NCBI GenBank assembly: GCA_050506795.1
Contig: JBJHCF010000043.1
Span: forward strand, 1-43,917
Reading direction: 5' to 3'
Source of the DNA: Opitutia bacterium
GTDB lineage: Bacteria > Verrucomicrobiota > Verrucomicrobiia > Opitutales > T3Sed10-336
Length of the DNA: 43,917 nt
Part shown: positions 1 through 43,917 of the stretch, one piece after another
How positions within the stretch are numbered: position 1 is the stretch's first letter
Layout: the number at the start of each line of letters is the position of its first letter
Made by a program: the position numbers and the translations under genes
Notes under the pieces: generated by a model
What the model saw: only the letters and a program-made list of their open reading frames with translations
The model's database searches: none
Told to the model about the DNA's origin: nothing

Positions 1-31
1 CACCCGCAAAATGTCAGCAAGAATATTCGTG

Positions 32-223
32 CCTATGAAAAAGACAGGACAAGGCAAGCCAGTTCCCATGCCCGACGACTTTCATCAATACGGACTTAGG
101 TGCTTAAGCCTGACCCCTTCCTGGCCTCCTATGAAAAAGACAGGACAAGGCAAGCCAGTTCCTATGCGCGACGACTTTCATCAATACGGACTTAGGTGCT
201 TAAGCCTGACCCCTTCCTGGCCT
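32..223. repeat. 96-bp tandem duplication (2 copies: 32-127 and 128-223)
   Basis: Unit CCTATGAAAAAGACAGG...CCCCTTCCTGGCCT is repeated directly; two mismatches seen (agttcccatgcccg vs agttcctatgcgcg). Confidence 0.95.
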
Positions 224-896
224 CAATCCGCAACTCTTCGACCTGGGGCGGCTCCTCAGTGACTTCTTGTGACGTAAGCTCACGCAGGTTCCGCATAACT
301 TGCAGGTAGGTCGTTTCCTGCCGGCTTATTTCGCTTCCAAAAGCTCTTATACGTTCGTCCAGGTCTCGGAGATCGGGCGATTGCGCGATTTCCTCGAGCC
401 ATCGTTCGGCCACGGCGATTCGTTCCGAATACATCTCGATCAAGTCCTGTATTCGGCTTTCGTGTTCGGCCCGCGTCGGATCGGGTTCCTTCGCGGCGGT
501 TACGCCGGCAGCGCTGAGGGAAATTGTCCGCACCTCGTTCCGGTGCCGTACTGTAAGCCTGTTCAGGCCGATTTCGAATTCCAGCGCCTCGACGCCGTGC
601 CGGGTCTCGCCGAGCTCGATCCAGAATGTCCGTTCGGTTTCCGGGTCGCGCAGGCTGAAAAGGTGTCCGCCCGAGAGGGCCACCACCGAGCGCAGTTCGA
701 GCTGCGGAGGAGATTCGCTTTCGACCTGTGAGGCCGCCGCGGCCTCACGCCCGGCTGCGGCAGCGTCGGCGGAATTTGAGACCAAGACTCCGGAAAGGAC
801 GACTCCGGAAACGATGGCGAAAACGACGAATATTATTTTCGATAGCGACCCAGGAATCCACGGATTCTCCACCGGGACTTGATGTGGCGTTGTCAT
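192..896 (-). CDS. Hypothetical exported/membrane-anchored protein, paralog of 33159..33917
   Basis: N-terminal hydrophobic helix, then QLELRSVVALSGGHLFSLRDP...FWIELGE domain shared with the 33159 protein, then a helical tail. Confidence 0.7.
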   Translation of the reverse strand: MTTPHQVPVENPWIPGSLSKIIFVVFAIVSGVVLSGVLVSNSADAAAAGREAAAASQVESESPPQLELRSVVALSGGHLFSLRDPETERTFWIELGETRHGVEALEFEIGLNRLTVRHRNEVRTISLSAAGVTAAKEPDPTRAEHESRIQDLIEMYSERIAVAERWLEEIAQSPDLRDLDERIRAFGSEISRQETTYLQVMRNLRELTSQEVTEEPPQVEELRIEARKGSGLST

Positions 897-1071
897 GATC
901 GAAATTCGGGATTACCCGCAACGGCACACCGCCGTGCTGAAGCATACAGTGGATACGCTAAAAGTGCTGCTCCGAGACGTCAATCCGTTTGAGTCCCCGA
1001 ACGTTGGTACACGGAAAAGAGGACCTGGTGCCGGAAAACCAATCTCGAAAACGCCGGTAAGCCGTTTCTTA

Positions 1072-2079
1072 TCAGGTGGCGAGGAATTCTTCGGAGAGTT
1101 CGTTGCCGTTGGTTTCTCCGCGGGCGAAGGCTGAAATATTGCCGAGGGTGGTGGCGGTGATGTTTTGCAGGGCTTCCCGGGTAAAAAAGGCCTGGTGTCC
1201 GGTAATCAAAACATTGGGGAAAGTCAGAAGCCGCATAAAAACATCGTCCTGAATCACTTCGTTGGAGAGATCTTCAAAGAAAAGATCGCCTTCCTCCTCG
1301 TAGACATCGAGCGCCAGTGCGCCAAGCTGTCCGGTCTTGAGGGCTTCGACAACGGCTTTGGTCTCGACCAGGGCGCCGCGGCTGGTGTTGATCAGCATAG
1401 CTCCGACTTTGATATGGTTTAAAGACTTGTTGTTTATGAGGTGTTTGGTATCTGGAGTCAGCGGACAGTGCAGACTGACCACATCGGATTCAGGCAATAA
1501 TTCCGCGAGTGGCAGGTATTCAACGCCTACTTTTTCGCATTCAGGATTTCTTTGGATATCATAGGCAAGCACCCGGCAGCCTAGACCGAGGAAGGCGTGG
1601 GCCACGATGGCGCCGATTTTGCCGGTTCCTATGATGCCTACGGTTTTGCCGTGCAGATCGAAGCCCAATAATCCATCAAGGGCGAAATTGCCTTCCCGAA
1701 CCCGATTGAAGGCGCGGTGTATTTGCCGATTGAGGCTCAGGCAGAGGGCGAGGGTGTGCTCGGCGACCGCGTGGGGGGAGTAGGCCGGCACCCGGTTGAC
1801 GGTAAAGCCCATCTTCAGGGCCGCGCTTAGATCGACATGGTTAAAGCCTGCCGACCGCAGGGCCAGACAGCGGGTTCCTCCGTCTTTCAATACTTTGAGC
1901 ACCGGCTCGCGGCAATCGTCATTAACAAAAACCGTGACTGCCTCATGCCCCTCGGCGAGCCGGGCGGTTTCCTCGGTCAAGCGGGTTTCGAAAAAATGCA
2001 GATTGTGCCCGTACTGTTTGTTCGCCTCTTCGAGAAAACGACGGTCGTACGGTTTGGTGCTGAATACGGCGACTTTCAT
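1072..2079 (-). CDS. ldhA: D-lactate dehydrogenase (D-2-hydroxyacid dehydrogenase)
   Basis: [12 protein letters not shown] start, [54 protein letters not shown]. Confidence 0.93.
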
Positions 2080-2316
2080 CGGATGAGAATTATTGATGGT
2101 AGAGAGTTGAAGCCGGATACTCCATTTTCTCCAGTTGCAGGATGCGCTTCTTAAATTCGAAGGCGAACCAAAACATCAACCGATGAGGCCCTTCAATTTC
2201 CATCAACCGACGCTTCCACCTGAGGCAGACGGTGCCCGACCGAGCTTTTTGACGGTTCCACAGGTAACGGAATTTTTCCGTTGCCCTGCGGACAAAGCAC
2301 GCAAGGCTGACCACCA

Positions 2317-3636
2317 ATGCCAGAAAGCGAACCCATTAAGCGTCGCCGGGTCGGATACGGTCTCATTGCCGCCACCGTGCTCATTGGGCTCCTCCTGTGG
2401 ATCGTTGCGTTGTGGACCGCCGACGCGTGGTATGACAACCCGTGGAAATACCCCGCCAAGGTGGGCAGCCACACGACGCTCATGCTCATGTGCTGGGCGT
2501 TCATCCTGGCGACCCGTTTCCGTCCGGTTGAGTGGCTCTTCGGCGGACTCGACAAGGTCTACAAGGCGCACCGCTACATCGGCGAAGCGGCGTTCTTCCT
2601 TATTTGGCTGCACCCCGTCTTTCTGGCAGTAGCGTTTTCCGAGGACATCGCCGGGTTTTTCCGCTACCTGTGGTTTTCCGACGACTGGACGCGCAATACG
2701 GGAATAATCGCGCTGGTCGCCTTCACGGTGCTGGTGGTGCTTTCGATATACGTGAAGATTGCCTACCACCGCTGGAAACGGACACACGACTTCTTCGGCC
2801 TGCTTCTGGTGGTCATTGTTGTTCACGCCGTCATTTCAGGAGGCGAAATAATGACCTTTCCCGTGCTCACGGTGTGGCATGGGGCGTGGGTCGCCGTCGG
2901 TTTGGCGGCGTACGTTTACATCCGTCTGTTATACCGGTTTGTCGGCCCGCAATATGACGTGATCACGGCCGAGGTGTCCAATCTCGGTGACAGTATTTCG
3001 GAGGTGTTCCTCGATCCGGTCGGGCGCCCGATGCGGTTTCGTGCCGGGCAGTTTCTCTACATCTCGTTCGACTCCGATGCGGTGACGGAGGAGCCGCACC
3101 CGTTCAGTATTTCCAGTCCGCCCGAATCCCGCCGTCTCCGGCTTTCCATCAAACGGTTGGGCGACTGGACGAAAGATGTCGACAACATCAAACGCGGCGA
3201 GCCCGCCCGCGTTTGGGGGCCTTACGGCCACTTTGGAGAGACGCTCTTCAACGGCACAAATACCCCCGCCGTACTCATTGGCGGCGGCATCGGAATCACA
3301 CCTTTTCTGAGCATCATCAGTGCGCAAGCCTTCGCCGGTCGTTCCGGCGACACCACGCTTATCTATTCCGCACCCACGGAAAAAGCGCTGGTCTATGCGA
3401 AGGAGATCGAGGCCGTGGCGGCAAATCTGCCCCACCTCCGGTTCGTGTCCCATATTTCCGACGATGAGGGATTCATCGACCGGGATTACCTCGAAAATCT
3501 CCTCCAGCGCCCGCTTTCGGAACACGGGTTCTTCATCTGCGGCCCTGAAAAAATGATGGACACTTTCCGCGACTTCCTCGCCGAAGCCGGCGTTCCGGGC
3601 AGGCGGATCATCATGGAAGATTTCAATATCCGCTGA
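2317..3636 (+). CDS. Ferric reductase-like transmembrane protein with FAD/NAD-binding (FNR-like) domain
   Basis: About 6 TM segments with heme His (GLDKVYKAHR, WKRTH), HPFSISS, GPYG, GGGIGITPFLS, FICGP. Confidence 0.9.
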   Translation: MPESEPIKRRRVGYGLIAATVLIGLLLWIVALWTADAWYDNPWKYPAKVGSHTTLMLMCWAFILATRFRPVEWLFGGLDKVYKAHRYIGEAAFFLIWLHPVFLAVAFSEDIAGFFRYLWFSDDWTRNTGIIALVAFTVLVVLSIYVKIAYHRWKRTHDFFGLLLVVIVVHAVISGGEIMTFPVLTVWHGAWVAVGLAAYVYIRLLYRFVGPQYDVITAEVSNLGDSISEVFLDPVGRPMRFRAGQFLYISFDSDAVTEEPHPFSISSPPESRRLRLSIKRLGDWTKDVDNIKRGEPARVWGPYGHFGETLFNGTNTPAVLIGGGIGITPFLSIISAQAFAGRSGDTTLIYSAPTEKALVYAKEIEAVAANLPHLRFVSHISDDEGFIDRDYLENLLQRPLSEHGFFICGPEKMMDTFRDFLAEAGVPGRRIIMEDFNIR

Positions 3637-3729
3637 CCCTCAACCCCATTAAAACCGGAAGGGATCGATTCAACCCGCCATCCCCGTACTGCGACATGCG
3701 TAACAAGGCGCAAATTGCGGCAAGGGAGC

Positions 3730-5931
3730 CTAAAAATCGGCGGCCGGGGACCAAACGACCCGGTAGAAGACGTTTCCGTTAGCCGGAGAGGTGTCCGTCC
3801 AGAATCCCCGGGCATCGTAAGTGCGCACCGGTTCGGTTGCATCGTGCCATTGTTTCAGGTCGTATGAGTATTGGATTTTCTCGTACATTCCCCGCACGGC
3901 GTTCCAACGCAGGGCGGGCATGCCGTTCTCCCGGGCGGCGGCAATCGTCACCCGTTCTTCGAGAATCGTTCCGCTCCAGTACTTCTCAGCCAGGGAAAAG
4001 GCCGACTTGCCGACCTTTGCGCCGACCATGCGGCCGGGGAAATCATCTTCACTCGGGTGAATTCCTCCGTGAATTCGCGATATCCCGGCCTGGTCCGCCG
4101 CGTCGTAATAGGTACACCACTGCAGCACAACGTCCTCACTGGGTCCGAGATCGATCTCCATCGAGTTGCGCTTGAAGGTGTGGCTGTGGAGTCCGCCGGG
4201 GAAATACGGGCTGCCGGTGAGCAGGGTCATGGCTTCCGCCGCCGAGCGCGAAAAGGTACTGTGACCGGAAACGTATCCCGGGAACGCCGGGGTGTTGAAG
4301 GTTTTGCGCTGGAACGGAACCCAGTCCCGCGCGAGCATCCAGGTGACTTCGCTCTGGTGGGTGGCCTTTTCGGGCGGAGGCGGGTTGTCAATGTGCTCGC
4401 CCGGCCAGGAGTAGACGGCTATTTCTCCTATAAATTCGGTGCCGGGTGTAAACTGCCAGAAACCGAGGTCCCAGATCATGTGGTGCCGCTCGCCCTCGGC
4501 CGCGCTTTCCTCGGTGATCACCTCGACCACTCCTTCGAGCAGCGGCAGGCCCTGCGGGTGATAGGAAGGGCCGTCCGGGTCGGATGATTGGCCCCGGGAG
4601 CCCATGTAGCGAATCATGGTGATCGGACGCGGGCTCAGGTAGTATCGTTTCAGTGCCCAGGCGGCGCAGGCCGCGTCGTGCACGGCTGCGGACAGGGCGA
4701 AGTACACCTTGATATCCCACTCCAAGTCGTCCAGCACCGGACCGGTGCCGCGCAGGCGCTTTTCGAAGTCCGGCCGGTCGGCGATTTCGTTCGCCAGTTT
4801 GTGCCAGTGCCCGGGAGGTGTTTCCGAGTCGGGCCCGTCCGCCCAGTACTCGGCCAGCACGCGGTTGAAGTCGCCGCGCCGCACCAGGTTCGGTTCGTAG
4901 GGCTCACCCGTTACCGGATTTACCGGAAAGCCGGTGCCGTCCTCGGTGCCCAGCGGGTTGTTGCCGACCGCTCCGGGAGAAATGTCGATGATGGTGTCGT
5001 CGTTAAGGAGGCTGCTGGCAATCAGCACACCCAGGGCCTGCTCCTTGTATTCCTGGTCGGTGGGGCTGGGATTCCCGGGCACACTTAGACGCGATTGGCC
5101 GCCGTGGGGATCTAACCAGGGTTTCTCCGGATCGTCGCGGGTAAGGGAAAAAGGGGTGACCGCGAGCCCCTGCACGCCGATGTAAGGCTGGATCCCTCCC
5201 GGAAATTCAATTCCGTTTTGGGTGATGAAGGCGGACATCGCCAGCGGTTGCCAGAAATTGGGGTCGGTTTCCGCCGGTATCCCGTACCCGACGGGCATGT
5301 CGAAAACGAATTGATGATTCATGCCCAATACACTCAGCGGAACATCGAAGTTCGGAGTGACTGCGCCTGAAGTATAGCGTTCCTCGTAATCGGGATTGTC
5401 GAATTCGTCCAGCGTGCTCCAGGCGAGGATCGCTTCCGCCGCCCGCTTTCCCAGTTCGGCGGGGGTGGCGGCATCGGTCAACGGTTCCTGGGCGATCTGC
5501 GGAGAATACCCCAGCGCTTCCAGCCTGGCGTCGAAGCTCGGGAGGACGGTGGGGGCGCCCACGCTGTCGGAAAAGCGCGTGCGCAGGATCCGGTAGGCGG
5601 CGTAACTGATCGCTTCGTGCCGCGCGGCCTCCACGTCGGCTGGAAGCGGATCGACCTTCTCATTAAAGAGATAACCCACGGCGACTTCGTCGTAAGCGGC
5701 CCAGGCTCCGTACATTGCCGCCGCGGTGTGAAACAGATTGCGCGCGTGTTTGGGAGGGTCGGGTTCGTCGAGGCGGATGGCGCCGAGCAGCTCCTCGTTC
5801 CATTGCCGGGCGACCGAATGTTCCGCCCAAAGGAACGGACACACCGAAAGGAACACGATGATGGCGAGTGCCATTCGGAGTTTCCCGTCGGCATCGAATT
5901 CGTTCAGTGCATCGCGAAGTGTGTGCTTCAT
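3730..5931 (-). CDS. Secreted vanadium-dependent haloperoxidase / PAP2-superfamily protein
   Basis: Signal-peptide-like segment, SVARQWNE, active-site motifs WALKRYYLSPRP, PGYVSGHSTF, SRIHGGIH; C-terminal YSYDLKQW...FYRV module. Start could be 5874. Confidence 0.85.
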   Translation of the reverse strand: MKHTLRDALNEFDADGKLRMALAIIVFLSVCPFLWAEHSVARQWNEELLGAIRLDEPDPPKHARNLFHTAAAMYGAWAAYDEVAVGYLFNEKVDPLPADVEAARHEAISYAAYRILRTRFSDSVGAPTVLPSFDARLEALGYSPQIAQEPLTDAATPAELGKRAAEAILAWSTLDEFDNPDYEERYTSGAVTPNFDVPLSVLGMNHQFVFDMPVGYGIPAETDPNFWQPLAMSAFITQNGIEFPGGIQPYIGVQGLAVTPFSLTRDDPEKPWLDPHGGQSRLSVPGNPSPTDQEYKEQALGVLIASSLLNDDTIIDISPGAVGNNPLGTEDGTGFPVNPVTGEPYEPNLVRRGDFNRVLAEYWADGPDSETPPGHWHKLANEIADRPDFEKRLRGTGPVLDDLEWDIKVYFALSAAVHDAACAAWALKRYYLSPRPITMIRYMGSRGQSSDPDGPSYHPQGLPLLEGVVEVITEESAAEGERHHMIWDLGFWQFTPGTEFIGEIAVYSWPGEHIDNPPPPEKATHQSEVTWMLARDWVPFQRKTFNTPAFPGYVSGHSTFSRSAAEAMTLLTGSPYFPGGLHSHTFKRNSMEIDLGPSEDVVLQWCTYYDAADQAGISRIHGGIHPSEDDFPGRMVGAKVGKSAFSLAEKYWSGTILEERVTIAAARENGMPALRWNAVRGMYEKIQYSYDLKQWHDATEPVRTYDARGFWTDTSPANGNVFYRVVWSPAADF

Positions 5932-6136
5932 CGGACTACTTCACCCCCCGTGGTTTTCGCCCTTAGAGCCCGTTGCCGCCACCAAGCGGTGCGTCGATTT
6001 TGAGAGCCGGAGCGGATCAGGGTTATTCGTTTGTCAGTTCTTCTATGAAAACATTTGTATATCCCTCGACAAGACAAAAGTGTCTGAGGTGGATTATGGT
6101 ATTGGGAATGAACGGATTCAGTATCGGGCCGAGCTG

Positions 6137-6354
6137 GAATGGCGCTCGGTTAAGGCGGTTCATCGTTTAAGGAACCGAATCGAAATCGGAATCGCGCCTC
6201 TGCTTCCTGGAGGGCGGCGCTCCCGCGCCGCCGGTGCGGGCGGGATGCCCGCGCTCCCAGGTCGGCGGCCATGCGGGAGCATGGCCCTTCAGGGGAACGG
6301 CCTATCCAATTCAGCTATGCTCCTTCGATCCACCGCATTAACCGAGTGCAATTC
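6137..6354. mobile_element. MITE-like non-autonomous element, copy 1 (218 bp)
   Basis: TIRs GAATGGCGCTCGGTTAA (6137-6153) and TTAACCGAGTGCAATTC (6338-6354), 15/17 complementary; flanking direct repeat GGCCGAGCTG (6127-6136) / GTCCGAGCTG (6355-6364), 9/10. Confidence 0.8.
6209..6257. repeat. Inverted doublet of GGAG-type REP-like hairpins
   Basis: GGAG-GGCGGCGC-TCCC-GCGCCGCC on +; GGGAG-CGCGGGCATCCCGCCCGC on -, the latter nearly identical to 36719-36745. Confidence 0.75.
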
Positions 6355-6385
6355 GTCCGAGCTGCCGACTCCTTGAAGTGGTGCC

Positions 6386-7744
6386 TTACGAAACCGGCGG
6401 AAGGCCCGCCAGGGCCGCCGCGATTTCTTCTTCCGGATAGGCGTAATCGCGCAGTTTGCCTTCATGGTAGTCGATGTAGGCCTGCATGTCGAAGTGCCCG
6501 TGCCCGCAGAGGTTGAAGAGAATTGTCTCGGAACGGCCTTCCTCCTTGCAGCGGTTGGCTTCCTGGATGGCGGCGGCGATGGCGTGGGTGGCTTCCGGCG
6601 CGGGAATAATCCCTTCGGCTTTGGCGAAGGTCACGCCCGAAGCGAAACATTCCAGCTGGTTGATGGCCCGTGCCTCCGAAAGCCCGAGGTTGAGCACGTG
6701 GCTGACCAGCGGCGCCATCCCATGGTAGCGGAGGCCGCCGCTGTGAAAGCCGGCGGGAACAAACCCGCTGCCGAGGGTGTGCATCTTCACCAGTGGTGTG
6801 AGATGCGCGGTGTCGCCGAAATCATAGGCCAGGGGGCCTTTGGTCAGGGTTGGGCAGGCGGCCGGTTCCACCGCCAGCAGGCGGACGTCCCGTCCGCCGC
6901 GAAGCTTTTCGCCCAGGAACGGGAAACAGATGCCGGCGTAGTTGGAGCCGCCGCCGGTGCACCCGACGATGACGTCGGGGTAGTCGCCGGCCATTTCGAG
7001 TTGCTTCTGGCATTCCAGCCCGATCACGGTCTGATGCAGAAGGACGTGATTGAGCACACTGCCCAGGCAATAACGCGTATCTTCATTTTTGGCCGCGATT
7101 TCCACCGCTTCGGAAATGGCGATCCCGAGCGAACCGGTGCAGTCGGGATCGTCCTGCAGGATCTTGCGCCCGCTTTCGGTGGTGTCGGAGGGACTGGCGA
7201 TACAGGTGGCGCCGAAGGTCTCCATCAGGGCTCGGCGGTAGGGCTTCTGGTTGTAGGAAACCTTGACCATGTACACGAGGCATTCGAGTCCGAAGACCGA
7301 ACAGGCCATGGCCAGCGAACTTCCCCACTGGCCGGCGCCGGTTTCCGTGGAGATTTTGCGGATGCCTTCCGCGCGGTTGTAGTAGGCCTGCGGAACCGCC
7401 GTGTTCGGCTTGTGCGATCCGCTGGGACTGGTGCCTTCCCATTTGTAGTAAATCTTCGCCGGGGTATCGAGCGCCTTTTCCAGACGGCGCGCCCGGTACA
7501 AAGGTGTGCACCGCCATTGCAGGAGGATTTCGCGCACCGGCTCCGGGATGTCGATCCAGCGCTCGGTGGAGACCTCCTGCTCGATCAGCGCCCGGGCAAA
7601 GAGCGGCGCCAGATCGTCCGGGGTGATCGGTTTTTTTGTGCCCGGATGCAGCACCGGGGGCAACGCTTCGGGCAGGTCAGCCTGCAAATTGTACCATTGA
7701 GCGGGAAGCGCCTCGTCGGCCAGGAGGAATTTTACCGGGTTCAT
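6386..7744 (-). CDS. trpB2: TrpB-like PLP enzyme (tryptophan synthase beta chain 2), stand-alone
   Basis: [18 protein letters not shown] (PLP lysine), [43 protein letters not shown] at 7744 (MNPVKF) fits family length; no trpA adjacent. Confidence 0.92.
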
Positions 7745-8023
7745 GCGGATCAAACTCTGAAACCCCGCGGGTTGCCTGTCAATCGGCCATCGGCCGTTAT
7801 TAAATCCAATGTGAGGTTCGATGTCCCCTGCTTTTGTGTCGGGCCCAACAGGGCGGATTCCTCCCAATTGGTTTGACATCGGGGTTCCTTCCGGGGTATT
7901 TGATCATACATAGTGTGTGTCTCGTTGATTCAGGCCCCAGGTGGCTCAACGGGAGCGATGCCACGAAGGCGACATTCACTCGGTAAAACATAATCCTGGG
8001 ACGAAATTGAAAGGAATCCTGCC

Positions 8024-11000
8024 ATGTGCGGACGGAACAGCCTGCGGAGATTATCGTGTTTATTGTCAGTCACGGCGCTGTTGCTGCCGGCGACGACGTT
8101 TGGTTCGGACGCCGCGGCTTCGAATCCCATTCCCGCGGACGGAGCCACCATTGACGGCACCGGAGTAACGCTGGCCTGGACGGCCGGGAGGGGGGTCCGC
8201 GAAGAGGATGGCCACATCGTTTTTGTCGGGACCAGCCCCGCCGAGGTGGAGGTCGCCTTCGTTCGCAATCATCCCAACGTTGAGGTTCACCGGGTCAGCT
8301 CTCCAATGCTTGAGCTTTCCAATCTCGCCGCGGACACCACTTACTATTGGCGCGTGGACCAGGTCGACGCCGCCAATCCGGAGGATTCGGCAACCGGTGA
8401 CGTCTGGAGCTTTACCACCGGCCGCGGCGATGGGGTTACGGCGTTTGCCGACGACTTCGCGGCGGAGCACGACTACCTGGCGGACGGAGTCGCCGGAACG
8501 GGCTGGGACGGCTTCATCGGCAGGGGCCAGGGGGAAACCGCCGACCGGATCGACGCGGCCGGCGGCGTGCTGACGCTGGCGTCGGCCAACGGTCGCTATG
8601 AGGCGCGCGGCGGCCCGCTGGGACCTCTCCTGTACCGCACCGTGACCGGTGACTTCAAGGTGACCGTACGGATCGCGGATTACCAGTTCACTTCCTTCAA
8701 TAACGGGGGAATCATGGCCCGGGCGGCTGGTTCCGGTCAGGGTGGTCGCGGGGAAAGCTGGATCAGCATCGACTATTTTCCGCTCTACAGCGGCATCTAC
8801 GCGCGGATGGCCGACGGCGCCCAGCGCCATGAAGTCTGCGCGAACGAGCAGGGTCGCGAGTCCGACACCTACCTGCAGATGGAACGCGCGGGCAACCTGT
8901 TTTTCCTGCGTCACAGCCCGGACGGCGTTACCTGGACCGAGCTTTCCTGTTCGCCCATCCGGCGACCCGACCTGGCGGCCGAACCGCTTCAGGTCGGACT
9001 CTTTCAATGCACCTATTCGGGAAATCGCGGGCAGATCTCGTTCGCCGATCTGGAGATGGATATCGGCGGCGAAATCCGGACGGCCCGGCCGCAGTCGCCC
9101 GAAGACGGCGCCGAAGGAGTGCCGTTAATGGCGTCGCTGGTCTGGATTCCGGGATCGGGTTCCGAGCACCAGGACCTCTACTTCGGGACGTCCCGCGAAG
9201 CGGTGGCAGAAGCATATAACGGAATGACCGTGGGAACCGGTGTTTACCTGGCACGTTTAAGCGGCGAAACGATTCGGCACCGGTTGCCGGAGCTCGAAGA
9301 TGGGGTGACCTACTACTGGCGCGTTGATGCGGTGACCGGAGACGAGGTCCACCGGGGAGCCATTCACTCCTTTACCACCCACAACCGGATGCTGGAAAAC
9401 TTCGCGGGGTATGGTTCCGTTGACGAGCTTTCCGCCGCCTGGCGGATGGAGGGCGGCGCGAAAGCCGGCCTTCAGGCGGCCGGCGGACGGGAGGGCGGGC
9501 CGGCGCTCAGGTTTGAATTCGACAACACCGCCGCCCCTCGGTTCGCACGGTTCAGGCACACCTTTTCCGGGGTTCAGGACTGGATGGACTCGGCTCACTC
9601 CTTCCGATGGCTGACCGTCCATTTCAAGGGCGATCCCGGCAACCGGCCGGATGTTTTGTCCCTGGAGTTCGAAGAGGGCGACTGGGGAACGAACCGCACC
9701 GTCGTTTCCTACGCGGGAGATCCCGCCGACCTGCGGCGCGCCGAGTGGACCCGTTGGGATATCGATCTGCAGGAACTGGTGGCGAACAACCCGACCTTCC
9801 GCCCGCAGGCGATCAAGAGCATGTCGATCGTCGTTGGGAACCCCGAACATCAGGCCGCCGGGGGATCGGGGGTGCTGCTGGTGGACGAAATCTCGCTCAA
9901 CACCCAGCGCTTTTACAACGGATTCGAGCTCGACCCTCGGGCGCCGCGGTTCATTCGTCCCGAACGTTTTGTCACCCCCCTTCCTTTTACCGAAGTGACC
10001 ATCACGGGTGGCCTTTGGCGGGACCGGATGGACGTCAACCGGGAGGTCAGCATCCCGCACATCTGGGAAAAATCCGAACACGTCAGAACCGCGGCCGGTA
10101 ACGATTCCATGCGGATCGAGAATTTCCGCCGGGCGGCGGGTGTCTCCGAAGGCGGATTCACCGGCACCTACTTCAATGATTCCGATGTCTATAAAACCAT
10201 TGAGGCCAACGCGTACTCGCTGCGAATGCATCCCGATCCGGAATTGGAGGCCTATACCGATCAGGTGATCGAATGGATCGCCGGGGCGCAATGGGAGGAT
10301 GGGTATCTCTTCACCTATTACTCCCTGCCGCGCAGGCCGCATCTGCGCTGGAGCAATATCGGTGCGATGCACGAATTGTATTGCGCCGGGCACCTTATCG
10401 AAGGCGCCATTGCCTACTACGAGACCACCGGGAAGCGGGAGTTGCTCGACGTGGCCATCCGCTTTGCGGATCTCATCGACGACACCTTCGGACCCGGGAA
10501 GCGTACCTCGCCTCCCGGGCACCAGCAGATCGAGCTGGCGCTGATGAAACTGTTTCATCTCACCGGCGAGCAGAAGTACATGGACCTTTCGAAGTTCTTC
10601 GTCGACCAGCGCGGCCGGCACGAAGGACGGAGTTCCTACGGAACCTACAGCCAGGATCACGTTCCCTTCGTTGAACAGGAGAAAGGCGTCGGTCACTCCG
10701 TGCGGGCCGGCTACCTGTTTATCGGAGCGACCGACATCGCCATGGTGAACCATGACGAATCCTATGCCAACGCCCTTTTCCGCCTTTGGGACAACATAAC
10801 GAACACCAAAACCTATCTTACGGGCGGGATCGGACAGCCGGGTGGTCCGGAAGGATTTTCGGGCGATTACCAGCTCGGCAACAACTGCTACGCTGAAACC
10901 TGTTCCGGATTGGCGTTCGCCAGGTGGAATCACCGTCTGCACCTGATGACGGGGGAAGCCTGGTACCTCGATATTGTGGAGCGTACATTGTACAACAATG

Positions 11001-11797
11001 TATTGAGCGCCCTGTCGCACGATGGCCGGACTCATTATTACACCAATCCGCTCTCGCATAACGGGCACAGGAGATGGGAGTGGCCGGGTCACGACACGGC
11101 CTGTTGTCCCCCCAGCCTGGCGCGGGCGTTGGCGACGATTGGAGGGTATTTTTATACCTATCGGGACAATCAGGTGCAGGTGAATTGGTACGCACCCAGC
11201 GAGGCGACCATTCCCCTTGCCGGAGATTCCGTCACACTGATTCAGGAGACCGCGTATCCATGGGACGGGGACATAAAGATCAGTGTGGATCCGGAGCGGG
11301 CGGCAACGTTCGCTCTGCGCCTGCGCGTTCCGGGATGGGCCGAGAATCGGTCGATCCCCGGCAACCTTTATCGTTACCTGGATGAATCGACAGAACCGGT
11401 AACCGTTTCCGTCAATGGCACGCCGGTCGACGTTGAAATCGAAAAGGGGTATATCAACCTCGAGCGTCGCTGGGAATCCGGCGACACCATTGAACTCGCT
11501 TTGCCCATGCCGGTCCGGCGGGTGGTTTCCCACCCGAACGTTTCGGCCAACGAGGGCCTGGTTGCCGTCGAACGCGGACCGATCGTTTATTCGGTGGAGA
11601 GCGCGGATCATGATTTCCCCGTCGCCGACCTGAAGCTTGCCGACACCGCGCGGTTGACCGCGACCTATGACGAGAGCTTCTTCAACGGAGCGGTCACCAT
11701 TTCGAGCAGCACCGATCCGGAACTGAAGCTGATCCCGAACTACCTCCACACCAACCGCACCCCCGGATGGATGCGGGTGTGGGTGCCGAGAGAGTGA
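8024..11797 (+). CDS. Secreted multidomain GH127 glycoside hydrolase (beta-L-arabinofuranosidase-like) with N-terminal FN3-like and lectin-like modules
   Basis: AAAGGA RBS; signal peptide; two TYYWRVD modules; FNDSDVYK, HELYCAGHLIE, GHSVRAGY, YAETC, TACCPP, YPWDG, RVPGW, RGPIVY. Confidence 0.9.
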   Translation: MCGRNSLRRLSCLLSVTALLLPATTFGSDAAASNPIPADGATIDGTGVTLAWTAGRGVREEDGHIVFVGTSPAEVEVAFVRNHPNVEVHRVSSPMLELSNLAADTTYYWRVDQVDAANPEDSATGDVWSFTTGRGDGVTAFADDFAAEHDYLADGVAGTGWDGFIGRGQGETADRIDAAGGVLTLASANGRYEARGGPLGPLLYRTVTGDFKVTVRIADYQFTSFNNGGIMARAAGSGQGGRGESWISIDYFPLYSGIYARMADGAQRHEVCANEQGRESDTYLQMERAGNLFFLRHSPDGVTWTELSCSPIRRPDLAAEPLQVGLFQCTYSGNRGQISFADLEMDIGGEIRTARPQSPEDGAEGVPLMASLVWIPGSGSEHQDLYFGTSREAVAEAYNGMTVGTGVYLARLSGETIRHRLPELEDGVTYYWRVDAVTGDEVHRGAIHSFTTHNRMLENFAGYGSVDELSAAWRMEGGAKAGLQAAGGREGGPALRFEFDNTAAPRFARFRHTFSGVQDWMDSAHSFRWLTVHFKGDPGNRPDVLSLEFEEGDWGTNRTVVSYAGDPADLRRAEWTRWDIDLQELVANNPTFRPQAIKSMSIVVGNPEHQAAGGSGVLLVDEISLNTQRFYNGFELDPRAPRFIRPERFVTPLPFTEVTITGGLWRDRMDVNREVSIPHIWEKSEHVRTAAGNDSMRIENFRRAAGVSEGGFTGTYFNDSDVYKTIEANAYSLRMHPDPELEAYTDQVIEWIAGAQWEDGYLFTYYSLPRRPHLRWSNIGAMHELYCAGHLIEGAIAYYETTGKRELLDVAIRFADLIDDTFGPGKRTSPPGHQQIELALMKLFHLTGEQKYMDLSKFFVDQRGRHEGRSSYGTYSQDHVPFVEQEKGVGHSVRAGYLFIGATDIAMVNHDESYANALFRLWDNITNTKTYLTGGIGQPGGPEGFSGDYQLGNNCYAETCSGLAFARWNHRLHLMTGEAWYLDIVERTLYNNVLSALSHDGRTHYYTNPLSHNGHRRWEWPGHDTACCPPSLARALATIGGYFYTYRDNQVQVNWYAPSEATIPLAGDSVTLIQETAYPWDGDIKISVDPERAATFALRLRVPGWAENRSIPGNLYRYLDESTEPVTVSVNGTPVDVEIEKGYINLERRWESGDTIELALPMPVRRVVSHPNVSANEGLVAVERGPIVYSVESADHDFPVADLKLADTARLTATYDESFFNGAVTISSSTDPELKLIPNYLHTNRTPGWMRVWVPRE

Positions 11798-11803
11798 GGC
11801 GGG

Positions 11804-14800
11804 ATGGGGGCTCCATCGTATGCCTTGATGAGGAATTGGATCTTAAAAAGGAATGTCATGACTGTATTGGCCTATTGCACGAAATCCGCGGGTCGGTGGT
11901 CTCGAATGATGAGCGTCTGTGGAGGCGGGCTCCTCATGCTGCTCGGGCTTGTTGCGGCCGGCGGCCTGTTCGGATCCGAGAACCGCTACGACGCTCCCAA
12001 TATGGGCAACCCGATACTGCCGGGGTATTTTGCGGATCCCACGGTACGCAAATTCGGCGACACGTTTTACATCTACAGCACCACCGACGGGACCGGGGGC
12101 GGAGTGGGCCGATACCTGGTTTGGAGCTCGACCGATTTTGTCAACTGGACCAGCCATCCCTTGAATTGGCCCGATACCTATCACAAGTGGGCGCCGGAAG
12201 TCGTCCGCGGCGACGACGGGCGATTCTACATGCTGTCGTCCGTCCCGGTCCATATTTACGGCGCCGTATCGGAAACTCCGTACGGCCCGTGGGAGAATAT
12301 GCTGCCCGACGGCAGGCCGCTGATTCCGGCGCAATACGTGCCGCCGGTGATCACCCTGGATGGGCAATTCTTCCGTGACGACGACGGCCGATGGTACAGC
12401 ATGTTCTGCACCTGGGCGATTTATCCCGGTCACGGGGTGGGCATGGTGGAGCACGATTCGGCCATGTTCCCGATTGATTCGGAACGGTTCATGATTCCGA
12501 ACACTCAGTTGATCGACGTGTTTGAAGCGCCGTTTATGGTGAAGAAGGACGGCCTGTACTGCCTCATGTATTCGGCGGGGTCGTGCCATGACCACACCTA
12601 CCAGGTACGCTACGGCGTGGCGGAGGACATCCGCGGCCCCTACACCTATCCCGATAACAATCCGATCCTGCAGACGACTCCCGACCGGACGATCCACGGC
12701 CCCGGGCATCACTCGGTGCTCGAACTGGATGGGAAGTACTACATCGTTTACCACCGCCACAACAATCCGTTCAGCACTTTCGGAATGCACCGTCAGGTGG
12801 CCGCCGACGTCATGGAGTTCGGAGCGCGGGGAATTATAGAGAACGTGCGGCCCACCCACACGGGAATCGGATACCTCGGTCCCGACAGTAACCCATTCGA
12901 GAACCTCGCCTTCGGGCAAAGGGTGGCGGCATCGTCTTACTACAGCGACGATTTCCGGCCCGAGTTCGCCGTCGACGACAACAACGGCACCCTGTGGCGC
13001 GCCGCGGTAAACACGCCGGGGAGCCATTCGCTCACGGTCGACCTCGGTGAGGTCCGGCGGTTTCGCCGGGTGCACACGCAATTTGAATACGTCCACTGGT
13101 ACTATCAGTATCTCTTGGAGCACTCCCTTGATGGGGTGGACTGGGAAGTGTTTTCCGACAAGCGCGACAATCGCATCGCCGGCAGCCCAATGGTCGATTT
13201 CGGCGATGCGGAGGCCCGTTACGTGCGTTTGACGGTGACCAACTGGGAATACCCGGGGTTGGGTGCGGCGGTGTGGAACCTCAAGGTGTTCAAAGGCGCG
13301 GAACAGGATCCGCCGCAGCTGTTGGTGCATCTGGAGGCGGGCGACCTGGACGAGGGGACAATTTCCGCCTGGTCGAACAACATGGGGATGCTGGGTGGGT
13401 TGCTTGAGGGCGCTGCCACCGTGGCCCGGATCGATGGAGTACGGGCGGTGATCCCGGACGACGAGGTGATGACGAGCAGCTTCGATGTCCCCGAAACCCT
13501 CACCGCAGATCGTCCCTTCACTTGGATCAAAAAGGTATACCGCGATGGCGAGTGGAGATTTGTCGGGCAAACCTCGGAAAGCGGCCACCGCGATTTCGAG
13601 CCGGGCCGGCCGTTGCGCCTGCGGGCCGGAGAACCGGTTGCGTCGCTGCGCCTCTTCAACCGCGTGCTGGCACCGGCCGAAATCGAGTACTATCAGGCTC
13701 TCGATTACCAACCACCCTCAGATCCGGCGCCGGAATCGCAGGGATTGCTGGTGCACCTGGAGCCCGGAGACCTCACCTTCGGCAGCGAGGCTCGGAATTG
13801 GCTGAATCGCGGAACCCTGGGCGGCGAGTTCGTTGCCGGGGAAACCCCACCGGTCGTCACCATGCAGAACGGACGGCAAGCGCTCGCCTTCAACGGGCGC
13901 GAAACGATGCGTTCGAGTTTTATCCCGCCGGCAAGCCTGGCCGGGAACAGCAGCTTTACGGTGGCGGTTTGGGCGCTTAATCCCGAGATCGACGGCCTGG
14001 AATGCCTGGTGAGCTGGGCGCCGCGTGGCGGGATCGATGGAAGAAGCGCCCAATTGAATTATGGCAGCCAGCCTGAGAGTGGCGCCCTGCTGCACCAGGG
14101 ATGGCCCGATATGGGATACCGCCCGGTGCCGCCGGCCGGGGAGTGGCACCATATCGCGGTGACGTTCGACGGCTACCGGCAGAGAATTTTCGTCAATGGA
14201 GAGCTCAACAACCAGGAGCAGAAGATGCTTTTCCTCAACGGTGGCGCTCCGGTCTTCCTCGGCACCGCCAATGGTCAGACCGAACCGTATTCCGGATTGC
14301 TCGGCTCGGTGCGGATCTACGATCGCGCCCTTGACGAAGAGGAAATCATCGCACTCGCGGAGGAGCCCGTCGAATCGGATCTGGCAATCAACCTCGATGC
14401 CGCCGGCCTGCAGCAATATGGTCCCCTCGAACGTTGGGAAAACAACGGGCTGCTGGGCGGATCGCTCTCGTTTCGAGTGGGGACCGCCGCGGTTGAGGAT
14501 GTCGCGGGGAGAATTGCTGTGGTTTTCCCTGGCCGCCTGGCGGACGCCATCGTCTCCGCACCGGATGAGATCCCTTTCGAGAGGATCGATATCGCGGGTT
14601 ACTCCAGGGAAGCGCTATTGAGTCCCAACCGGGACGAATGGTTCCATGTCGTCCTGGTTAGCGGCAACGGCCAATCGATCCACTATATTGATGGCGAAGA
14701 ACACCACAGCGAGCCGTCATGGCTGGCGGATTTGAATGCCGGAGCCTACTCGGGAGCCGTCGCTTTGTTCCGGGTCCACAACAAAGTCCTCGACCCCGGC

Positions 14801-15808
14801 GAAGTGAACGAGCTGTACCGGCTCTGGGTGGAGAACCGCGAGCCTCCGGCCTTCACCGCCGACACGTTTGAGGCCGGTCCGGAGCCCCTCAGTACGGTGG
14901 CGGTCGGCATGACCGCACCTCCGGTGCGTGATACCCGCGGCGCCCTTTATTACTTTGAGGAAGTAACCGGTCAATCCGGGGGACGGACAAGCGGATGGAC
15001 CCGGGAGCGATTCTTCATGAACCACGGCCTGCAACCGGACACTGAATACGCCTACCAGGTCAAGGCACGCGACGTGTATGGAAACGTATCCGCCCCGTTG
15101 CCCCTGGCGACGGTCGTAACCGATTCGGGAGCCTTCGACGAGTTTGTCGACCCCTTCGACACCACACGCGACTTCCGCCAGAATGGCGTGAGCGATACGA
15201 TCTGGCACGGACTGATCGAACCGGCGGACCCGGATGCCGCGGTGGTGGCGGCCGGGAACGGTGTGTTGCGGCTCGAATCCGAGCGAACCTGGTGGGACAA
15301 CAGCGTGGCGTCACGGCAGGACCCAAATCAGCCCGGACCGTTTTTGTACAGACGGGTCGAGGGTGATTTTACCGCCGAAGTCAGGATCGCCGACTTCCAG
15401 GGGCTGGCGGATCGCAGCGGCACGATGAACAACGACGGCGGCATTATGGTGCGTCTGCCGGAGGCGAGCGAGCGTGGACCGGGTGAAAAGCTGGTCCAGC
15501 TGTCATTCTTTCCGCACTACAATGTCGGCAATATGTGGACCAGCCTCGACGGCAACACCAGGCCGCAGTCGACGAATCAGCTAGGATGGAACGCTCCCCG
15601 CTGGCTTCAGGTTCAGCGGGAGGGAGACCTGTTCCATTTCAGGATCAGCCCTGACGGGTTGATCTGGGAAGCCATGCCGGGCTCTCCCCAGCGCCGGCAG
15701 GACCTGGCGGGCCAAACCGTTCAGGTGGGACTGTATCAGTCCATGTACGGTAATGCCCGCTCATGGGTCGAGTTCGACAACTTTCGCCTGTCCGTTCGAC
15801 GCCCGTGA
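11804..15808 (+). CDS. Secreted GH43 glycoside hydrolase with F5/8 type C, LamG and lectin-like domains
   Basis: NPILPGYFADP, WAPEV, EAPF, HGPGHHS, HRQVAAD; AVDDNNGTLW/VDLG discoidin; WHHIAVTFDG LamG. True start is probably a downstream ATG. Confidence 0.9.
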   Translation: MGAPSYALMRNWILKRNVMTVLAYCTKSAGRWSRMMSVCGGGLLMLLGLVAAGGLFGSENRYDAPNMGNPILPGYFADPTVRKFGDTFYIYSTTDGTGGGVGRYLVWSSTDFVNWTSHPLNWPDTYHKWAPEVVRGDDGRFYMLSSVPVHIYGAVSETPYGPWENMLPDGRPLIPAQYVPPVITLDGQFFRDDDGRWYSMFCTWAIYPGHGVGMVEHDSAMFPIDSERFMIPNTQLIDVFEAPFMVKKDGLYCLMYSAGSCHDHTYQVRYGVAEDIRGPYTYPDNNPILQTTPDRTIHGPGHHSVLELDGKYYIVYHRHNNPFSTFGMHRQVAADVMEFGARGIIENVRPTHTGIGYLGPDSNPFENLAFGQRVAASSYYSDDFRPEFAVDDNNGTLWRAAVNTPGSHSLTVDLGEVRRFRRVHTQFEYVHWYYQYLLEHSLDGVDWEVFSDKRDNRIAGSPMVDFGDAEARYVRLTVTNWEYPGLGAAVWNLKVFKGAEQDPPQLLVHLEAGDLDEGTISAWSNNMGMLGGLLEGAATVARIDGVRAVIPDDEVMTSSFDVPETLTADRPFTWIKKVYRDGEWRFVGQTSESGHRDFEPGRPLRLRAGEPVASLRLFNRVLAPAEIEYYQALDYQPPSDPAPESQGLLVHLEPGDLTFGSEARNWLNRGTLGGEFVAGETPPVVTMQNGRQALAFNGRETMRSSFIPPASLAGNSSFTVAVWALNPEIDGLECLVSWAPRGGIDGRSAQLNYGSQPESGALLHQGWPDMGYRPVPPAGEWHHIAVTFDGYRQRIFVNGELNNQEQKMLFLNGGAPVFLGTANGQTEPYSGLLGSVRIYDRALDEEEIIALAEEPVESDLAINLDAAGLQQYGPLERWENNGLLGGSLSFRVGTAAVEDVAGRIAVVFPGRLADAIVSAPDEIPFERIDIAGYSREALLSPNRDEWFHVVLVSGNGQSIHYIDGEEHHSEPSWLADLNAGAYSGAVALFRVHNKVLDPGEVNELYRLWVENREPPAFTADTFEAGPEPLSTVAVGMTAPPVRDTRGALYYFEEVTGQSGGRTSGWTRERFFMNHGLQPDTEYAYQVKARDVYGNVSAPLPLATVVTDSGAFDEFVDPFDTTRDFRQNGVSDTIWHGLIEPADPDAAVVAAGNGVLRLESERTWWDNSVASRQDPNQPGPFLYRRVEGDFTAEVRIADFQGLADRSGTMNNDGGIMVRLPEASERGPGEKLVQLSFFPHYNVGNMWTSLDGNTRPQSTNQLGWNAPRWLQVQREGDLFHFRISPDGLIWEAMPGSPQRRQDLAGQTVQVGLYQSMYGNARSWVEFDNFRLSVRRP

Positions 15809-16051
15809 GTCGTCAACGTCGGCGCCAGGAGCCGTCCGCCGGCGCGGACCGATCGCTCAACGGGTTAATGCCGGCGGGATGCCGCGGGAGGAGGTTTTGA
15901 CATCCCGCTTGATTTCCGGCATTGCGTAGGGGTTCGCGGTGATTGTGTTTTCTGCGGGTGCCTGGTAACTGCCGCGGGCATCCGGGGCGCGCGGTACGGG
16001 CGCGGACGACGACTGCTTTTAACAATCGATTCATCATCAGGGTCCTCGAAT

Positions 16052-19000
16052 ATGAATAGTGCACGTATGCGGATGGGACGGCTGTGGCCGCTCCTGGGTT
16101 TTATTGTCATCTTCCTGGCCCCTTCGCCGGCGCCGGGGGCCGATGCCATCGGGGCCGACCAACATCGCCTCAAGGTCCTGTTCCTTGGAGACCGGGGAAT
16201 TCACCAGCCGGTGGAACGGTTGCGCGATGTCGCTCCCGCCATGCTCGATCGCGGGATCGAGCTGGTTTACACGGAGGATCCGGACGATATGAACCTGGAG
16301 ACCCTTCGCCGCTACGATGCCTTTCTCGTCTATGCCAATCACTCGCGTATTACCCCTGATCAGGAGCGGGCGCTGCTGGAGTACGTGGAAACCGGCGGCG
16401 GTTTTTTGCCGATTCACTCAGCCACCAACAACTTCACGAATTCCGAGGCCGTCATCCGGATGATGGGCGGCCGATTTCACTGGCATGGCGACGGGATCAT
16501 GACCACCGAAATCGCCGAACCGGACCACCCGTTGATGCAGGGATTCGAGCCGTTCGAAACCTGGGATGAAACGCGGGTGCACCGCGACCACAATGAGGAG
16601 GGGCGGACGGTGTTGAGTTACCACCGCCGCGAGGACGGCGAATTGGAGCCCTGGACGTGGGTGCGGGAACAGGGAGAGGGACGTGTATTCTACACTTCGT
16701 GGGGCCACGATCATCGCACCTGGCGACATCCCGGATTCCACGATCTCCTGGAGCGCGGCATTCGTTGGGCCGCGGGGCAGGATGTTCCACAAGTGCTCGC
16801 CGAACGCCCGCTCCACAGTCCTTTGCGCTATCGCAGTGTCGAAACCTATCCGCCGCCCCCTCCGCGTTTGATCCAGACCGGAGGACAGGCCCCATTTCTG
16901 GAGGAACCTGTCGCGGAGGAATCCTGGGACCTGCAGGCCGAGCCGCTGTCTCCCGAGGAATCGGTGAGCCGGATGATCACTCCGGCGGGATTCCGGGTGG
17001 AGCTTTTCGCCTCCGAGCCCGACGTGGTGAACCCGATCGTTCTGGCGTGGGACGAACAAGGCCGGCTCTGGGTGGCGGAAACGGTGGACTACCCGCACCA
17101 GGTGCGCGGGGGTCAGCCCGGCCGGGACCGGATCAAGATCCTGGAAGACACCACCGGGGACGGCCGGGCCGACAGGATCACGGTGTTTGCCGACGACCTG
17201 AATATTCCAACCGGCATCGCGTTTCATCGCGGCGGGGTGATTGTCAAGCAGGCGCCCTACACCCTGTTTATGAAGGACACCACCGGCGACGGTAAAGCCG
17301 ACCATCGGGAAATCCTGATTGAAGGCTGGTCACAGTGGGACACCCACGGCGGTCCAAACAACATTCGGTACGGGTTGGACAACCACATCTGGGGCGCCGT
17401 CGGCATGGCCGGTTACGAGGGAACCGTCGGCGGCCGGGAGTTTTCTTACACTGCCAATGACATCTTCCGCATGAAACCGGACGGCTCGATGCTGGAGTTT
17501 GTGCGTTCGCTTTCCAATAATGCCTGGGGTATCGGCTTCAGCGAGGAGGGGATTGTTTTCGGCGCCACCGCGAACGCGCAACCGAGCACGTATATGCCCT
17601 TTGCTCAGCGCTATTATGACAAAGTCGACGAGTTGCGGCCGTCGATGACCGAAGGCATTTCCTCCATCGGACCTCGATTCCTGGCCATCACCAACATGCT
17701 GAGGCAGAACAACGTCTATGGCGGCTTCACCGCTGCCGGGGGGCACGCCCTCTATACCGCCCGCGCCTACCCGCCGGCCTTCTGGAATCGCAAGGCGTTG
17801 ATCACCGATATCACCGGCCACCTCACCGGTTCCTTTGTGCTGGAACCGAAGGGATCCAGTTTCGACGCCTTCAACAAGATGAATCTCATCGCCGGTGATG
17901 ATGCCTGGTTCTCGCCCGTCGCGGCCGAGGTGGGACCCGACGGCGCTGTCTGGATCGCGGACCTCTACGAGTACGTTTCCCAGCACCTGGTGCCGGGGCG
18001 TCCGGCGCAAGAGCACGGTCCGGGCAACGCCTACGTGACCGACCTGCGGGACAAGGAACACGGGCGAATCTACCGGGTCGTATGGGAGGATGCGGAGCCT
18101 TTCGAACCGCTGAACCTCGCCGGCGCCGGACCGGAGATCCTGGTCGAAACCTTGCGCCACGACAATCAGCTCTGGCGCATGCACGCCCAGCGTTTGCTGG
18201 TGGAACGGGGCGAGGACGATGTGGTCGAGGACCTGATTGCATTGATCGAAGACCACACCCTGGATGCGATCGGACTCAATGTCGGGGCCATTCACGCCCT
18301 GTGGACTCTCCACGGGCTGGGGCAACTTGATCCGGGACAAAACGCTCGGGCTTCGAGCGCGGCCTACCGTGCATTGGAGCACCCTTCGGCCGGAGTTCGC
18401 CGCAATGCGGTACAGGTGCTTCCGCCGACGGCCGAGTCGGTCGAACGGATTCTGTCCGCCGAACTGTTGGCCGACGAAAGCGCGCAGGTACGCCTGGCGA
18501 CGCTGGTCTCTCTTTCCGATCTTCCTCCTTCGAATCCGGCCGGAGCGGAAATATTCAGGACGCTTAGCGTCGAGGGAAACGTCACCGACCGATGGATACG
18601 CGAGGCCGGCACAATCGCCGCCGCGGTGCATCGTGAGGGATTTCTCGCCGCGGCGAGAGGGTTGGCGCCGGAAAATGGAGCCACTGAGCCGGTCGCACGC
18701 CTGGCGCGAGTGACCGAGATGGTGCGAACGACCGATTACCGGCCGGAGGCCGCGCTCGAAGTGGACGAGGTCGATGGTGTGTTGGTCGTGCGCATCGGCG
18801 TGGTCAATGGCACGATGGAGTTCGATGTCACGGAATTCCAGGTCGGCAGCGGCCAGCAGGTGCGTGTCCATTTTATGAATACCGACCACATGGAGCACAA
18901 TCTTCTCATCGTGCGCCCGGGAACCCTCGAGTCGGTCGGCGCCGCCGCCGACCGGATGAGCATCACCCCGGAGGGGCTGGCGCGTGAATATGTCCCGGAC

Positions 19001-19153
19001 ACCGACGACGTGTTGCACGCCACCCGGATGCTGGCCCCGGGCGAGGAGCAGGTGCTGGAATTCATCGCCCCGGAAGAACCCGGCGACTACCCCTACGTTT
19101 GCACCTTCCCCGGGCACTGGCGGGTTATGAACGGCATTATGAAGGTGGAGTAG
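16052..19153 (+). CDS. ThuA-like + PVC-type beta-propeller (putative dehydrogenase) + HEAT repeats + azurin/auracyanin-type cupredoxin fusion
   Basis: GGGFLPIHSA, GRVFYTSWGHD (ThuA); GFRVELFASEP, WDEQGRLWVAE, DTTGDGRAD, VGPDGAVWIAD; WRMHAQRLL, IHALWTLHGL; HNLLI...CTFPGHWRVM type-1 Cu site. Confidence 0.88.
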   Translation: MNSARMRMGRLWPLLGFIVIFLAPSPAPGADAIGADQHRLKVLFLGDRGIHQPVERLRDVAPAMLDRGIELVYTEDPDDMNLETLRRYDAFLVYANHSRITPDQERALLEYVETGGGFLPIHSATNNFTNSEAVIRMMGGRFHWHGDGIMTTEIAEPDHPLMQGFEPFETWDETRVHRDHNEEGRTVLSYHRREDGELEPWTWVREQGEGRVFYTSWGHDHRTWRHPGFHDLLERGIRWAAGQDVPQVLAERPLHSPLRYRSVETYPPPPPRLIQTGGQAPFLEEPVAEESWDLQAEPLSPEESVSRMITPAGFRVELFASEPDVVNPIVLAWDEQGRLWVAETVDYPHQVRGGQPGRDRIKILEDTTGDGRADRITVFADDLNIPTGIAFHRGGVIVKQAPYTLFMKDTTGDGKADHREILIEGWSQWDTHGGPNNIRYGLDNHIWGAVGMAGYEGTVGGREFSYTANDIFRMKPDGSMLEFVRSLSNNAWGIGFSEEGIVFGATANAQPSTYMPFAQRYYDKVDELRPSMTEGISSIGPRFLAITNMLRQNNVYGGFTAAGGHALYTARAYPPAFWNRKALITDITGHLTGSFVLEPKGSSFDAFNKMNLIAGDDAWFSPVAAEVGPDGAVWIADLYEYVSQHLVPGRPAQEHGPGNAYVTDLRDKEHGRIYRVVWEDAEPFEPLNLAGAGPEILVETLRHDNQLWRMHAQRLLVERGEDDVVEDLIALIEDHTLDAIGLNVGAIHALWTLHGLGQLDPGQNARASSAAYRALEHPSAGVRRNAVQVLPPTAESVERILSAELLADESAQVRLATLVSLSDLPPSNPAGAEIFRTLSVEGNVTDRWIREAGTIAAAVHREGFLAAARGLAPENGATEPVARLARVTEMVRTTDYRPEAALEVDEVDGVLVVRIGVVNGTMEFDVTEFQVGSGQQVRVHFMNTDHMEHNLLIVRPGTLESVGAAADRMSITPEGLAREYVPDTDDVLHATRMLAPGEEQVLEFIAPEEPGDYPYVCTFPGHWRVMNGIMKVE

Positions 19154-19397
19154 CTGGACGGGTCCGTTGGGTTGGGGTGTTTTATCGTTCGGTTGGAAAA
19201 GCAAATAATGGATTCCGATATGAGGGGCGGTGATGGAAGCGATTACAAAAGATGAAATGATCCCGGCACCGGCCTTATTAGGGGCTTTGCGCTTGTTATC
19301 GTTCGGACCTTAGGGGACCTTATCAGGTATCCTGACTTTGCCGTGGTCTCGCGCCGTGAAGTCGGAAACGTCACCGAACACCAGGAGAACAAGATTC

Positions 19398-21581
19398 ATG
19401 AACCGCTTTGAAAAGATCCTGTGCCGTCTGTGCGGGGGGATGGCAATCACTTTGACCGGCCTGACCGGCTGCTCCGAACTGGAATCCGAATCGGCAGGGG
19501 AATATTCGGCTTATTTATTCTCCTACTTCGTCGGAAACGGCCCCGGACAGGAGCAGATTCATTTTGCCGTGAGCGAGGACGGGTTCAACTGGCGGGCCTT
19601 GAACCGGAATCGGCCCATCGTTGATTCCCGTGACATCAGTAATTCGGGCGGGGTCCGTGACCCGCACCTGCTTCGTGGGGAGGATGGGGAAACCTTCTAT
19701 ATGGTGGTCACCGATCTTCACGTTCCCACCATGGGCTGGAGCAATCACGCCATGGTGCTGATGAAGTCGAACGATCTGATTCATTGGGAGTCGTCGGTGG
19801 TGGATATACACGAGGCCTTTCCGGAGGAGTTTGGCGATGTTTACCGGGTCTGGGCGCCGCAGACGATTTACGACCGCGAAGCGGGCAAATACATGGTCTA
19901 TTTTTCCATGAAGTCCCCGAATGAGCCGGACATCATCTATTACGCCTACGCCAATGACGATTTCACGGCTCTCGCCACCACGCCGGAGCAGCTTTATTTC
20001 CCCCCTGCCGAGAGCCAAAATCGCGCTTCGATCGACGGCGATATCGTTTACCATGATGGGAAGTACTACCTCTTCCACAAAGCGGATGACATCGACCCGG
20101 GAATCAAGGTGGCGATTTCGGATCGTTTGACGGAAGGGTATGAACTCCACAGCACGGACCGGGTCGATCTGACGCGCGAAGCGGTCGAGGGTTCGGGGGT
20201 ATTCCGGATGCACGACAGCGATCGGTGGATCCTCATGTACGATGTCTACATCCGGGGAGACTACCAGTTCGCCGAAAGCACCGACCTCCTGAATTTCGAG
20301 TTGGTCGATGACCGGATTTCCATGGATTTCCGGCCACGTCACGGCTCCGTGATGTCGATCACCCGCGACGAGCACGTGCGCCTGTTGGAGGAATGGGGTT
20401 CGTTGGAGCACTACGTCACCGGGGTCGGGGCGGAATACGTCCGCCAACGCAATATCTCCGTCGACGGCGACGAAAGGACGATGCACATCCCGTTGTGGCG
20501 CGGAGCCGATCCGACGCGCTTCGATCCGGAGTTCGAGACGATCTCCGGCCTTTCGGTGTCTCCGCGGGGACCGCAGGATTTCTCCGCGGGACCGGTGACC
20601 TATACCCTGGAGTTCGACGGCGAGTCCGCATTGACCTTCGAGGTCGCCGCCGAGGTCTGGCACAATCCCGTGCTCGACGGTTATTACGCTGATCCCGATA
20701 TCATTTACTCCGAAAAGAACGAACGTTTTTACATCTATCCCACCAGTGACGGCTACCTGGGCTGGTCGGGCACCTATTTCAAGACGTTCTCCTCCGACAA
20801 CCTGGTCGACTGGGTGGAGGAAGGGGTGATACTCGATCTGGAAGAAGACGTCTCCTGGACCAGTCGCAACGCCTGGGCGCCCGCCATGATCGAGCGGCAA
20901 ATCGATGGAGAATATCGCTACTTCTATTATTTCACCGCCGCGCAGCGTGTCGGGGTGGCGGTGTCGGACGAGCCGGACGGACGTTTTGTGGACAGCGGCC
21001 AACCCCTGGTCGACACATTCCCCGAGGGCGTTCAAGGCGGACAGCACATCGATCCGGACGTATTTCGTGACCCGGTGAGCGGTAAGTACTATCTGTATTG
21101 GGGTAACGGGTACATGGCCGGAGCGGAGCTCAACGACGACATGATATCTCTCAAAGAGGACACGATCACGGTCATGACCCCCGACCGCACCTTCCGCGAA
21201 GGGGTTCATGTGCTGTACCGGGAGGGAAAGTATTATTTCCTGTGGTCCGAGGACGACACCCGCAGTGAGAACTACCGCGTGCGCTACGCCACGGCGGACT
21301 CCCCGCTGGGGCCGTTGGAAATCCCCGAGGACAACCTGGTGATCGCCAAGGATCCCTCTATCGGTATCTACGGCACCGGCCATAACTCCGTCATTCAGGT
21401 GCCCGGCCGCGACGAATGGTATATCGTCTACCACCGGTTCACCTACCCGAAAGGGATCGAGATGGGAGGCGATGCCGGGTTTCATCGGGAAACCTGCATC
21501 GACCGGATGGAGTTCGATGAAGACGGCCGGATTCTCCGGGTGCAGCCGACCCATGAAGGCATCGATCCGGTGGAGCTCTGA
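19398..21581 (+). CDS. Lipoprotein with two GH43-type beta-propeller domains
   Basis: AGGAG RBS, lipobox LTGC; domain 1 GGVRDPHL, VWAPQ, SIDGD, EGS, RHG; domain 2 NPVLDGYYADP, AWAPA, IDPDVF, FREG, GTGHNS. Confidence 0.9.
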   Translation: MNRFEKILCRLCGGMAITLTGLTGCSELESESAGEYSAYLFSYFVGNGPGQEQIHFAVSEDGFNWRALNRNRPIVDSRDISNSGGVRDPHLLRGEDGETFYMVVTDLHVPTMGWSNHAMVLMKSNDLIHWESSVVDIHEAFPEEFGDVYRVWAPQTIYDREAGKYMVYFSMKSPNEPDIIYYAYANDDFTALATTPEQLYFPPAESQNRASIDGDIVYHDGKYYLFHKADDIDPGIKVAISDRLTEGYELHSTDRVDLTREAVEGSGVFRMHDSDRWILMYDVYIRGDYQFAESTDLLNFELVDDRISMDFRPRHGSVMSITRDEHVRLLEEWGSLEHYVTGVGAEYVRQRNISVDGDERTMHIPLWRGADPTRFDPEFETISGLSVSPRGPQDFSAGPVTYTLEFDGESALTFEVAAEVWHNPVLDGYYADPDIIYSEKNERFYIYPTSDGYLGWSGTYFKTFSSDNLVDWVEEGVILDLEEDVSWTSRNAWAPAMIERQIDGEYRYFYYFTAAQRVGVAVSDEPDGRFVDSGQPLVDTFPEGVQGGQHIDPDVFRDPVSGKYYLYWGNGYMAGAELNDDMISLKEDTITVMTPDRTFREGVHVLYREGKYYFLWSEDDTRSENYRVRYATADSPLGPLEIPEDNLVIAKDPSIGIYGTGHNSVIQVPGRDEWYIVYHRFTYPKGIEMGGDAGFHRETCIDRMEFDEDGRILRVQPTHEGIDPVEL

Positions 21582-21753
21582 TACCTGCGGTTGGCGCTGA
21601 TCCCTATTAAGCACGGCCACGCTATTTCGCAGCCCGTGAACCATGGGGGGTGCCCGGCCGTCCTGAGGTTACGGACTTGTGCCTCTCCTTGTTCGCCAGA
21701 CCTAACAAACCGTGACTTGCTCGGCTTGACTCGAACCGTAAGAATCCACCTTA

Positions 21754-24201
21754 TTGGTGCTTGTGTCTGCCTATGTTAATGATGAAGGTCTTTCGCGGCT
21801 TCCCTACGGCGAAGCCGATACGCGGGCCAAATTGATTGACCCGGCCCTGCACGGGCGGGGGTGGACGGAGGATCACATACGCCGGGAGGAAACCGCCGGA
21901 GGCATTGAAATCATTGAAGGTCAGGCGCACCGGGCTTCGCGTGGACGGGTCGACTATACACTCAGGCTCCGGATCAACCAAACGTCTCAGCCGCTGGCGG
22001 TCGCCTACATCGAGGCCAAAGCGGAGAACAAACCGCCGACTCAAGGGCTGGAACAGGTCAAGGGTTATCAGGCAGCCGCTGAGCGACTCAACGTCCCCTT
22101 TGTCTACTCGACCAACGGCCACCTGTTCATCGAATACGATCACGTCACTGGCCAGACCAGCAGTCCCAAGCCGCTCTGTGAATTCCCGACGAATGAAGAA
22201 CTCAGACGGGGATTCGAGCATCACAAAGGTTTCGATCTAGAGTCCGTGAGCGCCCGTCCCCTCCTGGTCCCTTATCCGGGCGGTGAGGCCACGCGCCGCT
22301 ATTATCAGGATGCCGCGATTCGGGCGACATTCGAAAAGCTGGCGCGGCCTGGTGAAAACCGTGCATTGCTCTCGCTCGCCACCGGTGCGGGCAAAACCTT
22401 CATCGCGGTTAACCTGCTGAAGCGCATTGCGGATGCGGGACAGTTGAAAAGAGCTCTTTTCGTCTGCGACCGCGACGAGTTGCGCGCTCAGGCGTTGGGA
22501 GCGTTCGCCGGCGTTTTCGGCTCCGATGTCGCCGAAGTTTTCGCCGATGCCGATGGCCGCAACAATGCCCGCAACGCCCGCATTCATGTCGCCACCTACC
22601 AGACTTTGGATGCGCAGAGGAACCAGGGGGCACGGAACTTTTTTTTCAAACATTACCGGGACCGGAACCTTTTCAGTCATATCATTATCGACGAGTGCCA
22701 CCGCTCGGCTTGGGGAGAATGGAAATTCTTCCTGGAACACAACCCGGACGCCGTGCAAATCGGTCTCACCGCCACTCCGCGGGAGCTTAAACAAGCCAAA
22801 CGCAGGCCAGGCGAGTACGGCAGCAGCCCGATGGACGAGGACGAACGGATTCTCCGCGACAACATCAAACACTTCGGCGAACCGGTTTACGAATACACGC
22901 TCGCGCAGGGCATTGAGGATGGCTACCTGGCTCCGCCGGAGATTTTTACTTTCGACCTTTTCCACGACAGCAAGGAAACGCCGGAGCGGGAAGACCGGAT
23001 CAGCAAGGAGGATCTGCGGTCCAAGAAGCTGACCCTCGCCACGACCGGTCAAGAAGCCCCCGCCGAAGTCGTCGAAGATCACTACGGTCCCACCAGGTTG
23101 GACGAGCGTCTGATGCTGCCGGATCGGGTGGAGGCGATGTCCAGGCATCTTTTCGAGCAACTCATCGCTCACGGCGGCGCCCCTGAGCAGAAGACCATTG
23201 TTTTCTGCGCCGGTGACCCCCACGCCGACGCGGTCGCGCAAGCACTGGGCAATTTGTACCAGGATTGGTGTGCGGCCAATGACAGGGACGCCAAAGCATT
23301 CTTTGCCTTCAAGTGCACAGACAAAAGCAACGGCGGCGAACACATCGCTGACCTTCGCGGTTCCGCGTCCTCCCATTTTATCGCCTGCACGGTCGAACTG
23401 CTGACCACGGGAGTGGACGTGCCCTGCCTGCGCAATATAGCATTCATGCAATACCTGCGCTCGCCCATCGTCTTTTATCAGATGCTCGGACGCGGAACCC
23501 GCATCGATCCGGACACGGAGAAGCTCATGTTTCGGGTCTATGATTACACTGAGGCCACCAGCCTCCTTGGACAGGGTTTTCTCACCAAACACCGCAGCGG
23601 GAAAAAGCGACGCAAGCCCGGCCCCCCGCCGAAACCCCCGATCCAGGCGGAGGGTGTGGAAATTGAGATCAAGGACACCGGGCGCTACCTTACGGCGGTG
23701 CTGGATGGCAGCCACCGGCGTATCACCGTTGAGGAGTATCGGGAGCGGGTGGCCGGAAGACTGGTCGAGGCCGCCGCCGATGTTTTGGCTTTCCGCACGA
23801 TCTGGATCACGCCGCAGGAACGCCGCGCCCTGATTGACGCCATCGTGCGCGGCGGCTTCTCGCCCAAGGCCCTGCAAATCGCCGAGGAGGCCGAGGACTG
23901 CGACCTCTTCGACGTGCTCGGCGAGATCGGTTACGGGCTCAACCGCCAGACCCGTGCCAACCGCGTCTTCGCCTTCAGCTACAAGCAACGCGACTGGCTC
24001 CAGGCCATGCCCGCCGACACCGCCGCCACCATACGGGCCATCACCAACCAGTTCGCCCGCGCCGGTACCGAAGCCCTCGAAAGCCAATATATTTTCCAGA
24101 CCGACGAGGTGCGCAAAGCTGGCGGCATCCCCGCGCTCAAGGCGTTTGGTGATCCCACGAGATTGCTCCTCGATACAAAGGAAAGGATATTTGCGGCATG
24201 A
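21754..24201 (+). CDS. hsdR: Type I restriction endonuclease subunit R (EcoAI/EcoEI-like architecture)
   Basis: EADTRAKLIDP, VDY...IEAK nuclease motif, RYYQ, LATGAGKT, DECH, GLTATP, LTTGVD, QMLGRGTR, EcoEI_R_C-like tail. Start codon uncertain. Confidence 0.93.
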   Translation: MVLVSAYVNDEGLSRLPYGEADTRAKLIDPALHGRGWTEDHIRREETAGGIEIIEGQAHRASRGRVDYTLRLRINQTSQPLAVAYIEAKAENKPPTQGLEQVKGYQAAAERLNVPFVYSTNGHLFIEYDHVTGQTSSPKPLCEFPTNEELRRGFEHHKGFDLESVSARPLLVPYPGGEATRRYYQDAAIRATFEKLARPGENRALLSLATGAGKTFIAVNLLKRIADAGQLKRALFVCDRDELRAQALGAFAGVFGSDVAEVFADADGRNNARNARIHVATYQTLDAQRNQGARNFFFKHYRDRNLFSHIIIDECHRSAWGEWKFFLEHNPDAVQIGLTATPRELKQAKRRPGEYGSSPMDEDERILRDNIKHFGEPVYEYTLAQGIEDGYLAPPEIFTFDLFHDSKETPEREDRISKEDLRSKKLTLATTGQEAPAEVVEDHYGPTRLDERLMLPDRVEAMSRHLFEQLIAHGGAPEQKTIVFCAGDPHADAVAQALGNLYQDWCAANDRDAKAFFAFKCTDKSNGGEHIADLRGSASSHFIACTVELLTTGVDVPCLRNIAFMQYLRSPIVFYQMLGRGTRIDPDTEKLMFRVYDYTEATSLLGQGFLTKHRSGKKRRKPGPPPKPPIQAEGVEIEIKDTGRYLTAVLDGSHRRITVEEYRERVAGRLVEAAADVLAFRTIWITPQERRALIDAIVRGGFSPKALQIAEEAEDCDLFDVLGEIGYGLNRQTRANRVFAFSYKQRDWLQAMPADTAATIRAITNQFARAGTEALESQYIFQTDEVRKAGGIPALKAFGDPTRLLLDTKERIFAA

Positions 24202-24800
24202 GGACGGTCAGAATAGGAGATGTTGTTGATAGCGCGCAATCTGGTTTTGCTTCGGGTAAACGGGACGAGAGCGGCGTAATTCAACTTCGCATGAACAATG
24301 TCGATACAACTGGAGTAATTGACCTATCAGAACATATTCGGGTTCCCGTCGACGAGAAACAAATAGATCGTTACTCGCTTAAAGAAAACGACATTCTCTT
24401 CAACAACACTAATAGCACAGAGCTTGTCGGAAAGTCGGCTATCTTCCGTTCGTACGCTGAACCTGTCGTTTTCAGTAATCATTTTACGCGCATTCGTGTA
24501 AATAACGAACAGGCCGACTCCGAGTTTCTTTGCTTCTACATTAACCACCTTTGGCAAAAGAAGGTCTTTATCGAGATCTGCCAACGATGGATTGGACAGA
24601 GTTCCGTGAATTTTAATAAACTAGCGATACTTCCCATAGCCCTCCCCGACCTACACGAGCAGCGCCAGGTCGCGGCGCGGCTGAAGGCGCAACTGGCCGA
24701 AGTCGAAGTGACCCGCAAGAAAGCGGAGGACCAACTCGAAGCCATAAACCGCCTCCCAGCCGCCTACCTGCGGGATGCGTTTGAACCCCCCGCTTCCTGA
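24198..24800 (+). CDS. hsdS: Type I specificity subunit, single target-recognition domain (half HsdS)
   Basis: ATGA overlap with hsdR; LRMNNV, DILFNNTNSTELVGK TRD; one conserved region LPIALPDLHEQ...AYLRDAF; only 200 aa. Confidence 0.9.
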   Translation: MRTVRIGDVVDSAQSGFASGKRDESGVIQLRMNNVDTTGVIDLSEHIRVPVDEKQIDRYSLKENDILFNNTNSTELVGKSAIFRSYAEPVVFSNHFTRIRVNNEQADSEFLCFYINHLWQKKVFIEICQRWIGQSSVNFNKLAILPIALPDLHEQRQVAARLKAQLAEVEVTRKKAEDQLEAINRLPAAYLRDAFEPPAS

Positions 24801-24802
24801 AA

Positions 24803-25624
24803 ATGGCCATGACCTTCCAGACCGGTTGGAGTCCGACGGTCATCCGGCGCGTAGAGGAGTGCCAGGACACCGGCTCTGAAGTGGTGGCTGTCGTCACCAA
24901 TGACGGGAGGGGCTTCGCCAAGTTTCTTGGCAACAAAGAAGGTCCGCACGTATTGGCTTGCGAATTTCTCGGTACCCGGATGGCGCACTTGCTCGGCCTC
25001 CCGACCTTCGATCATGCCTTGATGGATTTTGACGGCGTGCCGGAGATCGTACTTTACAGTGGTAATTGCGCGATGGCAGGATCGACTTGGATGACCCGCC
25101 GTGAAGAGGGCTTGAACTGGAGTGGCAATGGCGACGACCTCAAGTGGATAAGTAACCGCGCCGACGTTGCCAAGCTTGTCGCACTGGACACATGGATTAT
25201 GAACTGCGACCGCTATCGGCCGGAGCCTCGCCGTGTGAACCGGAACAACGTATTCTTTTCCCGGGAAGGTGCGTTACCCGGGCTGTTCCGTCTTGTGGCG
25301 ATGGACCACACGCATGCCTTCACCTGTGGCCGGCCACTTAAGCCGGAGCTTGCCAACATCGGGTTTACGAAAAACGAGATGGTGTTCGGCCTTTTCCCTG
25401 AGTTCGCGGACTTTATCAACCGGGCGGAGATGGTCGCGGCCTGCCAGGCGCTTGCCGCTGCGTCAGACGGGGCGATAGGAGAGGAGGTTGAGCGCATACC
25501 ACGCGAATGGGAGGTGGACAAGGCGACACGGGAGGCATTGACAAACTTTCTCTGCCAGCGGCGCGATTTTCTGGCGACGGAACTTGTCGCTCGTATTTTC
25601 CCCCAATCAGAGCTAAATTTTTAG
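24803..25624 (+). CDS. HipA-like serine/threonine kinase
   Basis: GFAKF lysine strand, LACEFLGTRMAHLLGLP, DTWIMNCDR...NNVFF catalytic loop, VAMDHTHAF, IPREW. Confidence 0.85.
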   Translation: MAMTFQTGWSPTVIRRVEECQDTGSEVVAVVTNDGRGFAKFLGNKEGPHVLACEFLGTRMAHLLGLPTFDHALMDFDGVPEIVLYSGNCAMAGSTWMTRREEGLNWSGNGDDLKWISNRADVAKLVALDTWIMNCDRYRPEPRRVNRNNVFFSREGALPGLFRLVAMDHTHAFTCGRPLKPELANIGFTKNEMVFGLFPEFADFINRAEMVAACQALAAASDGAIGEEVERIPREWEVDKATREALTNFLCQRRDFLATELVARIFPQSELNF

Positions 25625-25634
25625 GTAAAATACC

Positions 25635-26450
25635 ATGAATTCACCCACTACAGGCTACTACAGCGTCATCCAATACTGTCCCGACCGTTCACGGATGGAA
25701 GCGGCCAACATCGGTGTGCTTCTGTTCGTCGAATCGCTGGAATTCCTCGACGTCAGACTCGTCTCGGGCAATGACCGGATCCGGCGCTTTTTCGGGCCGG
25801 ATTACAATCTCGATTTATCAGCGGTTAACACAGCCAAAAAGATGGTCGAGCACCGATTTCAGGTCGAGAGGCCGGAACTGGGCCACCGTGCCGATCTGGA
25901 GTTGTTTCTTCGCCGTTTCGCGAACGAAATTGTGTTCACGCCCCTGCGTCCGGCCCGGGTGGAAAATCCCGCGACGGAACTGGCCCAACTCTTTGGGGAT
26001 CTGGTGACCGCGCGGGTGCGTCGCGACCCCGGCGCTGAAGCTGCGGAATCTTTTCCGGCGATTCGACAGCGTTTCGAGCAACCCGACATCGCCGAGAAGC
26101 TCCAACGTGACTTGACCGTGCGCATCCCCGTACTGGAAGACGAGGTAAATGTGGACTACGGTTTCCAGAATGGCCGCTTCAATCTGATTCAGATCAAGGA
26201 ATTCACCCAGCAGCGGACCGACGCGCTAATGAAGGAGGCGAAGAGTATCGCGGCGGAAGGCCACTTGATCTACAAACATCCCGACCCGCAACGCCATGAG
26301 CAGCAACTGATGGTGGTCGCCAGCTTCACCGAAGCGGTCATGGAGAACCGAGGTCGTATTTCCAGCTTGATGGCCGACCACGACGTGCAGTTTTTCACTG
26401 AAGCCGACGTGGAACGCCTTGCGCAGCTGATTCTCACAACCGCTCACTAA
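25635..26450 (+). CDS. DUF3037 domain protein
   Basis: YSVIQYCPDRSRMEAANIGVLL family signature; C-terminal VDYGFQNG segment; usual position after a HipA-like kinase. Confidence 0.85.
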   Translation: MNSPTTGYYSVIQYCPDRSRMEAANIGVLLFVESLEFLDVRLVSGNDRIRRFFGPDYNLDLSAVNTAKKMVEHRFQVERPELGHRADLELFLRRFANEIVFTPLRPARVENPATELAQLFGDLVTARVRRDPGAEAAESFPAIRQRFEQPDIAEKLQRDLTVRIPVLEDEVNVDYGFQNGRFNLIQIKEFTQQRTDALMKEAKSIAAEGHLIYKHPDPQRHEQQLMVVASFTEAVMENRGRISSLMADHDVQFFTEADVERLAQLILTTAH

Positions 26451-28193
26451 TTGAAATCCTTGGCAACCAAGAAAACGGCCTCAAGAAACAGCAAATCACG
26501 CGCCATTAAAGGCCAGGCGGCGATGGATCGTGTGGTCTGGAGTATCTGCGACGTCATGCGGCGTTCCAACTGCGCGGGCGCACTGCAATACGTCCCTGAA
26601 CTCACCTGGCTGATGTTCCTGCGCATTCTGGATGAGCGCGAAGAGCAGGAGGCGGAGGAAGCCAGGATCGTGGGCGCGGACTTCCGCTTTTCGATGGCGA
26701 AACCCTACCGCTGGCAGGATTGGGCGGCGCCCAACGCCCCGGAGCGTGTGAAGCGGATGGAGCTGTCTTCAGGCAAGTTTTTTGATTTCGTCAATCGTGA
26801 TCTCATTCCCCATCTCAAGCGCCTGAAGGATCGGCCCAATGCGACGCCGCGCCAGAAAGTGATCAGTGAAATCATGTCGGGCGTGGATCGGACCCGCATC
26901 GATACGGAGAGGAATCTCTGCGATGTGCTGGACAAGGTGGACGAAGTCAACTCCAGTGTCATCGACGCTACCCATGTGTTCACACTTTCACAGGTTTACG
27001 AGGGTCTTTTGCTCAAAATGGGCGAAAAGGGCAACGATGGCGGACAATTCTTCACGCCGCGCGAGGTCATCCGCGCCATGGTGGAGGTGCTGAAGCCGCA
27101 GGTGGGGCAGACGGTTTACGATCCCTGCTGTGGCACCGGCGGATTTCTGGCCCAGGCATTTGAATGGATGCGGGGCCAACTGGGTCCGAACGCGACAGGA
27201 GATCAAATCGAGGCATTGAAGCACCGTACATTCTACGGACGGGAAAAGGAGAACCTCATTTACCCGATCGCGCTCGCCAACCTGATTCTTCATGGCATCG
27301 ACGAACCCCATATCTGGCACGGCAATACACTCACGCAGTCGGCCATCTACGCCGGTCTTTTCGAGCATGCTCCCAGCCAGTTCGATGTGATTCTTACGAA
27401 CCCGCCTTTCGGCGGAAAGGAAGGCAAGGACGCGCAGACGCGTTTCGCTTTCAAGAGCAGGGCCACGCAGTTGCTCTTCCTCCAGGATGTCATGGCATCT
27501 CTCAAAACAGGCGGCAGTTGCGGGATCGTGCTGGATGAAGGGGTCTTGTTCCAGACCAACCAGGATGCCTTTGTAAAGACTAAGCGTCGCCTTCTGGACA
27601 CCTGCGACCTGTGGTGTATCGTCAGTCTGCCGCCGGGGCTTTTTACCGCCGCGGGCGCCGGGGTGAAAACCAACCTGCTCTTTTTCAGCAAGGGCCGCCC
27701 TACGAAGCAGATCTGGTATTACGACTTATCGGATGTAAAGGTCGGGAAGAAGAAGCCGTTCACCCGGGCCAGCCTCGAAGGCTTCTTCGAATGTCTGCCC
27801 GACCGCAAGGACAGCGACCGCAGCTGGACCCTTGATATCGCGGCCATTCGTAAACAAGCGCAGGCTGAAGGCGCCAAAATCCGTGCGACCGCCGCGGAAC
27901 CCAAGGACGCCCTCGCGCGATTGCGGGAGCGGCTTACCGAGCTTAAGAAGGCGAAAGTTTCACAGGCAGAGCTGGTCAAAGCCAATGCCGCCATCCGTGA
28001 GAAGGAGAAGGAAATTAGAGCCATCGAGAACCGGGCACAGACGGTTGAGAACGCGGCTTTTGACCTGAAAGCAATAAACCCGAACAATAAGGTTGAAGAG
28101 GATACGCGAACGCCGCGGGAGTTGATCGAGTTCGTTGAAGCGTGCTCGGATCAAATTGCGACTATCATGAAACGCCTCAAACAAATCTCATAA
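26451..28193 (+). CDS. hsdM: Type I N6-adenine DNA methyltransferase subunit M
   Basis: WSICDVMR, LTWLMFLR, YEGLL, GQFFTPR, motif I DPCCGTGGF, motif IV NPPF, VKTNLLFF, FDLKAINPN; TTG directly after the upstream TAA. Confidence 0.95.
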   Translation: MKSLATKKTASRNSKSRAIKGQAAMDRVVWSICDVMRRSNCAGALQYVPELTWLMFLRILDEREEQEAEEARIVGADFRFSMAKPYRWQDWAAPNAPERVKRMELSSGKFFDFVNRDLIPHLKRLKDRPNATPRQKVISEIMSGVDRTRIDTERNLCDVLDKVDEVNSSVIDATHVFTLSQVYEGLLLKMGEKGNDGGQFFTPREVIRAMVEVLKPQVGQTVYDPCCGTGGFLAQAFEWMRGQLGPNATGDQIEALKHRTFYGREKENLIYPIALANLILHGIDEPHIWHGNTLTQSAIYAGLFEHAPSQFDVILTNPPFGGKEGKDAQTRFAFKSRATQLLFLQDVMASLKTGGSCGIVLDEGVLFQTNQDAFVKTKRRLLDTCDLWCIVSLPPGLFTAAGAGVKTNLLFFSKGRPTKQIWYYDLSDVKVGKKKPFTRASLEGFFECLPDRKDSDRSWTLDIAAIRKQAQAEGAKIRATAAEPKDALARLRERLTELKKAKVSQAELVKANAAIREKEKEIRAIENRAQTVENAAFDLKAINPNNKVEEDTRTPRELIEFVEACSDQIATIMKRLKQIS

Positions 28194-28969
28194 TGGACGA
28201 AGAACCGTTTCAACTTCCTTTTCCTCCCATCATCGAGGCAATCGTTGACATCGACTGCGAATTGCCGGCAGGCACGAGTCCGGGGGATTTGGAGTCGGCG
28301 GCCCAAGAGTCATTGTGCAAGACTTACCCGCAGCTTCAGAAGAGGATGTTGCAGCAATTCCAGATTCACAAGCAGGCGGAGAAACCTCCGGAGCCCAGAT
28401 TGAAGGAGGGGCTCGATGCACTCCTGTTTCGCAGCGAGGATGGCAAGCAGCTAACCCAGTTTCGCCGGTCCGGCTACTCTTTCAACCGGCTCGCTCCCTA
28501 CGCGGGCATGGATGCCTGCCTCCCGGAAATCCAACGGACCTGGGAGAATTACCGCACCATCGCCAAACCCCTGCGTATTCGAAAAATCGGCCTCCGTACC
28601 ATCAACCGGATAGGGCTTCCGTTGAATCCTGATGGCGGTTTGGATCTGGGACGCTACCTTTCGACCGGGCCTCAAATCCCAAAAGTTGATGGGCGCGACT
28701 TCACATTCACCGGATTTCTGAATCAGCATCAGATCGTGGACAAACGATCCGGTCAGCAGGCGAATATCGTCCTCGCGACAAAGGAGGTGCGGGACGGAAA
28801 GCTGGTCGTTCTTCTCGACATTGATGCGTATGACCCCCGGCCTCGTGAATCTTTGGAATGGGTTGACGTGTCGGCCGTCGTCGGCTCGCTTCGGGACTTG
28901 AAAAACGACCTTTTTCGCAACATTGTGACCAAAGAATGTATCAATCTCTTCTCAAGCCGGCAATTCTAG
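28193..28969 (+). CDS. TIGR04255 family protein
   Basis: TAATG coupling to hsdM; PPIIEAIVDI, YSFNRLAPY, KIGLRTINRI, LLDIDAY, LRDLKNDLF motifs. Confidence 0.82.
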   Translation: MDEEPFQLPFPPIIEAIVDIDCELPAGTSPGDLESAAQESLCKTYPQLQKRMLQQFQIHKQAEKPPEPRLKEGLDALLFRSEDGKQLTQFRRSGYSFNRLAPYAGMDACLPEIQRTWENYRTIAKPLRIRKIGLRTINRIGLPLNPDGGLDLGRYLSTGPQIPKVDGRDFTFTGFLNQHQIVDKRSGQQANIVLATKEVRDGKLVVLLDIDAYDPRPRESLEWVDVSAVVGSLRDLKNDLFRNIVTKECINLFSSRQF

Positions 28970-29487
28970 CAGCAGGAGCCACAGGCGCTGTTACCTGGGG
29001 CGGTTATGCCGTACCTGGAAGCGGCGTATCCGAAGAAGCCTCATCGATCGTCGATAATTTTAATGTGTTTATCGAGCATCAGCAAAACTCCGAAGCCCTT
29101 TTTGGAGCCAAGGCGCAGCTTATTTCCGCGTTGAGGGAATTGGCGGTCGAATGCTCCGAAGACGATTGGGACGGCTACGGCGCGAATGGTGTCAGTGAGG
29201 CGGTCGCGCTTCGCGCCGAGGCATTCATTCGTGCCTTGCCCGAAGATATCCCGGCTCCCGAGATTTCCGCCGAACCGGACGGGCAGGTTTCTTTCGACTG
29301 GCTGCCTTCCGGGACGAAGACCTTCACCTTGAGTGTGAACGCGGGAAACCGGCTTGCCTATGCATGGATTGACGGGGCCAATCGTGGACACGCCGCGGAG
29401 CTGTTCGATGGAAATGCTCTGCCCGCCCGTGTTCTTGAGGAACTCCTAAGGATTGCAGGTGATGGCGCTACCCTCCGGACTGTCTGA
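28936..29487 (+). CDS. Hypothetical protein with WDGYGA motif
   Basis: Overlaps both neighbours; EDDWDGYGA and PEISAEPDGQVSFDW motifs. Confidence 0.75.
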   Translation: MYQSLLKPAILAAGATGAVTWGGYAVPGSGVSEEASSIVDNFNVFIEHQQNSEALFGAKAQLISALRELAVECSEDDWDGYGANGVSEAVALRAEAFIRALPEDIPAPEISAEPDGQVSFDWLPSGTKTFTLSVNAGNRLAYAWIDGANRGHAAELFDGNALPARVLEELLRIAGDGATLRTV

Positions 29488-29884
29488 GCTTGTTCAGGAC
29501 GAGGAGGCGATTTCACGGTTCCTCACCTCAAGCAGCCATTTCAATGCAACGGTGGTCAAACCACCCGCGTTTATCCCTAATCCGAAGAATGGGCGACTAT
29601 CCGTGGCCCGGCATAGCGCGGAGCCTTTGGAGGAGTCGGAGCGAATGGCGAAAGAAGACTTCAAGCTTCCCAAAGCCATTGGTGTGGCAGTCCTGGAAGC
29701 GAAAGAGTTTCGGAAGCTGGAACTTGATTTTGAAGCGGATGACACGCCTCCCCGGCATGCGGATGTTATCGGATGGACATGGCGGGAAGATGATCCGGAA
29801 TTCGGCAAATCCGAACGGAAGCTGAAAGCTGCGGTCCTTGCCCAAAAAGCGGAACGACTGATCTACCCGAACGCCCGATCCTGA
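29462..29884 (+). CDS. Hypothetical protein, possible ADP-ribosyltransferase-like fold
   Basis: ATG at 29462 overlapping the upstream gene; EAISRF...PAFIP...RLSVAR...RHADVIGW pattern. Fold call is inference. Confidence 0.7.
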   Translation: MALPSGLSELVQDEEAISRFLTSSSHFNATVVKPPAFIPNPKNGRLSVARHSAEPLEESERMAKEDFKLPKAIGVAVLEAKEFRKLELDFEADDTPPRHADVIGWTWREDDPEFGKSERKLKAAVLAQKAERLIYPNARS

Positions 29885-30064
29885 AAATAACGCTCCGTTT
29901 CCGCGGACCACGATGATAGACTTGCTATCAAAACACCAAGTCTGTCCGGATTGCTCATCAAGTCGGAAGGTGGCGGGATGCGACCGGGAAATGAGGAAAT
30001 GAGGTTTATGCCTAACATATTCCTCGCCAACGTCAAAGGGACTGGGTAGACTCCGGTTTTTGCT

Positions 30065-31693
30065 ATGAACGTTAACCTTAACCATTTCCCTCCCATTATT
30101 CGCGTTGTCGGTTGCCTGGCGTTGTCGGTGCATTTTGCCGCATTGCCGGCTCGGGGCCAGTTGGCTCTGCATGAGGGCGAGGTCAGCGACGCCTTCCTGC
30201 CGGTCGCGGAACGCCTCGACCTCGGCGGTCCGGTGTTTCTTTACGTGGACCTGGAGGAGGATATGTTATCCTTGGCCCGCCAAATCGAGCCGCTGATTGG
30301 AATAGTACAGGAGGCGGTATCGCCCATCCCGCCGATTCCCATCAGCGCCGAAGCGATCGTGCGCGAGGCAAATTTGAGCGGCCTGCGGGCGTTCGGGCTT
30401 TCTTCCGTTCGGCATCAGGGGCTCTATCGCAACAGCGTCTTTTTGTACCTTCCGGAAGGAAGGAACGGGTTGTTTCAAGCGTTCGGGGGCGACCCTGGAC
30501 CTTTTGTCGGACTGCGCTACACCCCGGCCGACGCCAGTTATTTTTATGAAATCGAGTACGACATCCCCGCCTTGCTGGAGACCATCAAGAATGTTTCCCG
30601 GGTCGTGATGGGAGAAGCCGGACCGAATATGATCGAGGCCGCGCTTCAGGAGCGGATGGAATCGGGTAACGAAACGACCTATAGGATGTTGGTGGAACAG
30701 CTTAGGGGCCGTCTGTCGGCGGCGGTGAACCTCGACCGCACGGCGCGGGTTCCGATTCCGGATACCAACGTATCCATTCCCGGCATCGAGTTTTTCGCCC
30801 GGGTGGAAAACCTGGGTCCGATCCTAACCGGCTTTATCAGGAACGATCCGCGTTTTGAAGCCTTCGACCGCGAAGGAAGCCCCGCCTATCGAATGCGGGA
30901 GCCGATCGATCCGGAGCTCATGAACAGCCGCCTGGTGTTTCTAACCGAGGGGAACGATGTCTTCATCGCGTCTTCAGAGGGCCACCTTGACCGGGTGCTC
31001 GGTCTCCAGAATAATCATCTGGGGAATGATGTGTCGTTTCTGAACGCGGTACAGGCGTTGGGTGGAGCGCGGGGAAACCAGATCGAGTTTGCTCGTCCCG
31101 AGGTTTACGAGGAGCTGCGTCACTTTATGACCTCATTGGGCGGTGATGAGGAAATGGGGCCTGTCTTTGATTTTTTGAGCTCCTGGATGCCCCGGACGAA
31201 CCGTCCTACCGTATCCCTGCGTCACAATCTTCCGGACGGAATTCTCGTGCGCTCGGAATTGCCGGCATCGCATAAAAGCTCACTGGCGAGGGCGGGGGCT
31301 TTCCCGTTGGCGATGATGGCATCGATCGCCATTCCCACGTTCTCCCGTGTCGCCGAGGTCACGGCGGCGGACTCCGAAGAGCCCGATTTTCCCCCTGAGG
31401 ACGCGTCTCCGATGGAGTCAATGGCCGACAGTGATGCCCGCTGGCTCGCCTCGGGAGCTCAGCGGTATTTTTCCGAGTTCGGCAGAACATCCGTGGTGGT
31501 TGAATACAATCCCGCATCCGGGGAATTGAGCGGGTCCCTTTCCCATTTCGTTCGTTCCCTTAATCCGGATTATTATCCTTTTCCCGAAACGCTTTCCGTC
31601 GCGGGAAACTTTGTCCTGGGCCATCCCGATCTACCCTTCGACCGGGAGTATTCCTCCGAAGGGCACTATCTCGGCCCGGCGGATTCGGACTGA
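30065..31693 (+). CDS. Exported hypothetical protein with pilin-like C-terminal segment
   Basis: Signal peptide, long uninterrupted ORF, MMASIAIPTFSRV...WLASGAQRYFSE near C-terminus. Confidence 0.75.
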   Translation: MNVNLNHFPPIIRVVGCLALSVHFAALPARGQLALHEGEVSDAFLPVAERLDLGGPVFLYVDLEEDMLSLARQIEPLIGIVQEAVSPIPPIPISAEAIVREANLSGLRAFGLSSVRHQGLYRNSVFLYLPEGRNGLFQAFGGDPGPFVGLRYTPADASYFYEIEYDIPALLETIKNVSRVVMGEAGPNMIEAALQERMESGNETTYRMLVEQLRGRLSAAVNLDRTARVPIPDTNVSIPGIEFFARVENLGPILTGFIRNDPRFEAFDREGSPAYRMREPIDPELMNSRLVFLTEGNDVFIASSEGHLDRVLGLQNNHLGNDVSFLNAVQALGGARGNQIEFARPEVYEELRHFMTSLGGDEEMGPVFDFLSSWMPRTNRPTVSLRHNLPDGILVRSELPASHKSSLARAGAFPLAMMASIAIPTFSRVAEVTAADSEEPDFPPEDASPMESMADSDARWLASGAQRYFSEFGRTSVVVEYNPASGELSGSLSHFVRSLNPDYYPFPETLSVAGNFVLGHPDLPFDREYSSEGHYLGPADSD

Positions 31694-31799
31694 AGGCGGG
31701 TTCGATCTGGGCGCCCTTCCTTTCGCCGGCGATACGTTATCGTCGCGTGCGTTCAAATCGCTTATCAGGAATGAAACCAAGGAAGAAATGAACTGGCTT

Positions 31800-31829
31800 G
31801 GAGTCTGTCGGGCTTCGCCGACAGCCTCC
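31800..31829. repeat. Short palindrome (possible terminator or IS-end remnant)
   Basis: GGAGTCTGTCGG-GCTTCG-CCGACAGCCTCC, 11/12 stem, between convergent genes. Confidence 0.6.
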
Positions 31830-31835
31830 TAGCGG

Positions 31836-31938
31836 GAATGGCACTCGGTTAAGGAGCTGAATCGATGTAGCTTAGGCTTCCAGCCTGAGACAACACGCTG
31901 GAAGCGTGTCCTACTTTGGGCTTAACCGAGTAGTATTC
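31836..31938. mobile_element. MITE-like non-autonomous element, copy 2 (103 bp)
   Basis: TIRs GAATGGCACTCGGTTAAG (31836-31853) and CTTAACCGAGTAGTATTC (31921-31938), 15/18; perfect 10-bp direct repeat CTCCTAGCGG at 31826-31835 and 31939-31948. Confidence 0.85.
31867..31914. repeat. Inverted doublet of GTAG-type REP-like hairpins
   Basis: GTAG-CTTAGGCT-TCC-AGCCTGAG on +; GTAG-GACACGCT-TCC-AGCGTGTT on -. Confidence 0.75.
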
Positions 31939-31941
31939 CTC

Positions 31942-32763
31942 CTAGCGGTGAGTTAAGGATACGGGATTGTCGAGCAGGAGCATATTCAGGGTTTCCTCCA
32001 TCGACTCGGCCCAGAGCCGGTAGCCGGTTTCGGAGAGGTGCAGTTCGTCCGGCATGATGGAATTGGGAATGGTACCGTCATCGGCCAGGAAGCGGTGCCC
32101 GATATCGAGGAAAAAAACGAATTCTCCATCCGCGAGGCGGGGCAGGACCTGATTGACCTGAGCGGTCAGACCGCGCCGGTGGTGGAAATCAGCTTTATGG
32201 GGAAAGATTCCGAGTAACAGGATCTTGGTTTCGGGAAGTTTTTCGCGCAGCTTCGCCACCACTGCGGTCACGCCCTGCAGAATTTCCGTCGAGGAGTTTC
32301 GGCCGGAGTTATTCACGCCAATCAACACGACTGCCACACGGGGATGGAGGCCGTCGATGTTTCCGTTGTCCAATCGCCAGAGGACGTTCTGGGTGCGGTC
32401 GCCACCGAGACCCAGGTTCAGGGCTCTTCCTTCGTAGTACTCCTCCCAGACTTTCCGTCCCGTGATTTCCCAGTCCTGCGTGATCGAGTCCCCGAGAAAG
32501 AGGATTTCAAGGTCACCCTGATGCTGTTGAACGCGCTCGTTCAACATAAGGAATCGATTGTGGCGTGAGCTTCCCTCTTCCGGCGGAACCGCCACAAACG
32601 TTGGCTCTGCCGGTGGCGGAGTGGACCCCTTCTGCAGCATGGCCCCGGTGAGTAAGCCAAAGGTGATCGCTGATACGATCAGGGCAATGACGAACGCCCG
32701 AGATGTGGAAAATGTGAGTAATTTGGCCAAGTCTTTAACTGATTTTTGTTCAATTTGATGCAT
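31942..32763 (-). CDS. SGNH/GDSL hydrolase (PAF-acetylhydrolase-like esterase), membrane anchored
   Basis: FLGDSIT, NLGLGGDRTQNVLWRL, IGVNN, MPDELHLS; N-terminal TM helix. Confidence 0.92.
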   Translation of the reverse strand: MHQIEQKSVKDLAKLLTFSTSRAFVIALIVSAITFGLLTGAMLQKGSTPPPAEPTFVAVPPEEGSSRHNRFLMLNERVQQHQGDLEILFLGDSITQDWEITGRKVWEEYYEGRALNLGLGGDRTQNVLWRLDNGNIDGLHPRVAVVLIGVNNSGRNSSTEILQGVTAVVAKLREKLPETKILLLGIFPHKADFHHRRGLTAQVNQVLPRLADGEFVFFLDIGHRFLADDGTIPNSIMPDELHLSETGYRLWAESMEETLNMLLLDNPVSLTHR

Positions 32764-33158
32764 AAGAAATGACGAGTAGTCAAACTAATCCTTGCTTCAG
32801 TAGAATATTACAGATTCTTTACTGATTACACGGGGAGCGTATTTCCCTGGGCTTAAGGAGCCGGAGGTCAATTCGATGAGAATTTGGGCAATGCCGATGC
32901 GAACGCGGCCCGCGTCGAACTTCGGTGTTCCCGTGGAACGCCCGGGGTCAACTTGCGCCGTTCCGCTCGTTTTTCATCCGGAGGCCGCAGAAAAGGGTCT
33001 TTCAGGAAGGACCTGAAAGTGAGTGACTTAACAGTTTGACCCGGCCCAAAAGGAGGCTGTTATTAATTAGTTCTAAAAAAAATGAAACTAAAGAGCCCAA
33101 TTTAGCGATTAAGTTCTTGTACGCTGTAAGTACTTGTACACTGCGCATTTTGTACGCC

Positions 33159-33917
33159 ATGAAAAAATTCCTTGCCATTTTGTCCGCGATCGCGGCTTTC
33201 GGTGGCGGCCTGACGGCCTACGCCAGCGAGGAAGCGGAAGCTTCCTCTTTTCTCGATCAGCTCGAACTCAGGTCGGTTGCCAGTCTCCCCGGAGGAGCCA
33301 TGTTCAGTATCAACGATCCGGCAAACGGACGTAGCTTCTGGATCGGGCTCGGAGAGCGCGCGCATGGTCTGGAGGCGGTTTCCTTCGACAGCCAGACCCG
33401 GCAGCTCACGGTCCGTTTCGAAGGGGTTGAGAAACAGTTGTCCATGCGGACCTCTCGGGTCCAGCAGGTGACGGAACCCGAGCCCCGGCAAATGACGCCG
33501 CAGCAGCGCCGCGAGGAATGGCAGGCAATGCGTGAGCGCATGGTGGAGTTTCGCGGTCGTTGGGAGGCGGCGGCGGAAACTTCGCCGGAGATTCGCGACA
33601 TCGAGAATCGCATGCAGGCCCTGGGCACTGAAATGCGTGACGTCATGGGGCGCGCCATGCAGGCCGAGCAGGGGTCTGTCCAACAGCGACGGCTGATGCA
33701 GCGTGGGAGAGAGTTGGGAGAAGCATTCCAGGCTTTGGGAGAGGAGTCACGGGCTGTGGTGGCCAACAATCCGGCGTTTCGGCCGGAGGATGTTGAGTTG
33801 ATGGATAATATGCGCCGCATGATGCCGGCTGCGGGCGCCAACCCCGGATGGGGTGGCGGGAGACCGCAGGGTGGCGGACCGCAGGGTGGCGGCGGTAATT
33901 TCCGGCGCGGTCAGTGA
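33159..33917 (+). CDS. Secreted hypothetical protein, paralog of 192..896
   Basis: Signal peptide MKKFLAIL...AYA; QLELRSVASLPGGAMFSINDP...FWIGLGE; helical region; Gly-rich tail. Confidence 0.8.
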   Translation: MKKFLAILSAIAAFGGGLTAYASEEAEASSFLDQLELRSVASLPGGAMFSINDPANGRSFWIGLGERAHGLEAVSFDSQTRQLTVRFEGVEKQLSMRTSRVQQVTEPEPRQMTPQQRREEWQAMRERMVEFRGRWEAAAETSPEIRDIENRMQALGTEMRDVMGRAMQAEQGSVQQRRLMQRGRELGEAFQALGEESRAVVANNPAFRPEDVELMDNMRRMMPAAGANPGWGGGRPQGGGPQGGGGNFRRGQ

Positions 33918-33946
33918 ACATTTAATCTGATCCGACCGGATTTTTC

Positions 33947-33988
33947 GCGGGCAGTCTTCCCTCAGGGAGACTGCCCGCTCTCGTTTTA
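33947..33988 (+). terminator. Probable intrinsic terminator
   Basis: GCGGGCAGTCTTCCC-TCA-GGGAGACTGCCCGC hairpin 30 nt after the stop, followed by TCTCGTTTT. Confidence 0.65.
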
Positions 33989-34120
33989 CCCTTTGCAGCG
34001 TTACCGGAGTTCGGGGGTGGAGTCGATTATGGTCGGGGTTTGACGACTTGCGGCTCGCGGTTGATACTCACCTCTGGAATACCCATTCCTGTCGATCAGT
34101 AATCCTGAAGGAAGCGATTT

Positions 34121-35134
34121 ATGAAGGCCTATCAGCTTGTATTGGAGAAGGAAACACCTCGGTTGAAGCTCATCGACCGGCCAGAGCCGACACCGGCCGC
34201 CGGAGAAGTGGTGGTGCGGGTGCGGGCCACCTCCCTCAATTTCCGGGATCTGATGATTCTCCAGGGGGGTTACGCCCGCGGAGCCAATTACCCGTTGATT
34301 CCGCTATCGGACGGCGCCGGCGATGTGGTCGAGGTCGGAGAGGCGGTCACTCGCTGGAAACCCGGGGATCGGGTGGCGTCGACGTTTTTTCAGGAATGGC
34401 GGTCCGGCGGCGCGACTCCCGAAACCGCGGGGAGCGCCCTGGGCGGCGCCCGCGATGGAATGCTGGCGGAGCGGGTCGTGCTGAACCAGGAGGGACTGGT
34501 GGCGGTTCCCGACCACCTCAGCTACGAGGAGGCGGCCACCCTGCCGTGCGCGGCTCTGACCGCGTGGCAGGCGCTGGTTTGGCGGGGCAAAGTGCATGCC
34601 GGACAAACTGTTTTGCTGCTGGGAACCGGCGGCGTATCGATCTTTGGATTACAGTTCGCCCGGATGCACGGGGCGCGGGTGATTATTACTTCGGGCAGCG
34701 ACGAAAAGCTGGCGCGAGCCAGGGAGCTGGGCGCGGATTTTGGCATCAATTATCGTCAGACCCCCGACTGGGAAAAGGAGGTGCTGCGGTTGACCGGGGG
34801 AACCGGGGTGCAGCAGGCTTTGGAGGTTGGCGGCGCCGATACCTTCGAGAAATCCCTCAAGAGTCTGGCGCTGAATGGAAACGTTCATGTCGTTGGCGGC
34901 GTGAGCGGGTTTAACGTGGAGGCGCCGCTGGGGCTGATGATCGGTAAGCTGGCCGAGGTGCACGGGATTTTCGTGGGCAGTCGGGAGATGTTTGAGGACA
35001 TGAACCGGGCGATCACCCTCCACCAAATGAAACCGCAGATCGATCGGGTTTTTCCCTTCGAGGAAGCTCCGGAGGCCTACGCCCACCTGAAAAGCGGCGC
35101 TCATTTCGGCAAAGTGGTGATTGCGCTCGATTAA
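34121..35134 (+). CDS. NAD(P)-dependent medium-chain alcohol dehydrogenase/reductase
   Basis: ATSLNFRD, IPLSDGAG, LPCAALTAW, GTGGVS, HFGKVVI. Confidence 0.92.
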   Translation: MKAYQLVLEKETPRLKLIDRPEPTPAAGEVVVRVRATSLNFRDLMILQGGYARGANYPLIPLSDGAGDVVEVGEAVTRWKPGDRVASTFFQEWRSGGATPETAGSALGGARDGMLAERVVLNQEGLVAVPDHLSYEEAATLPCAALTAWQALVWRGKVHAGQTVLLLGTGGVSIFGLQFARMHGARVIITSGSDEKLARARELGADFGINYRQTPDWEKEVLRLTGGTGVQQALEVGGADTFEKSLKSLALNGNVHVVGGVSGFNVEAPLGLMIGKLAEVHGIFVGSREMFEDMNRAITLHQMKPQIDRVFPFEEAPEAYAHLKSGAHFGKVVIALD

Positions 35135-35197
35135 ACCTGGAACCGTTTACAGCCGAGCCGGGCAGCGCTAAAGTGCTTGGCTCGGATTTTGTCCGCA

Positions 35198-35383
35198 ATG
35201 GAAACCGATTTTGCCAGCGTCACTTGTCCGACCTGCTTCCAGTCCTTCGACATCGCCGCTCCCGGGCGCAACGAACTTCCCGTCGAATGGGATTACGACT
35301 GCGAGATTTGCTGCCGTCCGATGGTGATCGCATTTCGCTGGGACGGCGGTGGAGTCACCGCGGAAGCCCACTCAGAGGCATAG
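35198..35383 (+). CDS. CPXCG-type small cysteine-rich protein
   Basis: CPTC and DCEICCRP motifs, 61 aa. Confidence 0.85.
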   Translation: METDFASVTCPTCFQSFDIAAPGRNELPVEWDYDCEICCRPMVIAFRWDGGGVTAEAHSEA

Positions 35384-35385
35384 CT

Positions 35386-35964
35386 ATGTCGAAGAATCCG
35401 AATCCACAAGGAAAGGGCCTCGTCCCAATTCTTTCCGTCCTGGCGGAAGGAAAGCAAGCCGTTGATCATGCCCCGTCGAAGGAGGTCGACCAGATTTCGG
35501 TGGAGCTTTTTACCTCGCTGTTCATCTTGCAGAGCGATTTCAAGTTTCGTCCGGTGCCCGGAAAGACCTATACGCTTTATCAAAAGAACGATCGATTCTG
35601 GCTGTCGCTGGTGGCGCCGAACCAGTGGGACGCAACGGTATCCGGAAAGGTTGTCGGCGAGTGCGAGTTGCATCGCGATATGACCTGGACACTGAAACTC
35701 TCCGAAGATGCGAGCAAAGATGTCGCCTTGATGGAGTATATCGAAAATAAGCGCAGGCAGTTCGACGATCGTATCCAAAATGCGGAGACTATGGAGGACA
35801 TTCTTCCGGAGTACGACGAGTCCATGGTGTTTTACCAGCGCGCCTACAGTCATGCCCTGGCCCATTCCCTGCGCGCTTCCATGCGGCGGGCCGGTATCGC
35901 GGCGCTCCCGTACCGCGAGGCAGGCTCCCCGGAGCGCCGCGCCTTGCGCCAGGGAAAGGAATGA
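35386..35964 (+). CDS. DUF2452-like protein
   Basis: ATG 2 nt after the upstream stop; FKFRPVPGKTYTLY...LSLVAPNQW motif. Confidence 0.75.
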   Translation: MSKNPNPQGKGLVPILSVLAEGKQAVDHAPSKEVDQISVELFTSLFILQSDFKFRPVPGKTYTLYQKNDRFWLSLVAPNQWDATVSGKVVGECELHRDMTWTLKLSEDASKDVALMEYIENKRRQFDDRIQNAETMEDILPEYDESMVFYQRAYSHALAHSLRASMRRAGIAALPYREAGSPERRALRQGKE

Positions 35965-35983
35965 CTCCGTCGGGCTAACGCGC

Positions 35984-36679
35984 TTATTTGCCGTTCAGCC
36001 GAGCATGGGCCGACAACAGGTCATGCACGTGGCGCAAATCAGGCAGAACCGTGTGACCGAGCTCCAACAGCTCGGTTGAGGGTTGGACCAGATCCGGAAT
36101 CTGGATCACGATCATTCCGGCCGCCACGGCTGAGCGAACGCCGTTCTCCGAATCTTCGACCGCAATGCAGGCCCGCGGCTCGACCCCCAGGCCCAAAGCG
36201 GCCCGGGTATAGATCGCCGGGTCCGGCTTGCTTTCGGGGACTTGTTCGCCACCCACAACGAGACGGAAATATGCGAGAATTCCAGCGCTTTGCAGTTTGT
36301 TTCGCGCGACGTTCGAATTGGTCGATGTGGCCACCGCAAGCGGGACCTCGCGTCCTCCCAGGTGGGCCAATAATTCAGTTGCCCCGGGTTTTAACGGTAT
36401 CGGCTGATGGGTGGTCAACTCGGTGTATTTCCGGTCCCAGACTTTGGCGAAAACACCAAAATCCACCCGATCCTGCAACTCGGTCCGGAGAATCTCGTCA
36501 CCGGAAGCCTGACTCCGTCCGATCAGTTTTCTGAACAGATCGCTCTGCTCTCCGAGGCCGAATTCGGTACAGGTTTCGTTGAATGTCGTTAACGCCAAAC
36601 GCTCGGTGTCGAGCAGCAGGCCGTCCATATCGAAGATCACCGCCCGAAAGGATTCGAATGTGTTTTCCCTCATGTCCAA
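35984..36679 (-). CDS. HAD-family phosphatase
   Basis: FDMDGLLLDTE, ATST, KPDPAIY, EDSENG. Start may be 36673. Confidence 0.93.
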   Translation of the reverse strand: MDMRENTFESFRAVIFDMDGLLLDTERLALTTFNETCTEFGLGEQSDLFRKLIGRSQASGDEILRTELQDRVDFGVFAKVWDRKYTELTTHQPIPLKPGATELLAHLGGREVPLAVATSTNSNVARNKLQSAGILAYFRLVVGGEQVPESKPDPAIYTRAALGLGVEPRACIAVEDSENGVRSAVAAGMIVIQIPDLVQPSTELLELGHTVLPDLRHVHDLLSAHARLNGK

Positions 36680-36720
36680 TATCGCCTCGCGCCGGACCGC
36701 GCGCAGCCCTCACCGTTACC

Positions 36721-36747
36721 GGGAGTGCGGGCATCCTGCCCGCACTC
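36721..36747. repeat. Solo GGAG-type REP-like hairpin
   Basis: Perfect 11-bp stem GAGTGCGGGCA-TCC-TGCCCGCACTC; reverse complement matches 6234-6258. Confidence 0.75.
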
Positions 36748-36752
36748 GAAAC

Positions 36753-37304
36753 CTAGGAATCCAGGTTTTGGAAAATGAGCCGGTAGAAATCCGGGTGGGA
36801 TTGCCAGGTCTGGCCGCTGATTATGCGATTCTGGATATGCGCTTCCTCCCCGATCCAGCGCCCGCCGGCCTGTTCGACTTCACATTTCACGTGTTCGTAG
36901 CAAGTGACGTCGCGTTCCTTGACCAGACCGGCGGCAACCAGGACCTGAACGCCATGACAGATACTGTAGATCCACTTTTTCTGTTCGTGGAAGGCGCGCA
37001 CGATTTTTAGCAGGGTGTCGTTGTTCCGCAAATATTCCGGAGCCCGGCCACCGATGAGGAGGATCGCATGGAAATCGTCAACCTTGACCTCGTCGAGCGC
37101 GAGAGTGGCTTCAGCCCGGTAACCCGGACGCTCGATGTAGGTGTCCCAACCCGGCTCGAAGTCGTGCATGACCAGATGCAGCGGACGCGCCGCGGGGGCG
37201 GCGATCACCGGATCCAGTCCGGCCTCCTGAAAACGGTGGAGCGCGTAGAGGGTCTCGTAGCTTTCGCCGCCGTCACCCGTGACAATCAGGATACGTTTAC
37301 TCAT
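36753..37304 (-). CDS. DJ-1/PfpI family protein
   Basis: GDGGESYE, GGRAPEYLR, SICHG nucleophile elbow. Confidence 0.92.
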   Translation of the reverse strand: MSKRILIVTGDGGESYETLYALHRFQEAGLDPVIAAPAARPLHLVMHDFEPGWDTYIERPGYRAEATLALDEVKVDDFHAILLIGGRAPEYLRNNDTLLKIVRAFHEQKKWIYSICHGVQVLVAAGLVKERDVTCYEHVKCEVEQAGGRWIGEEAHIQNRIISGQTWQSHPDFYRLIFQNLDS

Positions 37305-37409
37305 GCCCTACAGTAGAAGTTGTTCCCGACCGGAATCGACCAAAAAAGGACGCGGGAACGCGTCAATTTTCCGGAGGTTAGCGCTTATTGGCTCATGAAA
37401 AACTTCCGA

Positions 37410-40400
37410 CTATTGATATTCGACGCGCAGGCGGAGGAATCGCCGGGGGTCGTGGCCGAGAGGAACCTCATCGGTGAAAGACTCGGAGCCTGAAGTCATG
37501 AAGGGGCCGTAGGTCTGGACGGTCTCCCAGCCGGCGTTGAGGTCGTTGGTGGCCTCGATGATGTACAGGAGTCTCGGATCGCCGATGTGCTCGAAATTGA
37601 GGAAGAGGTATTCCTCTTCGGTTTCACCCGGCTCACCTGAAAGGTCCCTGATTTCAAAGTCGTCCCATTCGACCCAGGCATTATCGGCGTCGGCGTTCCC
37701 CCAGACCGTGTGAATCAGGCCGATCTCAAGTTCAACTCCTGCGGCGACCAATGCGGGGAGTGTCTGACTGCCGAAATCCTGCCAGTTCTGGCCATCCTGA
37801 CTGCGCCATGCCGTGACCTCGCCCGTTATATGATCGAATTCGATACGCATCCAGGGATATCCCGGGGACGGCGTGAAGGAGCCGTCGAAGGTGCGCGAGT
37901 AATTCTGCACCACCTGCATTCCGTTGCCGTGACCGAAGGCTTCGAAGAAGTGGTGCGCGACGTAGTGCGACACGCCGCCGGGGTTGTCGGCCCTTCCGAT
38001 GTAGAGCATGGGAGCGGTGAAATTGACGTAATCCCGGTCGAAGGTGTCTCCGGTTGAGGGAGCGCTCACCAGGCGAACCGTCGCCTGGAGGTCGACTCCA
38101 CCCGGTACCGAGCGGGCGATAGTCAGCGGGTAGGCGTCGCCCCAGGTGCCGGATGAGGTCATGTGAAGCACACCGTTTTGGGCTTCGATCCGTGCGACGG
38201 AGGCTTCCTCAACCCCGGTTATCCGGTCCCATCCGGTTCCGTCCGGCCCGTCGGCGATCAGGTCGGCGGCGTAGCTGAAGGAATCTTGAAAAATTTGATC
38301 GGCGGGGAGACGCGTCCGGCCGGTGTTCAATTTTGTGGCGGCGTCGCCGGGAACGGTGGGATTCGCCCCCAGCGCATATTCGATCAGGTTCATGAATCCG
38401 TCGCCGTCGAAGTCGGCGTCGTCGGCGGCAAGTCCGGCGTTTTCAGAGGTACCGAAATGCTCTGCGCGCCAGTCTTCGATGGTGGACGGCGGCGAAGGCG
38501 GGATAACGCGATCGGAAATCAGCGCGTCCGTGATATCCCCGTCGAAATGGTATTTGGGCCGGCTGCCTCCGGCGGATTGCGCGAAACCGATGCGGAAATT
38601 CTTTCCGGCGACGTGCGACGGGTTCGCATTGTAATTCCTCCTGGCCATTTCGATGCCGTCGACGTACAGCACCGCTTCGTTTCCGTCATAGGTCAGGGTA
38701 ATGGTTTGCCAGTCGTTCAGCGTCGCGTCGACACCGGTGTCCCAGAAACCGACATTCGCAAGCCGGACGAAAATGCGGCCGTTGCGGAGTCCGAAACCGC
38801 TGCCGCGAATCGACGCCGTTTCTTCGTCGGAGGAATCGAAAATCCCGGCGTAATAGGTCCCGCTCCCGCCGCTTCGGGGATAGATCGTCGCTTGCAGGGT
38901 TCTGACGAGCCCGTCACGCACGCCGGACTGAAATTCCGGGCCGCTTCCGGTGAAGTCTTGTGGCGATTTGACGAAAAAAGCGCCCAGGAGCGGGCCGGTA
39001 CGGAGCTTTTCGGCGGCGATTTCGTCAGCGGACAGAGGCACGTTGTAGGCACGAAAATCAACCAGGTCTCCGGCGAACAGGTTCCCGTGCCAGTCGCGAC
39101 CAAGGTACACCGCCTCGCCGACCGTAAAATCGTTGGGAGCGAGTATCGCTTCCGGCAGGGCGTTGAGAAAGGTTGAGGCCTCGCTCGAACCGTCGATGTA
39201 GAGGGTGGCACTGCGGTTTGTGCTGATCGTCAAGGCGATGTGCGTCCACTGACCCTCCGGAACGGCCGATTGCGAGATGAGCTCGGTCAATCCACCTTCG
39301 GTCTGCATCCGCACCCGGGCTCGTCCTTCGGTGTCCCTGGCGATGATTTGAAGGAAGCGGTCCTCGGCGCCGCCGAAATGGAGGACCGCGCGGTCGGTAT
39401 TCGCGCCGTCGGGGCGTACCCATAGGCTGTAGGTCGCCGCAGTCATGGCGGCGAGGTTTCGATCCAGGACGGCGTAAGCCGAGGTGCCGTCCAGCCTGAG
39501 CACAGAGGTGTTCATCCAGGGGTCGTTCACCCGGTGCGCGTTCCCGCGCAGCAACGCGTGCGCGGCGCCGAACTCGTCCCAGAGCAGGCTTCCGGCGGGT
39601 TCGTTGATTCGGTACGAAGCAGTCAGGCCCCGCGGCTTGGCCTGCGTTTCCACCCAGTAGGGAACGTACCATCCCCCCCAGGGAACGTGGGAGAAGTGAA
39701 CGCCGTCGGAAAGCGATTCGGTCATCGAATAGTCGTAATCGAGGATGGCGTCTCCGCTGATGCTGCCCCCCCAGGGTGAGGTCTGCCCTCGTGCGATGGC
39801 GTTGCCGCCGATCGAGGTGTTCCCTTCTATCAGGGCGTACTCGGTCACCACCGCGTTGCCCCCGACCTGGGCCGAGCCCATGACGACGGCCCGATCGCGA
39901 ATCCGCGCGTTGCCGCTGATCCGCGCGTCGCCGCGAACCACGGCGTAACCGGAAACGACCGGGCTGGCTGACGAGCGCCCGCCGCTGCCTTCAACGCGGG
40001 CCTGCTGTGCCACCACGGCGTAATCCTCGATCCGGGAGGTGTGGCTGACGACCGCGTTGTCGAGCACGCGCGCGTTTGGTCCAACGTACGCCGTCGGCTC
40101 CACGGTGGCGGAGTTGGCGACCCAACCGCCGCCGTTCGGATGGGGCGCTCCGGCGCCGGTGTTCCAATCCAACTGTCGCTTTGCCGGCTCCGCCCCCTGA
40201 ATACGCAGTTCGTAGGGGTAGCGCAACCGGTCGAGGTGCTGGTCGAGCGGCAGTCGGTTGGCGGTCCATTCCAGGTTTAGAGAGGTGTCTGTGGGTGTCG
40301 CGACGACGATAACCAGAACCTTTACCTCGTCCGGCTCCAGGGTGATTGTCCCGGCGCCCGGCGTGAAGACCTCGCTGTAGCGCGCCTCGCCGTCACCGTT

Positions 40401-42065
40401 CACGGCGACCAGCGACCAGCGCCAGTCCTCCGTTGAACCCATCAACTCAAGTCCCTCCAGCTCGACCGTTACCGAGGAAGCCGTCGGCTCCAGTTCGTGA
40501 TACATGTAGGCGAAACGCTCCGGCGCCCGGGCGAGGGGCACGCGCCACCAGCCGGGGCGGTCTTGACTCGGGACCAGGAGCGAGCCGGTGGCGTAATCGT
40601 GCCAGGCCCGGTTTCGCGAGGTGTTCCAGAGCTGGTTGCGGAAATGCTCGGAATGTTCGAAATCGAGAAGTGGCCAGTGCCGGACTCCCGTCGCCACGGT
40701 GTCGGCCACGGAGGTTCCCGAAGGCAGGATCTGCGCCAGAGTGTCATAAACGGTCGCATCCTTTTGGCCTTCGAACCACAGTTGGGCCGGGAGGTCGGCA
40801 TCGAGGTCCGGGCGCGATGCGGCTACCGCCTCGAGCGCGTGGTGAATGCGAAAGTCCGCATAAATCAGTTTTCCGTGGTCCTGCCGGAAATTCGAGTTGA
40901 TCAGGGGGCCCAGCGAAAGTTGTGCACGCTGATGCTGGGGGAAGCGCTGGGAGTGATGCATCTGCCAGGCCTGCCGAAGGTAGTTCGCGTGCGACTCCCA
41001 ATGTCCGCCCGCCAGGAAGTCGATTTGGTGCCCCTGGAAAACGTGCGCCAGCTCATGCGGCACCGGGTTGCCCCATCCTTCATCGAGTAGACCCCCGGCC
41101 GGGACGTTCATCCAGCCGAAACCGTTGCGCCCGCCCATCCAGAAGCCTCCGAACCAGGTCGTGTGGTTGACCTTGTAACGGTTGCCGTCCCGCCGCCAAA
41201 CATCCCAACTCTCGAATGGCTCCCGGTAACCGAGGATCTTGTGAAACACCTGATAGGACTCTTCAATCATTCGCAAGGCTCTGCGTCCGTGCACCTCCGG
41301 GTTCAGGCGGGAGTCGACATTGAACGATTCGGGCGACCACCAGAAAACGGCGTGTTTCGATTCCATGAAGTTGACGTCACCCATGGATTCTCCGGAAGCG
41401 AGGCCCAGGTCGTCGTTGACCAGCAGCAGATCGCCCGGCTTGTCGCCGATCTCCAGATAGTCGATCTCAAACGAGAGTCCGCTTCCGTCCGTGCCCAGCG
41501 GATAAACGCGCAAGTGCGTCAACTGGTCCCGCCACCAGGCGATCAGACCGAGGTCGATCCGATAAGTTTCCCACTCGCCGCTCGCGTCCAGCAAGCGGTT
41601 GGGAATACGAAACTCCCGGCTGCTTGAGGTGTTTCCCGGGTTCTCCGAGGTTCCAAAGCGGAAAACCACGTCGCCGGAAAAGCCCTCCGGAAGCCGCATG
41701 CGGGTTTGAAGAAAATTATAAAACCCGAAATCGAGGTCCGGTCCGTCGATGTTCGTAACCTGAACGTAAGGCGCCGAACTCGACCCCGTTCCAGTGAGCC
41801 GGCCGTCGGAGGCGGCAAGGCCGGAGATACCGGTTCCCTGCCATCCCAGGAGGTCGCCGGAGGCCCAATCCCAGCTCAGCGGCACGACCGATTCCGCCTC
41901 GTGCAGACGGTTTGTGTCTGCCGGCGCCACAGGCTCCGGCGCCACCTGGATGATGGCGAAGTCGGGTTCTATTTCATAAGGGAACGCGGGAAGCGGCGCG
42001 TGTTGCAGGAAAAGGATCGAGGCCGTTAGCAATCCAAGGAAGGGTCGGGCGGCAGGTTGTCTCAT
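37410..42065 (-). CDS. Large secreted protein: HExxH metallopeptidase-like (DUF6055-like) domain, left-handed beta-helix repeats, LamG domains, lectin-like module
   Basis: Signal peptide from MRQPAA (42065); PHELAHVFQ...HWESHAN; HPNGGGWVA followed by hexapeptide repeats; WTHIALT LamG; DFDGDGFMNLIEYALG; C-terminal RRFLRLRV. Confidence 0.85.
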   Translation of the reverse strand: MRQPAARPFLGLLTASILFLQHAPLPAFPYEIEPDFAIIQVAPEPVAPADTNRLHEAESVVPLSWDWASGDLLGWQGTGISGLAASDGRLTGTGSSSAPYVQVTNIDGPDLDFGFYNFLQTRMRLPEGFSGDVVFRFGTSENPGNTSSSREFRIPNRLLDASGEWETYRIDLGLIAWWRDQLTHLRVYPLGTDGSGLSFEIDYLEIGDKPGDLLLVNDDLGLASGESMGDVNFMESKHAVFWWSPESFNVDSRLNPEVHGRRALRMIEESYQVFHKILGYREPFESWDVWRRDGNRYKVNHTTWFGGFWMGGRNGFGWMNVPAGGLLDEGWGNPVPHELAHVFQGHQIDFLAGGHWESHANYLRQAWQMHHSQRFPQHQRAQLSLGPLINSNFRQDHGKLIYADFRIHHALEAVAASRPDLDADLPAQLWFEGQKDATVYDTLAQILPSGTSVADTVATGVRHWPLLDFEHSEHFRNQLWNTSRNRAWHDYATGSLLVPSQDRPGWWRVPLARAPERFAYMYHELEPTASSVTVELEGLELMGSTEDWRWSLVAVNGDGEARYSEVFTPGAGTITLEPDEVKVLVIVVATPTDTSLNLEWTANRLPLDQHLDRLRYPYELRIQGAEPAKRQLDWNTGAGAPHPNGGGWVANSATVEPTAYVGPNARVLDNAVVSHTSRIEDYAVVAQQARVEGSGGRSSASPVVSGYAVVRGDARISGNARIRDRAVVMGSAQVGGNAVVTEYALIEGNTSIGGNAIARGQTSPWGGSISGDAILDYDYSMTESLSDGVHFSHVPWGGWYVPYWVETQAKPRGLTASYRINEPAGSLLWDEFGAAHALLRGNAHRVNDPWMNTSVLRLDGTSAYAVLDRNLAAMTAATYSLWVRPDGANTDRAVLHFGGAEDRFLQIIARDTEGRARVRMQTEGGLTELISQSAVPEGQWTHIALTISTNRSATLYIDGSSEASTFLNALPEAILAPNDFTVGEAVYLGRDWHGNLFAGDLVDFRAYNVPLSADEIAAEKLRTGPLLGAFFVKSPQDFTGSGPEFQSGVRDGLVRTLQATIYPRSGGSGTYYAGIFDSSDEETASIRGSGFGLRNGRIFVRLANVGFWDTGVDATLNDWQTITLTYDGNEAVLYVDGIEMARRNYNANPSHVAGKNFRIGFAQSAGGSRPKYHFDGDITDALISDRVIPPSPPSTIEDWRAEHFGTSENAGLAADDADFDGDGFMNLIEYALGANPTVPGDAATKLNTGRTRLPADQIFQDSFSYAADLIADGPDGTGWDRITGVEEASVARIEAQNGVLHMTSSGTWGDAYPLTIARSVPGGVDLQATVRLVSAPSTGDTFDRDYVNFTAPMLYIGRADNPGGVSHYVAHHFFEAFGHGNGMQVVQNYSRTFDGSFTPSPGYPWMRIEFDHITGEVTAWRSQDGQNWQDFGSQTLPALVAAGVELEIGLIHTVWGNADADNAWVEWDDFEIRDLSGEPGETEEEYLFLNFEHIGDPRLLYIIEATNDLNAGWETVQTYGPFMTSGSESFTDEVPLGHDPRRFLRLRVEYQ

Positions 42066-42161
42066 GGGCCGGTGTATATCACCATATGCATCCCCTTGCA
42101 TCTTAAAACGGCACGGAGTCCCGGTCCGGTGGCTCTTTCTTAATGGTTCCTATGGACCGAT

Positions 42162-43613
42162 TCAACTTCCCGGCCAATCGCCTTGCAGCATCCAAACCAG
42201 GTCTCCGGGTTCTTTTTCGGTGGGGCGTTCGACACGGAGTCCGCCGTCGTCCGTCCGGTTCGGCCCGATGCTGTAGAGAATCACCCGTCCGTCGTTGCGA
42301 TGATACCGCAGCGGCTCGTTGTCGAAGGGGTCGCGGGGGACTTCGGAAAGGTATCCCGGGACGAGGCGATCGATCGTCTCCGGCCAGTCGCCCTCCGCGA
42401 GACGGTAGGCATGAGCCGCAAGCCCCGTCCGGGCCAGTGTCAAGTGCGCGTCCGCGGCTTTCTCCGCCTGAAGAAGGCCCAAGCCACTCGATAAAATAGA
42501 GCGCGTCACGACGGCGTACCAGGGCAGTTCGGTTTCCCGGTGCTCCTCCCACTCGCGCAACGCTTCGAGGCCGATTTCGTTCTCTCCGATCGCCCGCAGC
42601 AATTCGATTTGCTCACGATGCGTATCGATCAAACGCGCGATATCGGCTTTGTGTATCGGCCGGCCGACACCTTTGTCGATCCACACCTTGAAGCCGAGGC
42701 CCACAAACAGCCACTCCCATTCACGGTTGGTGTGTTCGATTCCGAATAATTCCGACGGATGGAATGTCCGGTTTTCCAGTTGCTCGATAAACCAAGGGAC
42801 GCTGCCAATGCTGTCAAATATGAGGGACTCCTTCAGGTTTATGGGTTGCAGGGCGTAAACTACATCCATCAGCCGATCGAGGGCCTCCGTTTCGGCGGGA
42901 TAGATCCGTAAAAAAGCTTCCAGGTGTTCCAATGTCATCGTGCGGATCGCGCGTCGCGTGAGTTGGGATATAACAAGGGGCTCCGCGCTCTGCAGGTCTC
43001 CCAGTTGCAGGCTGACGGCCAGACTATCGAAAGCCTCCGGCCACTTGTCCCGCGAAGCATGGCCCACGGCTTCGGCACACAAGAGCCGCGCAAGGGTGCG
43101 AAGTCCGCCCACATAGGGTATCAGCAAATCATAGCCATGCTCGTATTTGAGATAGGCGTCAAAACGGTCGTACTGGAGGGCCTCCCGAACCACATGCAGT
43201 CGATAGACGATCTCCGGATTCGTCAGCACGGTCTCCAACGCCGCCACCTCTTCGGAAGACGCCTGGGAGCGTTCCATCTTCGAGAGAATTTCATTCGCCA
43301 GGACATGGGTGGATGTTATTGTTTCATCAACTCCCCGTTCACGCAACCGATGGTCGGACGGAGGAGAATAACGAAATTCAATCACACGGCTGAGAATCAC
43401 CGCCGCGTTTTCCTCTGGCGGGACATCCGGAGGAACGAAATCCCGGACATTCATTGTCAATCCGGCCTCTTGCCACGCCGCGATTGACCGGCGCAAAGTC
43501 ACCCCGGCGGCGATATCCAGGGCGAGCCAGACGATGACCGCGAACGCCGCCAGGATTCCCGTCAACCAGGCCAGTCGTCTTAAGGCTTTCAATACATCCC
43601 GTCTTATATTCAT
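42162..43613 (-). CDS. Membrane-anchored hypothetical protein with C-terminal GspG-like domain
   Basis: N-terminal TM, VPPEENAA, C-terminal WPETIDRLVPGYLSEVPRDPF...LYSIGPNRTDDGG. Confidence 0.8.
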   Translation of the reverse strand: MNIRRDVLKALRRLAWLTGILAAFAVIVWLALDIAAGVTLRRSIAAWQEAGLTMNVRDFVPPDVPPEENAAVILSRVIEFRYSPPSDHRLRERGVDETITSTHVLANEILSKMERSQASSEEVAALETVLTNPEIVYRLHVVREALQYDRFDAYLKYEHGYDLLIPYVGGLRTLARLLCAEAVGHASRDKWPEAFDSLAVSLQLGDLQSAEPLVISQLTRRAIRTMTLEHLEAFLRIYPAETEALDRLMDVVYALQPINLKESLIFDSIGSVPWFIEQLENRTFHPSELFGIEHTNREWEWLFVGLGFKVWIDKGVGRPIHKADIARLIDTHREQIELLRAIGENEIGLEALREWEEHRETELPWYAVVTRSILSSGLGLLQAEKAADAHLTLARTGLAAHAYRLAEGDWPETIDRLVPGYLSEVPRDPFDNEPLRYHRNDGRVILYSIGPNRTDDGGLRVERPTEKEPGDLVWMLQGDWPGS

Positions 43614-43706
43614 GATAAATCCACAACCTTTCTTTGTAAGAAGGACGCGGAATGAAGCCCTTTGTGTTTAGCTCGTTCCTGCTTTTCGGCCTCATAGCTC
43701 CATCGT

Positions 43707-43917
43707 GTAGCTCCGTGCTTACATAAGCCGGAGTTTTCTTTGCGAGAACCGTTGTCCGCGCGCCACACAAACCGCCCGCTGAAGCAGGGTGCTACGATGA
43801 GAGAGGCCCCGTAGCTCCGTGCTTCAGCCGGAGTTTTCTTCACGGGAACCGTCGTCCGCGCGCCATGCAGACCGCCCGCTGAAGCAGGGCGCTACGATGA
43901 GAGAGGCCCCGTAGCTC
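43707..43917. repeat. Tandem array of GTAG-type REP doublets (BIME-like), ~100-bp period, runs off the window end
   Basis: Units start GTAGCTC at 43707, 43811, 43911; each complete unit contains an inverted partner CGCCCGCTGAAGCAGGG(T/C)GCTAC and linker GATGAGAGAGGCCCC. Confidence 0.88.

Follow-up and report, generated by a model that had tools for sequence, protein, structure and literature searches.

About 8.5 kb of the 43,917-nt Opitutia bacterium sequence analyzed here (hereafter the window) form what is in all likelihood a small modular defence island, flanked by a GH43 gene on one side and a 542-aa ORF on the other (21582..30064, no strand assigned). The analysis demonstrates gene content, folds, mobility and covariation for this locus, and the best overall explanation, which we consider rather probable, is that three layers, each mobile on its own, share one probable transcript: a type I restriction-modification (R-M) system, a HipAD kinase-antitoxin pair, and a cassette of three genes designated T, W and A. 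These layers would share expression without being wired to one another, the cargo entering two slots of the R-M operon, i.e., the gap between hsdS and hsdM and the 3′ end. The original prediction that a type I R-M operon includes two additional toxin-type modules thus holds, and its proposal of an undescribed system stands for the last three genes (T-W-A) but not for the whole operon, as the kinase-DUF3037 pair corresponds to the validated system HipAD/DS-6, the embedding of such cargo in R-M operons is published, and the stacking of modules is itself a known pattern.

In another genome of the same genus (G001), both island flanks are found at 87-89% identity with ~100 bp between them; since the flanks adjoin there, the island is absent at the equivalent site. 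Neither an integrase nor a terminal repeat was found within 21582..30064, and a repeat search at the island returned no prominent terminal or target-site repeats. All eight ORFs lie on the + strand (21754-24201, 24198-24800, 24803-25624, 25635-26450, 26451-28193, 28193-28969, 28936-29487, and 29462-29884), with junctions, from 5′ to 3′, of −4, +2, +10, 0, −1, −34, and −26 nt, the last one being counted from an ATG at 29462 (−35 nt from a TTG at 29453). The recomputed coordinates and junctions agree with the tight coupling first described, and so do the gene assignments, through Pfam/TIGR matches (HsdR, HsdS, HipA_2, DUF3037, HsdM, TIGR04255) and an ART-type fold for the last ORF. The eight genes are probably carried on a single predicted transcript. 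Scans of the region for promoters and terminators stayed at the level of shuffled sequences (4 vs. 3.5 ± 2.0, and 8 vs. 10.3 ± 3.8, respectively), and the complete eight-gene order was recovered in 0 of 80 hsdM loci and 0 of 80 ART loci (short contigs in many cases).

Within the R-M layer, hsdR (21754..24201, +; start uncertain between 21754, 21757, and 21763) encodes an EcoAI-like restriction subunit of 815 aa. This protein matches Pfam ResIII and EcoEI_R_C as well as the PADLOC model REase_I (4.5e-84), scores 423 bits against NF046051 (under the cut-off of 550), and has motifs at 86, 211, 313, and 576, with both nuclease and DEAD-box translocase motifs present. The N6-adenine methyltransferase gene hsdM (26451..28193, +), which may start at an ATG at 26523, is supported by Pfam N6_Mtase and HsdM_N, a SAM-binding motif at 224 and NPPF at 317. 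Between these two genes, hsdS (24198..24800, +) is only half-size (200 aa), a feature missed in the first reading: it contains one target-recognition domain (TRD) and one complete conserved helix, i.e., a single Methylase_S domain in Pfam instead of the two-TRD chain of type I R-M systems. Its DNA (GC 0.50 vs. 0.59 for the genome) aligns to each of the two conserved repeats in HsdS (402 aa) from a related locus, L136, with the junction at 24729. No second hsdS half was found nearby, the sole other match in the genome being on C5; half-size S genes (202-236 aa) occur in 6 of the 38 relatives in which S starts inside the locus. Known half-size HsdS enzymes (AhdI, truncated EcoR124I and EcoAI S) likewise have one TRD and one conserved helix, and their homodimer reads a symmetric bipartite site. 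The window HsdS would homodimerise in the same way, so that a symmetric bipartite recognition site is predicted.

Although the arrangement R-S-x-x-M was initially described as unusual, members of this HsdM subfamily normally show R-S-(cargo)-M: R-S-M with variable cargo was observed in 29 of the 32 hsdM loci where both genes could be called. Across all 80 hsdM loci, hsdS was upstream of hsdM in 46 and downstream in none, and the S-M interval held more than 400 bp of cargo in 27 of these 46. The closest R-M relative, L136 (86% HsdM identity), includes neither the kinase gene K nor T-W-A. K followed by the DUF3037 gene D is found directly upstream of hsdM in L137, L139, L140, and L180, and D in L136, L181, L186, and L188; overall, D precedes hsdM in 8 of 80 related loci, from ~4 independent populations. 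HipAD and this R-M clade have therefore been linked to some extent over the long term, which speaks against the modular reading. The order D-M-T-W(-A) was found again in L186 and L188, in which FastTree places T far away from the window T, as would fit an independent arrival.

Judged by its sequence matches, the pair inserted between hsdS and hsdM is HipAD/DS-6/PDC-M66, a system with which a study by Brenes and Laub (2025) is reportedly associated. K (24803..25624, +), the HipA-like kinase toxin (DS-6A, PDC-M66A), matches HipA_2 just above cut-off in Pfam (28.1 vs. 27 bits) and PDC-M66A weakly in PADLOC (E 0.003), and its residues E54, N134, D136, R137, N149, D168, and H169 are invariant among nine aligned kinases; for K, as for W, there was no useful sequence match among solved structures. 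The antitoxin D (25635..26450, +; DS-6B, PDC-M66B) carries DUF3037 at residues 9-124 (E 7e-14) and matches PDC-M66B over residues 8-265 (PADLOC, E 1e-12), compared to DUF3037 at 7-125 in the 275-aa DS-6B. DUF1829, assigned to the published DS-6 antitoxin with an HHpred probability of 0.78, had no Pfam match in D at E 0.1. The window pair thus resembles known HipAD in its HipA-like kinase with intact catalytic motifs, followed by a protein of 271-275 aa with an N-terminal DUF3037, and differs in its location between hsdS and hsdM and in its divergent sequence. HipAD homologues defend without R-M (PMC13092281; PMC12548924) and protect without a neighbouring retron, and deletion of the DUF3037 gene is toxic (PMC12548924). 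As shown for these homologues, the DUF3037 protein of the window would keep the kinase inactive until infection.

The third layer, T-W-A, is an independently mobile cassette related to the candidate system PDC-M32, and was found with its three genes together in 69 of 80 ART loci. On viral contigs, T-W was present in 8 of 8 loci, and A detected by HMM in 5 of these; a plasmid search yielded no match for A and one record for T. At least 16 of the 80 loci have type I, IIG-like, Mod-like or GmrSD genes next to the cassette, a raw count without background control that draws on 77 of 122 upstream ORFs and 31 chosen neighbours. In L031 the cassette separates hsdM from hsdS, whereas in L045 (which also includes a DUF3037 match in Pfam) and L076 it follows M-S. 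Other copies are near Mod-like/UvrD loci, and one cassette (two records) is followed by AbiTii. Many copies have no defence neighbour, most have no R-M neighbour, and many adjoin housekeeping genes, e.g., ATP synthase epsilon, gyrB, and dnaK.

The last gene, A (29462..29884, +), encodes a 140-aa PDC-M32B-related protein with an ART fold (model pLDDT 93.5). Among the matches listed in its fold search, most rows were ART-fold proteins, including Tpt1/KptA (Z 7.1, rmsd 3.7, 93 aligned), AvrPphF (Z 6.2), and Scabin (Z 5.3), although Z ≤ 7.1 is within the middling range of this tool. Three residues are highly conserved: R19 (78/81) and S47 (81/81), on the first two long strands of the model, and H99 (80/81) at the strand-5 position, while loop position 94 is E or D in 66/81. 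ARTs of the R-S-E clade combine an Arg on strand 1, a Ser on strand 2 and a catalytic Glu; the third motif residue is a His in A. The set R19, S47, H99 also differs from the H-Y-[E,D,Q] triad of CmdT (PMC11618068). A is proposed as a probable NAD-using toxin.

Upstream of A, the proposed antitoxin W (28936..29487, +) consists of a ~60-aa N-terminal arm and a conserved domain similar to the C-terminus of PDC-M32A. A search with W returned 8005 clusters at E ≤ 0.001. With T adjacent, the W profile begins to match no later than position 19 in 65 of 69 loci; in the T-less loci, the match begins at 26 or after in 8 of 8. The arm is thus found in 65/69 loci with T adjacent and absent from 8/8 without, in a comparison that is partly circular (T-adjacent members supplied nearly all of the profile) and uses mutually non-independent loci. 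In the T-less L077, an HTH_17 N-terminus replaces the arm, and the T-less antitoxin of L257 looks RHH-like by eye only (no Pfam match); the T-adjacent middle gene of L116 retains an HTH. A natural control is offered by L186 vs. L188, 98.6% identical, with a T-less and arm-less variant. The C-terminus of W ends straight after the conserved domain, and a ClpXP degron considered for this end was rejected: AA terminates 11/77 W (0/70 T, 0/80 A) but not the window W, and is likely a by-product of the overlap between the W tail and the conserved start of A, which are read in different frames.

T (28193..28969, +) is a 258-aa member of TIGR04255 (E 1e-27, 97 bits, cut-off 30) with a curved beta-sheet fold (model pLDDT 95), proposed to act on the downstream pair as its sensor, chaperone or regulator. 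Residues E15, G94, Y103, R135, and D209 are invariant. The best fold matches were a guanido kinase (Z 8.9, rmsd 4.2, 190 aligned; Z 8.0-8.9 for guanido kinases and McsB) and TBP (Z 7.0), all at 6-10% identity and rmsd > 4. SecB had no Pfam match in 63 T members, and was absent among the matches listed in three whole-T fold searches, which were led by other folds. Atlas searches with T and W retrieved same-family clusters only, and PDB 9hnh, a match of the T profile, is cited in a designed-solenoid paper and was dismissed. Among 13 other TIGR04255 genes in the phylum, five are upstream of W-A, three before a small gene and a PIN gene, and one before a small gene and a HEPN gene; T also precedes further toxin-like pairs. 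L258, broken upstream, was left out of the PIN comparison, and a viral scan for T with a PIN neighbour returned nothing. A T-W fusion occurs in one record (P0068). Other TIGR04255 proteins score high as predicted defence genes in the DefensePredictor tables, and the family had no main-text mention in the literature searched.

Taken together, T and its swappable pairs suggest, at the level of gene association, a class similar to toxin-antitoxin-chaperone (TAC) systems whose third partner would not be SecB. In such a system, A would act as an ART-fold NAD-dependent toxin and W would neutralise it, while T would act on the N-terminal arm of W, the most likely mode being binding and stabilisation in the style of a TAC chaperone. 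A phage product occupying T, or a loss of T synthesis, would then free A and arrest the cell. We consider T-W-A a somewhat likely candidate for a TA-like defence cassette; T itself is, more tentatively, a candidate chaperone-like sensor. Slightly more tentative still is the broader possibility that TIGR04255 is the third partner of an undescribed tripartite TA defence class, parallel to TAC and unrelated to SecB, which binds an N-terminal arm grafted to otherwise unrelated antitoxins and thereby brings ART-fold, PIN, HEPN and further effectors under a common control responsive to phage. If T does sense phages via an arm common to swappable antitoxins, this would represent a second, non-SecB path to chaperone-gated immunity and a new ART subfamily; the effector in the window would be an R-S-H ART-fold toxin. 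The cassette gives the TIGR04255 family a testable role, and is small, easily cloned and widely distributed among phyla.

Rather less likely, T could be a DNA- or ligand-binding regulator or an enzyme, with W-A an ordinary type II pair: a TBP-like saddle would replace the DNA-binding domain of the antitoxin, or a guanido-kinase-like nucleotide-binding enzyme would modify W. The leading folds of T, its invariant charged strand residues (E15, R135, D209), and T-less antitoxins that may carry their own DNA-binding domain (L077, L257) are consistent with this, yet these folds are remote, L116 keeps its HTH next to T, and DNA binding leaves the T-covarying arm unexplained. Also unlikely, and a little more so, is that T-W-A has no anti-phage role, being a selfish TA for addiction or stress (or A being a non-toxic NAD binder), with the R-M operon as an insertion hotspot. 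Housekeeping neighbours, the candidate-only status of PDC-M32 and the lack of a canonical catalytic Glu in A would fit; repeated insertion next to R-M and Mod-like/UvrD loci, the copies on viral contigs, the adjacent AbiTii and the high defence-prediction scores of other TIGR04255 proteins argue against it.

Least probable, in our view, is that HipAD and/or T-W-A monitor the R-M complex, by physical or genetic means, and fire once a phage anti-restriction protein has blocked it, like PrrC, an anticodon nuclease. As with PrrC within EcoprrI, a putative toxin gene lies inside a type I R-M operon. The tight coupling of all eight genes, the recurrence of D before hsdM and of D-M-T-W(-A) in L186/L188, and the hsd-associated cassettes of L031, L045, and L076 are in line with such monitoring. 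However, PrrC, an ABC-ATPase without a PADLOC match in the window, occurs nearly always within type I R-M operons, unlike HipAD and T-W-A, most copies of which are elsewhere; HipAD homologues protect without R-M, most T-W-A copies have no R-M neighbour, and L136 includes neither K nor T-W-A. Three layers independent of one another remain the preferred reading.

Among known systems, PDC-M32, a candidate in PADLOC, has its two genes in the order of W and A. A resembles PDC-M32B (E 8e-5; 19 of 50 family members match) and W the C-terminal domain of PDC-M32A (model positions 269-336 only; 30 of 59 family members, best E 2e-5), all of these matches being weak. In the window, W is a separate gene with a TIGR04255 gene upstream, and the N-terminal 270 aa of the 375-aa PDC-M32A are without similarity to T; PDC-M32A as a T-W fusion was rejected for this reason, and since PADLOC matches none of 63 T members. 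A family search found no full-length PDC-M32A in G000, and one PDC-M32 member (L088) sits between hsdM and a 222-aa hsdS-like ORF. Overall, the operon adds to the type I R-M loci found to carry defence genes as cargo, a published pattern termed guilt-by-embedding (10.1101/2024.01.29.577857): cargo is likewise found between hsd genes, both window modules match PDC models from that work, and the stacking of two cassettes and the half-size HsdS are no difference in kind. With TAC systems such as HigBAC and especially CmdTAC (PMC11618068; 10.1101/2024.02.24.581848), T-W-A shares three genes, a candidate ART-fold toxin, an additional arm on the middle protein, and a third protein common to different toxin types. 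CmdC is SecB-like and the chaperone-addiction tail (ChAD) of TAC antitoxins C-terminal, whereas the window has a 258-aa T without a listed SecB match and a W whose extra segment is N-terminal.

The eight + strand ORFs at 21754..29884 and their junctions, as recomputed, match those of the original prediction, and the gene spacing makes a single transcript plausible; a promoter and terminator scan of the operon gave a result at chance level. Family scans label six of the genes: hsdR, hsdS, a HipA_2 kinase (K, 24803..25624), a DUF3037 protein (D, 25635..26450), hsdM and a TIGR04255 protein (T, 28193..28969). The proposed antitoxin (W, 28936..29487) and the ART-fold protein (A, 29462..29884) had no match in Pfam or NCBIfam. 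Among PADLOC models, PDC-M66A/B match K and D, and PDC-M32A/B match W and A weakly. The layered-defence reading is half correct: the operon as a whole adds a new case to a known pattern, with one module already known, and T-W-A is a new version of the untested candidate PDC-M32.

The half-size HsdS of this operon would act as a homodimer on a symmetric site. The window HsdS has a single TRD, and its gene matches, at the DNA level, the two conserved repeats in the 402-aa HsdS of L136 (the closest R-M relative among the best 80 of 571 confirmed metagenome hsdM relatives, our comparison set), the two matches meeting at one point, consistent with a recombination event that removed the second TRD. 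S genes of 202-236 aa occur in 6/38 relatives among the hsdM loci, so the half-size form recurs. Within the best 80 of 571, hsdS lies upstream of hsdM in 46 loci and downstream in none, the order is R-S-M in 29 of the 32 loci having both genes called, and the S-M interval holds >400 bp of cargo in 27/46. The gene order, predicted to be unusual, is therefore the norm of its subfamily, and type I R-M systems with embedded genes are already described in the available text of 10.1101/2024.01.29.577857.

The available sections of PMC13092281 describe DS-6 (now called HipAD) as pairing a HipA-like kinase with a DUF3037 protein, its defence requiring kinase activity, and those of PMC12548924 equate the kinase-DUF3037 pair with PDC-M66, its defence persisting without the adjoining retron and removal of DUF3037 being toxic. 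By alignment, K retains the catalytic motifs. PDC-M66B was detected in 12/401 genomes of the phylum, including the window genome, in varied contexts. In the comparison set (the best 80 of 571), hsdM is preceded by both K and D in L137, L139 and L140 (one population) and L180, and by D in L136, L181, L186 and L188 (the last three ending at the contig start). At L136:3327-5927, K is missing and an AlbA/RecG-like ATPase takes its place, with hsdS on one side and an orphan DUF3037 gene on the other. Elsewhere, L045:1635-7018 carries the same parts reordered: hsdM, a 259-aa hsdS, T-W-A and DUF3037 in sequence, with no kinase called.

The operon DNA was present in none of 40 related genomes searched. 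In G001 (same genus, 67% complete), both island flanks sit on one contig ~100 bp apart, so 8.5 kb was either gained in the window genome or lost in G001; a family scan and repeat search found no integrase or terminal repeat at the island. Additional type I hsdR/hsdM homologues lie on other contigs of the window genome. The flanks (16052-21581 and 31942-32763) hold sugar-metabolism type genes rather than a defence island, including a two-domain GH43, a GDSL esterase and a large ORF that by eye resembles a PVC-type dehydrogenase.

None of the locus sets examined (80 hsdM, 80 A and 8 viral-contig T loci) showed all eight genes in this order, the nearest repeat there being D-M-T-W(-A) in L186/L188. 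In a FastTree phylogeny of 83 sequences, the window T groups with those of L009, L011 and L010, from non-R-M contexts (support 0.98-0.99), far from the L186/L188 T, and we thus read T-W-A as probably captured independently in the window and in L186/L188.

Of 142 loci confirmed in a search with the A alignment, 80 were retained: 69 have intact T-W-A, seven W-A without T, and four a lone A cut by a contig end. Taxa labelled for T-W-A records include Verrucomicrobia, Proteobacteria, Acidobacteria, Chloroflexi and Nitrospirae, among others. R-M or DNA methyltransferase genes adjoin at least 16/80 A loci and a UvrD-type helicase follows in 9/80, a lower bound drawn from 77 of 122 upstream ORFs plus 31 selected neighbours and lacking a background control; many other A loci adjoin housekeeping genes. 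Helicases of this type (~700 aa) follow T-W-A in L023, L027, L029, L032, L035, L037, L039, L047, L083 and L247, several with a Mod-like N6/N4 methyltransferase ahead of the helicase, forming a larger recurring locus. The eight viral-contig T loci (seven distinct cassettes) all carry W, with A recognized by HMM in five and by eye in three. On one viral contig (L253:1-2727), AbiTii directly follows a T-W-A-like cassette.

The predicted model of A (pLDDT 93.5) had no Foldseek match at E <= 0.001, Tpt1/KptA ranking top, and the matches listed in a wider fold search were mostly ART-fold proteins (best Z 7.1). Residues R19, S47 and H99 are near-invariant, as against the H-Y-[EDQ] triad given for CmdT in the available text of PMC11618068. 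The best reading of A is a putative NAD-using toxin.

Full-text search, with most subscription papers outside its reach, found no paper on TIGR04255 or its aliases, and one passing mention of PDC-M32 (in the accessible part of PMC12429752). In the DefensePredictor supplements, TIGR04255 proteins appear both among the predicted defence genes and as neighbours of defence genes; they are absent from its two supplement files on tested systems, and from the portion of PMC13069673 examined and its supplement. True PDC-M32 loci encode a 382-386 aa protein with a W-like domain at its end, followed by an A-like gene, so W-A appears to be a pair travelling with different N-terminal partners. Since pairwise scores between PDC-M32 and the W/A family profiles are very low (probability 4-6%), this link rests on the family-wide PADLOC matches.

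TIGR04255 occurs in 12/401 phylum genomes, the window genome among them. Of 13 other copies in the phylum, five precede W-A, three a small gene and PIN, one a small gene and HEPN, and four one or two genes without an assigned effector type. In L257, a T-less PIN pair, the antitoxin keeps the shared C-terminal motif, but its N-terminus is shorter and of another kind, resembling RHH by eye only. At L116:8987-10450, L131:6806-7822, L095:503-1487 and L133:7052-7768 (the last adjoining an NgoMIV-type R-M pair), the TIGR04255 gene precedes a protein with a common short Cys-Asp motif and no convincing Pfam match, possibly another linked effector type. T itself is modelled as a curved beta-sheet (pLDDT 95), with middling fold matches to guanido kinases and TBP.

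The W profile match starts at position <=19 in 65/69 T-adjacent copies and at >=26 in 8/8 T-less ones, with a profile biased to T-adjacent members. L186:1988-2771, 98.6% identical to L188:1848-2890, has jointly lost T and the W arm (the N-terminal ~60 aa) in frame and kept the W core and A; this joint loss may be an assembly artefact. A short, armless W homologue also lies behind a DUF1828 gene at L003:201-1824 (G008), with no T or A called. T-W-A carries the operon's only surprising idea, a chaperone-like role for T, which is possible but less likely than not. In toxin-antitoxin-chaperone (TAC) systems, according to the available text of 10.1101/2024.02.24.581848, the pair becomes chaperone-independent once the addiction element is removed; the covariation of T with the W arm parallels that behaviour, with the arm sitting at the opposite end of the antitoxin.
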